Positions 1-64,000 of a stretch of DNA of 64,000 nucleotides are shown here, piece after piece. The notes under the pieces were generated by a model. It saw only the letters and a program-made list of their open reading frames with translations, made no database searches and was not told the DNA's origin. The DNA comes from an uncultured Thermodesulfobacteriota bacterium (GTDB taxonomy: Bacteria > Desulfobacterota > GWC2-55-46 > JADFVP01). Position 1 is the stretch's first letter. Every line of letters starts with the position of its first letter. Both the position numbers and the translations under genes were made by a program. The stretch lies in assembly GCA_964510775.1 (NCBI GenBank), contig CAZEBZ010000002.1, positions 8,447 to 72,446 of the forward strand, written 5' to 3'.

Positions 1-328
1 AGACCTTATCAAAACTATTATCGGCAAAACCAACGCTCATGGCGTCCATGCTAAGCACATTTATATAATCAAGACGATTCTCATCTATCTTTTTCTTGGC
101 TTTCTTAAGCATCTCCCTTGAGAGATCTATGCCTACGACCTTGCAGTGCTTTGGGTATACAGAGAAGGAGAGTCCCGTACCTACGCCTACATCGAGGACG
201 CGCTCGCCCGGTTTTATATCCATAGTAGTAATAGCGTTACTGATTCTGGGATAAAAAAACCTCTTAAAGAGCATATCGTATACACTGGAATAGGCCGCGT
301 ATACCTTCTTAATGCTCTCTATTTCCAT
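1..328 (-). CDS. Class I SAM-dependent methyltransferase, partial (runs off the window start; N-terminus at 328)
   Basis: Reverse translation from ATG at 328 gives MEIESIKKVYAAYSSVYDML...VLDVGVGTGLSF, the glycine-rich motif I of Rossmann-fold methyltransferases. This ORF is missing from the supplied ORF track because it is truncated by the window edge. Confidence 0.6.
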   Translation of the reverse strand, partial: MEIESIKKVYAAYSSVYDMLFKRFFYPRISNAITTMDIKPGERVLDVGVGTGLSFSVYPKHCKVVGIDLSREMLKKAKKKIDENRLDYINVLSMDAMSVGFADNSFDKV

Positions 329-672
329 GGACTGACCCCCTCCCCCCAAGAAGGGCTCTTTCATAGATATCTCTTTCTTCAACTCTTCCTCCAGATAATA
401 AACTTCCCGACACCTTTCTTATGCCGGATATTGACAGAACAACTCATAAAAACTATATAGAAACTAACAAGATAACCCGCCCGGCGATATACAGGAGGTC
501 AAGATATAAGATCTCTCCCGTTACGGGTCTCAGCAGGGCACTTGGATATTATCTAATATATATCAGCAGGATAAAGAGCGCAACCTATTTTTTTTGCTTC
601 TGCCTGTAATTTTTAAAGAGAGAGAATATGGGTAAAATCAATGTCCATGACACCTATACACACCATGCCGGT

Positions 673-2451
673 CTAACCCTCCCCCGCTGCTGCCCCGCCT
701 CTCCCCCTTATCATGGCCTTTTTAACCCCAAAGGCCAGAGAGGTCTTTGATACCTCCCTTATCCTGAAACCCGGCCTCGCACCTCCGCCCCAGGTATCCT
801 TATAGGGAGAAAAAGCCAGCGAGAGACCTGTGCCGTCAAGGCCTCTCATCTCTGCCATGCCAAATCCTATGGCCCGTGCCCTTGCGCCGTCCTCACTAAG
901 CCTGAAGCTAAGGTGTCTGCCGCCGACTACTTTTGTACCCACAACAGTAGCGCCCTGAAGACAGAGCAGGGGCTCTCTGTTGGCCATTCCAAAGGGAGCG
1001 AGACTCTCTATCTCCATAATAGCCCGAAGGCTCATGTCTCTTAATGAGACAGCGGCGTCAAGCTCTACCTCGGCGACAAGGTCCTCTTCAGTAAGAGTCT
1101 CGCGGGCAAAGGCCAAAAAGCCCTCAGTAAATGCCTCTACCATCTCTCTACTTACTGAAAAACCCGCTGCGGCCCTATGGCCGCCGAATCTAATCAGTGA
1201 CGCGGCGTTGCTCTTAATGCCCTCAAGTATATTAAATGCCTTGATCCCACGGGCGGAACCGCGGCCAATATCACCATCAAGGGCTATCATCACTACAGGA
1301 AGGCCAAAGCGCTCAGTAAGCCTTGAGGCAACTATGCCTATGACGCCCTGATGCCAGTTATCAGAGGCAAGCACCATGGCGCGGCGCGGCCCCGTCTCTA
1401 CCTTCATAAGGGACTCGGCCATAATAAGGGCCTCGTCCATAATATCACTCTCCATGTTTCTGCGCGAGGTATTGGCATCGTCAAGAGCCGCCGCCATAAC
1501 AGCGGCCTCTTTTGCGTCATCAGTTACAAGCAAAGAGAGGGCCATATCAGCCCTTGCGATGCGTCCCGCGGCATTAATGCGGGGGGCGAGCTTAAAGCCG
1601 ATATGATAAGACTCTACAGGGCCAGGGGGTATTGCGGAGACCTCTTTCAGTGCTATGAGCCCCGGCCGCTCTGTATCGGTAAGCTCAACAAGGCCGTAGC
1701 GGACAAATATCCTGTTCTCGCCTACGAGGGGTACCATATCCGAGACAGTACCTATGGCGACAAGGTCAAGAAAACGCTTGAGGTTTGGCCCCTTACCCGT
1801 TATCAGACCGCTCTCGCGCAGCCTTGACCGCAGGGCCATGATAAGGTTAAAGGCGACTCCTACGCCTGCGAGAGACTTAAATGGAAAGGCGCAGCCCTCT
1901 TGGCGGGGGTTTATAAAGGCGCGTGCAGGAAGCTTTTGTTCCGTGGGCTCATGATGGTCTGTTACTAAGACATCTATACCAAGAGCAGCGGCGGCGGATA
2001 TTTCATTATGGTTGGAGGTGCCGCAATCAACTGTAATTACAACCTTGACGCCTTTTTCACCAAGGGCCTTCAAGCCCTTAATATTAAGGCCGTAACCCTC
2101 GCCCTGCCGCTCCGGTATGTATGTATAGATTTTATGCCCTATGGACTTGAAAAAGAGGTATACAAGGGCCGCCGAGCTTGTGCCGTCAACGTCATAATCG
2201 CCCCATACGGCTATGGCCTCGCCTTTTTGCAAGGCCTCTTGGATACGCCCTACGGCCTTATCCATGTCTTTCAAGAGAAAAGGGTCGTGGAGGTCCTCAA
2301 GACCTGGACGCAAAAAAGAAGAGGCCTTCTCGCTGTCAGCAAGACCTCTATTAATGAGTATGCGAGCCGTAAGGGGCAGGATATTAAGGTCTCTTACCAG
2401 TTTATCCTGAAGGGACTTATCAAGTGGAGTTACCTTCCAGCGTTTTTTCAT
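673..2451 (-). CDS. recJ: Single-stranded-DNA-specific exonuclease RecJ
   Basis: 592 aa with DHH-family motifs (VVITVDCGTSN...DVLVTDHH), a DHHA1-like GGGHxxAAG segment, and a typical RecJ N-terminus. Confidence 0.9.
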   Translation of the reverse strand: MKKRWKVTPLDKSLQDKLVRDLNILPLTARILINRGLADSEKASSFLRPGLEDLHDPFLLKDMDKAVGRIQEALQKGEAIAVWGDYDVDGTSSAALVYLFFKSIGHKIYTYIPERQGEGYGLNIKGLKALGEKGVKVVITVDCGTSNHNEISAAAALGIDVLVTDHHEPTEQKLPARAFINPRQEGCAFPFKSLAGVGVAFNLIMALRSRLRESGLITGKGPNLKRFLDLVAIGTVSDMVPLVGENRIFVRYGLVELTDTERPGLIALKEVSAIPPGPVESYHIGFKLAPRINAAGRIARADMALSLLVTDDAKEAAVMAAALDDANTSRRNMESDIMDEALIMAESLMKVETGPRRAMVLASDNWHQGVIGIVASRLTERFGLPVVMIALDGDIGRGSARGIKAFNILEGIKSNAASLIRFGGHRAAAGFSVSREMVEAFTEGFLAFARETLTEEDLVAEVELDAAVSLRDMSLRAIMEIESLAPFGMANREPLLCLQGATVVGTKVVGGRHLSFRLSEDGARARAIGFGMAEMRGLDGTGLSLAFSPYKDTWGGGARPGFRIREVSKTSLAFGVKKAMIRGRGGAAAGEG

Positions 2452-2635
2452 ATAACCTGATAGTCCCCCTGCAATAAAGAGAATATTTTAAGATAATAGC
2501 AGCGTTAGCCGGAAAAGAAATTAAGGGGCAACTTTAAAATACATATTAAAATATCTTATATAGAAAGACCTTTTCGGTCAAGTGATGATTAGAGGTAATA
2601 AGCAAGAATATATAAGAGGGATAATAGAAAGCAGC

Positions 2636-2646
2636 GGGGGGGGGGG
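2636..2646. repeat. Homopolymeric G tract (G11, then A, then GGG) in the recJ upstream region
   Basis: gcagc GGGGGGGGGGG a ggg gtaag, 185-200 bp upstream of the recJ start and 55 bp downstream of the HD-GYP stop. Confidence 0.7.
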
Positions 2647-2699
2647 AGGGGTAAGAAGAAAAACTCATCAGGGAGAGGCAAACTGTGAGCAATGAGACA

Positions 2700-3929
2700 T
2701 TATAACTTCGCGGCAAATCCGCCTATCAGCTCTCTAACCTCTGCCACATCAAGACGCTCGGCAAGAAGGGGCACAATAATGGGGCGCTCGGCCTCACCAT
2801 TAACCTCCTCAAGTATTACGTTCACAAAGGCAACAACTGCCGCCGGGTCGAACTGTGTGCCCGTATGCTTCTTAATCTCAGAGATTGCGGCATTAAAGCT
2901 GAGACGCGGCCTGTATGGCCTGTCAGTGGTCATGGCGTCAAAGGCATCCATGAGGGCCATCACCTTCGCACCAGCCGGTATCTCGCCGTGTGCAAGCCTG
3001 TCGGGGTAGCCCGTACCGTCGATCTTTTCGTGATGGTTGCGTGTCATCATGGCGATACCCTTCCAGGGGAAATGTATCTTCGAGAGTATCTCATACCCCA
3101 CTACGGGGTGAGAGTTAAGCTCTCGCACTTCCATGCTTGTCAGCGGGCTGGCCTTGTTGATTATAGTCTTGTCTACGGTAATCTTACCAATGTCATGGAG
3201 CAGGCCGGCGACTTTTATACCCTCTACCCGGGTCTTTGTCCAGCCCATCTTCTCTGCCACCACTGCGCTGTAGGCAGAGACCCTGTGAGAGTGCCCCTTT
3301 GTATATGCGTCCTTTGCGTCAATAGCCGTGGCAAAGGCATGGATAGTGTCGCGGTAAACCATGGAGAGATTATCATAAAGGCCCTTGTTCTCATTATACT
3401 TGTGCATAAGGCGTGTAAAGAGGGCGTTTGTATGGAGGCTGTAGGAGATATGCTGCGCCATAACAGAGAAGAGCTGTCTGTCGTAAAGTGTATAATCCTG
3501 CCCCGAGACCTTCTCGCTTATGGCTATAACGCCGAAGAGTTCTCCCTTTATCACAAGGGGAGAGGCTACTCTAACATTAAAACGGAGAAGCTCTTCTCTG
3601 AGGGTACCAAAGACAGCACCGCTGGCCTCATCATTCAGGTCAAAGGCCTGAAGGTTCACGCAAAGGGCCTTTATCGTATCCCTGCCGAGTATAAGGGTCT
3701 TGCCGCCAAGACCAGGTATGCCCTTTGCCGCTACAGAGGCAAAACACTTTTTTTCCCTGTCATAAGAGAGAATAACCCCCCTGGACGTAGAGAATGAGCC
3801 CATGACCATCATAAGGGAAGACCTCATAATCTTCACAAAATCCTTGGGTGAAGCTATCTCTTCGCCGAGCTCGGCAAGGGTATTAAGATGAAAGACAAGT
3901 TTTTCAAGACTTACATCAGGCACTACCAT
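2700..3929 (-). CDS. GAF domain + HD-GYP c-di-GMP phosphodiesterase
   Basis: 409 aa. The C-terminal half carries an HD motif (HSHRVSAYS...LLHDIGK) and HHEKIDGTGYP (HD-GYP signature). The N-terminal half is GAF-like. Confidence 0.85.
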   Translation of the reverse strand: MVVPDVSLEKLVFHLNTLAELGEEIASPKDFVKIMRSSLMMVMGSFSTSRGVILSYDREKKCFASVAAKGIPGLGGKTLILGRDTIKALCVNLQAFDLNDEASGAVFGTLREELLRFNVRVASPLVIKGELFGVIAISEKVSGQDYTLYDRQLFSVMAQHISYSLHTNALFTRLMHKYNENKGLYDNLSMVYRDTIHAFATAIDAKDAYTKGHSHRVSAYSAVVAEKMGWTKTRVEGIKVAGLLHDIGKITVDKTIINKASPLTSMEVRELNSHPVVGYEILSKIHFPWKGIAMMTRNHHEKIDGTGYPDRLAHGEIPAGAKVMALMDAFDAMTTDRPYRPRLSFNAAISEIKKHTGTQFDPAAVVAFVNVILEEVNGEAERPIIVPLLAERLDVAEVRELIGGFAAKL

Positions 3930-3982
3930 GACTACTCCTGTAATTCTTAACTCTCAATCAACTTTTTCAGAGGAAGATAAGA

Positions 3983-4372
3983 TTAAACAGCCGCTACGGG
4001 AACCTTTACACCGCAGGCCTTAAGGGCGTCATCTTCAGTATCATATATGGGCACGCTATCAGTAAGTCTCACAATCTTTAGAACATCATAGACAACACCG
4101 CGTACCCCTGACAAGAGAACTTTGGAGCCAACACCCTGTACCTTCTCTATAATACTTGTAAGTATAGAGATACCAATGGAATTTATAATATCCGTACTGG
4201 AAAAATCAAGGATAATGGCACAGCCTCTCTCCTTAAGAAAGGACTCGCATATCTCCTCAAGTTTCTCACCCTCGAGGTCGTTAATATAATCCCTTGCGTA
4301 GACTACAATAACGTCGCCGTAATCAGTGAAGGTTTTAACTTCTTTATCCATCACCGTCCTCTCCTTTTTCAT
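3983..4372 (-). CDS. STAS-domain anti-sigma-factor antagonist (SpoIIAA/RsbV-like)
   Basis: 129 aa. ILDFSSTDIINSIGISIL carries the conserved phosphorylatable Ser context of anti-anti-sigma factors. The gene overlaps the upstream kinase gene by 29 nt. Confidence 0.8.
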   Translation of the reverse strand: MKKERTVMDKEVKTFTDYGDVIVVYARDYINDLEGEKLEEICESFLKERGCAIILDFSSTDIINSIGISILTSIIEKVQGVGSKVLLSGVRGVVYDVLKIVRLTDSVPIYDTEDDALKACGVKVPVAAV

Positions 4373-6533
4373 TGAGATATTTTACAAGCACAAGGCGCGT
4401 TCCTCCATCAAGGCTCTCAAAGCGCACCTCATCCATAAGTCCTTTCATAAGAGCGAGCCCCCAGCCCCGTTTCTGAGGCAGAGCCTCGGCGCCGCCTGCG
4501 GCCGGAGTGGCCGAGAGGGCTCCGTCAAAATCATATCCGGGGTTGGATACATATATAGTAAGGGCCTCAGGAGAGGTGACAAACCTCAGATGCACCTTCG
4601 AGGGAGGCGAACCGCTGTGCTCAAAGGCGTTTATGCAGGCCTCCACCACGCTCGTCTTTATCCGCCCGATAGAGTCCTCGTCAAAACCCATCTCAGCGCT
4701 GATTTCAGTAGCCGCGCGCACGCCAACGAGCTCGGCATTACGGCTCGGAGGAAGCACCATCTCAAACTCCCTTACAGCGGGCTCAGGGCCGCTGGCACGG
4801 CCGCTCTGCACGGGGCACACGAGCTTTTTAATCGCAGCGAGGGCAACGGCGTCTGATGTGAAAGCAGGGCCGTCTTTTGCAAGCCTCTCAAGGGCTTCGC
4901 TGCTAAAGCCTTTTTTTCCAACGAGCCATCTTATTACCCGCGCAGGGCAGAACTCTCGCTGCAGAATACGGCTCCGCCGAAGAAAATTCTCTACATCACC
5001 TGTATTTACAAGGGTATCAGAGTCCTTAAGGCCAACGAGCCAGAGTACCTCGCCGCTGGCATCAAACCTGCCCGGAGCAAAACCATGGGCGATTACAATA
5101 GGCAGTCCGCTCTCGTATTTTTCAAATGCGCTCGCTGCAAAACACCCCGTGACGCTTGGAAGCCTCAGACGCGTCTCATCATCTGCATCCTCGGCGGCCT
5201 TATCACATGCGCCAATACGAAAGAGGGTCTGTGGCGCATCTTGACCTTCAAAAGCCCTCAAGACACTCATTATCTCATCTCTAAACCTTCCCTTTACGGC
5301 GCTGCCCTGTGCAGAGTAACCCGTCTTAAGGACATCCCTTATCATCCACGTCCTTGTCTCTTCGGCGCTCTTTCCAAGCAGAGCCGTAGAACACATGTAC
5401 TCAATATAGTCACCGGCTACAGGGTCAGTGGTACCGCGGATAGAGCCAAGATTAAGTGTAAGGAGGTTAAGAGAGGAGAGAAGCAACACTGTCTTCTCCA
5501 TATCGACGGCGCTTATGCCAAGCCTCTCCGAGAGGTCATCAAGACCTATGGGCCCCCGCTGCATCATAAGGGCACGTAGAGCCCGAAGGCCGCTTCGCCC
5601 GCATTGCGAGAACTCGCCGCCAAAGGCCGCGCCAAGAGTTCCCGTAGTAATCTCATTGACATAGAGGGCGGCAAAGCCTTTTATACTCTTAAGGGCCTCT
5701 ACGGGGCCGCATGACATGGCCCGCACAATCTCTCTAATATAAAATGGGTTTCCGCCGAGCCTTCGCGCCGCCATTGAGACTACCTCTGACTCAAAGCCAA
5801 GGCTGTAACCTCGCAGCAGCTCTTCTATCATAGCCCGGGCGTCGTAGCCAGGCAGACCCTTTACCTCTATGGTCTCGGAGTAGACCTCACCGGCGAGCCC
5901 ATTGCTCATAGCGCCTTCGCCCGAGGCAGCGGCAAAGGCCAGGGGCTTCAGTGCCGCACTTAACTCTCCCGCTACAGAGCCCCCCCTTTCGTAGAGGTTT
6001 ATAGACTCGGCAGAGTCTATATCGTCAAGGAGCAAAAAGGCGGCGGTGCCTGTCTCGCGAGATATAACCTCAACAATGCGAAGAGCGTTCCTAAGGAGCG
6101 CCGTCGGTTCATCTCCCCCTCGCAGGTCAAGGTGCGCGGTAATAAGGTCCGCAGTCTCGATAAAGCCCTCATCGGCAAGGAGGCTCCTGATTTTTTCAAG
6201 TCTCAACTGGCCCCGCGACACTTCGGGGTCACGCCTCTTAAAGGCACGAAACTGCTTTATAACGGCGGCGATAAAGCCGCCGCAAAACTCCTCAAGGCTC
6301 AATGAGGCACTTAATTGATAATATACGGGTACAACAAGACCCTGCTCCCAGAAGAGCTTCCTGTGCGTCCTTCTAAGTATCTCTGTCTTGCCTATCCACC
6401 TCGCCCCCTTAAGGATAATCGCGCAGGGCGGATGAGAGAGATCTACGGCTGCGCCGTAGATCTTATCCATAAGGGTCTCTCTACCAAAGAACTGCCCCTC
6501 GGGAAGTACTGAAAAAATGCTCTTATTTCTCAT
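4344..6533 (-). CDS. Fusion protein: N-terminal P-loop NTPase (AAA-like) + C-terminal RsbW/SpoIIAB-like HATPase_c serine kinase
   Basis: 729 aa. Walker A is GARWIGKT and Walker B is FLLLDDID near the N-terminus. The C-terminus has an N-box (EACINAFEH) and a G2-box (KRGWGLALMKGLMDEV) typical of anti-sigma serine kinases. Confidence 0.6.
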   Translation of the reverse strand: MRNKSIFSVLPEGQFFGRETLMDKIYGAAVDLSHPPCAIILKGARWIGKTEILRRTHRKLFWEQGLVVPVYYQLSASLSLEEFCGGFIAAVIKQFRAFKRRDPEVSRGQLRLEKIRSLLADEGFIETADLITAHLDLRGGDEPTALLRNALRIVEVISRETGTAAFLLLDDIDSAESINLYERGGSVAGELSAALKPLAFAAASGEGAMSNGLAGEVYSETIEVKGLPGYDARAMIEELLRGYSLGFESEVVSMAARRLGGNPFYIREIVRAMSCGPVEALKSIKGFAALYVNEITTGTLGAAFGGEFSQCGRSGLRALRALMMQRGPIGLDDLSERLGISAVDMEKTVLLLSSLNLLTLNLGSIRGTTDPVAGDYIEYMCSTALLGKSAEETRTWMIRDVLKTGYSAQGSAVKGRFRDEIMSVLRAFEGQDAPQTLFRIGACDKAAEDADDETRLRLPSVTGCFAASAFEKYESGLPIVIAHGFAPGRFDASGEVLWLVGLKDSDTLVNTGDVENFLRRSRILQREFCPARVIRWLVGKKGFSSEALERLAKDGPAFTSDAVALAAIKKLVCPVQSGRASGPEPAVREFEMVLPPSRNAELVGVRAATEISAEMGFDEDSIGRIKTSVVEACINAFEHSGSPPSKVHLRFVTSPEALTIYVSNPGYDFDGALSATPAAGGAEALPQKRGWGLALMKGLMDEVRFESLDGGTRLVLVKYLNEKGEDGDG

Positions 6534-8163
6534 ATAAAACTACCCTGTTCTTGCCTCTGCGTTTCGCCTGATACATGGCAGCATCGGCTCGGTAGATAAG
6601 GTCGTCAGTATTACGAGCGTCTCCTGGAAACTCGGCGATACCTATGGATATAGTAGGTGACGGACAAGACATCTCTTGGGGAAACTCCAGAAGCTCCACA
6701 TCAGACCTGATCCTCTCGGCAATGACCTCAGAATCAAGCTTCGAGGTATGGGAGAGTATGACGGCAAACTCCTCACCGCCGTAGCGCACAACAACGTCCA
6801 CTGTCCTTACGGCGTCTTTTATGGCCAGGGAAATACGTTTAAGCACATAATCGCCTGCAAGGTGGCCCCAGTTGTCGTTAAAGGCCTTAAAATCGTCAAC
6901 ATCTATTATGAAGACGGTAAAGCTGTCTCGCTGCCGCCTTACACGCTCGGCCTCCTCAAAGAGCCTGTTCTTGAAGAACCTTCTGTTAAAGAGTCCCGTA
7001 AGAGGGTCTGTCATGGAGACTGTCTTGAGCTTCTCGCTCATACTGTAGTAGGCCCCCCTCTCAAGGGCTATTGTGGCGTAGTTTGAGATGGAGAGAAGGA
7101 CAAAGAGGTCTTGAGATGTAAAGAGACCCTCTCCGCTCTTATCGGCAAGGTTTATAACCCCTATGACACGGTCATAGAGTTTCAATGGAGCGGAGATAAA
7201 AGAAGGCGTCTTGTAAGCCCGTTGGCTTTTTCTCCAAGGCAGCTCCTTATCGATATCCTCAATCACCATGGGCTCGCCCTTTTGCGCAGTGCGCCCCGTT
7301 ATACCCTGCCCCATTTTTATGCGCACACTTGTGGCGATGCTCTTTTCCAGCCCCCTTGATGACTTTATACGAAAGGCCTTGCTGGCGTTATCAAATATCA
7401 TCAATGAAGCGCGCTCAGCACCTATAAGCTCACTGGATTTGGAGAGTATTATCTCGTAGAGTGAGTCCTTATCTATTACCGTAGAGATACTCTTGTATAT
7501 ATCAAGAAGACCCTTGAACTCCCCGTTGTAAGAGAAACCTGCCGCAGAGGGAGTCTCATCACTTCGCGGTAGAGACGTATTGTGAAGGGATTCGAGAAAA
7601 GGCACGGCCAATCTCTTAAAGGTATCGGGAAGGCTGAAAAGTGAGTCTGTCGCGAGACTCTTTACACGCCCCTTAAGGCGCTGCCGCGTCTCTCTGTCAA
7701 GGCCGTTGAGACCCTTGACAAAGGCCTCGTCTTCACGGCCCCTCATATAGGTTCTGCCTCCCATAAGCACATAAGAGCGGCCCTTTAAGAAGACGGGCAT
7801 GGCAAAGGCGAACATATTGCCGTGACACTTGAATATATGGGTATTACCGTCATGAAGAGCCCGCAGAGCGGCCTTGTTGTAATCAGAGCTGCAAAGAGCG
7901 CGAAGCTCCTCCTTGGAGCTCATCTGATGAGCCACCTCGTCATTAAAGCTCGGAGGCACGATAAAGGCCCCCTTCTCATCATTAAGGGATACTGAGACGC
8001 CAAGAAGCCTTGAGAGACCGTCCTGAAATTCGCTCCACCTCGAGGCATTAAAACCCTCAAGATGCACAGGCGACCCGTCCTTGCTGCTGCCAGCCTCGTT
8101 TCCTATATTGGAGACTCTTTCCATATTCAAAAAAACCTCAATACCATAACAGTATTGAGGCAT
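6523..8163 (-). CDS. GAF domain + GGDEF diguanylate cyclase
   Basis: 546 aa. The active-site motif is RYGGEEFAV, with a DxLTGLxNRR I-site/linker region. The central domain is GAF. The gene overlaps the downstream ATPase-kinase gene by 11 nt. Confidence 0.85.
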   Translation of the reverse strand: MPQYCYGIEVFLNMERVSNIGNEAGSSKDGSPVHLEGFNASRWSEFQDGLSRLLGVSVSLNDEKGAFIVPPSFNDEVAHQMSSKEELRALCSSDYNKAALRALHDGNTHIFKCHGNMFAFAMPVFLKGRSYVLMGGRTYMRGREDEAFVKGLNGLDRETRQRLKGRVKSLATDSLFSLPDTFKRLAVPFLESLHNTSLPRSDETPSAAGFSYNGEFKGLLDIYKSISTVIDKDSLYEIILSKSSELIGAERASLMIFDNASKAFRIKSSRGLEKSIATSVRIKMGQGITGRTAQKGEPMVIEDIDKELPWRKSQRAYKTPSFISAPLKLYDRVIGVINLADKSGEGLFTSQDLFVLLSISNYATIALERGAYYSMSEKLKTVSMTDPLTGLFNRRFFKNRLFEEAERVRRQRDSFTVFIIDVDDFKAFNDNWGHLAGDYVLKRISLAIKDAVRTVDVVVRYGGEEFAVILSHTSKLDSEVIAERIRSDVELLEFPQEMSCPSPTISIGIAEFPGDARNTDDLIYRADAAMYQAKRRGKNRVVLYEK

Positions 8164-8514
8164 CCTTTACCCCGGCCAAGAGACCCTTCATGAGCCCCTT
8201 GATTCACAGATGCGTAACAAAAAGCCAACCCCTTCCTGCCAGGAACTACAATCATTTTTCACGAAGATTTTACCATAGAAATTGGTTTTTTACAATAAGT
8301 TTATTCTGCCTCTGGTTCGCCGCCGCGTTAAGCCTGCTTCTCAGATAGCGGTATGGATATGATTATGAGAGATAAGAACCGAGGGGAGAGCGAAGGGACA
8401 AAACACACCTCAGAAAGGCAGGCCGCATACCCGCCAAGGGATAAAGATATAACCGCCCCTAAACATATAAGAGAGCTTAAGGGCGAGATTAGAAGAAGAG
8501 CGTTACGGCAGGAA

Positions 8515-9441
8515 TCAGGTCTTTTCCAGGGCCTCGGTGCCTGCCTGCCCCTTAGCTGGACGCTCCTTCCATAAAAGAAGCACAGGGCTTGCTATGAACA
8601 TTGATGAATAGGTTCCAACCATTACGCCGAGAAAGAGGGCGAGGGCAAAGTCATGAATAACCTCGCCGCCAAAGAGAATCAGGGCCGCAAGGACTATAAG
8701 CGTAGTAAGAGAGGTAACAACGGTTCTGCTTAAGACCTCATTGATACTCCTGTTCACAAGGGAATAAAAGTCTTCATGCTTCTTTTTGTGAAGGTTCTCA
8801 CGTATTCGGTCAAAGACAACAACACTGTCAGAGAGAGAATATCCGGCGAGGGTGAGCAGCGCCGTCACAATAAGGAGGTTCATCTCCTTGTGCATGATAA
8901 AGAGCAGACCAAGCACTACGAGGACATCGTGGAATGTGGCGATAACAGCGGCCACGCCGAAACGGAACTCAAACCTCCATGCAACATAAAAGAGTATTCC
9001 AAGCAGGGCTATGCCAATGGCCTTAATTGCATCTGTTTGAAGTTTCTGACCAACTGTTGGCCCAACCTCTGAGGTGGAGTCAATAGTAAAGGGATTCTCG
9101 GCCATATCGGCGCGAAAGACGTCTGCTATGGCCCTTGATGTAGCCGCGAGATCTCCATCAGAGGATTTAAGGCGTACAAGTAATTGAGTGGGGTCTGAGA
9201 GCTCCTGCAGGTTGGCGTCCTCAAAACCTCCCCCCGAGAGCAGCCCTCTCACCTTCTCAAGGGCAACGGGGCCCTCGAACCTGAACTGAATAGAGACACC
9301 TCCGGAAAAATCTATACCCAGCCTCGCCATGCCCGTTGGGATAGCTATGGCCGCCACAATCCCCACAAGGGCAAAGATAGCCGATACAACGAAGGTAACC
9401 TTTCTAACACCGAGAAAATCTATCTTTGTATTTCCAAGCAT
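8515..9441 (-). CDS. secF: Protein translocase subunit SecF
   Basis: 308 aa polytopic membrane protein with SecF family conservation, located immediately downstream of secD. Confidence 0.9.
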   Translation of the reverse strand: MLGNTKIDFLGVRKVTFVVSAIFALVGIVAAIAIPTGMARLGIDFSGGVSIQFRFEGPVALEKVRGLLSGGGFEDANLQELSDPTQLLVRLKSSDGDLAATSRAIADVFRADMAENPFTIDSTSEVGPTVGQKLQTDAIKAIGIALLGILFYVAWRFEFRFGVAAVIATFHDVLVVLGLLFIMHKEMNLLIVTALLTLAGYSLSDSVVVFDRIRENLHKKKHEDFYSLVNRSINEVLSRTVVTSLTTLIVLAALILFGGEVIHDFALALFLGVMVGTYSSMFIASPVLLLWKERPAKGQAGTEALEKT

Positions 9442-9480
9442 ATCTTCCTTTTCATGCCGTTTAAAATCCGTTGAAGACGA

Positions 9481-11067
9481 TTATATACTTAATTTTTTAA
9501 GCCTCATCTTCTCACTCTGAATATCAAAGGCCACCTTTGTACCAATAAGGGAGGTAAAGAGATTTGTAAGTATACCGAGACTTAGCGTCACGGCAAAGCC
9601 CTTTATCGGCCCCGAACCAAACTGAAAGAGGACAAAGGCAGTAATCAGCGTCGTTACATGAGAGTCAACGATAGTCCACCAGGCCCTGTCATACCCTGAA
9701 TTAATGGCCGAGCGCGGCGTATGCCCACCCTTGAGCTCCTCTTTTATCCTCTCGAAAATCAGGACGTTAGAGTCAACACCCATACCTATTGTAAGTATCA
9801 TGCCCGCTATGCCGGGCAGCGTCAGCGTGGCGTGAATCCATGCCATGGCGCCAAGGAGCATTATCATATTAAGGAATATGGCAAAGTCCGCGACAAGCCC
9901 CGATGCCCTGTAGTAGACAATCATAAAGAGCAGCACAAGGGCTCCGCCAAGCACGGCGGCGCGAAGGCCGGCTCTGATAGAGTCCGCTCCAAGGGTTGGC
10001 CCGACTGTAACGTTCTGAATTATCTTAACCGGCGCAGGCAGCGCTCCTGCACGAAGGACTATGGCAAGATCAACGGCCTCCTCGCGAGTAAAACCGCCGC
10101 TTATCTGCGCCCTGCCGCCTGCTATCGCCTCTCTTATAACAGGGGCCGAGTGTACGTTGCCGTCAAGGACAATGGCAAAGCGTCTGTCCACGTTCTCCGT
10201 AGTTACGCGCTCGAATATCTTAGCGCCAGTCGCGTCAAAGGTAAGTGAGACGTAGGGCTCGTTGAACTGCTGGTCAAAGGCCACACGGGCATCAGAGAGT
10301 GAGCTTCCCGAGAGGATAACATCTTTCTTGATAAGATAGGGCATCCTTACGGCGGGCTCTCCGTTAACGGATTTTCTAATCTGATAGAGTATCTCAGAAC
10401 CTGGCGGTACGCCCTCTGCGGCGGCCTTCTGCGGGCTCATAGACTCGTCAACAAGACGGAACTCCAGCACAGCCGTCTTTCCTATGAGATTTATGGCACG
10501 CTCTGTGTCCTTAAGGCCCGGCAGCTGTATGACTATCTCGCTCTTACCCTGCTTGTGTATAAGGGGTTCAGCTACGCCGAACTTGTCAATCCTGTTTCTT
10601 ATAGTCTCAAGTGCCTGCGAGTGCGCCCAGTCTTTTATCCGCTTAACCTCTGCTTCATCAAGGGAGTAGGAGAGCTCTTTGCCCGCCGTGCCTGACTCAG
10701 TAAAGACCTGCGCCTCGTCTTTTACGAGCTCTACAATCTGACGGCGCGTATTCTCATCAAAAAAACCAATGCTCATGCCGGAAATCCCCTTACGCTTTAC
10801 ATAGCGATAGGGTATGTTCTTTGTACGCAGCTCTCCCTCAATGGAATTTACAAGCCTCTGCGTATAACTCTCAACGGCCTTGTCCTTGTCTACATCAAGA
10901 ACAAGATGCATCCCCCCCTGCAGATCAAGTCCCAGTGTTATTTTCGGGATATTATCACTCCAGAAAGCCGGCAATAGACCCGATAGCGGCGTTGAGGGCA
11001 AAAATAGCGCTATAGCTACTATGGAAAATAAACCGAGTAAGATAAGTCGTACCAGTATACTCTTCAT
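9481..11067 (-). CDS. secD: Protein translocase subunit SecD
   Basis: 528 aa with a SecD N-terminal periplasmic domain and a C-terminal 6-TM bundle, in the conserved yajC-secD-secF order. Confidence 0.9.
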   Translation of the reverse strand: MKSILVRLILLGLFSIVAIALFLPSTPLSGLLPAFWSDNIPKITLGLDLQGGMHLVLDVDKDKAVESYTQRLVNSIEGELRTKNIPYRYVKRKGISGMSIGFFDENTRRQIVELVKDEAQVFTESGTAGKELSYSLDEAEVKRIKDWAHSQALETIRNRIDKFGVAEPLIHKQGKSEIVIQLPGLKDTERAINLIGKTAVLEFRLVDESMSPQKAAAEGVPPGSEILYQIRKSVNGEPAVRMPYLIKKDVILSGSSLSDARVAFDQQFNEPYVSLTFDATGAKIFERVTTENVDRRFAIVLDGNVHSAPVIREAIAGGRAQISGGFTREEAVDLAIVLRAGALPAPVKIIQNVTVGPTLGADSIRAGLRAAVLGGALVLLFMIVYYRASGLVADFAIFLNMIMLLGAMAWIHATLTLPGIAGMILTIGMGVDSNVLIFERIKEELKGGHTPRSAINSGYDRAWWTIVDSHVTTLITAFVLFQFGSGPIKGFAVTLSLGILTNLFTSLIGTKVAFDIQSEKMRLKKLSI

Positions 11068-11139
11068 ACAATAAGACCTGTCCTTAAAAGCCCCTTATCG
11101 GGCTGCTTTTCATAATCAAAATATGAGAAAAATATCCCC

Positions 11140-11466
11140 TTACTCTCCCTTGACCCTTCTCTTGGTGATGGCGCCTTTCTCTACCTTGACCCTCACGTTA
11201 TCGGCTATCTCAATGGTGATAACATCCTCGGAGACGCCGTATACCCTGCCGTGGAGCCCGCCTGTAGTAACAACAAAATCGCCCTTGGCCGTCTTGGAGA
11301 GCATCTCCTTATGGGCCTTGGCCCTCTTCTGCTGAGGCCGTATCATGAGAAAATAAAATATGGCAAAGAGTACTATAATAGGGGCGAAACTCATCATACC
11401 CCCGATTCCTCCCGCAGGCGCTGCGTCAGCGGCAAAGGCCACGGCAACCGGTGCTATAGTCAACAA
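11140..11466 (-). CDS. yajC: Preprotein translocase subunit YajC
   Basis: 108 aa. The segment FLMIRPQQKRAKAHKEMLSKTAKGDFVVTTGGLHGRV is a YajC signature. Confidence 0.85.
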   Translation of the reverse strand: MLTIAPVAVAFAADAAPAGGIGGMMSFAPIIVLFAIFYFLMIRPQQKRAKAHKEMLSKTAKGDFVVTTGGLHGRVYGVSEDVITIEIADNVRVKVEKGAITKRRVKGE

Positions 11467-11496
11467 TGTACATCCTCCTCGTGATTCGTTTAAAAT

Positions 11497-13685
<2,189 letters not shown>

Positions 13686-13736
13686 ATTCGATATATTATT
13701 AGCACAAGAATCAAGTATTGTATAACACAAGACCAC

Positions 13737-14150
13737 TTACTTTCTTTTAGAAACTTACTTTCTTTTAGAAAAAAGAAAGTAAGACAAAGAAAACCAATAT
13801 TAAATTTTACACATAAGCACTTAAAAACCAGCCTGCGCCACGCTTAAAAAAGTAAGACAAAGAAAACCAACGAGTATCAACGGGCCGCTAATTTAAATCT
13901 ATACAATGCACCAGAAATAGAAAAAAAGTAAAACAAAGATAACCAATGTTACAATTCGCACATAAGCACTTAAAAACCAGCCTGCGTCACGCTTAAAAAA
14001 GTAAGACAAAGAAAACCAACGAGTGTCAACGGGCCGCTAATTTAAAGCACTACACTAATACCCCAGACATAGAAAAAAGAAAGTAGGATAAAAAACCCAA
14101 AAATATTAACTATCGCTAATTTAAACCTGCAACGATACCCCAGGTACCGA
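13737..14150. repeat. Structured AT-rich tandem repeat: a 13-bp perfect inverted repeat followed by about 5 units of roughly 73 bp alternating between two types and sharing a 21-nt box AAGTAAGACAAAGAAAACCAA
   Basis: Two near-identical ~150-bp copies differ at 2-3 positions (about 13810-13905 vs 13950-14045). The 21-nt box recurs at about 13779, 13848, 13926, 13999 and 14077 in degenerate form. GCTAATTTAAA recurs three times. The hairpin CTTACTTTCTTTT-AGAA-AAAAGAAAGTAAG lies at 13756-13785. Confidence 0.8.
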
Positions 14151-14157
14151 TTCTCAC

Positions 14158-15366
14158 TTAAAAAGACTTCTTTAGCCTCGCCCCGGGGTAATAATGGCGA
14201 AGGATCTCTCTGTAGGAAGCCCCTGCCTCGGCCATTCCCCGCGCGCCCCACTGCGACATTCCCACGCCGTGGCCAGAGCCGCGGCCCTTAAAGATAAAGA
14301 GCCCGCCATCACGCCTTATGGTAAAGACCGCGCTTCGAAGTATTGAGTACCCTATGATGCGTCTAAGCTCCTCGCCTCTAATAGTCAGGCTCCTGCCGCT
14401 CTTATCAGTAAACCTCACGCCTCGCACCCTGCCGCCTGATGTGAGGTCCTCCGCAACAACCCTTCGGAGAGCCCCAATCCTAAGGCCCTCACCGCGCAGG
14501 ACCCTCGTAAAGATAGGCGCAGGCAGGGCAAAATCCCATCTGTAGCGCGGGTCCGCGTCACCGTCGTGAGGGCTTGGGACGGACCTCAGGTATGGATACT
14601 CATTCGCCCCGCCGCCTCTCCATATATCACTTGCCGCGTCAGTACGCCCGCCTCCGTTGGAGTGATAGACAGTAAGGGCAGGAGCGCCGTTATAAAAAAG
14701 AACCTCGCCGCGGCACTCTCTTACGGCCTCTAAAGAGGCGGCATCCTCAGAGGCGGCGCCGCGGTAGACCTGCCCCGCTACTGTACCCTCTATATCAAAA
14801 GGGCCCGGCGCGGCACGCTCCATGCGGTACAGGACATAAGTCCTCGCCGCAACGGCCTGGGCCTTAACGGCCTCACGGGGCCAGGCAGATGAGATCTCGT
14901 AATTAATTATACCCGCTACGTAATCTTCTATAGCAAGCCTGTTTACAACAAGAAGCCCCATTGAGGACGCGGCATCGGCATAAAGCACAAGTACGCCCCT
15001 GTATGGCCTCTTGTTAAGGTATATAAACTCGCCGGGTCTGGCGGTAAGGGTCAGAGGAAGAGACCTCTCACTATTATTTAAGAAGACCCTGTCTCTTCCG
15101 GCGAGCCTGCGTATAACGAGTTCACCGCCGTCAAGGCTCGCCCGACCGCCTCTTACCGCGCCCCTTACAGTAAGAACATCGGCCCCTCGAAGTACAAGGA
15201 CACGAATGTCTTTGCCTGCCTCTGCGCCGCGAGGCGCGAGCGTAAGGGCAAAGAAAGACATAAGCAAGATAAGAAAAATTTTTTTCCTATTCATGGACAA
15301 AATAGACAGATAAGACGCGCCAGCCGCAGTAGAGACTCCATCAGTCAGGACGGCAGTGATTAACAC
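14158..15366 (-). CDS. SpoIID/LytB-domain protein (peptidoglycan lytic transglycosylase / amidase enhancer family)
   Basis: 402 aa with a signal peptide. SpoIID signature blocks are present (AIEDYVAGIINYEISSAWPREAVKAQAVAARTY and VYHSNGGGRTD). Confidence 0.75.
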   Translation of the reverse strand: MLITAVLTDGVSTAAGASYLSILSMNRKKIFLILLMSFFALTLAPRGAEAGKDIRVLVLRGADVLTVRGAVRGGRASLDGGELVIRRLAGRDRVFLNNSERSLPLTLTARPGEFIYLNKRPYRGVLVLYADAASSMGLLVVNRLAIEDYVAGIINYEISSAWPREAVKAQAVAARTYVLYRMERAAPGPFDIEGTVAGQVYRGAASEDAASLEAVRECRGEVLFYNGAPALTVYHSNGGGRTDAASDIWRGGGANEYPYLRSVPSPHDGDADPRYRWDFALPAPIFTRVLRGEGLRIGALRRVVAEDLTSGGRVRGVRFTDKSGRSLTIRGEELRRIIGYSILRSAVFTIRRDGGLFIFKGRGSGHGVGMSQWGARGMAEAGASYREILRHYYPGARLKKSF

Positions 15367-15725
15367 CTGCAGAGCTCTCGAAGATAGTCCTTTAGCTCCT
15401 CTATCTCTTTATCAGACAATGTCTTACCAAAGGCAGGCATGAGCGTAGACTTGCTTGTAGCAGCGCCGCCGCTGTGTATGACGTCTATTATCTCTTCGTC
15501 AGTGAGCTTTTTCATCTCATAGGCGCTGCTGTGGTCGCGAGGTTCAACGGGCTGACTCTCAGTAGCATTGGGGCCGTCACCACGCCCCTCAAGGCCGTGG
15601 CACTGGGCGCAGTAAAAGGCGTAATTGTCCGGCGCCGAGGCGCCGATTGCGGAGGATGTCAACAAGACAGATAACATCATCGGCATAAAAAAAATAATAG
15701 AGGAAAAAACTTTTTTTCTCACCAC
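15360..15725 (-). CDS. Monoheme class I c-type cytochrome
   Basis: 121 aa with a signal peptide, a single CAQCH heme-binding motif, and a distal Met context (TLMPAFG). Confidence 0.7.
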   Translation of the reverse strand: MVRKKVFSSIIFFMPMMLSVLLTSSAIGASAPDNYAFYCAQCHGLEGRGDGPNATESQPVEPRDHSSAYEMKKLTDEEIIDVIHSGGAATSKSTLMPAFGKTLSDKEIEELKDYLRELCRC

Positions 15726-15747
15726 TTACACTCCGCGGTTTTTTCTA

Positions 15748-16416
15748 TTACTTAAGGGCCGATACATAAGATGCAAGGGCCTTCATCTGCGCCTCTGTTG
15801 CCAAACCCTCATATACAGGCATCCTGCTTACAGGGGTAAATGCCCGCTGATTCCTAAGATAGGCGTATACCCACTGCGGGTTCAATCTATCACGTGTGCC
15901 CTCAAGAGAGGGCCCCGATAGCCCGCCGGCGAGAGAGCCGCGCACATTAACGAGATGACAGCCGTAACAGGCGAACTTCTTAATAAAGGAAATCCTTCCC
16001 CTTACATTTACACCGGGACGTATACCCGCCTCAGGGACAAGCCCCTCGGCCTTAAGGCTCATGAGATAAGAGGCTACGGATTTTGCCATACCTGCCTCAA
16101 GGCGGGGGTGGTCGGCGCTATTCTTTTTTTCAAGAGAATTATAGGCCAGCGGCCTTATGGGCAGAGGATTAGCGAGCCAGCGCTCCAAAAAACCCTCTCT
16201 GAACTTGCTTCCCGCGTACCATAAATCAGGGCCTTTCTTAGCGAGTACGGCAGCGCGACTAAGCTTACCAGAAGGCCTCTCTACGCTGTGACAGCTGCCG
16301 CAGCCCTTTGCGGTAAAGGCCTTGCCCCCCATAGACTCTGAAGAACGCGCCGCAGAGGGAGATAAAAAAACGGACAATATGATTATGAGAAAGAAAGAAA
16401 CAGCAGTGGTTTTCAT
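15748..16416 (-). CDS. Diheme c-type cytochrome
   Basis: 222 aa with a signal peptide and two CxxCH motifs (CGSCH and CYGCH). Confidence 0.7.
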   Translation of the reverse strand: MKTTAVSFFLIIILSVFLSPSAARSSESMGGKAFTAKGCGSCHSVERPSGKLSRAAVLAKKGPDLWYAGSKFREGFLERWLANPLPIRPLAYNSLEKKNSADHPRLEAGMAKSVASYLMSLKAEGLVPEAGIRPGVNVRGRISFIKKFACYGCHLVNVRGSLAGGLSGPSLEGTRDRLNPQWVYAYLRNQRAFTPVSRMPVYEGLATEAQMKALASYVSALK

Positions 16417-16567
16417 ATCTTGATCAGTATAGTATTTTGTAAATTAACAGAACATTATAAGAGGGTAATCACAACAATCAAATACGGCGTTTCACAGGGC
16501 ATAACATATGCCTTCCCCCACATCACACCCCCATCAGCCCCCTATCTGCCCCCTCCTCACCCATGCC

Positions 16568-18130
16568 TCAGAGTATCTCGAACCTGTCTTGCTGAAACCT
16601 CTCCACAGCTACTATTGTTACTTTTTTTCCAAATTTATCCTCAAGATCCCCTAAGATGGCCGGTGTATCTTGCAGGCGCTCGGCGATAAGGGGGCTGCAG
16701 TAGAGCGTAGGCGTCTTTTTATCACAAAAATCTCTCATAAGAGACCTGTAAATATCCATCATTACCGTATGCTCGGACTTTATAAAACCAACGCCCTCAC
16801 AGGTGGGGCATGTCTTGCAGAGGGACTGTATAAGATTATTACGAAGACGCTTTCGCGTCATCTCCACAATCCCAAGGTCTGAGATGCGAAGTATATTCGT
16901 ACGGGCGCGGTCGGCTTTAAGGGCCTCGCGAAGGGCATTATATACCTTGTCTCTATCAGGGGCCTTTGCCATGTCAATAAAATCAATGACGATAATACCG
17001 CCGATATTGCGAAGCCTCAAGTTTCTTACAACAACATCTACGGCCTCAAGGTTGGTCTTGACTATCGTATGCTCGGAGTCCTTCCTGCCTACGTACTTAC
17101 CGGTATTTACGTCTATGGCCGTGAGGGCCTCCATCTGGTCTATTATAAGAAAACCGCCAGAGCGGAGCCATATCTTATTCTCAAGTGCGCCGTCAATCTC
17201 AATCTCAATGCCGTAACGCTCGAAAACACCCTCAGACCCCTCATAACGCTCCAGCTTTTTCACCAGAGCAGGCATAACCTCTCTTGTAAAGTTTCTTACC
17301 TTCTCAAACTCATCTTCTCTATCAAGAACAAGCCTCTTAACACTTGATGAGAACTTATCTCTCGCCGTCCTGAGGCTAAGGTCAAGCTCCTCGTGTAGAA
17401 GAGAGGGCGTTGGAGCCGTATCTTTTTTTTCGTCAATAGACCTCCAGAGCCTTACAAGATAGTCCATATCAGACTTCAGATCCGCCTCGGAGGCGCCCTC
17501 GCAGACCGTCCTTATGATAAAACCATAACCATCAGGACGCATGCCCTGCACTATCTTCTTAAGGCGGCGCCGCTCTCTGTCGCTGGAAATTCGCCTTGAT
17601 ACGGCCACCCTGTCATAGGAGGGCATAAATACGAGATACCTGCCGGCAAGTGAGATATAGGAGGAAACCCTCGCCCCTTTGCTGCCCATTGGCTCTTTCG
17701 TAACCTGAACGACTATGTCCTGGCCGTCTTTTAATATATCCTGTATCCTGAGGGTCTTGTACCTGCCCTTTGCGCCGCCACGACCACCGCCGCGGCCGCC
17801 TCTCCCCCCGCCTGCCCTGCCCTTGCCCTTAGCCCTGTCATCACCGCTATTATCAGGGAGGCTGTCCTCGGCCTGATCATCAACGTCGTCAAGGGTCTCC
17901 TGAATATCAGAGACATGAAGAAAGGCGGTGCGCGCAAGGCCCACGTTAATAAAGGCGGACTGCATACCGGGCAGAACCCTTGCGACCCTGCCCTTGTAGA
18001 CATTGCCAGTCACCTTACGGCCCTCGGGACGCTCTACATAAAGCTCGGCGAGGGAGCCGTTCTCAGTAATAGCCACCCTCGTCTCAAAGGGGTTGGAATT
18101 TACGAATATTTCTATCTTTTTTTCTCTCAT
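16568..18130 (-). CDS. rng: Ribonuclease G/E family endoribonuclease (Rng/CafA)
   Basis: The N-terminal S1 domain is followed by the RNase E/G catalytic core (DHH-like, zinc-link CKTCPTCEG). The start is placed at the internal Met of MREKKIEIF. The protein contains a Gly/Arg-rich insert. Confidence 0.85.
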   Translation of the reverse strand: MREKKIEIFVNSNPFETRVAITENGSLAELYVERPEGRKVTGNVYKGRVARVLPGMQSAFINVGLARTAFLHVSDIQETLDDVDDQAEDSLPDNSGDDRAKGKGRAGGGRGGRGGGRGGAKGRYKTLRIQDILKDGQDIVVQVTKEPMGSKGARVSSYISLAGRYLVFMPSYDRVAVSRRISSDRERRRLKKIVQGMRPDGYGFIIRTVCEGASEADLKSDMDYLVRLWRSIDEKKDTAPTPSLLHEELDLSLRTARDKFSSSVKRLVLDREDEFEKVRNFTREVMPALVKKLERYEGSEGVFERYGIEIEIDGALENKIWLRSGGFLIIDQMEALTAIDVNTGKYVGRKDSEHTIVKTNLEAVDVVVRNLRLRNIGGIIVIDFIDMAKAPDRDKVYNALREALKADRARTNILRISDLGIVEMTRKRLRNNLIQSLCKTCPTCEGVGFIKSEHTVMMDIYRSLMRDFCDKKTPTLYCSPLIAERLQDTPAILGDLEDKFGKKVTIVAVERFQQDRFEIL

Positions 18131-18239
18131 TTTCACCTTATGGCAGAGTATTACCTGCAATACAGAGGCAATGGTCTACTACGGAGCAAAGGCCGCAGTA
18201 GAGTGCCGCTAATAATAAAAAAGCGCGCAAACGCCTTAT

Positions 18240-20789
18240 CTATCGAGAGGATCTTGTCTTGAGGATGGGTATTAGAGAGGCTTCCGGCAAGGGGATATGG
18301 AAGACATGGAGAAGCACATCACAAGGCCTTATAGCCGGCCCGTCGCCGCGCGCAAGGACAAGCCTCACCTGCAGGCCCTTTATACGCTCTAACTCAGCGA
18401 CTTGTTCCTTAATGTCTACTTCTCTTAATTTCTCGCCTTTTTTAATTATCGCCGGAAATGTACCACTTGAATCAAAATCTTTTATATACCCATCGATCCT
18501 ATCGGAATCAATATAAAAACCACGGAGGGACTCTTCAAAATTTAAGAGATACTCATTTTTTTCTATCATATCAGAGCCAGACCCAAGTTTCAAGGCCTCT
18601 CTCTCATTACAGGCCTCGAAGAACTTGAGGCCAAGGGGAGAGTTTCTGTTCAGCACGGCGATAATATCAGAGGTGGGAATAGGCGCGCCGAGAAGGGTTA
18701 TCTCCATGAATTCAACAAGACTCTCCGTGCCAAGAGGCAGGGGCGGAGAAAAGCTCAGCTTTGGCATGGGATGAAAGCCTGATGAGTACTTCACCTTAAA
18801 TTCCGCGCGCCTTATAAGGCGTTTTATGACATTGGCCAGCTCAAGGTGGCCTAAAAACCTCAGATCGCCCTGCTTTGAGAACCTAAGCCTCACCTTGTAT
18901 GACGGCAGATTCTCACGCACCCTCACAGAAGCCGCCTCGGGCACGGGAGTATCTGTAATGATGTTTTTTACGGCCTTATGGTCGCATACTCCGCAGACCG
19001 TACAGGCCGAGTCGCGGCAATCAGGCGTCTGCTCGGCAAGTATGGCTTTTTCGTACTGTGCCCGCAAAAACCCCTTGTCCACGCCCATTGATAGATGCTC
19101 CCAGGGCAGTATCTCAGAGAATTCACGCCTTCTCGATGTATAAAAGTCCGCGCTAATACACTCTTCATCGAGGGCCTGCTCCCAGAGGGTATAGTTGAAC
19201 TTCTCACCCCAGCCGTCAAACCTGCAGCCCTTCTCATAAGCCCGCAGAATTACCGGTGCGAGCCTGCGGTCGCCTCGGGCAAAGATACCCTCCAGTTTAC
19301 TCATAAGAGGGTCGTGCCACTTAAAATCAATGCTCTGCCCGCGAAGCCGCTTTCGCAAGATTCCCTGCAGACGCCGCAGCTCATCAGGTGCGGCTTGGGG
19401 CTCCCACTGAAATGGAGTAAAGGGTTTTGGGATAAAAGAAGAGACAGAGACACTTATGCGCGGGCCTCCCCTCCCGCCCCTTGCCGCGGCCTTTGCCGCC
19501 CTCTTAACACGGCCTGCAAGCTCGGCTATCTCCAGCACGTCTTCTTCTGTCTCCGTAGGCAGGCCTATCATAAAATAGAGCTTAACAGACTTCCAACCAA
19601 GGGCGAATATCTCACTAACGGCGCGAAGCAGGTCTTCTTCTGTAATGCCCTTATTAATCACATAACGAAGCCTCTCAGAGCCTGCCTCAGGTGCAAGGGT
19701 AAAACCTGTCTTTCTGACTTTTTTTATCTCCGCGGCAAGAGCCGTACCAAGGGTTCCCACACGGAGCGAGGGCAGCGACAGCGCGATTCTATCATGGACA
19801 AAATCCTTCATAAGCCCCTGCATAAGGGGCTCAATGGCGCTGTAATCACCTGCGCTGAGGCTAAGAAGAGAGACATCATCATAACCCGTATTCGCCAGGG
19901 CCTCTCTTATAATCTCCATAACCACGGCAGGAGAGCGCTCCCTTATGGGCCTGTAAATCATACCCGCCTGACAGAACCTGCACCCCCGTGTACAGCCGCG
20001 GTTTATCTCCACTGTCACACGGTCGTGAATAGTCTCCGTAAAGGGCACAATGGGCCTTACAGGCCTGCTGCTATCCATGTCCATGACTATCCTTCTCTCA
20101 AGAGGGGCGAACTCGGGGTGATGCGGAGTTATCTCTCTTACCCTCTTGTCCTCATTATAGGAGACCTCAAAGAATGCGGGCACATAGACGCCCTTTACCC
20201 CCGCGAGGGCCTTAAGTATATCGCCACGCTTATCACCTCTTTTTCGGCCCTCCAAAACCACAAGGGCCATCTCAAGGGCCGCCTCCTCGCCGTCTCCAAG
20301 TAAGAAGGCATCAAAAAAGGCCGCTACAGGCTCGGGGTTGCACGTAAGGGGGCCGCCTCCAAAGACAAAAGGGGTAGACTCGTCCCTATCAGCGGCTAAA
20401 AAGGGCACGCCGCCAAGCTCAAGCATCATAAGGACATTTGTATAAGAGAGCTCGTACTGAAGAGAGAAGCCGATGATATGAGAGGCAGATAGGGGCAGCC
20501 CCGACTCAAGCGTGGTAAGGGGAATACTCTTCTCACGCAGCAGGGCCTCCATATCCGTCCAGGGGGCAAAGACACGCTCGCAGGCAATATCGTCGCAGCT
20601 GTTAAGCCCCTGATAGAGTATCTGCATACCAAGATGGCTCATACCAACCTCGTAGCTGTCAGGAAATGCCAATGCGTACCTCAGCGCCACTGTATTGAGG
20701 TCTTTCTTAACTGAGTTGACCTCGCCGCCTATATACCTTGAGGGCCGCCTCACAAGGGGCAGGAATTTTTTAATATCAATATTTTCCAT
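18240..20789 (-). CDS. B12-binding-domain radical SAM protein (TIGR03960-like) fused to a C-terminal DUF2344/TIGR03936-like domain
   Basis: 849 aa. The radical SAM motif is CTRGCRFC (Cx3Cx2C), preceded by a B12-binding-like N-terminal region. The C-terminal roughly 250 aa resemble the radical-SAM-associated DUF2344 protein that usually accompanies this family next to rng. The family names are assigned from memory only. Confidence 0.65.
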   Translation of the reverse strand: MENIDIKKFLPLVRRPSRYIGGEVNSVKKDLNTVALRYALAFPDSYEVGMSHLGMQILYQGLNSCDDIACERVFAPWTDMEALLREKSIPLTTLESGLPLSASHIIGFSLQYELSYTNVLMMLELGGVPFLAADRDESTPFVFGGGPLTCNPEPVAAFFDAFLLGDGEEAALEMALVVLEGRKRGDKRGDILKALAGVKGVYVPAFFEVSYNEDKRVREITPHHPEFAPLERRIVMDMDSSRPVRPIVPFTETIHDRVTVEINRGCTRGCRFCQAGMIYRPIRERSPAVVMEIIREALANTGYDDVSLLSLSAGDYSAIEPLMQGLMKDFVHDRIALSLPSLRVGTLGTALAAEIKKVRKTGFTLAPEAGSERLRYVINKGITEEDLLRAVSEIFALGWKSVKLYFMIGLPTETEEDVLEIAELAGRVKRAAKAAARGGRGGPRISVSVSSFIPKPFTPFQWEPQAAPDELRRLQGILRKRLRGQSIDFKWHDPLMSKLEGIFARGDRRLAPVILRAYEKGCRFDGWGEKFNYTLWEQALDEECISADFYTSRRREFSEILPWEHLSMGVDKGFLRAQYEKAILAEQTPDCRDSACTVCGVCDHKAVKNIITDTPVPEAASVRVRENLPSYKVRLRFSKQGDLRFLGHLELANVIKRLIRRAEFKVKYSSGFHPMPKLSFSPPLPLGTESLVEFMEITLLGAPIPTSDIIAVLNRNSPLGLKFFEACNEREALKLGSGSDMIEKNEYLLNFEESLRGFYIDSDRIDGYIKDFDSSGTFPAIIKKGEKLREVDIKEQVAELERIKGLQVRLVLARGDGPAIRPCDVLLHVFHIPLPEASLIPILKTRSSR

Positions 20790-20821
20790 CTGCTCTTAAC
20801 AATCTCCTTCTTTATACTCTC

Positions 20822-22483
20822 TTAATGGGAAGAAGGCGCACATACGCCGCACCTTGTGCATCCGGGGAGGCAGGGCCCTGTAAAGAGCCCCTTCTTTGCC
20901 CTCTCGTACTCAGACCATAAATACTCTTTCTTAACACCAAAATCTATAATATCCCAGGGAAGGATCTCTTCTTTAGCCCTCTCTCTGTATACAGAGGCCT
21001 CCATCAAGGCGCGCCTCTTCTTTATGCTCCTCTTAAGGCCCGTCTCTGCAGCCTCAAGAACAAGCGCGCCCGCCCGACTATCGGCGCGAGCAACGTAGGC
21101 CTGAAAAAAGGCCGCGCCAAGAGGCATGGAGTTAAGGCGCACTCCCTTTAAGGGGCGAAGCCCCGCTCTTATAATACCAAGCCTTCTTTTTAATATTTCC
21201 TCAGTCTCAAGGGTTGACCACTGAAAAGGGGTAAAGGGTTTTGGTATAAAGGGGTTAAGGCTAATGGTAATCTCCGCGCCGCTGAATAACTTATGTATCT
21301 TCGCGATAAGCTCCACTATGGCTGCGGCGTCTTCATCAGTCTCTGTTGGCAGGCCAAAGAGAAAGTATAACTTCATCCGCCCAAAACCCGCCTCCCTGAC
21401 CAACTCTACTGCGCCAAGGATATCGGCCTCAGAAAGGCCCTTATTTATTACGAGCCTCATTCTCTCAGAGCCCGCCTCTGGAGCAAGGGTAACTGTCCTG
21501 TACCCCGCCCTCTTTAGCATAGATAGCTTTTCCTTATCAAGGACATCAAGGCGCATGGAGCTAAGCGTCACCTTTGCCCCTGCCTTCAGGCCTTCCTCAA
21601 CAACAGCCGTGAGGCATGAGTAATCTGATACGGCCGTACCAACGAGTCCTACCTTGCCGGCAGCCTTGGCACCCTCCCGCACGGCAGAAAAGACCTGCTT
21701 TGGCTGACGCTCTCTCTCTGGCAGACAGACAAAACCAGCTGCGCAGAACCTGCATCCCCGCCCGCAGCCCCGCTCTATCTCTATTAACGAGGCCTCCTTA
21801 AAGGCGGCAAGAGGCGTGCGTATAAAATTCTGCGGAATAAAAAAACCCTTAAGTGATTTATTTTTCTTCGCCCTCACCCTCGACTTTACACCCTCACCGG
21901 GCTTTACGGCTTTTAAGACATCATCACTATACTCAACCTCATATAAAGAAGGAACAAAGGTAAAATCAAGCCTCTCTAATGCCTTTAAGAGGGTTGGTTT
22001 TGTTGCCTTTGTCTCAAGGAGGTCTCTGTAAACCTCCATAAACTCCTCTACCGCCCCCTCGCCCTCTCCGGCGATAAAGATATCCATAAAGTCCGAGATA
22101 GGCCAGGGGTTTAAGGACGGAGCTATACCGCCTGCGAGAATAAGGGGCTGCGGCGCCTGCCGCTTCGAAGCTAATGGCGATAAGTCTGCGAGTCTCAGGA
22201 TAAGCGGGATATTAAGGTAATCCTCCTCAAAAGAAATGGAGAAGGCTACGATATCAAAATCCTTAAGAGGCCTCTGTGATTCAAGGGTAAAGAGCGGCGT
22301 ACCAGGGCCTTCAAAGCTGGCGATATCAACCTTATCAGGCAGAAAGACACGCTCGGCGAGCACCCAGTCCATGGAGTTAAGGAGCTTGTAAACTGACTGA
22401 AAACCAAGATTACTCATAGCAGGCGAGTAATGATTGGGGTAGACAAGGGCTACACTTATACGCCCGCCCCGGTCTTTTCGCAC
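20822..22483 (-). CDS. B12-binding-domain radical SAM protein (paralog of the upstream gene, no DUF2344 domain)
   Basis: 553 aa with CGRGCRFC (Cx3Cx2C). It is collinear with the N-terminal 550 aa of the 849-aa neighbour; for example LAPEAGSERMRLVINKG aligns with LAPEAGSERLRYVINKG. Confidence 0.7.
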   Translation of the reverse strand: MRKDRGGRISVALVYPNHYSPAMSNLGFQSVYKLLNSMDWVLAERVFLPDKVDIASFEGPGTPLFTLESQRPLKDFDIVAFSISFEEDYLNIPLILRLADLSPLASKRQAPQPLILAGGIAPSLNPWPISDFMDIFIAGEGEGAVEEFMEVYRDLLETKATKPTLLKALERLDFTFVPSLYEVEYSDDVLKAVKPGEGVKSRVRAKKNKSLKGFFIPQNFIRTPLAAFKEASLIEIERGCGRGCRFCAAGFVCLPERERQPKQVFSAVREGAKAAGKVGLVGTAVSDYSCLTAVVEEGLKAGAKVTLSSMRLDVLDKEKLSMLKRAGYRTVTLAPEAGSERMRLVINKGLSEADILGAVELVREAGFGRMKLYFLFGLPTETDEDAAAIVELIAKIHKLFSGAEITISLNPFIPKPFTPFQWSTLETEEILKRRLGIIRAGLRPLKGVRLNSMPLGAAFFQAYVARADSRAGALVLEAAETGLKRSIKKRRALMEASVYRERAKEEILPWDIIDFGVKKEYLWSEYERAKKGLFTGPCLPGCTRCGVCAPSSH

Positions 22484-22914
22484 CGCGCCTCTTTCAAGGG
22501 CGAGAATCTTTCTCGCCTTGTCCTTTAGTTTCCAGCTTATGGCCCTCTACTCCCTTTGTCTTTACAGTACATGCTCCGCTAAGGCGCAGACTTACATAGA
22601 ATATTATATATATTATCACATAGGCTAATAAAAAGGTGTCCTTCAAAGCAGAGACCCCCTGCGGGGGTCTCTCAGGAAGAATCAATGGACAGGTTTGTCG
22701 CCTGCAAGAAAGGATCGTACGACGGCGGGCCGCCTTTTTTTTTACTAAGATAAGGCGGTGGTATAGTGACAAACAAACACATCATCCCGAAGGGGGTCTC
22801 TGCCTTGAAGACAACAGAAGGGCATGCAAAGCAATAATAGAATGCCCTCCTGTCAAGCCATAAAAAAACTCTTATTCTCCTTATATAATAAGGGCTACTG
22901 CGATAATCCCGCGC

Positions 22915-24111
22915 CTAATCCGCCTGCCTGCGAAGAAAGGTGGGAGTATCGTATATATCCTCATCATCTGTCTTATGCCCCGCGTACTGGCCAAGCCTCT
23001 TTATCTCGCCTGAATTAAAGTTCAGAGACTTTACCTTGTCCTGACGTATTACCGTAGGCACATCAAGGTTCTCTACAAGTACGCGCGCCGCGGGAATATG
23101 GTCAACAGGAGCGGCCTCCTCGGCGGCCTCGCCAAAACCAGTAGCAATTACAGTAACACGTACCTCTTCACCCATGGTCTCATCAATAACAGCGCCGAAG
23201 ATAATATGGGCGTCATCATGTGCCTCTTCATGAATAAGGCTCGATGCCTCGTTCACATCATGTATACTCATATCCGATGACCCTGTAATGTTAAGCAGCA
23301 CACCTCTTGCGCCGTTAATGGAAATATCCTCAAGAAGGGGTGATGAGATGGCCTTTCTCGCCGCGTCCATGGCACGCTGCTCACCGCTTGCCGTGCCGCT
23401 TCCCATAAGGGCCTGGCCCATCTCGCTCATAATTGTCTTCACATCGGCAAAGTCAACGTTTACAAGCCCAGGCACGGTGATGACATCAGAGATGCCCTTT
23501 ACGGCCTGAAGCAAAACCTCATCGGCCTTCGCGAATGCGTCGGCAAGTGTAGTGTTCTTGCATGATACGGAGAGCAGCCTCTGGTTAGGTATGGTTATCA
23601 CCGTATCCACCATCTCCGTAAGCTTTGCAAGACCTTCCTCGGCCTGCCTCATCTTTTTTGAGCCCTCAAAGGAAAAGGGTTTTGTAACGACAGCCACTGT
23701 GAGCGCCCCTGTCTCACGAGCTATCTCCGCTATTACGGGGCTCGCGCCTGTGCCAGTGCCGCCGCCCATGCCGGCGGTAATAAAGACCATGTCCGCACCC
23801 GATAGGCTCTCGAGAATAGCGTCACGGCTCTCAATAGCGGCGCTCCTGCCCACATCGGGGCTCGCGCCTGCGCCAAGACCCTTTGTAAGGGTAGTGCCAA
23901 TCTGCAGATTCACACCTGCGCGCGACCTGCCAAGGGCCTGTACATCTGTATTGGCCGCGAGGAACTCAACGCCCTGCAGACCAAAGTCGATCATTGTATT
24001 TACGGCGTTGCCGCCGCAGCCTCCGACACCAATGACCTTAAGCCTCGCGCCGGCATTAAAGCCGTCGTCAAATCGAATATCCATCTGCCCATCCTTTGTA
24101 AAATTCATCAC
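22915..24111 (-). CDS. ftsZ: Cell division GTPase FtsZ
   Basis: 398 aa with the tubulin signature GGGTGTG and a T7 loop, at the terminal position of the dcw cluster. Confidence 0.95.
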
Positions 24112-24173
24112 CCTCCTCCTCGTTGTCTGAAATATATCCCTCTAATACCCCTCGATTCATAAAATATTCGCCC

Positions 24174-25400
24174 TTAAAAAAATTCCTTCACCCAGCCTTT
24201 CATCCGTGATGTAAGTTTATTAAAGACATTATCGCCGCGCTGCGGAAAATGCGGACTGCTAACCTTTCTTGTGCCAAACTGCACAAGCCCCACACCTGTG
24301 GAGTACATGGGGTTCTGCACAATATCGGAGAGCCCCTTCACGCCCCTTGGAAGCCCCTTTCGCACGGGCAGATTAAATACCTGCTCGGCAAGCTCCACGG
24401 CGCCCTCCATAGCCGAGGTGCCGCCTGTTATGACAATGCCAGATGAGATAAGTGCGTCATAGCCGGATTTTACTATCTCTCTGTTTACAAGCTCAAAGAG
24501 CTCCTCCATACGGGGCTCCAGAATTTCACAGAGCATAAACCTCGATACGCACTTTGATTTGCCTCCACCTACAGTAGGTATTTCAATGGTCTCGTCCTTG
24601 CCTACCATAGCCGTCATGGCGCAGCCGTACTCTTTTTTAATCCTCTCCGCCACACTCGCCGGCGTGCGAAGCCCAACGGAGATGTCCCCCGTCGCCTGAT
24701 TGCCTCCAAGAGAGATAACTGTGGTATATTTTATCGTCCCGTTATGATACAGAGCCACATCAGTAGTACCGCCGCCTATGTCTACGAGGACAACGCCTAT
24801 CTCCTTCTCATCAGGGATTAACACGGCCTCGCTGCTCGCTAACTGCTGCAGCACAATGTCGTCTACATCAAGGCCTGCCTTATTCGCGCATTTAATAATA
24901 TTCTGAGCCGATGTCACGGCGGCAGTAACAATATGAACCTTGACCTCAAGCCTTATGCCTATCATGCCAAGGGGATCTTCTATGCCGGACTGATCGTCGA
25001 CTATATACTCCTGGGGAATAACGTGTATGACCTCTCTATCAGGGGGTATCACGACGGCCTGTGCGGCCTCAATAGCGCGTTCAATATCGGCGCGTGTAAT
25101 CTCGCGGCTCTTCACGGCTATTACGCCGTGGCTGTTAAAGGCGCGAATATGGCCTCCGGCGATGCCGCAGAAGACCTTGTTTATCTCGCAGCCGGCCATT
25201 AATTCCGTCTCCTTAATGGTCTGCCGTATAGACTCCACCGTGCTCTCTATATTTACGACAACACCCTTTCGAAGCCCCTTCGAGGGCTGCACGCCGATGC
25301 CTATTATCTCAAGCCCCTCGGCGGTCTTCTCTCCGGCTATGGCGCATATCTTTGTAGTACCAATATCAAGGCCAACTATGATATTCTCTTTTTTTGCCAT
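24174..25400 (-). CDS. ftsA: Cell division protein FtsA
   Basis: 408 aa actin-like ATPase (DIGTTKICA, GGGTT), immediately upstream of ftsZ. Confidence 0.95.
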   Translation of the reverse strand: MAKKENIIVGLDIGTTKICAIAGEKTAEGLEIIGIGVQPSKGLRKGVVVNIESTVESIRQTIKETELMAGCEINKVFCGIAGGHIRAFNSHGVIAVKSREITRADIERAIEAAQAVVIPPDREVIHVIPQEYIVDDQSGIEDPLGMIGIRLEVKVHIVTAAVTSAQNIIKCANKAGLDVDDIVLQQLASSEAVLIPDEKEIGVVLVDIGGGTTDVALYHNGTIKYTTVISLGGNQATGDISVGLRTPASVAERIKKEYGCAMTAMVGKDETIEIPTVGGGKSKCVSRFMLCEILEPRMEELFELVNREIVKSGYDALISSGIVITGGTSAMEGAVELAEQVFNLPVRKGLPRGVKGLSDIVQNPMYSTGVGLVQFGTRKVSSPHFPQRGDNVFNKLTSRMKGWVKEFF

Positions 25401-26231
25401 TTAAACTCTCTTCGCCCCCTTTACCACGTCATAGTTGTATCTCAGCACGGCCTCTCCGCCCTTTCGCACATCCACGGCCACGGCGCCTCTTAAGACTCTC
25501 TTTTTCATGGCGCGCACCCGCTCAAAGAGTCTCAGACCCGCCTCAAAGTTCGAGTCCCCAAGCTCCACCAACAAGCCGTTATCAAGAGTATGGAGAGTAA
25601 AACCATAGAGCGAGTCGCAGTGTATCTCCGAGACATTATCAAGGTTAAAACCATCTCTACCCTCAAGCACCTTAAAGAGCCTCATAAAGGCCTCCATAAG
25701 CAGACCTTTGTTCTTGATCATGCCCTCGTCAAGTCCTGTTACAAGGGGCAGATCCAGCCTCTCGCCCGCCTCAAGTCTCTTAAATATCGTACCCTCGCTA
25801 TCCATTACAAAGAGGCCTTTGCTCTGCACAATGGCAACGGGCCGCCTCTCTTTAATCACTATCTTTACCGTACCGGGCAGCCTCCTCTTTACAGCCGCCT
25901 TCACCACCCAGGGGTTCTCTCCTATCATCGCCGCCGCCTCGGAGGCAGAGAAGGAGTAGATATTCTGCCCTTCGCTTATGCCTGCAAGCCTTATTATCTC
26001 ACGGGGCTGGCTTCGTAGCGCTCCCTTTACGGAGATATGAGTTACGGCCAACTCAGGCGTTGTAATGGCCTTCTCATATAGCCACCAAGAGCCGTAAACA
26101 ATAAAGGCCACAAGGGATAGGGCTACGCCGGCCTTCACCGCCACGGCTACTCGGCGCGCGGCCCTCTTTATAAAGGGCTCTTTACGTCTCCTGTTGCTTC
26201 TTTTCTTCTTCTTAACAGCCCTGCTTCCCAT
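25401..26231 (-). CDS. ftsQ: Cell division protein FtsQ/DivIB
   Basis: 276 aa bitopic protein with a POTRA-like region, positioned between ddl and ftsA. Confidence 0.8.
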   Translation of the reverse strand: MGSRAVKKKKRSNRRRKEPFIKRAARRVAVAVKAGVALSLVAFIVYGSWWLYEKAITTPELAVTHISVKGALRSQPREIIRLAGISEGQNIYSFSASEAAAMIGENPWVVKAAVKRRLPGTVKIVIKERRPVAIVQSKGLFVMDSEGTIFKRLEAGERLDLPLVTGLDEGMIKNKGLLMEAFMRLFKVLEGRDGFNLDNVSEIHCDSLYGFTLHTLDNGLLVELGDSNFEAGLRLFERVRAMKKRVLRGAVAVDVRKGGEAVLRYNYDVVKGAKRV

Positions 26232-27183
26232 CTGCCTCGCTCTTTAGTGAAGCCCCTTCGAGCATCTCAACTATAAGACCCCTGTAAGTAAGGCCAGCCT
26301 CAGCCGCCGCCATGGGCAGCAGGCTCCTCTCAGTAAGACCCGGTGAGGTATTAACCTCAAGAACAAAGGGGTTGTTATCTTCATCTATCAATATATCTAC
26401 TCGAGCCGCTCCGCTGCAGCCAAGCTTATTGTACGTCTCTAATGCTATTGTATTTATCCTCTCACGCAGCCCATCGCCAAGCGCGGCAGGCACATTAAAA
26501 CTCGCCCCGCCCGGTGTATACTTGGCCTTATAATCATAGAGCCCCTGATCTGTTATTATCTCAACTATTGGCAGCACCCTACCCCCAAGTATAGATACAC
26601 TTACCTCTCTGCCTCTGATGCGCTCCTCGGCCAAGACGGCTCCGCCGACCTCTCTGGCCTCACTTACGGCAAGAGGCAAAGCCTCTACATCCTCAACAAG
26701 ACTAAGCCCCAGCGTAGAGCCCCCTCGTGATGGTTTTACTACAAGAGGAAACTTCAATCCCTTCACGCCCTCTGCCGTTACGTCAGCGCTAAAGGCAGGC
26801 GTTGGTATAGAGTGATGGATAAGAATTTTTTTCGCGGCTATCTTATCCATGGCAAGGGCGCTCGCCAGCACTCCCGAGCCCGTGTAAGGTATCCCCATGA
26901 CCTCAAGGCCGCCCTGAACAGAGCCGTCCTCGCCAGCTCCGCCGTGCAGTACGATAAAGGCGGCTCCTACGCCCTCATCCCTTAACCTCGCGAAGAGATC
27001 CTCTCCCGCGTCAATGGCTGCGGCGTCATAACCGGCCTCAGTAAGGGCCCTTAAGACCGCCTTGCCGCTTCGTAGAGATATCTCCCGCTCAGGCGAGACT
27101 CCACCCATGAGGACACCTACCTTTCCTCCCTCCAGAGAGGATACAACCGTGCTGCCGGCCTTATCTGCCTTAACCATCTTCAC
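26212..27183 (-). CDS. ddl: D-alanine--D-alanine ligase
   Basis: 323 aa ATP-grasp protein with Ddl signature blocks (HGGAGEDGSVQG, PFVLEVNTSPG). Confidence 0.9.
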   Translation of the reverse strand: MKMVKADKAGSTVVSSLEGGKVGVLMGGVSPEREISLRSGKAVLRALTEAGYDAAAIDAGEDLFARLRDEGVGAAFIVLHGGAGEDGSVQGGLEVMGIPYTGSGVLASALAMDKIAAKKILIHHSIPTPAFSADVTAEGVKGLKFPLVVKPSRGGSTLGLSLVEDVEALPLAVSEAREVGGAVLAEERIRGREVSVSILGGRVLPIVEIITDQGLYDYKAKYTPGGASFNVPAALGDGLRERINTIALETYNKLGCSGAARVDILIDEDNNPFVLEVNTSPGLTERSLLPMAAAEAGLTYRGLIVEMLEGASLKSEADGKQGC

Positions 27184-28102
27184 CGACTACCCTTATCTCC
27201 GGCTCAAGGAGCACGCCCGTTGTGCCGTAAACACCGTCTCGCACAAGGGCCATAAGAGAGAGAACCTCTGAGGCCTTTGCGCCGCCCTTATTGACTATAT
27301 AATTCGCGTGTATCGCCGAGACCTCTACGGCGCCATCACGCTTACCCTTAAAACCCGCCTCCTCTATAAGGCGTCCCGCCGCATCGCCCTCGGGGTTACG
27401 GAATATGGAGCCTGCGTTAGCGGGAGGTATAGAGGCCGTTGTCTTTTTTCTCTTCTCTACAAATTCCTTTATCCTTTTTCGTATATTAACTGGCTCGTCT
27501 CTACCGAGCCTCAAGTGCACTCTTGTAACAACAGTATCTCCGCTTATATTAGATGTCCTGTAGCCAAGGGCCATCTCCGCCGCAGGTATAAACTTTCGCG
27601 CACCCTTGCGGCTCATCACCTCGACGCCGTCCATAACATAACTCATGTCCCTGCCGTAGGCCCCGGCATTAATCACCGCCGCGCCGCCCATAGAGCCCGG
27701 TATAGAGGCGGCGAACTCCATACCCGTTAGCCCCCTCTCGGCGCTCTCGGCTACAAAGGCAGGTGTTCTCACCCCCGCCCCCGCAACTACCGTGGCATTA
27801 CCCTCATTCCAGGTAATATCTCGCAGACCCTCTCTCATATTAATAACAATACCCCTGTACCCACCGTCCCTTACAAGCAGATTCGTACCCATGCCCATTA
27901 CGATAAAGGGAAATTTTTTACTTGCGGCGAAGCTCAGTATCTCTCTTAAATCATTCTCATCAAGAGGAAAGGCCATAACATCAGCAGGGCCTCCGATACC
28001 AAAGGAGGTATAATCAGCCATTGGGGCATTAAATAAGATCCTGCCCTTAAAACGCTCTACAAATATAAGTGGATACTGTCTCGACACATTACTATCCTTC
28101 AT
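27170..28102 (-). CDS. murB: UDP-N-acetylenolpyruvoylglucosamine reductase MurB
   Basis: 310 aa with an FAD-binding PCMH domain (GIGGPAD, GMGTNLLV) and a MurB C-terminal domain. Confidence 0.9.
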   Translation of the reverse strand: MKDSNVSRQYPLIFVERFKGRILFNAPMADYTSFGIGGPADVMAFPLDENDLREILSFAASKKFPFIVMGMGTNLLVRDGGYRGIVINMREGLRDITWNEGNATVVAGAGVRTPAFVAESAERGLTGMEFAASIPGSMGGAAVINAGAYGRDMSYVMDGVEVMSRKGARKFIPAAEMALGYRTSNISGDTVVTRVHLRLGRDEPVNIRKRIKEFVEKRKKTTASIPPANAGSIFRNPEGDAAGRLIEEAGFKGKRDGAVEVSAIHANYIVNKGGAKASEVLSLMALVRDGVYGTTGVLLEPEIRVVGEDG

Positions 28103-29506
28103 TTAAAGCACCTTCAAATGACTCGCGCGGCTTGCTTTTTCCAGCATCTCCAGCAGTCCTGTACCTGCCTTCCATACGTCTCCCGCGCCGAGGGTAATCA
28201 CAAGGTCGCCTGCGCGAACCTCTCCCTTTAAAAATTCTGGCACATCGGCGACGCTCTTAATATAAGTAATGTCCTTATGTCCATGCTCCTTTATGGCCTC
28301 ATAGAGAGTCTCGCCGTCTATACCGGCAATGGGCTCTTCTCCTGCGGCGTAGATATCAGTTACAACGAGTTTATCCACATCGTTAAAGGCCGAGAGAAAA
28401 TCCTTAAATAGATCTGCCGTCCTTGAGAATCTGTGAGGCTGGAATACGACTATAATTCTCTTATTAAAACTCTCCTTGGCGCCTCGAAGCACGGCCTTTA
28501 TCTCCTCAGGGTGATGACCGTAATCATCTACTAGCGTAACGCCCTCGGAGGCCCCGCGCACATGAAACCTGCGCTCCACACCGGAGAAAGACTGCAGGCC
28601 CGTCTTTATACTCTCAAAATTAATATTAAGCTCCAGGGCCACAGCAGCGGCGGCAAGGGCGTTCTGAACATTATAGGCTCCCGGCAGATGCAGAGTTACC
28701 CTGCCAAGCTCCTTACCTGCAGCAAATAAATCAAAGGAGGTCTCCAAACCCTCATATCTCAAGTTCGAGCCGCGAACATCGGCCTGAGCCGCGAGGCCGT
28801 AGGTAATGACCCTCCTTGTAACGCGGGGCAGAAGGCTCTGAATAACAGGATGATCAAGACAGAGTATGGCCGCTCCGTAAAAAGGCACCTTGTTCATAAA
28901 ACCAATATATGCGTCATATACATCTTCCATATCGCTGTAGTGGTTCATGTGCTCGCGGTCAATGCTCGTGACAATAGCCATAGTGGGAGAGAGTTTTAAG
29001 AAACTCCCATCGCTCTCATCGGCCTCTGCTACGAGAATATCGCCCTTACCGAGGCGCGCGTTGGCGCCGAGGCTGTTGAGCTTACCGCCCGTTACCACTG
29101 TTGGATCAACACCGGACTCTGCGAGTATTGAGGCGATAAAAGAAGTGGTAGTAGTCTTACCGTGAGTGCCGGCGATGGCTATGCCGTACTTCAGACGCAT
29201 GAGTTCGGCGAGCATCTCGGCGCGGGGGATTATTGGTATCTTAGCCGATGCAGCGGCCTTAAGCTCGGCGTTGGACTCATTAATAGCCGATGAGTAGACT
29301 ACGCACTGCGAGCCGAGGACATTTTCTTCCCTGTGCCCGATATGAATTGTAGCGCCAAGACCCTTGAGCCTCTTTACTGTAGGCGACTCGGCAAGATCCG
29401 AGCCCGTAACCTCGTAGCCCATAGTAAGCAGTACCTCGGCGATGCCGTTCATACCGCTGCCGCCGATGCCTACAAAGTGAATCTTTTTTATCCTGCCCCT
29501 GTTCAT
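28103..29506 (-). CDS. murC: UDP-N-acetylmuramate--L-alanine ligase MurC
   Basis: 467 aa. The N-terminus is HFVGIGGSGMNGIAEVL, with a Mur ligase P-loop (GTHGKTTTT). Confidence 0.9.
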   Translation of the reverse strand: MNRGRIKKIHFVGIGGSGMNGIAEVLLTMGYEVTGSDLAESPTVKRLKGLGATIHIGHREENVLGSQCVVYSSAINESNAELKAAASAKIPIIPRAEMLAELMRLKYGIAIAGTHGKTTTTSFIASILAESGVDPTVVTGGKLNSLGANARLGKGDILVAEADESDGSFLKLSPTMAIVTSIDREHMNHYSDMEDVYDAYIGFMNKVPFYGAAILCLDHPVIQSLLPRVTRRVITYGLAAQADVRGSNLRYEGLETSFDLFAAGKELGRVTLHLPGAYNVQNALAAAAVALELNINFESIKTGLQSFSGVERRFHVRGASEGVTLVDDYGHHPEEIKAVLRGAKESFNKRIIVVFQPHRFSRTADLFKDFLSAFNDVDKLVVTDIYAAGEEPIAGIDGETLYEAIKEHGHKDITYIKSVADVPEFLKGEVRAGDLVITLGAGDVWKAGTGLLEMLEKASRASHLKVL

Positions 29507-29507
29507 C

Positions 29508-30665
29508 CTACTGCCTCGATTGATTAAGCCGCGCTGACTTTGTGAGAGAAAAAGCCTTATTAACGCTAAGAAGGTTCATAAAATCATCTACAATAACTGC
29601 CGCGGCGTTAACACGTCCAAAACCCAGAGCCTTCTTTCTTGAGCTTGAGAGCTCGCCGGGGTTCTCGTAAAAACGCCGTATATTCTCGGCAAGAGACCTG
29701 CCTGTAAGTTTTTCCTGCGGTATCATCACAGCGCCCCCGCCGCGTACCATGCACCTTGCGTTAACCTCCTGATGATTATCAGAGGCAAAGGGGTATGGCA
29801 CAAGGATAGAGACAAGGCCAAAGGCCGCTATCTCCGCTATGGAGGTGGCCCCGGCTCTGCATACCACAAGGTCTGTCGAGGCATAAGCCTCTGCCATGGA
29901 GTCTATAAACCTGTAGAGGCGTACATTGAGTTTTTTCCTCTCATAGGCCTCGTGAACAAAAGAAAAGGCCTTCTCACCGGTCTGATGAATAACATCAAGG
30001 TTATCCCATATATCCCGAAGATACTCCGTGGCATCAAGAAATGCCGCGTTTATTGCCATCGCTCCCTGAGAGCCGCCAAATATTAGAATTGTAAATTTAC
30101 CCCTGCCGCCCTGCCCCGCGCCTCTCTTGCTACTGGCGCGGGAAATAAGCGCCTTCTCAATTATATCCCCTCTCATGGGGTTGCCGGCGAGCAGGACTTT
30201 TTGCTTGGGAAAGAACCCGCCGGCCTCTGGGAAGGCCGTATAGACCCTCTTTACTATGCGGCCAAGCATCCTGTTAGTAAGGCCCGCCTGAGCGTTCTGC
30301 TCCATTACCGCCGTCTTTATCCCAAGAAGCCGAGCCGCCGCCACAACAGGCGCCGATGAGTAAGCCCCGCTCCCGATAACGCCGTCGGGGCGCATAGCGC
30401 GAAGTATTTTTATGGCGCGCACAGTAGCCGCCGCAGCCTTTAGAATGGCAACTCCTTTCTTTAACCCGCGTCCGCCCTTAAGGCCCTCCACATTAAGCGT
30501 AGTAAGGCGGTAACCATAGGCAGGGATTATCTTCTCCTCAAGACCGCCTATTGCGCCGATAAACTCCACCTCAACAGAGCCGTCGCGGCGCTTAAATTCC
30601 TCGGCGAGCGCTATAGCCGGGAAAAGATGGCCCCCTGTACCTCCGCCTGTGAGGACAAACTTCAA
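29508..30665 (-). CDS. murG: Undecaprenyldiphospho-muramoylpentapeptide beta-N-acetylglucosaminyltransferase MurG
   Basis: 385 aa with an N-terminal GGGTGGHLFPA motif and a GT-B fold. Confidence 0.9.
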   Translation of the reverse strand: MKFVLTGGGTGGHLFPAIALAEEFKRRDGSVEVEFIGAIGGLEEKIIPAYGYRLTTLNVEGLKGGRGLKKGVAILKAAAATVRAIKILRAMRPDGVIGSGAYSSAPVVAAARLLGIKTAVMEQNAQAGLTNRMLGRIVKRVYTAFPEAGGFFPKQKVLLAGNPMRGDIIEKALISRASSKRGAGQGGRGKFTILIFGGSQGAMAINAAFLDATEYLRDIWDNLDVIHQTGEKAFSFVHEAYERKKLNVRLYRFIDSMAEAYASTDLVVCRAGATSIAEIAAFGLVSILVPYPFASDNHQEVNARCMVRGGGAVMIPQEKLTGRSLAENIRRFYENPGELSSSRKKALGFGRVNAAAVIVDDFMNLLSVNKAFSLTKSARLNQSRQ

Positions 30666-30693
30666 TAGACTACCTCTGTAATATTAAAATTCC

Positions 30694-31806
30694 TCATGAT
30701 GACGACTCACGATGAAGCATATATATGTTGAGCAGTATGCCTACGGCTATCATATTAATTACAAGAGAGCTGCCGCCGTAACTGATAAAGGGCAGCGTAA
30801 GCCCCTTTGGCGGAAGAAGCCCCATGACAACGGCCATGTTTATGGCCGCCTGCATGGCGACCATTATCGTAAGCCCAAGGGCGAGATAGGCCCCGAATAG
30901 ATCCTTTGCCTTAAGGGTTATCTTTATCCCTGATACAAGAAAAACAACATAAAAGGCTATTACAAGGCCTACGCCAACAAGGCCAAGCTCCTCACCGATA
31001 ACGGAGAGAATAAAATCAGTATGAGCTTCGGGCAGATAAAAGAGCTTCTGCATACCCTCGCCAAGCCCCACACCTGTTACCCCGCCTGAACCAAAGGCGA
31101 GAAATGACTGCACCATCTGAAACCCCGCGCCAAGAGAATCCTTCCATGGATCCATAAATATAAGAAGACGTTTTGCCATATAGGCGTGCCTGTATATTAC
31201 AAAGATAATAATCGGCACAAAGGGCACGAAGATTCCGAGCAGATGTCTTAATCTTACACCTCCGGCAAAGCACATGATAAGCACCAGGGCCGAGAGCGTA
31301 AGGGACGTGCCAAGGTCAGGCTCCATGAGGACAAGGAGGATAAAGACGCCGGGAATAATAATATTTGGCAAAAAACCAAAGCAAAAATCCTTTATCCTCT
31401 CGGCCTTACTCGAGAGCGAGTATGCGAGAAAGACGACGATTGCTAACTTCGCGGGCTCTGAGGGCTGAAAGGCAATAGGGCCAAGATGCACCCAGCGCCT
31501 CGCGCCTCCTGCCTTAAAACCAAATCCCGGAACATATATTAAGAACATGAGACAAAAGGCTATTATAAGTATTGGGTACACAAGCCTGCGGTAGAGCGTA
31601 TAGGGAATACGCGAGGCCGCAACGAGGAGAACAAGCCCGATGAAGGCGAATGTAAGGTGCTTTTTCATAAAGAAAAACTCGTCTCCAAAACGGTTCATAG
31701 CCACGATATAACTCGTGGAATAGACCATTACCACGCCCATAACAAGAAGAGCGAGAGCCGAGAGAACAAGAAACCTGTCTGTATCACCTAACTTCAATGA
31801 GACCAT
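30694..31806 (-). CDS. ftsW: Peptidoglycan glycosyltransferase FtsW (SEDS family)
   Basis: 370 aa, 10-TM SEDS protein located between murD and murG. Confidence 0.9.
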   Translation of the reverse strand: MVSLKLGDTDRFLVLSALALLVMGVVMVYSTSYIVAMNRFGDEFFFMKKHLTFAFIGLVLLVAASRIPYTLYRRLVYPILIIAFCLMFLIYVPGFGFKAGGARRWVHLGPIAFQPSEPAKLAIVVFLAYSLSSKAERIKDFCFGFLPNIIIPGVFILLVLMEPDLGTSLTLSALVLIMCFAGGVRLRHLLGIFVPFVPIIIFVIYRHAYMAKRLLIFMDPWKDSLGAGFQMVQSFLAFGSGGVTGVGLGEGMQKLFYLPEAHTDFILSVIGEELGLVGVGLVIAFYVVFLVSGIKITLKAKDLFGAYLALGLTIMVAMQAAINMAVVMGLLPPKGLTLPFISYGGSSLVINMIAVGILLNIYMLHRESSS

Positions 31807-31825
31807 ATACCTCTACCTCTGTGCC

Positions 31826-33259
31826 TTAACTAAGGGCCTTCACAAGGGCGGTAAAGCGTGCGCCCCGCTCCTTAAAATCCCTGAACATATCAAAACTCGA
31901 GCACGCAGGTGAGAGCAGTACCGTATCACCTGCCGCGGCCTCTTTTGCCGCCGCCTCCACTGCCTCTTCCATAGTAGAGACAGCCTGAACATCGACAATA
32001 TCTGAAAAAGACTCCCTTAATCTGCCGGCGCCCTCGCCCAAAACAATAAGGAGGCGTACCTTATCTGCCATAATTTCACGAAGCGCAGTATAATCACCGC
32101 CCTTATCCCGTCCGCCGGCGATAAGGATAACAGGGGCCGCAGTGCTTCGAAGCGCCATCATAAGGGCCCCTGTATTCGTACCCTTGGAGTCATTAATAAA
32201 TCGTACACCGCCGCGCTCCCTTACAAGCTCCATCCTGTATCGAAGCCCATGAAAAGACCTTAACCCCTCTTGTACATCACCGCTGCTCACACCGCAGAGG
32301 CGAAGAGCTGCGATGGCGGCCATTGCGTTCTCCATGTTATGCAGCCCTGTAAGAGACGTACCCTCGAGGGGATACTCCTCAACAAGACCGTCTTTTCTGT
32401 ACAATACATCTGTCCCTCTAATACATAGACCGTTATCATCATCAGAAGAGCAGTTAAAGGGTACTCGTATTGCCTCGCCGTGAGAAGAGGCCTCGACGTC
32501 GAGGGTCTCGTCGTGAATAAGGGCGTCAGCGGCGTTCACCACTGCAAAGTCCCTCCTCTGCTGATTATCAAAGAGCCTGAACTTCACGGCGGCGTACTCC
32601 TCAAAGCCGCTGTACCTGTCAAGGTGGTCATCAGTAATATTAAGGAGTATGGCAACGTGGGGGCGAAAGGTCACGATTGACTCAAGCTGAAAGCTGCTTA
32701 CCTCAAGGACGCATATTTTAGCCTGCGACTCGTCGAGAAAATAATCAACTGCAGGCGTGCCGATATTACCGCCTACAAAGACGCTTACACCTGCGGCCTC
32801 AAGCACAGAGCCGATAAGGGAGGTTACCGTGGATTTTCCATTCGTTCCCGCTATGGCTATTATAGGCACGGTGATAAAACGGCTCGCAAGCTCAAGGCCG
32901 CCTATGACCTCTACGCCTCTGGCGCGGGCCTGCTTAAGGAGAGGGTCTGAGGCTGGGAAACCGGGGCTTAAAACAATAAGCTCGGCATCTTCGAAATCAC
33001 CAGACCTAAGCCCTCCGGCCTTTACCTTTACACCCATTTTTCTAAGGTCTTCAGCGCCTGCAAGGAGGCCTTCGTCTCTGCTGTCAACAACACTTACAGA
33101 GGCGCCCCTTCTTGATAAAAACCTCGCAACAGAGCGCCCCGTAAGGCCAAGGCCTACGACAAGCACCTCACGCCCGGCGAGCGCCTCTACGGGACTTGAG
33201 CTATCCATACCGTGAGACTGACTCATCACACTCTCTATCTCCCCGCTGCTCTCAATCAC
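31826..33259 (-). CDS. murD: UDP-N-acetylmuramoylalanine--D-glutamate ligase MurD
   Basis: 477 aa Mur ligase (GTNGKST). The true start may be 10-20 codons downstream of the ORF start. Confidence 0.9.
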   Translation of the reverse strand: MIESSGEIESVMSQSHGMDSSSPVEALAGREVLVVGLGLTGRSVARFLSRRGASVSVVDSRDEGLLAGAEDLRKMGVKVKAGGLRSGDFEDAELIVLSPGFPASDPLLKQARARGVEVIGGLELASRFITVPIIAIAGTNGKSTVTSLIGSVLEAAGVSVFVGGNIGTPAVDYFLDESQAKICVLEVSSFQLESIVTFRPHVAILLNITDDHLDRYSGFEEYAAVKFRLFDNQQRRDFAVVNAADALIHDETLDVEASSHGEAIRVPFNCSSDDDNGLCIRGTDVLYRKDGLVEEYPLEGTSLTGLHNMENAMAAIAALRLCGVSSGDVQEGLRSFHGLRYRMELVRERGGVRFINDSKGTNTGALMMALRSTAAPVILIAGGRDKGGDYTALREIMADKVRLLIVLGEGAGRLRESFSDIVDVQAVSTMEEAVEAAAKEAAAGDTVLLSPACSSFDMFRDFKERGARFTALVKALS

Positions 33260-33265
33260 TACTCA

Positions 33266-34339
33266 TTACCTTATCTTCAGTGTACTAACGGCGATAAGCG
33301 CCAATATTATCGAAATTATCCAGAAACGTACTATTATCTTTGGCTCGGCCCAGCCCTTCAGCTCGTAATGGTGATGAATAGGGGCCATAGCAAAGACACG
33401 CTTACCCGTAAGCTTAAAAGAACCCACCTGACACATCACCGAGAGGGCCTCTACGACGAATATGCCTCCAACTATAAGCAGCAGCGCCTCCTGCTTGGTC
33501 ATAACAGCGATAGTGCCGAGAACCCCGCCAAGAGACAATGAACCCACGTCCCCCATAAAGACCTGAGCAGGGTATGTGTTAAACCATAAAAAACCAAGAC
33601 TTGCTCCAACCACTGCGCCGGCAAAGACAGTAATCTCCGCCGCGTTTGCTACATGGAGTATGTGAAGATAAGCGGCTATCTTCGCGTGCCCTGTTATGTA
33701 GGCAAGGAGCATATAAGTGGCCATAGAGATTATCATAGGGCCGATGGCAAGGCCGTCAAGGCCGTCCGTAAGGTTAACGGCGTTTGATGAGCCCACTATC
33801 ACGCACATAACAAAGGGTATGTACAAAAATCTCATATCAAAGGCCGCGTCCTTGAAAAATGGTATAGTCACCACTGTATCAAAACCCGTGGCATAGAGAA
33901 AAACCCCAACGATAAAGGCAACAACGAGCTGGGCGCCGAGCTTTCTTGAGGCCGTCAATCCTTTCTTGTCCCGCTTCATCACCTTCTTCAGATCATCTAC
34001 AAAACCTATTGCCCCCATGGAGACAATTACAAAGAGCAGAATCCATATAAAAGAGTTGGAAAAATTACCCCAGAGCATGACGGAAAAGAGGATTACAAGT
34101 AGAATTATCGCTCCGCCCATAGTGGGAGTCCCCTCTTTACTGGCATGAGTTGAAGGGCCATCGCTTCGAATCACGTCCTGCACCTTCAGCCTCTTGAGTT
34201 TTCTTATGAGGTATGGCCCAAGAACAAAACTCAGAACAAGAGACGTTACGGCGGCGTATATAGTCCTAAACGTAATGTACTGAAATACGTTAAAGATCGT
34301 GTGAAACTCTGAAAGAGGAAATAAAAAATGATAAAGCAT
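33266..34339 (-). CDS. mraY: Phospho-N-acetylmuramoyl-pentapeptide transferase MraY
   Basis: 357 aa polytopic protein with MraY signatures ([18 protein letters not shown]). Confidence 0.95.
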
Positions 34340-34345
34340 ATACTC

Positions 34346-35770
34346 CTAACCTAATGCCTCGCAAGAGGCGTCTCTCTGTGATTTCAGCCCCTCGGCGATA
34401 TACTCAAGCCCCGCCGCTCTTGAGGCCTTTACAAGGACTGCATCTCCCTCTCTTAATATAAAAGCGCGAAGAGCCGCGAGGGCCTCGCACTTATCCTCAA
34501 AGGCAAATATCCTCTTCTCTGACATGCCCCCCTCAAGTGCCCCTGCCGCCACATCATTGGCGCGCCCTCCAACGGCTACGATAATCCCAAGACCAAGCTC
34601 CGCGCAGAGCCTGCCGACCTCGCGATGGGCCTCCTCGGCGCCGCCGCCTAACTCATGCATCTCACCTATTACGGCAACCCTTCTGCCCGCGCCTGCCACA
34701 TTCGAGAGGCTGCGAAGAGCAGCTCCCATAGAATCAGGGTTCGCGTTATAAGTATCATCAATAAGAGTAACAAGGCCGGTAACGGTAACCTCCATCCTCC
34801 CGCCAAGCCCCTTAAAGGCCTCAAGGCCGCCTATGATATCATCAAGATAAACGCCAAAGGGTAACGCGGCGGCTATAGCGGCAAGGGCGTTTGCTACGTT
34901 AAAAGCCCCTGGAACACCGAGCCTTACGTCAAAGACCTGCCCGCGCACGTCAAGGGTTACAAGGGCGCCCTCAATTGCGCCACCCTCTCTCACCTCAACA
35001 ACCCTTACATCTGCTACCCTCTCTTTGCTAAAAGTAACGACCTCTCTTCCGGAACGTCTCAACTCCTGCAGATCCGAGGCCTTTACGGCAAGAGGGTCGT
35101 CTATATTAACTACCTTCACACATGAAAGCCCGGCGAGCTCGTATAAGAGACCCTTCTCGGCGCCAATAGCATCGATACTCTCAAAGTTCTCAAGGTGCGC
35201 ACTGCCTATATTTGTAATAAGAGCAACATCAGGAGCGGCAATCTCAACAAGCCTCTCCATCTCACCGGGCTCGCTTATACCAAGCTCCACGACGGCGGCG
35301 GCTACTGCGCCATTAAGGCCCAGAAGCGTAAGGGGCAGCCCTATCAGGTTATTTTTATTGCCCTCTGTCTTTAATACTGAACGGTCGCGAGAGAGTATCG
35401 CGGCTATCATCTCCTTTGTCGTCGTCTTGCCGCAGCTTCCGGCAACGGCAACAAGGGGCGTCTTGAAAGACCCTCTCACAGAGGCCGCTAAGTCTCCAAG
35501 AGCCCTTACCGTATCCTCTACCATAAAGACCCTGCCAAGCACGTGGCTAATAGGCATGCCCCCTCTCTGCACCATTACGGCAGAGGCGCCCTTCTTAAAG
35601 GCCTCCTCACAGAACCTGGAGCCTTTGTAGTTAGGGCCCTTTATCGCCACATATAACTCACCGGCCCTTATAGTCCTCGTATCAATGGATATACCTGAGG
35701 CAGAACCATTACCCGCTGCTCGCGAGCATATACCGCCTGTTGCCTCAAGTATCTTCTCAAAAGTAATCAC
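34346..35770 (-). CDS. murF: UDP-N-acetylmuramoyl-tripeptide--D-alanyl-D-alanine ligase MurF
   Basis: 474 aa Mur ligase (GSCGKTTTK) at the position expected for murF. Confidence 0.85.
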   Translation of the reverse strand: MITFEKILEATGGICSRAAGNGSASGISIDTRTIRAGELYVAIKGPNYKGSRFCEEAFKKGASAVMVQRGGMPISHVLGRVFMVEDTVRALGDLAASVRGSFKTPLVAVAGSCGKTTTKEMIAAILSRDRSVLKTEGNKNNLIGLPLTLLGLNGAVAAAVVELGISEPGEMERLVEIAAPDVALITNIGSAHLENFESIDAIGAEKGLLYELAGLSCVKVVNIDDPLAVKASDLQELRRSGREVVTFSKERVADVRVVEVREGGAIEGALVTLDVRGQVFDVRLGVPGAFNVANALAAIAAALPFGVYLDDIIGGLEAFKGLGGRMEVTVTGLVTLIDDTYNANPDSMGAALRSLSNVAGAGRRVAVIGEMHELGGGAEEAHREVGRLCAELGLGIIVAVGGRANDVAAGALEGGMSEKRIFAFEDKCEALAALRAFILREGDAVLVKASRAAGLEYIAEGLKSQRDASCEALG

Positions 35771-37293
35771 AGAGCGCCCTCCATTGCCCAGCGAAGCTCA
35801 AGGGCATCCTCAAAGTGAGACCTTACCTTGCCTCTTATCTGATAATCCTCATGCCCTTTGCCTGCTACGAGCAGGGTATCTGATGAGCCTGCCAGAGCCA
35901 CGGCCTCTGTTATAGCCTCTCTTCTATCAGGGCAAACCATATAGACTTTCCCCCCAGAGGGTATCTTATGCTTATTCTCTTCTAACTCTACCTTTGTTAT
36001 GCCCCTTAAACCATGCTCTATATCACAGATAATCCCCATAGGATCCTCGTCACGGGGGTTATCGGATGTAAGTATAATAACGTCGGCGAGTCTTGCCGCG
36101 GCCTCGCCCATTTCGCTGCGCTTTGTCCTGTCTCTGTTGCCGCCGCAGCCAAATACGAGAATAATCCTTCCCTCTGACATTTCTCTAATGGTTGAGAGTA
36201 CGCGCAGAAGGGCATCGGGCGTATGAGCATAATCCACATATGCCCTGTAGGGCAGCTCGACGCCGGGAAGCGAGATCCTCTCGAACCTGCCCGGCACGCC
36301 GCAGAGCGCCTTTATTCCCTCCTCTATCTTAACGCCGTCAATACCGAGGCCAACACATACACCTATCGCGGAGAGGATATTATATACGTTAAACCTGCCC
36401 GTCATACTCGTAGAGACTGAGACCTCTGCAGAGGGCGTTACAACAAGGGCCTCTATACCCTCAGGTCTCACGGAGAGCCCGCGCGGGTGTATATCCGCCT
36501 CTTTCTCCATTCCTGTTGTAAGAAGACCGGGGAGCGATGCGGCAAGACGGCTGCCCCAGGGATCGTCTATATTTACTACTGATAGACCGCCTGCCTTTAA
36601 GAGGGTAAATAATAAAGACTTGGCGCGGTAATATTCCTCAACAGTGGAGTGATAATCCATGTGCTCGTGAGTAAGGTTTGTAAAGACGGCCGCGTCGAAC
36701 TTGCACCCGGAGACGCGTTTTTGAGCAAGTCCGTGTGAGGACACCTCCATGGCGCAGTGCGTAACTCCGGCGCCGCGCATATCATGCAGCAGCCTCTGCA
36801 GTGAGGGCGCCCCGGGAGTAGTATTTGGCGCCGGCACCTCACCGCCCTTGAACCTGTAGTTAACCGTACCGATAACTCCTGTCTCAAAGCCGCAGGCACG
36901 AAATATTGCCTCCAGTATATAAGTAACCGTTGTCTTGCCGTTAGTGCCCGTTACACCTACAAGGGTAAGGCCTGCTGAGGGCTCACCGTAGATGCTCGCC
37001 GAGACCCTTCCAAGGGCCTCTCTTACGTCAGGGACTATAATCTCCGTAATGGCTACGCCTCTGTCTTCAAGCTTCAGAGGCCTCTCAGTCATAACGCAGC
37101 GCGCACCCTTATCAAGGGCCTCACCTATAAAGGCGTGTCCATCTGCGACCTCGCCAGAGACAGCCGCAAAGAGAGAGCCGCCGTGCAGCGCAGACCTCGA
37201 ATCGCAGGAGATATCGCTAATCTCTATCTCATCAGAACCGATTATCCTGCATCCCTCAAGCATATCGCGCAGCTCACTAACCTTCATCAACAT
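35767..37293 (-). CDS. murE: UDP-N-acetylmuramoyl-L-alanyl-D-glutamate--2,6-diaminopimelate ligase MurE
   Basis: 508 aa Mur ligase (GTNGKTT) with a DNPR motif near the C-terminus, consistent with meso-DAP specificity. Confidence 0.9.
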   Translation of the reverse strand: MLMKVSELRDMLEGCRIIGSDEIEISDISCDSRSALHGGSLFAAVSGEVADGHAFIGEALDKGARCVMTERPLKLEDRGVAITEIIVPDVREALGRVSASIYGEPSAGLTLVGVTGTNGKTTVTYILEAIFRACGFETGVIGTVNYRFKGGEVPAPNTTPGAPSLQRLLHDMRGAGVTHCAMEVSSHGLAQKRVSGCKFDAAVFTNLTHEHMDYHSTVEEYYRAKSLLFTLLKAGGLSVVNIDDPWGSRLAASLPGLLTTGMEKEADIHPRGLSVRPEGIEALVVTPSAEVSVSTSMTGRFNVYNILSAIGVCVGLGIDGVKIEEGIKALCGVPGRFERISLPGVELPYRAYVDYAHTPDALLRVLSTIREMSEGRIILVFGCGGNRDRTKRSEMGEAAARLADVIILTSDNPRDEDPMGIICDIEHGLRGITKVELEENKHKIPSGGKVYMVCPDRREAITEAVALAGSSDTLLVAGKGHEDYQIRGKVRSHFEDALELRWAMEGAL

Positions 37294-37314
37294 CCCTTCC
37301 CTCTCTCCGCCCCT

Positions 37315-39270
37315 TTACTTAAACCAGACCCTTACTGTCTTCACGCCCTTTAAGGGGCTGCCCGGCCTCGGGCTCTGACGTACGGCAAGACCTCCGCCTA
37401 TCATCTTAATATCAAAGACGCCATCCCTTGAGACCCTCATGGCCCTTCTCATCGTTAACCCCGTGAAATCAGGGGTCAAACCCTTCTTCGTCCTCATCCT
37501 CTCTGACCTTACGGCGCGGCCTTTTTTCGTCCCCCGACGTGCCCTCTTGGCGTTCCTTACCGCTTTGCCGCCTTCAGGGGTAATACCGAGATAGGAAAGA
37601 CTCTTTGAGGCTATCTCCTTAAATACCGGGGCCGCCACCTCGCCGCCGTAATGGCCCTTTTGAGGCTCATCAAGTGTAACAACGATAATAAGCGCCGGAT
37701 CCTCGGCGGGGACAAAACCAAAGAAACTCGATACATAGGCATGGCTGCGGTAACCGCCGTGCTCAAAATCGGGTTTTTGCGCCGTACCTGTCTTTCCAGC
37801 CACCTCAAAACCTGCGATAGAGGCCTTTGTTCCCGTGCCGTCAGGGCCTGTTACACCTCTCATCATCGCGGTAACAGTCCTCGCCGTCTCGGCTGAAATT
37901 ACGCGCCTCACGATTACGGGATTATTGGCTTTCACTACCTCGCCGGCGCCGCTCTGTATCTCTTTTACGATATAGGGCTTCATAAGAAACCCTCCATTTG
38001 CTACGGCTCCAAGGGCCGTTGCGAGCTGAATGGACGAGACTGCTACGCCCTGACCAAAAGAGAGGGTATGAAGCGTCACGCCTGACCACTTATCGAGCTT
38101 AAGAAGCGAGCCACTCGTCTCTCCCGGCAGATCAAGACCAGTCTTGGCGCCCATGCCAAAGGCGCTAAAGTATCTGTACAGAGTCTCTCTACCCATCTTC
38201 TCGGCTATCTTTGAGGCGCCGATATTGCTTGAGTACTTTATTATATTCGATACTGAGAGCCAGCCTTTTTTCTCGGCGTCATGCAGCACACGGTCGGCTA
38301 CTCTGTACTTACCGTTCTCGCAGAAAAATATATCGTCAGGCTTAACAATGCCCTCCTCAAGGGCTCCTGCCACGACAAAGACCTTTGCCACAGAGCCCGG
38401 CTCAAAGGCATCAGTAACAGTTCGGTTACGCCATAGACCAGGTGATGTGCGGCGAAAATTATTAAGATCAAAACCAGGTGCCGTGGCCATGGCAAGAACC
38501 TCGCCCGTAGCAGGGGATAATACCACCGCCGTTCCTCCCTTGGCCTCGGTCTTATCCATAGCTCTCTGAAGAGCGCGCTCTGTTATATACTGAATACTCT
38601 TATCAATGGTAAGCTCAACACTCATGCCCTCCACAGGCACAACATTACCTGTATCGCCAAAGAGCATTAGCCGGCCCCTTGCGTCGCGGCCTCCGCTTAT
38701 CTTTCGAGCAGTGCCGCGAAGATAAGTATTGTATGAATGCTCTATACCCTCAAGGCCGTTAGAGTCTACGCCCGTAAAACCTATGAGGTTAGAGGCAAGG
38801 CCCTTATTCGGATAATAACGCCTGCTCTCCTTGATTAAACCAACACCTCTCATGGCAATTATCTTCTCCCGCTCAGCTGGCCCCAGGTCTATCTGACGCT
38901 TCAACCAGACAAAGCCCTTGCCTGAGGAGAGTGTATGACTGATTTGCGAGACCTTGAGGCCCGTAAGAGGGGCAAGCGCCCTTGCCACACTCCTCTTTGA
39001 TTTTATCTGCGACGGCCTCGCGTAGATAGAATCAACATCAATGCTGATGGCGAGTGCCTTGGAATTCCTGTCGTAGATATCACCGCGCTTTGAGCGCAGT
39101 TTTACAGAGCGAACGTGCTGTCTTGAGGCCATAGCCTTTAGCGAGGCGCTCTCTACCACCTGAAGCTGAAAGGCCCGCATAAATATAAGCGAATAGGCCA
39201 GGACAAAAAAAGCAAGGACAATAAATACCCTGGGTCTGAAGTAATTTTTTTTCTTCTTTTTCTTTCTCAC
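37315..39270 (-). CDS. ftsI: Peptidoglycan D,D-transpeptidase FtsI (PBP3, class B PBP)
   Basis: 651 aa with an N-terminal TM segment, a dimerisation domain, and transpeptidase motifs (SVAK, SSN, KTGT). Confidence 0.9.
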   Translation of the reverse strand: MRKKKKKKNYFRPRVFIVLAFFVLAYSLIFMRAFQLQVVESASLKAMASRQHVRSVKLRSKRGDIYDRNSKALAISIDVDSIYARPSQIKSKRSVARALAPLTGLKVSQISHTLSSGKGFVWLKRQIDLGPAEREKIIAMRGVGLIKESRRYYPNKGLASNLIGFTGVDSNGLEGIEHSYNTYLRGTARKISGGRDARGRLMLFGDTGNVVPVEGMSVELTIDKSIQYITERALQRAMDKTEAKGGTAVVLSPATGEVLAMATAPGFDLNNFRRTSPGLWRNRTVTDAFEPGSVAKVFVVAGALEEGIVKPDDIFFCENGKYRVADRVLHDAEKKGWLSVSNIIKYSSNIGASKIAEKMGRETLYRYFSAFGMGAKTGLDLPGETSGSLLKLDKWSGVTLHTLSFGQGVAVSSIQLATALGAVANGGFLMKPYIVKEIQSGAGEVVKANNPVIVRRVISAETARTVTAMMRGVTGPDGTGTKASIAGFEVAGKTGTAQKPDFEHGGYRSHAYVSSFFGFVPAEDPALIIVVTLDEPQKGHYGGEVAAPVFKEIASKSLSYLGITPEGGKAVRNAKRARRGTKKGRAVRSERMRTKKGLTPDFTGLTMRRAMRVSRDGVFDIKMIGGGLAVRQSPRPGSPLKGVKTVRVWFK

Positions 39271-39623
39271 TTCCCAACCCTTATAATTTGTCCCTCACCG
39301 GGGTGCACAAGGCCCAACTCCTCTACTGCTATTGCCTCAATGCGGCGGGGTGCTTTAAGACGCAGATACTCTATCTTCAGCCGCCTGTTCTGCTCCACAA
39401 GGGCGTTTCTATCCATATTGGCGCGAGATATCTCATATCCCATGCCCACCACCGTCAGCCTGCACCAGATATAGAGAAAAAGCACGCCTATGAGGGCCAG
39501 AGAAGCGAGTATCGCCGAGAAAAGAAACCTCACATCGCGCGGGTCTCTACTCGAGCGAACCCTCTGTCCCGCCAGGTGCTGGCTAAGGCCAAATATTCTG
39601 CTAAATGTCTGCGACAATTCCAC
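39267..39623 (-). CDS. ftsL: Cell division protein FtsL
   Basis: 118 aa bitopic coiled-coil protein positioned between rsmH and ftsI. Confidence 0.6.
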   Translation of the reverse strand: MELSQTFSRIFGLSQHLAGQRVRSSRDPRDVRFLFSAILASLALIGVLFLYIWCRLTVVGMGYEISRANMDRNALVEQNRRLKIEYLRLKAPRRIEAIAVEELGLVHPGEGQIIRVGK

Positions 39624-39662
39624 TACCTCTTTTTACCCTATTTTATAATAACAAGGACGTAC

Positions 39663-40595
39663 TTAAATCTTCTCAACTGCCCGCAGCTTCGCGCTCCTCG
39701 CCCGCGGGTTCTCTGCTATCTCATCGGCCTCTGCCGTAACTACTTTTCCTGTAAGGAGACGTAGCGAGGGTTTTTTACCGCATAAACAAAGAGGCAGCCC
39801 AGAGGGGCATTCACAGGGATAGGCCCTATCCCTGAAGGCCTTCTTTACTATCCTGTCCTCTAATGAGTGGTACGATATTACTACCATGCGCCCGCCGCTC
39901 TTAAGGATATCAATGCCCGCGGCAAGGCCCTCTTCAAGGGACTCCAGCTCATTGTTTACGGCTATCCTCAGGGCCTGAAAGACGCGAGTAGCCGGGTGTA
40001 TGCGAGTTCCGTGAAAACGCGCCGGTATTGCCGTGCAGATTAACTTCGATAGCTCGCCCGTTGTGGCGATGGGCTTTATGGCACGCGCCTGAACTACAGC
40101 GCGGGCAATCTTCCTGGAGAAACGCTCCTCTCCATAAGACCTGAAAATATCAGCAAGCTCCTCTACGCCAAGGGTATTTACAAGGATCGCGGCCGTAACA
40201 TCACCGCGCCTGTCCATCCTCATATCAAGGGGGGCATCGCCTCTGAAGCTAAAACCTCGCGCCGCCTCATCAAGGTGATGGGAAGATACTCCAAGGTCAA
40301 GCAGCATGCCGTCTATCTCCATAATCCCCCTCTCCCTCAGTACATCCCCTACCTCGCTAAAATTAGCCCTTATCAGTACAACTCTCTCTTTATAACTCTG
40401 AAGAACCTCACCTGCGCGCTCTATTGCCGCCTCATCGCCGTCTATGCCTATTAGGACACCATCAGGGGCCGAGGCCTTTAGTATGGCCAGCGAGTGACCA
40501 CCACCGCCGAGGGTACCGTCAACATATACGCCGCCGCGGCATTGAAGATAATAAATAACCTCGCGAGGCATTACAGGCCGATGAGAGTACTCCAT
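39663..40595 (-). CDS. rsmH: 16S rRNA (cytosine1402-N4)-methyltransferase RsmH (MraW)
   Basis: 310 aa. The N-terminus is HRPVM...VDGTLGGGGHS, the RsmH signature. Confidence 0.9.
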   Translation of the reverse strand: MEYSHRPVMPREVIYYLQCRGGVYVDGTLGGGGHSLAILKASAPDGVLIGIDGDEAAIERAGEVLQSYKERVVLIRANFSEVGDVLRERGIMEIDGMLLDLGVSSHHLDEAARGFSFRGDAPLDMRMDRRGDVTAAILVNTLGVEELADIFRSYGEERFSRKIARAVVQARAIKPIATTGELSKLICTAIPARFHGTRIHPATRVFQALRIAVNNELESLEEGLAAGIDILKSGGRMVVISYHSLEDRIVKKAFRDRAYPCECPSGLPLCLCGKKPSLRLLTGKVVTAEADEIAENPRARSAKLRAVEKI

Positions 40596-40597
40596 AA

Positions 40598-41032
40598 CTA
40601 AAGACCGAGACGCTCAAGGGTATTACCGATATCTTCTGTAGAGACTGCGCCCTCGGCCTTGTCCCAGGCCTCTTTAGCCCATATCTCAATCTGACGAAAG
40701 GCCCCTATGAGGACTACTTCCTTATCAAAACCAGCGTAATCGCGAAGCGACTGAGGTATAAGGATACGGCCAAGCCTGTCTATTGCACAGTCCGTGGCGC
40801 TTGAATAAAAAAAGCGGAGAAAGGCCCGCGTATCCTTCTTAAACTCGGGCAGCTCCGCTATCTTCGACTCCAGCTTATCCCACTCCATAAGTGGATAGGC
40901 TACGAGACAACCATCGTATGTGGTAACAACAAGGCGCGAATCATACCTCTCGTTAAGGGTCTCGCGAAGCCTCGAAGGGATGCTTAACCTGCCCTTAACA
41001 TCAATGGTATGTTCAAACCTGCCTCTGAACAT
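40598..41032 (-). CDS. mraZ: Transcriptional regulator MraZ
   Basis: 144 aa with a duplicated MraZ fold (DxxxR motifs). It is the first gene of the dcw cluster. Confidence 0.9.
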   Translation of the reverse strand: MFRGRFEHTIDVKGRLSIPSRLRETLNERYDSRLVVTTYDGCLVAYPLMEWDKLESKIAELPEFKKDTRAFLRFFYSSATDCAIDRLGRILIPQSLRDYAGFDKEVVLIGAFRQIEIWAKEAWDKAEGAVSTEDIGNTLERLGL

Positions 41033-41080
41033 TGTTCAGACCCCGCACTCTAACTCAAAGACCACGCCCTACTATAGGAC

Positions 41081-41130
41081 CATACCACCGTAGGCGGCTC
41101 TTATACCACTCTATACCACTTTATACCACT
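41081..41130 (-). promoter_or_regulatory. Putative MraZ operator: three exact direct repeats of TATACCACT (AGTGGTATA on the coding strand) at 10-bp periodicity, plus an upstream degenerate copy
   Basis: Positions 41101-41130 read ttataccact|ctataccact|ttataccact. The array sits 70-100 bp upstream of the mraZ start. MraZ proteins are known to bind direct repeat arrays with 10-bp phasing in their own promoter. Confidence 0.5.
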
Positions 41131-41413
41131 TACGCCTCAACTATATTCTCAGCGTGTTTTTTTGTCAAGTGATATTTGGGGTATTACAGGGGCAATTCGC
41201 ATTTTAATGGCGCGCTGAAGGCGGCCATCATAATTTTATGCCTGAAAGTGATGGTATAAATGGAATAAGTATGAGTTGAGAGATGATAAGGAAATATATG
41301 AGAGAGAAATGACAGCAGGTTTATTTCGAGGCAGAACTCTCTTACTATGCGAAGTAAAGTATCATATAGGAATATCTGTGAAGAGGAAGAAAAAGGGGGG
41401 CGGCCATGGTGTA

Positions 41414-42304
41414 TTAGCGCCCTTTAATCTTTTTCACGGCAGGCGTCTTCTTTACGTCCTGAGTATCTTTAATCTTTTTCACCTTCTTCTCAATGGCCTC
41501 GGCGCGCTTCTTATAATCAGCGGCCTCGGTATTGGCGGGGTCAACGGCAAGCACCTTCTTCCACTCTCTTATGGCAAGGGCAAGCTCCTCTTTCTGAAAA
41601 AGAGTTACGCCCTCTTTGATATGACGGTCTATAAAATTCTTGCGCTCAAGACGGGCGAGATTTAAAAAAAGCTCGGCGTCTTTATAATCAGGCACAATCT
41701 TAAGCGCCTCTGTAAAGTGCTTTATGGCTTTATTATATTTACCTGAGATAAAATAAAGCTTACCCTTTACGTAGTGATGTCCCGCTTTTTTCTCAGGGCC
41801 AACATCTCTCTTTTTGGCCTTACGTATCTTCTTTCTTATCTCTTCAAGCCCGGGCAATGGCTGGCCGGGATTCTCACTGCTTAAAATTTTGTTAAGAAGG
41901 GTATGCTTTTTTCTCGCCCACTTATTTGATGGATTAATACGAAGGGCAGTATCATACTCTTTAAGGGCTTTGTGCAGTATACCCGCCTTCTCATAGGCCT
42001 CGGCAAGCTCCACATGCTCTGTTGAGAGTTTAAGGGCAAGTCTGTTAATATCCTTCAGGAGTTTTTGAGCTCGGCTGTACGCAGGGTCTGTCTCTACTAT
42101 GTCACCGGCCTTGTCCCTTGCCTGAGATATAGCACCGCGCTCATAGAGTATCTCTGCCTGCCTGTAATCAGTACCAAGGACATAATCAGTCCCTGTCCCC
42201 GCGCAGCCGGAGAAGAGGACAGAGGCCAAGACCACGAGGCTAAGGTAAAAACCCCTCCTCGCCCATGGTTCTGATAGTCCTCTCAACAACTTGCTCAATC
42301 TCAA
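41414..42304 (-). CDS. TPR-repeat lipoprotein
   Basis: 296 aa. A lipobox-like signal (VLFSGC) is followed by multiple 34-residue TPR repeats (AEAYEKAGILHKALKEYDTALRINP and others). The annotated start overlaps the upstream cyclase gene by 65 nt, so the true start may be an internal non-ATG codon. Confidence 0.7.
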   Translation of the reverse strand: MRLSKLLRGLSEPWARRGFYLSLVVLASVLFSGCAGTGTDYVLGTDYRQAEILYERGAISQARDKAGDIVETDPAYSRAQKLLKDINRLALKLSTEHVELAEAYEKAGILHKALKEYDTALRINPSNKWARKKHTLLNKILSSENPGQPLPGLEEIRKKIRKAKKRDVGPEKKAGHHYVKGKLYFISGKYNKAIKHFTEALKIVPDYKDAELFLNLARLERKNFIDRHIKEGVTLFQKEELALAIREWKKVLAVDPANTEAADYKKRAEAIEKKVKKIKDTQDVKKTPAVKKIKGR

Positions 42305-43664
42305 CCCTCCTATTATCCTTCAACTCAACTATACTATAAAGCCCGATTGGCTTGTCAACACCTTTTATTGCCGCAGGCGCTACCTTCTGACAATGGGCGT
42401 ATTTCTTCACCCGCGCATAAAGCCCCTCGTTTATAAGTATCTCACCTCCGCCTGCTATATCAGATAACCGCGAGGCCATGTTCACTGCCTCGCCGACTGC
42501 CGTATACTCCATCCTCTGTCTCGAACCCATGTTGCCTACAATCACAGGGCCGGAATCAAGGCCAAGGCCCATACGCACAGCGGGCTCACCGCGCTCCTGC
42601 CTCAGGGCATTTACGCGCCTTAGGACATCCCTTATGGCAACAGTCGTCTTGACCGCCTCCTCCAGATGAGAAGGATTGGCAATAGGAGCGCCAAATACGC
42701 ACATTACGGCATCGCCGATAAACTTATCCACCGTGCCGCCGCAGGTAAAGACTACCTCCGTAATAAGGCTGAAGTATTTATTCAATATCTCAACTGTCTG
42801 CTCCGGACTCATGCTCCGGGCATGACGGGTAAAGCCGCGTATATCAGCGAAAAAAACAGTAAGATCGCGTCGTTCGCCGCCAAGATCAAGGCTCTCGGGC
42901 TCTCTTAATATCTCATCGGCCACATCAGGGCTGACATAGAGATTAAAGACCCCTCTCATAACCTCCTTTTTCTTCAGCTCCGCGGCCATATGGTTAAATG
43001 AGCGCACAAGCTCGCCCACCTCGTCTCTTCTCCCTTCAGGTATCTTATAATCAAAATTTCCCATAACTATCTCCTTCGTACCTTTGAGGAGCATGAATAT
43101 GGGCCTTAAAAATCCTGAGGCAAGGGGTATAGAGATAAAAGAGACGAAGATTATAGCCAGCATGGTGATAATAACGAGGCTCATTACCGCGGCCCTTACC
43201 CTCTCGACGATAAAGGCCTTTGAGAAAGAGAGTACCGTGTAGCCAACCTTGGTATCCTTAAAAAAAACAGGCATGGCGTAGGTAATGGAGCCCTCTCCCT
43301 CAGATATCACCCATGGATAGGCGCCGCGCGCCGCATTGATACGGTTTGCGAGAAAAAATCTCTCGCCCACGCTCCGCATATCCCTAACGGCCTTGACCAT
43401 GAGGCTCTCGTTCAGTATGTATGCCTTTGAGATTGATGGATTTTTAAGAATATTCTCAATGAGCTGGCTCATTGCGAGGCTGTCGTTCTCAAGGAGGGGG
43501 AACTTACTGTTACGGGAAAAACTGCCTGTAATAGTTCCGGCCATGGACTTTATCTGCGATTCCATGGAGTGTTTCTGATTCAGCACCATGAAGACGCCCA
43601 TGACAGTGGTAATGGCGCAAAACAGGATGGAGAGGATTATGGCGTACTTTAACTTTATGCCCAT
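42240..43664 (-). CDS. Membrane-bound class III adenylate/guanylate cyclase with periplasmic sensor and HAMP domain
   Basis: 474 aa with two TM segments flanking a roughly 140-aa periplasmic domain, a HAMP domain (VGELVRSFNHMAAEL), and a CHD cyclase domain (FADIRGFTRHA...GDAVMCVFG). Confidence 0.8.
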   Translation of the reverse strand: MGIKLKYAIILSILFCAITTVMGVFMVLNQKHSMESQIKSMAGTITGSFSRNSKFPLLENDSLAMSQLIENILKNPSISKAYILNESLMVKAVRDMRSVGERFFLANRINAARGAYPWVISEGEGSITYAMPVFFKDTKVGYTVLSFSKAFIVERVRAAVMSLVIITMLAIIFVSFISIPLASGFLRPIFMLLKGTKEIVMGNFDYKIPEGRRDEVGELVRSFNHMAAELKKKEVMRGVFNLYVSPDVADEILREPESLDLGGERRDLTVFFADIRGFTRHARSMSPEQTVEILNKYFSLITEVVFTCGGTVDKFIGDAVMCVFGAPIANPSHLEEAVKTTVAIRDVLRRVNALRQERGEPAVRMGLGLDSGPVIVGNMGSRQRMEYTAVGEAVNMASRLSDIAGGGEILINEGLYARVKKYAHCQKVAPAAIKGVDKPIGLYSIVELKDNRRVEIEQVVERTIRTMGEEGFLP

Positions 43665-43809
43665 TTATTCTCTCTTATACCCCTTTTTACACATTATCGA
43701 CTCAGTTAGAGCCCTATGATGGCGGGATACAACCAACTATGCCTATACAAACCAGGGCGCGTCTTAAATACGCGGCCTCTTGCGGCGAGGCATAAGACCG
43801 CCGCAGATA

Positions 43810-44223
43810 AGAGAAAGACGCCCGAGGGTATCATGTAAGCCGGATCCTGTAATCCCTCTGTAGAGAGAGACGGCGGCCATTCATCTGGGACCTGCGTTGC
43901 CGCAGGCCTCAAGCAACCTACCCGTTCCGCCCGCTCTCACAGAGGAGAGACGAAGGGCGGGCCGCCCTTGAAGCGGAACCTATTCGGTCTTGCACCGGGA
44001 GGGGGTTGCCAAGCCCTGCCAGTCACCTGGCAGGCTGGTGGGCTCTTACCCCGCCTTTTCACCCTTACCCCTTATGTAAAGGGGCGGTATATTTTCTGTG
44101 GCCCTGTCCCTGGGGTCTCCCCCGGTCGCCGTTAGCGACCTCCCTGCTCTGCGGTGTCCGGACTTTCCTCCACCTGCTAATGCAGACAGCGGCCGCCCAA
44201 TACCCTCGGGCGTCTTTCCAGTA
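43810..44223 (-). ncRNA. rnpB: RNase P RNA, bacterial type A (rnpB)
   Basis: The reverse complement contains GGAGGAAAGUCCGGAC (P4 5' strand), AAGGGUGAAAAGGCGGGGUAAGAGCCCACCAG (P10/11-P12 region), GGUGCAAGACCGAAUAGG, and ACAGGAUCCGGCUUACA (P4 3' strand). The P1 pairing GAAAGACGCCCGAGGGUAU/AUACCCUCGGGCGUCUUUC fixes the ends to within about 10 nt. Confidence 0.85.
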
Positions 44224-44331
44224 AGGGCTCCTCAAATAAAAAAAAGAGGCCATTACATTAAGTGTTTATAATACGCTGAAATGAGTGAAAAAATCAAGGC
44301 TAACGCGAAGAATCCGCAGTGGAGATAAAGG

Positions 44332-44946
44332 CTATCTCGCCGCGTCCATAGCCTCGTTGGCAAGGCCGTCGGCAACGTTGTTATCAGAGCGAGGAATATG
44401 TCTTATGCTAAAGGCCTCGAATTGATTCATAAGCCCCACAACCTCGGCGTAAAGTGGTCTTAGTACAGGGCTCTTTACCTTGTACCTACCGCTGACCTGG
44501 CGCACCATAAGCTCTGAATCGGCAAAAATATTTATATGCAGCACGGCGAGCTTGCGGGCCGCCTTAAGGCCCATTATAAGGGCCATATACTCGGCCCTGT
44601 TATTCGTGCCCACTCCAAGGGCTTTTTTCAGCCTCTTTACAACAACTCCGCCGGGCTCTATTATTACCGCCCCCGCACCCGAAGGGCCGGGGTTTCCGCG
44701 TGAGCCGCCGTCTACATAAAGCTTATAGGCCTTGTCCTTTACAGGGGCCTTTTTTTTCAGCAGCGCAGGCTTTATTGAGGCAGTTGGAGAAGCGGTTCTC
44801 TTCGAGGAGATAAGCCCCCGCAGCAGCACTCTGGCCTCAGCCTTTGAGATACTCAGTTCTTTAATGGATTTTTCAAGATCAAGGGTCTCGGCAAGTGAGA
44901 TAAGAAGCGACTCGCCAGATGGTGTAAGGGTATTCTTTTGAGGCAT
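44332..44946 (-). CDS. Ribonuclease HI family protein with a ~70-aa N-terminal extension
   Basis: 204 aa. The RNase H fold motifs are YVDGGSRGNPGPSGAG...NNRAEYMALIMGL...ADSELMV...SDNNVADGLA, carrying the DEDD catalytic residues. Confidence 0.75.
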   Translation of the reverse strand: MPQKNTLTPSGESLLISLAETLDLEKSIKELSISKAEARVLLRGLISSKRTASPTASIKPALLKKKAPVKDKAYKLYVDGGSRGNPGPSGAGAVIIEPGGVVVKRLKKALGVGTNNRAEYMALIMGLKAARKLAVLHINIFADSELMVRQVSGRYKVKSPVLRPLYAEVVGLMNQFEAFSIRHIPRSDNNVADGLANEAMDAAR

Positions 44947-44948
44947 AC

Positions 44949-45650
44949 TCAGGGGGCCTCAGTAGCGGCAGGGGTTTGCTCTACATAAAGTATTCTATCG
45001 CAGTGCGGACACCTGATGATTTCTTCTTCGCCCTTGCAGAGTTGCACATAGATCTGAGTGGGCACATGCATATAACAGCCCTGACAGGCCTCCTTTTTAA
45101 GAGGAACAACTGCCAGCCCGCCCCTTCTCTCTCTTATATTCTCATAAAGGCGGTACTTGCCATCATCAAGAGCTGCGCGCAGGGTCTCGCGCTCCGCCTT
45201 CCTGGCCTTTAGGGCCTCTTGCCAGGGGGCGCCTTTTGCCTCAAGCTCACCGCGAAGGGACTCTATCTCAGCATTAATCTCCTCGACCTCAAGCACCCTT
45301 GCTTCCCTCAGCACCCCTTGCTCAGTCTGGCGTACAGTTAGGTCAGATGACTCTTTCTCGGCCTGACGGATTATCTTTCCAGCAGTACTCGTCTCTTTAT
45401 TCAGGGCCTTCAGTTCTTTATTACCGCTAACAGAGCGTATACGCTCCTCATTTTTTCTTATTCTATCATTGGCCTGAGTGATGCGAAGGGCCACCTCACT
45501 AATAGAGGCCCCAAGGGCCTCTATCTCATTATCTATAAGGACAAGACCGCCGTTAATCTGCTCCAGTCTCGCAGTCAGAGTCTCTATCTTTTTTGTATAA
45601 GCACTTGCCTCGTCATCCATGCCCTTTATGACAAGGTCTATCTTCTGCAT
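44949..45650 (-). CDS. C4-type zinc-ribbon coiled-coil protein (COG1579/DUF164 family)
   Basis: The long coiled-coil ends in CQGCYMHVP...CPHCDRILY. The ORF track extends to 45818, but that extension runs through a tRNA gene, so I place the start at the Met of MQKIDLVIKG. Confidence 0.6.
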   Translation of the reverse strand: MQKIDLVIKGMDDEASAYTKKIETLTARLEQINGGLVLIDNEIEALGASISEVALRITQANDRIRKNEERIRSVSGNKELKALNKETSTAGKIIRQAEKESSDLTVRQTEQGVLREARVLEVEEINAEIESLRGELEAKGAPWQEALKARKAERETLRAALDDGKYRLYENIRERRGGLAVVPLKKEACQGCYMHVPTQIYVQLCKGEEEIIRCPHCDRILYVEQTPAATEAP

Positions 45651-45700
45651 ACCTGCAAGTGTTAGTAAGGAGTTTGACAAGGGTATCTCCAGAGAAAAAT

Positions 45701-45776
45701 TGGTGGGCCCACCAGGACTCGAACCTGGGACCGACCGGTTATGAGCCGGTGGCTCTTCCAACTGAGCTATGGGCCC
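45701..45776 (-). tRNA. tRNA with CAU anticodon (elongator Met, or Ile2 if lysidinylated), CCA encoded
   Basis: The reverse complement is GGGCCCATAGCTCAGTTGGAAGAGCCACCGGCTCATAACCGGTCGGTCCCAGGTTCGAGTCCTGGTGGGCCCACCA. It has a 7-bp acceptor stem, a GTTCGAGTC T-loop, and the anticodon loop CTCATAA. Confidence 0.85.
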
Positions 45777-46013
45777 CGCGCAATGGCTGAAACGTAAAAG
45801 ATGCTTACCGCAAAGCACAGAGGCCTCTTTGCGGGAAATACTGCCGAGGGGAAAGGATATTTACCGTCAAAAATTCATTTTATTCAAATACACTCCACCT
45901 TGTCAAGGTCTTTAACCGGAGAGCGCCCTTAAGCAAGTACAATTTAGGGCTAAAAGACATGTACAAGTGAAAATCACCTGAGAGTAGAGCCGTTATAACG
46001 GTGAGGGGGGAAA

Positions 46014-48623
46014 TCACTTCCCGCCACGGGTAAGGACTTCTTTTACAAAGGTTATCTCCTCGTCTTTACTGCATATCTCTCCATCAAGACGCTTTAGGAG
46101 CAGGGCGGAAATAGTACGCCCTATCTGCGGCCCCTCGGGCACTCCAAGGCCCAGAAGCTCGGAGCCTGTAAGGGCCGGGGCAGTACCCCTTAAGCGGGTA
46201 ATATAAGTAGAGAGGCTCTTCTTAACAGCCTCATCTTCTGTACGGGCCATCATGTATAATAACCCCTCAATGGGCAATAAAGAGAGTAAGGTGTACAGCT
46301 CACTATTGGAAAAGGGAATTTCTCTGCCAAGAGACTTTAAGGCTCTCCGATAGACCCGCCTTCGCGAGATTATATCCACTGTTTTCTTGTCTACTATGGA
46401 GAGCCTTGTTCTAATACCCCTCATCATAACCTCGCTCAGCCCGTCTGTAAGGACAAGAAAGAGAACCACCCACTCTGCGAGCTGCTCACCTGTGTACAAG
46501 AGTTTAAACCAGCCCAGCGCCTCTCTTGCCCTCTCAAAAAAGGCCTCATCTCTCGCGTTAAAGGTAATTCCGCTGTGTATAAGGGGAAGAAGACCGAGCC
46601 GGCCGAGGGCCTTTATTGCCTTTAATGCCGTCTCCTCATCAAGAATGCTTCGCAGCTCCTCAAGGAGACGAGGCCCCGAGAGATGGCTGAAGACCCCGAG
46701 CCTTACGGCCTTCTTAATAAGTTTTTTCGTATGGGGCTCGATAGTAAAACCGAACTTGACGGCAAACCTCACGGCCCTGAAGGCGCGCGTAGGGTCCTCG
46801 ATAAAACTCAGGTTATGGAGTACGCGTATCTTCTTTTCTTTTATATCACGGCGGCCCCCGAAAAAATCTATAAGGCTCCCAAAGGAGTCGGGGTTTAGCT
46901 CCACGGCGAGGGTATTGATTATAAAGTCACGCCTGTATATATCAAGTTTCAGTGAGGACTGCTCTACTGTTGGCAGCGCCCCGGGGCTCTCATAATACTC
47001 AAGACGCGCCGTGGCAACATCTACTTTAAATCCGTCAGGAAATATTAAGACCGCTGTCTTGAACCTCTTATGCGAGCGCACTCTGAGGTTGTTTTCTTTA
47101 GCGTAAGAGCGAGCAAAGGTTATGGCGTCGCCATGCTCGATAACTATATCCACGTCGAGATTATCTCTGCCAAGGAGAAGGTCGCGGACAAAACCGCCTA
47201 CTACATAAGCGCGGCAATTAAGGGCCTCGGCAATGCCGCCAAGAGATGCCAGCCTCTCCATAAGCCACTGCGGAAGCCTCTCTCTCATAAGGTTAGCCAC
47301 TACCTTGACCCTCGGCCCCGTCCCATACTCGCTGCCAATATCCCTCTGCAGGAGCCGCAGTATATCCGTCCTCGTAATAACCCCCCTGACACTGTGCCCC
47401 TGTAGCACAGGTATGAGCCGCTGCCCGTGTCTTACGAACATCTCCCTTATCTCCCCAAGAGAGGTATCCGGCCCTACGCACTCCACATCAGTACTCATGA
47501 AGTCGGCGATTTCCTCATCGCCGAGGCCGTGATATACTGCCTTGTCAATAGTCTGGCGCGTTATCACACCAGTGAAGAGACCGCCCTCAACTACGGGGAT
47601 AGCGTTAATATTATACCTGCCGAGTATTGCCGAGGCCTGCCGTAAAGGTGTATCTGACTCAACAGTAATAGGGGGAAAACTCATAATATCCGCTGCACTC
47701 TCCGTTGGCGGCACAGCTCGCTTCAACGCGCCGAGAAGAGTTGCTCTTGCCTCTGTAAGGGTAAGGCCCTTTAACGTAACAGAGGCGGCATGGGCATGAC
47801 CTCCGCCGCCAAGAAGCTTTAATACATGACCCACGTTTACACCTCTGGCCTTACTTCTCGCAACAACATGAACCCTCTCGCCGGAATCCACAAGCATAAA
47901 GAGAGACTCCATGCCCTCTATATCTCGAATCTTGTGGGCGAGTATGGAGATGTCTCCGCCGTGTTCTGTAAAGGTACCCTCGGCAATCACGATCTCGCGG
48001 CCGCCAAAGGTCACGGTAGTCTCGTTCTTAAGGAGCTCGTTTAAAAAAGATACCTCCTCAGGCGTTAACTCCCTGGTGAGCATATCAGATAAGGCCGAGA
48101 GGTCTGCTCCGGCCTCAAGAAGATAGGCCGCCGCATTAAGGTCATTCACTGTAGTAGAGGGGTAAGTAAGGGAACCCGTATCCTCATAGATGCCTGCCAT
48201 CATTACCGTAGCCTCGGCGGCACTCACCTTCAACCCCTTATCTCGCAATATCTCAGTAATCACCGTAGTAGTAGAGCCGTACTCCTTTACTACCTCAAGA
48301 GTACCAGAGAGGTCTCCCTCTGAGGCGGGGTGATGGTCATAGATATGAACCTCAAGGCCCTCTTTGCCTATTATATCGGCAAAGGCCCCAAGCCTTGCGG
48401 GGCTGCGCACATCAACGAGTATGAGGCGGGTAACAAGGGCAAGATCTATGTCTTTAACCCTGTAAAATGTCTCTTGAAGACCAGCGGTGGAGAGGGCCTC
48501 CTTGAGAGTCTTCTCAAGGGAGCCGGGAAAGACGAGCTTTGCCTGCGGATAGAGCTTATGGGCGCCTATCATAGAGCCCAGAGTATCAAAGTCCGCGTTT
48601 ATATGGGCGGATATAACTTCCAT
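46014..48623 (-). CDS. Multidomain CCA tRNA nucleotidyltransferase: DHH-DHHA1 phosphoesterase + tandem CBS + poly(A) polymerase/CCA head + HD domain
   Basis: 869 aa. The N-terminus carries NrnA-like DHH motifs (HINADFDTLGS, HIYDHHPA) and a DHHA1 segment (GGGGHAHAAS). The middle has CBS pairs. The C-terminal half carries GGFVRDLLLGRDNLDVDIVIE, the class II nucleotidyltransferase signature, followed by a helical tRNA-binding region. Confidence 0.8.
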   Translation of the reverse strand: MEVISAHINADFDTLGSMIGAHKLYPQAKLVFPGSLEKTLKEALSTAGLQETFYRVKDIDLALVTRLILVDVRSPARLGAFADIIGKEGLEVHIYDHHPASEGDLSGTLEVVKEYGSTTTVITEILRDKGLKVSAAEATVMMAGIYEDTGSLTYPSTTVNDLNAAAYLLEAGADLSALSDMLTRELTPEEVSFLNELLKNETTVTFGGREIVIAEGTFTEHGGDISILAHKIRDIEGMESLFMLVDSGERVHVVARSKARGVNVGHVLKLLGGGGHAHAASVTLKGLTLTEARATLLGALKRAVPPTESAADIMSFPPITVESDTPLRQASAILGRYNINAIPVVEGGLFTGVITRQTIDKAVYHGLGDEEIADFMSTDVECVGPDTSLGEIREMFVRHGQRLIPVLQGHSVRGVITRTDILRLLQRDIGSEYGTGPRVKVVANLMRERLPQWLMERLASLGGIAEALNCRAYVVGGFVRDLLLGRDNLDVDIVIEHGDAITFARSYAKENNLRVRSHKRFKTAVLIFPDGFKVDVATARLEYYESPGALPTVEQSSLKLDIYRRDFIINTLAVELNPDSFGSLIDFFGGRRDIKEKKIRVLHNLSFIEDPTRAFRAVRFAVKFGFTIEPHTKKLIKKAVRLGVFSHLSGPRLLEELRSILDEETALKAIKALGRLGLLPLIHSGITFNARDEAFFERAREALGWFKLLYTGEQLAEWVVLFLVLTDGLSEVMMRGIRTRLSIVDKKTVDIISRRRVYRRALKSLGREIPFSNSELYTLLSLLPIEGLLYMMARTEDEAVKKSLSTYITRLRGTAPALTGSELLGLGVPEGPQIGRTISALLLKRLDGEICSKDEEITFVKEVLTRGGK

Positions 48624-48709
48624 GAGAGTATCTTAACACAACTGAACCCCCCGTGCCAAAAGGAGCTGCCGCGGAGGGTTCAATAGATACATCTAAACCT
48701 ATAAAAGTA

Positions 48710-49654
48710 CTAAAAGAGTGTCTTTCTCTTTTTCTTTTTCTTTTTCTGCTTTTTCTTCTTCTCTTCCTCTTCTTTAGCTTTTTTATCGGCCTCGGCCTTG
48801 GCCGCGGCCTTCTCTTTCACAACATCAGCGCCTGTAATCCAGTCCGGTATGGCACGCTCTACGGAGTGACAGCGAAAACAATTTTCAAGAGGAAAGGCCA
48901 CCTTGCCGTGACAAGCGCCGCAGTACTCTCCGTCTATAATCTTCATCATATCCATAGCAGCATTACCGCCCTCTTTCGCCTTAAAGCGCCCCGGGTGACA
49001 GGCCGCGCAGTCAAGTACCTCGGTATGAGACTTATGTGGGAAGAGGACATCAGGCGGGACTGCGGAGAATTTACTGCGGGCATAGGCAGGAAGCACTACG
49101 TCCTTTTTAAGCGCCTTCAGCTGTCCCTTACCGTCAAGAGAGGATTTTGGAGTAATCTTATTCTCATGGAGGGCCTTGACCCAGTCAACCTTGTTGCCAA
49201 AATCACTAGCGGGAAAGCCCCTAAGGGCCTCCTTAATACCGCTATTCTCCACGACCTTCTTACCATAGGAATGGCAGCGATTGCATGTCTTCGTACTAAA
49301 AGCCTCTCTTCCGTTATGACAGGCGCCGCATTTTCCCCCGCTCTCAATATCGCTATGCCTTATATCCGTAAAGCCTGCCTTCCAGGCAAATCCAAGATCC
49401 TTGTGACAGACATTACATGTATAAAACCTCCTGTGCGCCCAGTGTTTAAAGACAACAGGGGCCACACCATCGGCGGCCTTAATATTCTTCTTCATCACAA
49501 CAGAGCCGTACCAGGAAGGCGGTAATACTTTATTGTAACCATCCCCTGTTACGGTGCGGGGCCCTGCCGCTGAGGAAGAGATAAATTGCGGCGCCGCTAT
49601 GACAAATAGAGCAAGAAGAACTATCTCTATGATATGCGTACAAAAACGTTTCAA
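48710..49654 (-). CDS. Hexaheme c-type cytochrome built from c7/c3-like modules, with a poly-lysine C-terminal tail
   Basis: 314 aa with a signal peptide and six CxxCH motifs (CNVCH, CGACH, CNRCH, CAACH, CGACH, CFRCH). The distal His contexts are c3/c7-like (VVFKHWAHRRF, VLFPHKSHTEVL). The C-terminus is KAKEEEEKKKKQKKKKKKRK. Confidence 0.8.
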   Translation of the reverse strand: MKRFCTHIIEIVLLALFVIAAPQFISSSAAGPRTVTGDGYNKVLPPSWYGSVVMKKNIKAADGVAPVVFKHWAHRRFYTCNVCHKDLGFAWKAGFTDIRHSDIESGGKCGACHNGREAFSTKTCNRCHSYGKKVVENSGIKEALRGFPASDFGNKVDWVKALHENKITPKSSLDGKGQLKALKKDVVLPAYARSKFSAVPPDVLFPHKSHTEVLDCAACHPGRFKAKEGGNAAMDMMKIIDGEYCGACHGKVAFPLENCFRCHSVERAIPDWITGADVVKEKAAAKAEADKKAKEEEEKKKKQKKKKKKRKTLF

Positions 49655-49682
49655 TATAAAAAGACCTCCCTGACAAGAATTT

Positions 49683-50072
49683 TTAATAGCCCCTGTGACA
49701 GGCCGAGCACAGACGCAGATAATCTATCCTCAGCATATTTGGGTACTCTGACTTATTATGAGCATCATGGCATGTGTAGCACACAAGCTTACCACTCTTA
49801 TCAAGGGGCATACGCCTGCTTATGTTTATCCTCGGTCTCTTACCTATGGGGTGTTTTGCCACAGGGTGATTGCCGAGCTGCTCCTTATGGCAACGCGTGC
49901 AGAGAGTAACTGTATCTAACTTTAAGGAAGGCATCTCGCTGCCATGACAGTAAGAGCAACTCTCTTTATTCTCCCACTCATGGGGATTGACGCCGTGACC
50001 CGCCGCCAAAGAGACACGCGGCAGGGTAAGCAACGAGAGGAATAAAAAGACTGCAAGAGCGAGACCCGCCAT
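49683..50072 (-). CDS. Small tetraheme c-type cytochrome
   Basis: Four CxxCH motifs (CSYCH, CTRCH, CYTCH, CSACH) in about 130 aa. The start is placed at the internal Met preceding the signal peptide MAGLALAVFLFL; the ORF track starts at 50135. Confidence 0.75.
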   Translation of the reverse strand: MAGLALAVFLFLSLLTLPRVSLAAGHGVNPHEWENKESCSYCHGSEMPSLKLDTVTLCTRCHKEQLGNHPVAKHPIGKRPRINISRRMPLDKSGKLVCYTCHDAHNKSEYPNMLRIDYLRLCSACHRGY

Positions 50073-50214
50073 TATCCACCGCAAATGAGTGCGAGTACTA
50101 CCTCTATTTATCAAGACAGGCGCATAAATGCCCATGACCGTGCCTCCACCCTATCTTTCCATCACAGCGGGCCTTGCTCCGGTGATAATCAAAAAAACTC
50201 ACAGAGAGCCCACT

Positions 50215-52401
50215 CTAATTAGTACAATCAGCAACAGTATTACAGCTGTAGATAGCCGTAACTCCCGTAAGTATATCCGTAAAATTATGCTTACAGACCT
50301 TGTCCGTCAGAGTATTCACTGTTCTAAAGTATAGCTGCGCTCCGGCAGTCGTAGTCGCCGGCACATAGGACTCTATACAGGCCCCGTTCATCATCCTGTA
50401 CCCAAGGGGGCTTGAGCCAACAACAGTGCCCGCCGCCGCGTTGCTGCCATGTATACCCTTCATTACATTATTAACACTGTCATAACCGCCGCCGTGACAG
50501 GACAGGCAGAGATTGCCAAAGTAATTGCTGTCATTACCCGTACCAACGCCTGAGGTATAAAAAGGTGAGGCCGTACCGAGACCATCCACGGGGTGAGGTA
50601 CTCTGGAATAGTTGGCATTAGGCCCGACAAAACCCTCATCGCCATAGACATCGCGGCGGTGGCAGTTATAGCAGAAGTTCTTCAGAGAACCCGCTCCGCT
50701 CTCATTGCTTCTAAGGACCCACTTATTATTTGAGGCATGAGGCCCCTGTGGGTCTGCTGCCGAGTCCGGGCCATGACAATCCGTACACGTCATAGTCGAT
50801 TCATGAGTAACATTGGCAAAACCAGTCCTCGTGCCTGTACCGGGAAAATCAAGATAAGTAAATGTATTAGTAAGACCGAGGCCGTTAATTGGCCAATTGG
50901 GGTTAGCCAAGACAGGCGGACGGTTCTTGCCCTGAATAAATACAGGGTGAAAGCCCTTGTTGTTTACATTAAAGTCATCTGAAATATCCGATTCTTTCAC
51001 AATACTGCCGTTCGCGTTGCCAGAGGGAACAAAAGGCGGCATACTGGAGTAGGCGTAATAGGAATGACACTTCATACACAGGTAGCCCTCAAGGTTATTT
51101 CCGCCGGGCAGAGTTGATGTGAAGTCAACAACCTGATAGGTAAGGGCCGCTCCGGAGAGAGGCCAGACAGAGGGCATTACCCCCCATGAGCCTAACAAAT
51201 TAGGGCCTATGACATCTCCGTCAATACCGCCTATAGTGTGATTACCGGCCTTTGCACCGTGAGGATTATGACAATCGGCGCACTCGGCGTGTCTGTTCAG
51301 ACCAAGGTTAACGGCCGTCTCACGAGCTGGATCGCTTGAGACGGATCTTGAAGGTATATGGGCGCCGCTAACTCCCTTCACATCATGCATTGAGGTCTTA
51401 GTAAAAAGGGCATCTATGTTTTTTGCGGCCACGTTGCCATTATGGCAGTTAAGGCATGTCCACTCCTCATCTACTATTGTATGAGTCACAGGATCCGTAC
51501 CCTTCAAGAGGCTCTTTCCCGCCATGCCTCCATGAGAGCGGTGGCAGGCAAGACAGCTATGCTGCTGCGGTGTATCGTCGGCAAAACCCGCCGCGCCCAT
51601 ATCAAGGTGATAGGGATTCTCACCTGTCTGGTTCCAGAGAGCGATTGAGTCCCTGTGAACTGAGGGATTGGTATCCCAGTATTTTTTAGTATGACAGGCA
51701 GCACAGAGCACGCCGTTCTCAGGGCTCGTTACCATTAAGGCAGGGTATATGGTGCCGTGAGGGTCGTGACAGCTTGTGCATTGCAGCATGTTATTCTTAT
51801 CCAGTTTCACCGCAGCCGGCAGAGCCGATGCGGCCTTAATTTCCACATTGGCAGGTGAAGAGAGTGCGTAATCAAATGAAATGGGATGGTCGTCTCTTAG
51901 ATCCGTCCCTATATAAGCCGTAGAAACGGCAGTAAGTTTACCAGCCGTCACCCCCGGGCCTGTAACAGGCAGGGTAAATGGGCCCGTTACTGATGTGAAG
52001 TTCTTAAGAGAACCAATGGCAATAGTTCCGTCGTGACAGGAGAGGCATAGTTTTGACGAACCCGTGGGCTGGCCCATAGTGGCAACAACAGTATCGCTCT
52101 GATATATATTATAAGTAGCTCCCGAGTCAGCCCTGTTCCAGAGGGGCCCCGATGGGCTGGTATTATGAGGGGCATGACAAAATACACATATCCTTGTAGT
52201 ATTTGCCGTCTTTATCGCAGAGGAAGAGAAAGTGCTGAAGTTGTGTTTTGTCGCGGCAACTGTGGCAAAAACCGGTGTCGCGGCAAAAAACATAACGCCG
52301 GACATCAATAAGCCCAGACAAAAAACCACTGCGTGCGCTGTGCCAGTCCCTCGCAGAAAATTAACAAAAAAACTTCTTTTAATAAACTCGGCGTATCTCA
52401 A
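50215..52401 (-). CDS. Large multiheme c-type cytochrome, 11 CxxCH motifs
   Basis: 728 aa with a signal peptide and 11 CxxCH motifs (CVFCH, CLSCH, CTSCH, CAACH, CLACH, CLNCH, CADCH, CMKCH, CTDCH, CYNCH, CLSCH). Composition is rich in Thr/Ser/Gly/Asn, which suggests surface exposure. Confidence 0.8.
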   Translation of the reverse strand: MRYAEFIKRSFFVNFLRGTGTAHAVVFCLGLLMSGVMFFAATPVFATVAATKHNFSTFSSSAIKTANTTRICVFCHAPHNTSPSGPLWNRADSGATYNIYQSDTVVATMGQPTGSSKLCLSCHDGTIAIGSLKNFTSVTGPFTLPVTGPGVTAGKLTAVSTAYIGTDLRDDHPISFDYALSSPANVEIKAASALPAAVKLDKNNMLQCTSCHDPHGTIYPALMVTSPENGVLCAACHTKKYWDTNPSVHRDSIALWNQTGENPYHLDMGAAGFADDTPQQHSCLACHRSHGGMAGKSLLKGTDPVTHTIVDEEWTCLNCHNGNVAAKNIDALFTKTSMHDVKGVSGAHIPSRSVSSDPARETAVNLGLNRHAECADCHNPHGAKAGNHTIGGIDGDVIGPNLLGSWGVMPSVWPLSGAALTYQVVDFTSTLPGGNNLEGYLCMKCHSYYAYSSMPPFVPSGNANGSIVKESDISDDFNVNNKGFHPVFIQGKNRPPVLANPNWPINGLGLTNTFTYLDFPGTGTRTGFANVTHESTMTCTDCHGPDSAADPQGPHASNNKWVLRSNESGAGSLKNFCYNCHRRDVYGDEGFVGPNANYSRVPHPVDGLGTASPFYTSGVGTGNDSNYFGNLCLSCHGGGYDSVNNVMKGIHGSNAAAGTVVGSSPLGYRMMNGACIESYVPATTTAGAQLYFRTVNTLTDKVCKHNFTDILTGVTAIYSCNTVADCTN

Positions 52402-52559
52402 GAAAAACCTCCCCGCAGATTACATGCCGCTCACCACAAATAATCGCTTTTTCGATTATCTGCCATACAAATAAATAACCGGCTCTTTACTACAAAACCC
52501 CACTCAACAGACTTGGCGCTGCTCTTGGCCAAAGACTCCGGTAATCATCTCTTTGAGAC

Positions 52560-53696
52560 TCATCCGCCGCGCGTATGAATGGGTTCGCTGCCACCGCCTC
52601 CAAGATACTCAAAGACCTCTATCCTTCTATTGTAAGGATCTGCCACAAAAATATTATCAGAGGCGTCTATAAAGACCCCTCCGGGCATCCAGAACATACC
52701 GGGGCCTGCGCCGAGCTTTCCGAAGCTAAGGAGAAAGGCACCCTTGCGGGAAAATATCTGCACAGTATCAAAGATGGCATCGGCCACATATATGTTGCCC
52801 TCGGAATCTACGGCAATACCCTTTGGCCTGCCAAAATCGCCAGTGCCGTCGCCATGCTGACCAAAGCTGCTTAAATATCGGCCATTCATGTCGAATATCT
52901 GAACCCTGTAGTTCATAGAGTCCGTTACATAGAGGTCTCCTCTGGCATCAACAAAGACATCAGTAGGGTAATTAAACTGACCATCTTTGTCTCCACGACC
53001 GCCAAACGTCTTAATAAGCCTACCCTGAAGGTCGTAGGCTATTAGTTCATGCTCGCCAGTATCCACGACATAGAGGCGTTTTCTCGCGGCGTCTACGGCT
53101 AAACCCGTAGGGCGCGTCCCGCCATCAATGGAACGAATGAGCTTGCCTCGCTGATTAAAGACATAGACCTTGCGTGCGCTGGAATCACTGACATATATAT
53201 TATCGGCGTTGTCTGTGGCCACGCCCATAGGAGATATAAGAGGGTCTTTGCCTGCCCTATCGATAAATTCATACTTTTTTTTCTTCTTATCGTATATATG
53301 AACCCTCTTCAGGACAGTATCGGCAACGATAATCCTGCCGGAGACGTCTACGGCGATACCATAGGGCTTCACCATATCTCTCTTGGCGGCGCCAACAAGG
53401 ACATCGACGATTTTTTTGAAAAGACCTCTCTTGATTCCAAGATCCTCGGGCCTTGCAAGGGATATATCAAAGGCAATACGCGCAGGCGCCGGAGGTGAGG
53501 GCCATATAAGGGGCTTATGCTTAAAGTCTTTTGATTGCTGAGCTGATATGTCCGGAGTACCGCATCCAACTGAGGTAAGGAGCAGGGTAAGCACAAGGAG
53601 ACACAGACATGACAAAGAGGCCGCTTCGCGTACAGAACGCACCGAAGCATCACGCCGTTGCATGAAAAAATCATAAAAAGCAGAATATATTCTCAT
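52560..53696 (-). CDS. NHL-repeat six-bladed beta-propeller protein, probable lipoprotein
   Basis: 378 aa with six NHL repeats (IYVSDSSARKVYVFNQRG, LYVVDTGEHELIAYDLQG, LYVTDSMNYRVQIFDMNG, IYVADAIFDTVQIFSRKG, IFVADPYNRRIEVFEY and others) and an N-terminal signal with Cys (LTSVGC). Confidence 0.8.
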   Translation of the reverse strand: MRIYSAFYDFFMQRRDASVRSVREAASLSCLCLLVLTLLLTSVGCGTPDISAQQSKDFKHKPLIWPSPPAPARIAFDISLARPEDLGIKRGLFKKIVDVLVGAAKRDMVKPYGIAVDVSGRIIVADTVLKRVHIYDKKKKKYEFIDRAGKDPLISPMGVATDNADNIYVSDSSARKVYVFNQRGKLIRSIDGGTRPTGLAVDAARKRLYVVDTGEHELIAYDLQGRLIKTFGGRGDKDGQFNYPTDVFVDARGDLYVTDSMNYRVQIFDMNGRYLSSFGQHGDGTGDFGRPKGIAVDSEGNIYVADAIFDTVQIFSRKGAFLLSFGKLGAGPGMFWMPGGVFIDASDNIFVADPYNRRIEVFEYLGGGGSEPIHTRGG

Positions 53697-53717
53697 AACT
53701 TCACCAGAGCCCCGCGC

Positions 53718-54356
53718 TTATTTTCTGTGGCAGTACTGGCAGATATCCGCCCCCTCAGCCCTGAGACGAGTCTCCTGATCCGCGCCCCACTCCGCCCTGC
53801 CGTAAAGAAGACCCCTCTCGTGAGAATTATGGCATGTCCCACAAAATATCTTACCCGTAGCGGGATCAAGAGGAAGGAGCAGCGGAAGCTCCTTCTTTAT
53901 AAGCCTCATATTCTTGTATATCAACGCCGGGGGTTTAGCAAGATGACTAGGTGCCACAAAACCGCTCATCGCCGGGCCAACGCCCTCTGAGCCGGGGTGC
54001 TTTTTTATTAAATGACAACTATAACAATTTTTATTAATATCCTCGGAAAATCTAAGTTTCATATTTACATCAGATTTAAGATTCTGAGTATCAGGCATAA
54101 CCTTGTGACAGATAAGACACTTTGACCATAAAATCTCACCCTCGTCATTTATCTGCTCATGAGGATTAATAAGAGACTTTCTCGCCGCAGTTACCTTATA
54201 AGAGAGCGGTGGAGGAGCGTCCTTATCCGCCGCTTCCGCTTTTGCGGCTTTCTTTGCCGCAAAGGCATCACCGGAATTGAGCATAATAATCAGCCCGAGG
54301 ACTATTAGGGTCTGCATTATTCCTCTGTATAAAACTTCTCGCATGAAATAACCCAA
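53718..54356 (-). CDS. Tetraheme c-type cytochrome
   Basis: 212 aa with a signal peptide and four CxxCH motifs (CLICH, CYSCH, CGTCH, CQYCH). Confidence 0.75.
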   Translation of the reverse strand: MGYFMREVLYRGIMQTLIVLGLIIMLNSGDAFAAKKAAKAEAADKDAPPPLSYKVTAARKSLINPHEQINDEGEILWSKCLICHKVMPDTQNLKSDVNMKLRFSEDINKNCYSCHLIKKHPGSEGVGPAMSGFVAPSHLAKPPALIYKNMRLIKKELPLLLPLDPATGKIFCGTCHNSHERGLLYGRAEWGADQETRLRAEGADICQYCHRK

Positions 54357-54437
54357 CCTTTAGGGCGTCCGGCCAGATGCCGGAGAGCCGTACAGAGTTT
54401 ATTCCTTACACAACAAAGATTAAACAACCATTAGAAG

Positions 54438-55589
54438 CTAGCGCCCAAAGGCATAGACATATCCATCCTTGGAGGCGGCAAAGAGCCTCTCACCGGAGAT
54501 GGCCGGAGAGCTGTGGACACCTCCGCCCGTAGCATAACTCCAGCTTATCTCGCCAAGAATAATGTCAATAGCATAGATACGACCGTCCTCGGCGCCAACA
54601 TATATAAAACCATTGGAGGTAACAACAGGCGTGGAGTTAACAGGGGCCGGAAGCTTGTAATCTGCGAGCCGTCTGCCGCGCCTCATACCATAGGCCCTTA
54701 TATGACCATCCTTAAAGGCAAGGTAAATCTTGCCTCCAGCCACAACAGGAGAAGCATATACCATGGAGCTGGCGATGTTTTTTCTAAAAACAATCTTACC
54801 CGTCTCAGCATCAACACCAAAGAGCTTACGCTCTCCAGAGACAAAATAAACCTTGCCGTTCTTTAAGACAGGACTCGTGTATATAGACGAGTGGTTAATC
54901 ACCGCCCAGTTTCTGCCGCCGCTCTTGCCGTCCTGCGAATAAAGAACACCGTTCTTGCCGGCGAAGAGAACAGCGTCTTTATAGTACAGCGGTGATGCGT
55001 ATATATCGCTGTACTTCTCGTAATCAAGCGTCCTCATACGCCAGATCCGCTTTCCCGTCTTGGCGTTAAGGGCATAAAAACGCAGGTCTGATGCTCCAAA
55101 AAAGACCATGCCGCCGCCTACTACCGGTGAGGTAAGGATACTACCGTCTGCGGTGAAGCTCCACATAAGCCTGCCGTCCGAGGCATCAAGACAATAGAAC
55201 TTACCGTCCTTTGAACCAAAGAACACATGACCGTCTTTAACGGCGGGCGTAGAGAGTATCTCGCCGCCAGTGGAAAAGCTCCAGAGCTTTGCGCCCGTAG
55301 TCTCATCAAGGGCATATAGTTTTTTGTCGTATGAACCGATAAATACCTTGCCGCCCCATACAACGGGAGATGAATAAACAGGCCCATCAGTAGCGAACTT
55401 CCATAAAACCTTCAGAGGGGGCCGAGGAGCCATAGGGGCAAAAGAGGAATGATTCCTGTCCTTCATGAACATGGGCCAATCTGCGTGGCCGCTGCCCGGA
55501 AGAAAAAGTGCGGAGAGTGAACAAATAATTACAGCGGTAAGTATTTTAATAAATTCAGAGCCGTATTTTCTTCCGTAGACTTGTCTCAT
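54438..55589 (-). CDS. PQQ-repeat (BamB-like) beta-propeller protein
   Basis: 383 aa with a signal peptide and about eight repeats of the PQQ-propeller pattern (SSPVVxxGxVFxGSxDGxLYALDAxTGKxxW). Confidence 0.8.
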   Translation of the reverse strand: MRQVYGRKYGSEFIKILTAVIICSLSALFLPGSGHADWPMFMKDRNHSSFAPMAPRPPLKVLWKFATDGPVYSSPVVWGGKVFIGSYDKKLYALDETTGAKLWSFSTGGEILSTPAVKDGHVFFGSKDGKFYCLDASDGRLMWSFTADGSILTSPVVGGGMVFFGASDLRFYALNAKTGKRIWRMRTLDYEKYSDIYASPLYYKDAVLFAGKNGVLYSQDGKSGGRNWAVINHSSIYTSPVLKNGKVYFVSGERKLFGVDAETGKIVFRKNIASSMVYASPVVAGGKIYLAFKDGHIRAYGMRRGRRLADYKLPAPVNSTPVVTSNGFIYVGAEDGRIYAIDIILGEISWSYATGGGVHSSPAISGERLFAASKDGYVYAFGR

Positions 55590-55598
55590 ATACTATAA

Positions 55599-56207
55599 TC
55601 AAACCTTGAATGTTAAGAGCTTTTTCAGCGCAGAATCTGTTTTTGAACTCATACTCTCAAGTCTTTCAATAACCTCGGTCTTTACTGACATTCTTCCCGA
55701 AGCGCTCCTGTAGCACACAAGCCCCCTCGCAAGACCATTTATCTCCGCAACCTCTGCCTGAACCGCGGTAAAGCGCTCGTCAAATAGCTCCATAGAATCA
55801 TTAAAGGCGCCACGAGGCGACTCAAGGTGATGAGGCAGCCCTGCAATCCTAACAGTTAAGTCACCACCCTGTCCGGCATTCTTCATGGCCTCTATATAAA
55901 AAGCGAGCCCTCTCTCAAGACTCCTCGTCAGCACATATCCGAAGACAAGACCAGCGATAATTATAAAGGGCACACTAAAGGCCGAGAGTTTCCATATAAC
56001 AGGCCAGATTATATCCGAGGTAGAACTTGCCTGCAAGTGAATTTTATAGAGCCTCTCATCAAGCCTGCCCTCAATAAGAATATAGGCGGCTAAGAGGTCT
56101 AAAAAAAGCCCGCAGCTTACGAGTACGGCGAGACCAATTACAAAACGGCCCTGAAGGGATCTGTTTATAAAAAACCGCCTTCTCCTCAACCACGGATACT
56201 TACCCAT
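55599..56207 (-). CDS. Small membrane protein: 2 TM helices + HAMP-like linker + C-terminal coiled coil, no output domain
   Basis: About 202 aa. The first TM is FVIGLAVLVSCGLFLDLLAAYILI and the second is FSVPFIIIAGLVFGYVL, followed by a HAMP-like segment ending AFNDSMELFDERF. It is a paralog in architecture of the protein at 57131-57745. Confidence 0.5.
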   Translation of the reverse strand: MGKYPWLRRRRFFINRSLQGRFVIGLAVLVSCGLFLDLLAAYILIEGRLDERLYKIHLQASSTSDIIWPVIWKLSAFSVPFIIIAGLVFGYVLTRSLERGLAFYIEAMKNAGQGGDLTVRIAGLPHHLESPRGAFNDSMELFDERFTAVQAEVAEINGLARGLVCYRSASGRMSVKTEVIERLESMSSKTDSALKKLLTFKV

Positions 56208-56261
56208 CTTACACCTCATAAAGTTAACATAAAATCAATTAAAATTCAACTACGTGCCCGC

Positions 56262-57077
56262 TTACTTTACATGGCAGGCAAGACAGAGATTACTCCCGTA
56301 ATTATCCATAACGAGCTGCGCGTGCGTACCTGAGTAGGGGCTGTGACAGGTGCCGCAGCCCACCATGCCGCCAAAAAACTTTATCTGCGGCGGTAGCGAC
56401 GCCATGTCCCTGTAGGCGCCCCTGTATTTTCTCTTTGCCTCGGCGTAGGATACACCTACGGGGTGCGTCAGACCTGTAATATTACTGTGGCGACTCCTGA
56501 AAATATCCTGATTTTCCACCATCGCGGAGCTGCCTACTATGGCATCATGACAGCTCAGACACTTTATGCTCATCTCGTCCAGACGGGCGCCGCCCTGAGC
56601 CTGAGGGGAATAAGATGCCTTAAGAGGCCTTGGAGCGCCGCCTATATGGGCATTTACACCGGAGAGAGTGTGTATCATATTATCATCAAGGCCGCTGTGG
56701 CATAATACGCAAAACCCCTGACCTCCGGCGCTTGTCCTCAGGTGACTGGGGCCAAACCCCTGATGATGTATCTCGTGACAGGTGAGGCATGTAACCATAC
56801 CTCTCCAATCCAAGGGAAAATAAGAAGGCACCTTCATCGCGGGCGTAATGTCAACGGGATGAGTAAGCCCCTCCTCCTGGCGGTGACACTCCATACATAA
56901 CCCTGTTATATCCTTTCTTAATGTAGGTTTTTTATCTCCTGCGCCGGGAATTTTAATATGACAATCCAGACATCTCCCTGTAAAATCATGATAAGCGCCT
57001 GCCGTCCTACCGGGAACTTTAGCCGAGAATACCAGCGCACCAGCGATTAAAACAAGCAATAAGAGTACCTTCTTCAC
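56262..57077 (-). CDS. Heptaheme c-type cytochrome
   Basis: 271 aa. The GTG start is preceded by an AGAGG Shine-Dalgarno sequence. It has a signal peptide and seven CxxCH motifs (CLDCH, CMECH, CLTCH, CVLCH, CLSCH, CGTCH, CLACH), with a GLTHPV distal-ligand motif repeated twice. Confidence 0.8.
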   Translation of the reverse strand: MKKVLLLLVLIAGALVFSAKVPGRTAGAYHDFTGRCLDCHIKIPGAGDKKPTLRKDITGLCMECHRQEEGLTHPVDITPAMKVPSYFPLDWRGMVTCLTCHEIHHQGFGPSHLRTSAGGQGFCVLCHSGLDDNMIHTLSGVNAHIGGAPRPLKASYSPQAQGGARLDEMSIKCLSCHDAIVGSSAMVENQDIFRSRHSNITGLTHPVGVSYAEAKRKYRGAYRDMASLPPQIKFFGGMVGCGTCHSPYSGTHAQLVMDNYGSNLCLACHVK

Positions 57078-57114
57078 CTCGACAAAACCTCTGAATTGTA
57101 TTAGCCCCGCACAT

Positions 57115-57123
57115 GGGGGGGGG
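57115..57123. repeat. Homopolymeric G tract (G9; C9 on the coding strand) 38 nt upstream of the heptaheme cytochrome start
   Basis: acatGGGGGGGGGcactcg, inside the 53-nt gap between the HAMP-protein gene and the heptaheme cytochrome gene. Confidence 0.7.
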
Positions 57124-57130
57124 CACTCGT

Positions 57131-57745
57131 TTATTGGGCGGTCTTTATTGCTGAGATTCTTGAACTCAGCTCTTTTACGAGCCCCTCAAGCTCCCTTATA
57201 CCCTCGGCAGCTTCCCCCTCAAGACACTCACCGCTCCCCTCAAGCTCCTCAGCCTCTCGCAGAAGGGCACAGAGACTGCCGCTCTGTTTTTTTACGGCCA
57301 TTAAAGACTCCCTGGACTCTACGACAAGCCCTGTGAGTCTCTCTGTCATTTTATTCTTTTCTCTTGCCAGAAGAGCCAGTTGGTCACTCTCACGAAAAGA
57401 CGTCTCTACCGTAAGGTCTCCTGAGGCAAGAAGCTCAAGGTCGCGTGTAAGCCTGAAGATCGGGCCAGCCATCTTATGAGAGAAAAATATCGAGGTCAGG
57501 GCGATAAAGACTACGGTAACAACCATAGTGGCTATGGAATAGACTGAGGCCAATACGAGAGAGAAGATATTTATCCTCAGTGAGTATATGGCATACATGG
57601 CCTCGCCATAGGAATGGCCAAGGTCACGGCCCGTAACAAGATAAAGACCGATAGTGAGGGCCGAGAAACCGGCCGCCGTAAGGAGACAGAACTTTATCAG
57701 GAATTTAAGCTGAAAACTGCCCTCAAGCAGTCTAACACTCCTCAT
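57131..57745 (-). CDS. Small membrane protein: 2 TM helices + HAMP-like linker + C-terminal coiled coil, no output domain
   Basis: 204 aa. The TMs are at about residues 15-37 and 60-88, followed by HKMAGPIFRLTRDLELLASGDLTVETSFRESDQLALLAREKNKMTERL (HAMP pattern) and a coiled coil. A GGAGG Shine-Dalgarno lies 8 nt upstream of the ATG. Confidence 0.5.
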   Translation of the reverse strand: MRSVRLLEGSFQLKFLIKFCLLTAAGFSALTIGLYLVTGRDLGHSYGEAMYAIYSLRINIFSLVLASVYSIATMVVTVVFIALTSIFFSHKMAGPIFRLTRDLELLASGDLTVETSFRESDQLALLAREKNKMTERLTGLVVESRESLMAVKKQSGSLCALLREAEELEGSGECLEGEAAEGIRELEGLVKELSSRISAIKTAQ

Positions 57746-57840
57746 AGATTTCCCTCCTTCAAAGAGATAGCACTAATCCCAAAAACGTAAAAAGTCCACT
57801 AATCCCTACTATCACCGATGCCCGCGCTATGGTTTTTACC

Positions 57841-57869
57841 TTGACACTCTGGTGCGCGATTACTATAGT
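57841..57869 (+). promoter_or_regulatory. Near-consensus sigma70-type promoter (TTGACA-17 bp-TATAGT) on the plus strand
   Basis: ttgaca ctctggtgcgcgattac tatagt. It reads toward the G-rich repeat block and tRNA-Cys. It was identified from the sequence only. Confidence 0.4.
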
Positions 57870-57985
57870 GTCTATGTCTTTACTATCGGCGTCTCAGGCG
57901 AAAAGTTTAAGAAAAAGGGCGCTGCAAGAGGTATAATAAGGACGCGACACTTAAGAGACGCACTAAGGGCCTCATCTTGCTAACA

Positions 57986-58142
57986 GGGTAGAGGGCATAA
58001 GGGGTAGAGAGCAGAAGGGGCAGAGGGCATAAGGGGTAGAGGGCATAAGGGGTAAGAGGCAGGAGAGGGGCAGAGGGCAGGAGAGGGGCAAGGGGCAGGA
58101 GAGGGGCAGAGGGCAGCAGGGGTACAGGGGACAGGAGGGGTA
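57986..58142 (+). repeat. G-rich tandem repeat of 18-nt units (AGGGCATAAGGGGTAGAG x3, then GGGCAGGAGAGGGGCAGA x3-4)
   Basis: The plus strand carries GGG/GGGG runs every 6-9 nt over about 160 nt. The spurious minus-strand ORF across it translates as repeated PLPLSCPLPLSC, which reflects the periodicity. Confidence 0.8.
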
Positions 58143-58213
58143 AAGAAAGGGCGGGGTCATAAAACCCGCCGTCTCATTGAACCTTTTTAAGATTACACAT
58201 ACATTTACACTCT

Positions 58214-58289
58214 GGCGGCGTACCCAAGTGGCTAAGGGAGCAGTCTGCAACACTGCCATCCAGCGGTTCGAATCCGCTCGCCGCCTCCA
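58214..58289 (+). tRNA. tRNA-Cys (GCA), CCA encoded
   Basis: GGCGGCGTACCCAAGTGGCTAAGGGAGCAGTCTGCAACACTGCCATCCAGCGGTTCGAATCCGCTCGCCGCCTCCA. It has a 7-bp acceptor stem, the anticodon loop CTGCAAC with anticodon GCA, and a GGTTCGAAT T-loop. Confidence 0.9.
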
Positions 58290-58312
58290 TTTTTTCTTAT
58301 ACTCTCATAAAT

Positions 58313-58340
58313 AAAAAAGGGCCCTTAAGGGCCCTTTTTT
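58313..58340. terminator. Bidirectional intrinsic terminator (A6-GGGCCC-TTAA-GGGCCC-T6)
   Basis: A perfect 6-bp GC stem with a 4-nt loop is flanked by an A-tract and a T-tract. It lies 23 nt downstream of tRNA-Cys (plus strand) and about 110 nt downstream of the minus-strand M20 peptidase gene. Confidence 0.6.
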
Positions 58341-58449
58341 ATTATTCTTTATTCTTAATAATTAATTTAACATCCCTTCCGGAGCCCACACCTCTCACTC
58401 TCTCATCTGCCGCAGCGGCGTGGTAACAGCATAGGCTCCTGCAAAAAAA

Positions 58450-59694
58450 TCACGGACAGGGTTTTATATCAGGCAGGCCCTTTATGAGATAACAGACTGA
58501 GAGCCAGGCAAGAGTCTTTACTCCAACCTCAAGGGCCTTCTCATCCACATCAAAATCCGAGCTATGCAGCTTAGCCGTAAGGCCCTTTGCCTTATTCGAG
58601 GTACCGAGCCTAAAGAGCGCGCCCGGTATCTGCTCGGTAAAGTATGCAAAGTCCTCGGCGCCCATCTTGGGATCGGGCATGGTTATAACGTTATCCTCGC
58701 CTATGACATGAGTGGCGCACCTGCTTATAAGTCCGTCTACGGCGGCGTCATTTACCACAGCAGGCGTACCGAACTCATAATCAAGCTCATAACCGCCGCC
58801 CATACCCTCGGTAACACCGCGTATAGTATCTTCCACAAAGGCGCGCACCTGCATCCTCGCCCCCTTGCTAAGGGTACGCACCGTGCCTTCCATCTCCACC
58901 CTATCGGCTATTACGTTAAGGGCCGTACCGCCATGAATCGTGCCTATGGAGATAACAGCGTGATGGAGCGGGTCTGTACGGCGGCTTACTATATGCTGCA
59001 TGGCATTTACGACAAGGGCAGACAAGAGCACGGCGTCAACGCACTGATGAGGCCTTGAGGCATGGCCGCTTTTTCCAAGCACCACAACCTTGAACTTATC
59101 GGCAGAGGCCGTCATAATACCGGCCTTATGTGCAATAGTACCTGCCTCCATCTCAGGAAAGCAGTGCAGAGCAACTATTGCCCCTGGCCTTGGGTCAAGA
59201 AGCGCACCGTCCTCTATCATCATCGAGGCCCCTGTAATACTCCTCTCCTCAGAAGGCTGAAATATTAGTTTTATCGTCCCCTTAATACGATCTTTTACTG
59301 CGGCAAGAACCATAGCCGTACCAAGGAGCACAGAAGTATGTACGTCGTGACCACAGGCGTGCATAACACCGGGAACATCAGAGGCGTAATCCACATCCTT
59401 ACTGTCCTGTATTGGCAGTGCGTCCATATCGGCCCTAAGGGCGATTGTCCGCCCCTCTCCTGCGCCGCCTCTTATAAGGGCTATAATACCGTGGCCCCCG
59501 ACATTTCTTCTCATCTCTACGCCAAGACTCTCAAGCACTCCCGCCACAAGATTAGAGGTCTTTTCCTCCTCTCCTGATAGCTCGGGCGCACTGTGAAGCT
59601 CACGCCTCAGCTCCTGTACCCTCTCTTTTACGCCATGCGCCCCGTCTATTATAGCCTCAAAAATAGCGGCCTCTGCCTCACTCTTATCACTCAT
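58450..59694 (-). CDS. M20D family amidohydrolase/peptidase (aminoacylase/hippurate hydrolase-like)
   Basis: 414 aa with M20 metal-binding blocks (MHACGHDVHTS and GxxEE in EERSITGASMMIEDG) and a dimerisation domain. Confidence 0.8.
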   Translation of the reverse strand: MSDKSEAEAAIFEAIIDGAHGVKERVQELRRELHSAPELSGEEEKTSNLVAGVLESLGVEMRRNVGGHGIIALIRGGAGEGRTIALRADMDALPIQDSKDVDYASDVPGVMHACGHDVHTSVLLGTAMVLAAVKDRIKGTIKLIFQPSEERSITGASMMIEDGALLDPRPGAIVALHCFPEMEAGTIAHKAGIMTASADKFKVVVLGKSGHASRPHQCVDAVLLSALVVNAMQHIVSRRTDPLHHAVISIGTIHGGTALNVIADRVEMEGTVRTLSKGARMQVRAFVEDTIRGVTEGMGGGYELDYEFGTPAVVNDAAVDGLISRCATHVIGEDNVITMPDPKMGAEDFAYFTEQIPGALFRLGTSNKAKGLTAKLHSSDFDVDEKALEVGVKTLAWLSVCYLIKGLPDIKPCP

Positions 59695-59753
59695 AAACCC
59701 AAGACTCCTTTAGCTGACTCTATCAATTGATTATCATAATGACGGGCCGCTCA

Positions 59754-61337
59754 TTAATGAGAAATTTTCCTTACAGCGCCGCCTCGCCTGTGGTCTCCAG
59801 AGCCGCTTAAAACCCCTCCCTCACTGACAATAGTATGAACGCCGCCAAAATACATGTCCTTCTTTCTCCACTTCTTAACCTCGGCGCCGGCGGCGACGAG
59901 TGCATCTATCTCAGAGGCACAAATACCTGCCTCAACATCTGTGACTCCCTCCTCAGAGTGAATGCGCGGCGAGTTTACGGCCTCGTAAACGGGCAGATTA
60001 AAGTCTACTACATTAAGTATAGTCTGCAGCACAGCGCTCCGTATACGCTTTGAGCCGCCGCTGCCAAGCACCATCTCTCCGGCGCCACCTCTCATCACGA
60101 TAGTCGGAGACATCATTGAGCTGAGCCTCACTCCTGCCGTTATGGCATGAAAACCCTGTGGGTTAAGGTCGTGCTCGCCAAGCATATTGTTCATCATTAT
60201 CCCCGTGCCGGGAATCATAAATCCGCAGCCCATGCCAACTGACGTTGTCATGGAGACAAGGTTGCCTGCCTCGTCTGCAACGCTTATATGCGTAGTATCG
60301 CCAAGGGGCCGCGGGCCCGCCTGATCCGCACCATCGGCCTGCGCGCCCTGCTCGGCAAGACGCCTTCTAAAACCGCTGATATGTTCGTTAGATAAAAACC
60401 TCTCCAGAAGCCCTTTAGCAAACAAATTGTGGTCAAAAGAAGCGCGCCGAGCCTCGTCCGTAAGCTTCATGACTTGAGAGAGAGACCTCATATAAGGGGC
60501 GCTGTTATGGCCAAGGCCCTGCACGTCCATATCCTCAAGAAGTCTCAGCGCAAAGGCTATGAGCGCGCCGCCGGAAGATGGCGGGGGGTTTGTGTATATG
60601 TTTCTTCCCCTGTAGGCGAACTCAAGGGGTTTTCTTATAATAGGCCGATACAGCGCAAGGTCTTCTTCTGTAATGAGACCGCCCTTTTGAGGGCCAAATT
60701 CCTCTAAGAGGCCCTCGGCGATATTACCGGTATAAAAACTCATCAGCCCATCGCTGGCAAGAGACTCAAAAGTATCTGCCATGAGCCCGTGTTTAATAAT
60801 ACCGCCCTCGGCGATAGCTTGGCCGCCGGGCATGTATATTTCAGTCGACGCAGCTGAGGCCTCGAACATGGGCTGAAGCAGTGTGTTAAAGTAGCTCTGC
60901 GCCGCTGTTACGGGAAATCCGCCTCGCGCCATGCTTATGGCAGGCTCAAGAAGAACGTCTACGGGCAGCGTGCAGTGCCTCTTTCGCACCTCCTCAAGAC
61001 CTGCGACAACGCCGGGCACGGCAGCCGCTGCGCGCCCGATATAAACAGTCTGCAGGGCATCGGCAAAGTCTATCTGAAGAGGGAAAAAATCAATCTCATC
61101 TCTACTCTTGGCGCCAAGACCGGGCATTGTAGTAAAAAAATCATATACAATATTCTCGCCCCCCGCGCCATGGACAGTCATAAAACCGCCGCCTCCGGCG
61201 CTCGTTAAGGCCCCTTCTGCTACAAAAGAGGCAAAGGCCGCCGCAACGGCAGCATCAAAGGCATTGCCGCCTCTTTCAAACATAGAGGCCCCTGCCTCTG
61301 CGGTAAGCTCGTGCCCGCCTACGATTATACCCTTCAA
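59754..61337 (-). CDS. ggt: Gamma-glutamyltransferase
   Basis: 527 aa of the GGT family. The autoprocessing and catalytic Thr lies in GDTTHISVADEAGN, with conserved C-terminal small-subunit blocks (GGSKRIRSA). Confidence 0.9.
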   Translation of the reverse strand: MKGIIVGGHELTAEAGASMFERGGNAFDAAVAAAFASFVAEGALTSAGGGGFMTVHGAGGENIVYDFFTTMPGLGAKSRDEIDFFPLQIDFADALQTVYIGRAAAAVPGVVAGLEEVRKRHCTLPVDVLLEPAISMARGGFPVTAAQSYFNTLLQPMFEASAASTEIYMPGGQAIAEGGIIKHGLMADTFESLASDGLMSFYTGNIAEGLLEEFGPQKGGLITEEDLALYRPIIRKPLEFAYRGRNIYTNPPPSSGGALIAFALRLLEDMDVQGLGHNSAPYMRSLSQVMKLTDEARRASFDHNLFAKGLLERFLSNEHISGFRRRLAEQGAQADGADQAGPRPLGDTTHISVADEAGNLVSMTTSVGMGCGFMIPGTGIMMNNMLGEHDLNPQGFHAITAGVRLSSMMSPTIVMRGGAGEMVLGSGGSKRIRSAVLQTILNVVDFNLPVYEAVNSPRIHSEEGVTDVEAGICASEIDALVAAGAEVKKWRKKDMYFGGVHTIVSEGGVLSGSGDHRRGGAVRKISH

Positions 61338-62485
61338 CTCCCCTCGCCCTCCTTCTCTCTTGTCTGCATAACATCAGACTCGAAGAGACTGGCGAGCTCA
61401 CGGCAGAGTTCCTTAAAACTGCCTCTTTCCTCGCAAATTTCTATCTGCCTCACGGCTCCAGTATCTCCTCGCCTAAGCAGCCCCTCAAGAGAAGCGAGAT
61501 AAGACTCCGTCTTAAGAGAGGAGGCTCCGGCTGCGCACCACTGAAGAAGCTCCAATATGGCCTTTCTCGCGGTTATAGTAGCTGAGCCGTCTTCTGTGAT
61601 GAACTCACCCTCAAGACCATACCTGCAGGCACGCCACTTATTCTCCCTGATAATCGCCGAGTGAGGCCGCTTAAAGCAGACACTACGGTCAAAGTCCTCA
61701 CCAAACCTCTTTACAAGGGCCTGGATAAAGGCGGCTATGTTCATAACCTCGCCAAGGGTAGAGGGTATGTCGCATATTCTCACCTCTATGGTACCGAAAT
61801 TAGGGTGGGGCCGCACGTCCCACCAGAGCTCGCGAATAGTCTTGATAGTGCCTGTTGAGATATATGTATTTACAAGACGGGTATAATCGGCGAAGTTATG
61901 AAAATAAAAGGGCAGCCCGCCGATGGGAAGGTTCTCAAAGACCTTTGTCCTGTAAGACATTAACCCCGTGCGCTCACCCTCCCAGAATGGCGAGTTTGAG
62001 GTAAGGGCAAGGAGATGGGGCAGGTAATAGAGCAGCCTGTTCATTACATATATGCATTTTTCCGCGCTGCTTATACCCACATGAACGTGAAGCCCAAAGA
62101 TATTAAAACGTCTGGCAACCATCTGCAGGTTATCAAGAAGCTCGTTGTACCTCTCATCTGACGTAACGCTCTGCGCCTTCCAGCGCGAGAAGGGATGAGT
62201 GCTTGCCGCGGCGATAAGAACGCCTTGCTTCTTTGCCGCCCTTATAACAGGCGCAAGCGTGGAGCTGAGGTCAGCCTGCGCCTCGGCCACGCTGTAGCAT
62301 TTTTTTGATATTACCTCAAGGTTACTCCGCATAAGCTCGTGTTTTACAGAGCCTCTTAGCCCATCGAGAGAATCGATAATATGAGAAGAGCGCGGCACAA
62401 GCTCAAGGGTCTCGCTGTCAAGGAGCTGCAGCTCAAGCTCTACGCCAAGCGTAAGATCTTCAAGACCATTATAGGCTATATCCAT
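61334..62485 (-). CDS. Carboxylate-amine ligase, YbdK/GCS2 family (putative glutamate--cysteine ligase 2)
   Basis: 383 aa. The N-terminus LTLGVELELQLLD and the H...HVHVG blocks are typical of GCS2. The gene overlaps ggt by 4 nt. Confidence 0.8.
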   Translation of the reverse strand: MDIAYNGLEDLTLGVELELQLLDSETLELVPRSSHIIDSLDGLRGSVKHELMRSNLEVISKKCYSVAEAQADLSSTLAPVIRAAKKQGVLIAAASTHPFSRWKAQSVTSDERYNELLDNLQMVARRFNIFGLHVHVGISSAEKCIYVMNRLLYYLPHLLALTSNSPFWEGERTGLMSYRTKVFENLPIGGLPFYFHNFADYTRLVNTYISTGTIKTIRELWWDVRPHPNFGTIEVRICDIPSTLGEVMNIAAFIQALVKRFGEDFDRSVCFKRPHSAIIRENKWRACRYGLEGEFITEDGSATITARKAILELLQWCAAGASSLKTESYLASLEGLLRRGDTGAVRQIEICEERGSFKELCRELASLFESDVMQTREKEGEGS

Positions 62486-62566
62486 ACTTTATCCAGTCTC
62501 CACGAAGGTTTACCAACAATTTCAAGAGACCGCCACCTCCCACCTAATGAGAATAAGGGCCGTCCG

Positions 62567-62962
62567 TTAAATCTCTACCTTGACAGTATCGCCATCTACC
62601 TTTACTTTAAATGTCTTTAGATTGCCCGTCTTTATATGAGTCGTCACCTTACGGCTCACCTGCCTGCCCATTCGCCGTAAAAGACACTTAGGGCCGCTTC
62701 TGTCACCCTCGGCACGGCAGAGTACGGGGCCGCTAAGGGCCCTTCCATCATGAATATCAAACTGTGAGTAATGCCAGGGGCAGGTGAGTATGTACCCCAC
62801 AAGAGTGCCCTTATCAAGGCGCCCCCTCATGTGGCCGCACCTCTTTGAGAGGGCGTAAAACTGCCCGCCCTCATTGCATATCACTATCTCAGTACCCTCT
62901 ACAGTAAAACCCTTCATACCGCCAGGGGCTATCTCACAGGTCTTGGTCACCTCTACAAACAT
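62567..62962 (-). CDS. Rieske [2Fe-2S] domain protein (NirD-like small Rieske ferredoxin)
   Basis: 131 aa with CGHM...(17 aa)...CPWH Rieske boxes. Confidence 0.7.
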   Translation of the reverse strand: MFVEVTKTCEIAPGGMKGFTVEGTEIVICNEGGQFYALSKRCGHMRGRLDKGTLVGYILTCPWHYSQFDIHDGRALSGPVLCRAEGDRSGPKCLLRRMGRQVSRKVTTHIKTGNLKTFKVKVDGDTVKVEI

Positions 62963-62963
62963 A

Positions 62964-63326
62964 TCAAGTATCCCTCACGTCATCAGGGGCGATAATTTGC
63001 AGCGCCTCAGGGTCTGTTACGTCCTTATGTACAAAGAGACCGCACCAGCAGCGCTTCATTTTGTCAAAATGCTCTCTATGAAATGGAATACAGGGACATA
63101 CTATCTTCATATCAAGCTCGCGCTCACCTGTAAGGCCCTGACATGGGCAAAAGGGAGCACCCTCGCGTCCCTCGATAATAACCTCCTGCTCCAGAAGGAA
63201 ATCAACATCTTCCTCATCAGGGCTGAACTTATAACCCAGCTGGTCTACGATATACTCGAAGAGAAACCAGAGCGCCTTCTTCCTTGCCTCCAGCGTAGTT
63301 TTTGCCTTCTCCTCTACCTCTCCCAT
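62964..63326 (-). CDS. Ferredoxin:thioredoxin reductase catalytic-subunit-like protein (FtrB family; CPC/CPC/CWC)
   Basis: 120 aa. FCPCQG...(14 aa)...VCPCIPFHREHFDKMKRCWCGLF matches the FTR catalytic chain CPC-x-CPC-x-CHC cysteine pattern, except that Trp replaces the catalytic His of CHC. Confidence 0.65.
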   Translation of the reverse strand: MGEVEEKAKTTLEARKKALWFLFEYIVDQLGYKFSPDEEDVDFLLEQEVIIEGREGAPFCPCQGLTGERELDMKIVCPCIPFHREHFDKMKRCWCGLFVHKDVTDPEALQIIAPDDVRDT

Positions 63327-63592
63327 GGTTTCTTTTCCAGCTTAAGCCCAAGAAGCTCGGCGAGCCTCACGGGGTTAAAGCCGACTACTACGGCCTCGCC
63401 TATCCTCACCCAGGGAAAAGCCGGAGTACCTGAGGAGTCCATGAGCCTGCGAATCTCGGCCTGCTGCGCCTCATCGGCAGAGTCGTACTCCAGATACTCG
63501 AACTCTACATTATTATCAAGAAAGAATTTTTTGACCTTTCGACACCCGGGACAGGTGCTAAGGGCGTAAAAAAGAACCTTTTTCATCGTCAC
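63314..63592 (-). CDS. Glutaredoxin-like / NrdH-like thioredoxin-fold protein
   Basis: 92 aa with a CPGC active site at residues 14-17, a cis-Pro region GTPAFPWV, and a VVGF motif. It overlaps the FTR-like gene by 13 nt. Confidence 0.7.
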   Translation of the reverse strand: MTMKKVLFYALSTCPGCRKVKKFFLDNNVEFEYLEYDSADEAQQAEIRRLMDSSGTPAFPWVRIGEAVVVGFNPVRLAELLGLKLEKKPWER

Positions 63593-63906
63593 ACCTCTAT
63601 CTTTATAAATACCCGTCCATCCACTATGCGCTGCTCGTATATTTTAAGAGCGATCTCCTCTGCGTCAAGAAAGATACCCGTCCTTATATCGTACCTCCAG
63701 TCGTGACATGGGCACTCTATGACAAACCCGCTAAGAGAGCCGCCGTCAAGGGGGCACCCCATATGGGAGCACTTATTAGTAAGGGCGTAGATCTCTTTAT
63801 CTTTTTTTATAAGAAGTACAGGCACTCCGCGGGGTCTCACTACCGTGGGAGTTGAGTCGAAGAGTTCTGACTCTTCAACGACAAAAATCCATGGGTCTGA
63901 AGGCAT
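63589..63906 (-). CDS. Rieske [2Fe-2S] domain protein
   Basis: 105 aa with CSHMGC...(14 aa)...CPCH Rieske boxes. It overlaps the downstream glutaredoxin-like gene by 4 nt. Confidence 0.7.
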   Translation of the reverse strand: MPSDPWIFVVEESELFDSTPTVVRPRGVPVLLIKKDKEIYALTNKCSHMGCPLDGGSLSGFVIECPCHDWRYDIRTGIFLDAEEIALKIYEQRIVDGRVFIKIEV

Positions 63907-64000
63907 GATACCTCTCTACTTAAGTCGATATGTTCATCTGTGCGGCATTGAGTTTATATTATACACCAGAGCATGAATTTTGCAAGAAAGGGCAAGGCAG

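Follow-up and report, generated by a model that had tools for sequence, protein, structure and literature searches.

Between a multihaem cytochrome operon and a tRNA-Cys gene of an uncultured Thermodesulfobacteriota bacterium lies a striking block of G-rich tandem repeats, preceded by a near-consensus promoter, and the question that this locus raises is whether the block is a regulatory device linking its two neighbours or a passenger among parts that work without it. The window considered here is the whole 64,000-nucleotide stretch of DNA in which the locus was analysed. A sequence-only reading had proposed a divergent control region in which G-quadruplex (G4) structure or a repeat-binding regulator would couple the supply of tRNA-Cys to the expression of a 32-haem operon. 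The operon is encoded on the minus strand by nine open reading frames, in which 32 CXXCH motifs were indeed counted, and comprises cytochromes, beta-propeller proteins and small membrane proteins. Two of its products, of 204 and 206 amino acids (aa), matched no Pfam family at E up to 10, and hence the label HAMP was not applied to them. The tRNA-Cys gene (GCA), with an encoded CCA end, was found as predicted from 58214, extending on the plus strand to 58289, and holds the same position in all relatives. It is followed by a two-way intrinsic terminator (58310–58343), with a 15-pair stem and T-runs on both strands, which is shared with the M20 peptidase gene on the minus strand. An Rfam search of positions 56500–59500 (E up to 10) and of eight related loci (gathering score) returned the tRNA alone; weak Rfam matches at 58296–58378 correspond to the terminator hairpin.

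The first protein of the operon (204 aa) has 12 homologues of 45–65% identity, all from uncultured Thermodesulfobacteriota, and the contigs of eight of the 12 carriers were compared, giving eight independent views of the same gap. As far as these contigs reach, the gene order, which begins with genes of thiol metabolism and runs GCS2, gamma-glutamyl transpeptidase (GGT), M20 peptidase, tRNA-Cys, gap, 204-aa protein and cytochromes, is common to all eight lineages; the contig of L007 stops just past tRNA-Cys and shows no more than the tRNA and the operon side. The gap between tRNA-Cys and the 204-aa homologue measures 500–1100 nt in the relatives, and the tRNA is always oriented away from the cytochrome operon, as it is in the window. 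The window itself carries the labels L001/L002. Its relatives are divided according to the promoter type found before tRNA-Cys, which is described below, into those with a distal promoter (L004–L006, L007/L008 and L009) and those with a proximal one (L010–L012, L013, L014/L015 and L016), with L017 as the most distant. All are distant, as the 45–65% amino-acid identity of the flanking protein indicates. Neither the homologue search with the 204-aa protein nor a metagenome scan with the left flank found closer relatives of the window lineage. The same left-flank scan found no strain variants, in a collection that also lacks the known source contig.

The repeat block occupies 57986–58142 according to Tandem Repeats Finder (TRF), or up to 58148 as annotated, and consists of about 9–10 units of 16 or 18 nt in two repeat families, D1 and D2. 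TRF reports periods of 16, 18, 36 and 48 with 79–91% matches. The block had been described as a tandem array of 18-nt units; its extent and its G-rich tandem nature stand, whilst the uniform period does not, as about four 16-nt units (GGGGYAGAGGGCATAA) are followed by about four 18-nt units (GGGGCAGAGGGCAGGAGA) and then by decayed copies. When the array is cut at each GGGG, the pieces are one of 15 nt, three of 16 nt, three of 18 nt, one of 16 nt, one of 18 nt and finally a decayed stretch of 12 nt that passes into the hairpin arm GGGCGGGGTCATAA. Head-to-tail units of this length lie within the 10–60 bp that define a minisatellite. The 18-mer unit has six matches in the window against 0.14 expected, and no copies of the repeat unit or of its flanking sequence occur elsewhere in the 64 kb, so that a check of the window for the unit outside the array locus yielded nothing.

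In composition the array is 55% G, 30% A, 10% C and 6% T, which amounts to 85% purine. It contains 17 runs of at least three G, or 19 with the following hairpin, and three canonical G3+N1–7 quadruplex motifs, and the G-rich strand is the non-template strand of the predicted tRNA leader. The predicted quadruplex potential was borne out by G4Hunter, which gives a mean of 1.59 over the 157 nt (threshold >1.5), the longest such block in the window. Watson–Crick folding of the array alone reaches only −8 kcal/mol, against −39 kcal/mol when G4s are allowed, and the G4 option of ViennaRNA gives three predicted quadruplexes at 37 °C but zero at 60 °C. Shuffled sequences of the same composition fold equally well under these rules (mean −46 kcal/mol, sd 17), and the G4 potential of the array is thus a by-product of its composition rather than of the arrangement of its units.

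The array is not an artefact of assembly, since a Logan contig that spans it carries the identical sequence. A JGI contig is likewise identical over its length and terminates inside the array. The assemblies are concordant over their overlaps, but they probably sample one population. Some Logan contigs end inside tRNA-Cys, and a reading of these ends as transcript ends was rejected because the sequence there is identical or nearly so in all relatives; they probably reflect sequence common to mixed samples.

What is conserved in the gap lies elsewhere. On the minus strand at 57909–57883, the window carries the motif TAAACTTT-N11-GCCGATAG, which agrees at 14 of 16 positions with the sigma-28 (FliA) consensus TAAAGTTT-n11-GCCGATAA (PMC2859248). 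Over eight lineages, the window and seven relatives, the agreement is 13–14 of 16 positions, with 7/8 in one half and 6–7/8 in the other, and the motif takes the form TAAACTTT-N11-GCCGAT(A/G)N on the operon strand. An alignment of these eight lineages, from which the most distant, L017, was left out, retains as invariant blocks only ATCGGC and AAAGTTTA (written for the plus strand), together with one isolated column, and the distance from ATCGGC to AAGTTTA is constantly 12 nt. The sequence of the spacer within the motif is free to vary, and its length is always 11. Variable sequence at a fixed length is characteristic of promoters, not of RNAs. A scan of the 64-kb window for the motif returned this site alone, against a chance expectation of about 0.002 exact matches, and 8-kb slices of the relatives likewise yielded no second one. 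In the eight lineages the −10 element stands 137–306 bp from the first start codon of the operon and in the correct orientation.

The motif is therefore likely to be the promoter of the cytochrome operon, in place of the site at the two CACTAATCCC direct repeats, which had been said to overlap that promoter. The repeats themselves are present at 57771–57780 and 57797–57806, exactly as described, and these are the only two copies in the window, a number that none of 100 shuffles reached; they fall, however, within the predicted 5′ untranslated region (UTR) of the operon, and the only element conserved throughout is the sigma-28-type motif. Only the second copy overlaps a conserved block (TAATCCCTRCTAT), which is common to L004, L007 and L009. 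Transcription from the putative sigma-28-type promoter would start at about 57874–57877 and would give the nine-gene, 32-haem operon a 5′ UTR of about 130 nt (57746–57876, minus strand), with a GGAGG Shine–Dalgarno sequence 8 nt before the operon ATG at 57745. The promoter-proximal 80 nt or so of this predicted UTR are conserved in the close subclade. Other sigma factors were considered for the bipartite motif: a sigma-54 reading was rejected as there is no conserved GG/GC pair, and an ECF-sigma reading (AAC...CG) is possible, but the sigma-28 match is far more specific. Neither the 64-kb window nor the 8-kb slices of the relatives contain flagellar or chemotaxis genes, and nothing relevant on control of multihaem cytochromes by FliA emerged from a literature search. 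That such an operon, probably serving extracellular electron transfer, lies behind a conserved sigma-28-type promoter suggests that it may be activated jointly with motility.

On the plus strand, the promoter TTGACA-17-TATAGT (57841–57869) was found where the sequence-only reading had placed it, with 11 of 12 positions in agreement with the sigma-70 consensus. The window, L004, L007 and L009 share its two hexamers without change, with 8–10 variable positions in the spacer; the hexamers are decayed in L010 and L013 and absent in L014 and L016. These last four lineages instead have a promoter of the form TTGACT-N13-TGTGN-TATAAGG about 45–90 nt before tRNA-Cys. The distal and proximal types never occur together in one lineage, and no alternative tRNA promoter is recognisable in L004, L007 and L009. 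As the distal promoter is found only where the proximal one is absent, it probably drives tRNA-Cys behind a leader of about 337 nt (57877–58213, plus strand), a length that follows from the positions of promoter and tRNA. Hence, of the two products that had been proposed, a G-repeat RNA of about 300 nt or a long leader of tRNA-Cys, the leader is the better option. On the simplest reading of this distribution, the proximal promoter would be ancestral and still used by the deeper-branching relatives, and the window subclade would have lost it and come to use the distal promoter with a long leader, which is presumably processed during maturation of the tRNA. In L017, a promoter-like sequence was read by eye close to the tRNA, a TTGACA followed some 17 bp further on by a −10 candidate rich in A and T.

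This distribution also bears on the proposed coupling between tRNA-Cys and haem. The adjacency of tRNA and operon is conserved, but a separate promoter stands about 45–90 nt before the tRNA in the deeper lineages, and there is therefore no shared control region general to the clade.

Conservation within the leader is limited to its first 35 nt or so. Sequence around TTGACA...TATAGT could in part be conserved for the minus-strand 5′ UTR instead, and the retention of GTGTCTATGTTA in L010 and L013 despite their decayed hexamers points to the same possibility. Two other candidates around the promoter and the start of the leader were rejected. An ATG at 57874 is conserved, but the small open reading frame that it opens has 21, 37, 28, 6 and 9 codons and shifts frame among the relatives; a conserved RNA stem CGCGC/GCGCG around the −35 element is broken by L009.

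The other end of the leader contains a hairpin, GGCGGG-N9-CCCGCC, at 58151–58171 on the plus strand (−15.2 kcal/mol), in the position taken by a CTCATG...CATGAG hairpin in L004, L007 and L009. In these three relatives the hairpin (−10 to −17 kcal/mol) is directly followed by U6–U8, lies 20–25 nt before tRNA-Cys and looks like an intrinsic terminator. If efficient, it would sever the tRNA from the distal promoter, leaving a separate RNA of 150–230 nt and a tRNA made by read-through. In the window, both the GC hairpin and the T-run had been pointed out and both are present, but they do not form a canonical terminator: the run is T5 only (58185–58189), it begins 13 nt after the stem, and a terminator scan made no call. 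With a different stem and a displaced U-run, termination should be weaker in the window. A weak TTGAAC-17-TACATT match (8/12) can be read from the window sequence at 58178–58206.

The two promoters appear to face each other. Their −10 elements are 13 bp apart, that of the plus strand ending at 57869 and that of the minus strand spanning 57890–57883, and the usual spacing places both predicted starts at about 57874–57877. Each promoter would thus be contained in the initial 35 nt of the transcript predicted for the other, and RNA polymerase could occupy only one of the two at a time. If this facing geometry holds, the result would be a competition switch between the sigma-70 promoter of the tRNA and the sigma-28 promoter of the operon, confined to the window subclade, in which a sigma-28-type operon promoter would be physically interlocked with that of tRNA-Cys.

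No G-rich array is present in any of the eight related lineages with the same gene order. The spacer between the sigma-28-type motif and tRNA-Cys, measurable in seven of them, is 130–350 nt long and unalignable, and contains 1–7 G-runs against 21 in the window. When the four closest lineages are aligned, the array appears as one large insertion just upstream of the leader hairpin whose position they share. Collection scans with a two-unit pattern gave one match in species-representative genomes, from which the genome of the window is evidently missing, namely a coding repeat in an unrelated member of the Eubacteriales (L018), and four in JGI metagenomes (L019–L022), all unrelated G-rich repeats with no tRNA nearby. 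No related element of the array was found in either of the scanned collections, and since only unrelated G-rich repeats were returned, such units appear to arise independently.

The array is accordingly best read as a lineage-private minisatellite expansion within a predicted, dispensable leader of tRNA-Cys. Its decayed last units grade into the 5′ arm of the leader hairpin, which suggests that it grew where it stands, by slippage, and did not arrive as a foreign element. The likely seed would be the GGGG...CATAA sequence beside the hairpin, from which the 16/18-nt array could have arisen by slippage or unequal exchange in an unconstrained part of the leader, a long leader of this type being the kind of sequence that would permit such expansion. 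The precursor would start at the sigma-70-type promoter, run through the leader, including an array that is 85% purine, without Watson–Crick structure and able to stack G4s, and end with tRNA-Cys, and the array would be removed in the trimming of the tRNA by RNase P and further nucleases. Any effect that it has, such as slower transcription, an R-loop or a G4, would be a side effect private to the lineage and not a conserved regulatory device. The array is presumably neutral. It may nonetheless have a function newly acquired in the window species, against which relatives as distant as these (45–65% identity) do not speak.

From the motifs, their pattern of conservation and the absence of the array in the relatives, all of them directly observed, we think it reasonably probable that the locus is a compact two-way control region of ordinary parts, with facing sigma-28-type and sigma-70-type promoters, and that the G-rich block is a recent passenger. 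The original proposal, in which the G-repeat acts through G4s or a repeat-binding protein to couple tRNA-Cys supply to the 32-haem operon, draws on the strong G4 potential of the array, on its place between the two units, on the adjacency kept in all relatives and on the confirmed 32 CXXCH motifs. A regulatory role for the repeat is nevertheless difficult to reconcile with the comparison, in which each relative that has retained operon, tRNA and sigma-28 motif lacks the array. Such absence is what the sequence-only proposal had itself named as a refutation, although none of these lineages is close. Moreover, same-composition shuffles equal its G4 potential, the tRNA of the deeper lineages has its own nearby promoter, and the array lies 110–270 bp upstream of the predicted operon start and outside any conserved block, all of which makes this coupling very improbable. 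Somewhat more weight, whilst still unlikely, falls to the idea that the plus-strand promoter makes a discrete G-repeat RNA of about 300 nt ending at 58151–58189, with tRNA-Cys produced by read-through or from an unrecognised promoter. The terminator-like hairpins of L004, L007 and L009, with their U-runs just before the tRNA, would fit this idea, as would the weak 8/12 match at 58178–58206. It is opposed by the separation of stem and T5 in the window, where no terminator was called, by an RNA body that is unconserved among the relatives and belongs to no Rfam family, by the want of another recognisable tRNA promoter in the distal-promoter lineages, and by a promoter distribution that fits a tRNA promoter.

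The array could also act in cis as DNA, its G4s and an R-loop throttling tRNA-Cys, holding polymerase off the sigma-28 promoter or creating a recombination hot spot. Its G-rich strand is non-template and begins about 110 nt after the predicted start with 17 G-runs, promoter-driven R-loop and G4 formation has a precedent (PMC3547852, PMC13463697), and the JGI contig ends within the array. Repeats are, however, expected to break contigs for technical reasons, the array is unconserved, the window contains neither donor cassettes nor other copies of the unit, and no variation in copy number is seen where the assemblies overlap, so we regard such action as rather improbable. A little less probable again is that the array was co-opted in this one lineage as a co-transcriptional brake or insulator, with stacked G4s over a stable R-loop whenever the tRNA-Cys promoter fires. 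Were this true, the array would set both the completion of the tRNA-Cys precursor and the dwell of polymerase over the facing sigma-28 promoter, and would switch between a tRNA promoter linked to growth and an electron-transfer operon under a flagellar sigma factor, a coupling that is not known to have been described before. We give very little credence to a CsrB/RsmZ-type sponge titrating a regulator that binds GGA: the array has five GGA motifs, four of them AGGA, but no hairpins that would present them, its Watson–Crick folding being so weak, and there is neither an Rfam CsrB/Rsm match at E up to 10 nor an array in the relatives. Practically negligible is the chance that the block encodes protein or is an assembly artefact. 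A 95-aa open reading frame does exist on the C-rich minus strand (57972–58259), but it starts inside the tRNA gene, encodes a low-complexity CPLPLS repeat with no Pfam match and is impossible in the array-less relatives, and the frames of the plus strand are full of stops; an artefact is contradicted by a second assembly identical across the array and a third identical up to its end.

If the block is a passenger among ordinary parts, as we favour, the G-repeat is in itself of little importance. It indicates that an insert of 157 nt, G4-prone and rich in purine, can be tolerated in a long tRNA leader, and that a repeat, however striking, is not necessarily a regulator when it lies beside a good promoter.

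Several known systems resemble parts of this locus. Face-to-face promoter pairs, such as pR and pL of coliphage 186, cause transcriptional interference. As in the phage, the promoters here are opposed, and firing or occupancy of one could block the other. Unlike pR and pL, the predicted starts almost coincide and the transcripts would barely overlap, which would make this a competition for binding rather than a collision, and two different sigma factors would be involved. The sigma-28-type motif can be set beside the class 3 flagellar and chemotaxis promoters of FliA/SigD (PMC2859248), with which it shares the consensus, the exact 11-bp spacer, the orientation and the distance; it differs in standing before a multihaem cytochrome operon instead of flagellar or chemoreceptor genes.

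For the G-rich tract, the pilE G4 of Neisseria gonorrhoeae offers a similar geometry, in which the promoter of the neighbouring gar small RNA transcribes through the tract and favours R-loop and G4 formation (PMC3547852, PMC13463697). Both loci have a G4-capable tract upstream of an operon and a promoter that reads through it and away from that operon. Whereas the pilE element is one 16-nt G4 motif with silent donor copies, the tract here is an array of 17 G-runs, unconserved among the relatives, with no silent donors in the window and no evidence of recombination. A recombination initiator of the pilE type was therefore rejected: the geometry of promoter and G4 is present, but the donor cassettes are absent from the window.

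In a published survey (Bartas et al. 2019, PMC6539912), potential quadruplex sequences are reported to reach their highest frequencies immediately on either side of bacterial tRNA genes, and the window array, which ends 72 nt before tRNA-Cys, agrees with that survey in its position. The survey deals in contrast with single short motifs, describes no 157-nt tandem array and assigns no mechanism. A further likeness is to the intergenic minisatellites (VNTRs) of bacteria, as these too consist of head-to-tail units of 16–18 bp that are about 80% alike, are limited to a single lineage, lie in an unconstrained region and break contigs. From such minisatellites the array is set apart by its extreme bias towards G and purine, the regular spacing of its GGG(G) runs and its predicted location in the leader of a tRNA.

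The 32-haem cytochrome and beta-propeller operon of this uncultured Thermodesulfobacteriota bacterium is preceded by a sigma-28/FliA-type promoter, TAAACTTT-N11-GCCGATA, which lies on the minus strand at 57883-57909 and is found at the same position in seven loci of related lineages that carry both tRNA-Cys and the operon (L004, L007, L009, L010, L013, L014 and L016). The conservation of this promoter is a hint that the operon is co-regulated with motility.

The short-read contig L001, from the window lineage, breaks inside the G-rich tandem array of the predicted tRNA-Cys leader, at window position 58111, whilst a second contig of that lineage (L002) and four from related lineages (L005, L006, L008 and L012) end within the tRNA-Cys gene itself, the sequence of which is the same or nearly the same across all relatives. 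These contig ends are probably not transcript ends but a consequence of the way in which assemblers handle repeated or shared sequence.

Several further features surround the tRNA-Cys gene. On the reverse complement of L004 (3640-3680), L007 (130-170) and L009 (3715-3755), a CTCATG...CATGAG hairpin with a U6-U8 run after it resembles a terminator, and only 20-25 nt separate it from the downstream tRNA-Cys; these are lineages without the tRNA-proximal promoter (TTGACT-N18-TATAAG). The window itself contains a 16-nt direct repeat (family D3) with 14 of its 16 positions matching, of which one copy, TACCTTGACACTCTGG (57837-57852), spans the distal promoter's -35 element and the other, TACATTTACACTCTGG (58200-58215), adjoins the 5' end of tRNA-Cys. 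This repeat may be the trace of a promoter-moving event, or it may be due to chance. The other flank of tRNA-Cys (window 58450-63000, and locus L003) is occupied by a conserved thiol/cysteine-metabolism cluster, with the same genes in all relatives, comprising an M20 peptidase, gamma-glutamyl transpeptidase, a GCS2 glutamate-cysteine ligase, ferredoxin-thioredoxin reductase, glutaredoxin and Rieske proteins.

Immediately 3' of tRNA-Cys, five relatives (L004 at about 3490-3530, L007, L009, L010 and L016, the last with tandem copies) carry a hairpin-plus-tail element, ACTTTCTTTTGGAAAAAAGAAAGT..GACAAAGAAAACCA, which is missing from that position in the window. The window does have four copies of the element at 13735-14078, where they form part of a tandem repeat of 73/149 nt that lies upstream of queA, and the element may represent a small mobile or attachment-site-like repeat.

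Further short G-run tracts, and 11-nt or 6-nt repeats whose G-rich strand is the sense strand of minus-strand genes, occur at 671-717, 16506-16566 and 17793-17831 (G-rich on the minus strand) and at 2618-2665 (plus strand); a G11 run falls within the tract at 2636-2651. One of these features is located in the gap that precedes the RNase E/G gene. Almost identical GGGGCAGAGGGCA-type tandem units are found in three unrelated metagenome contigs (L019, L021 and L022), in which a C-rich tract follows the G-rich tract on the same strand, and the units in these contigs look like convergent G-rich minisatellites.
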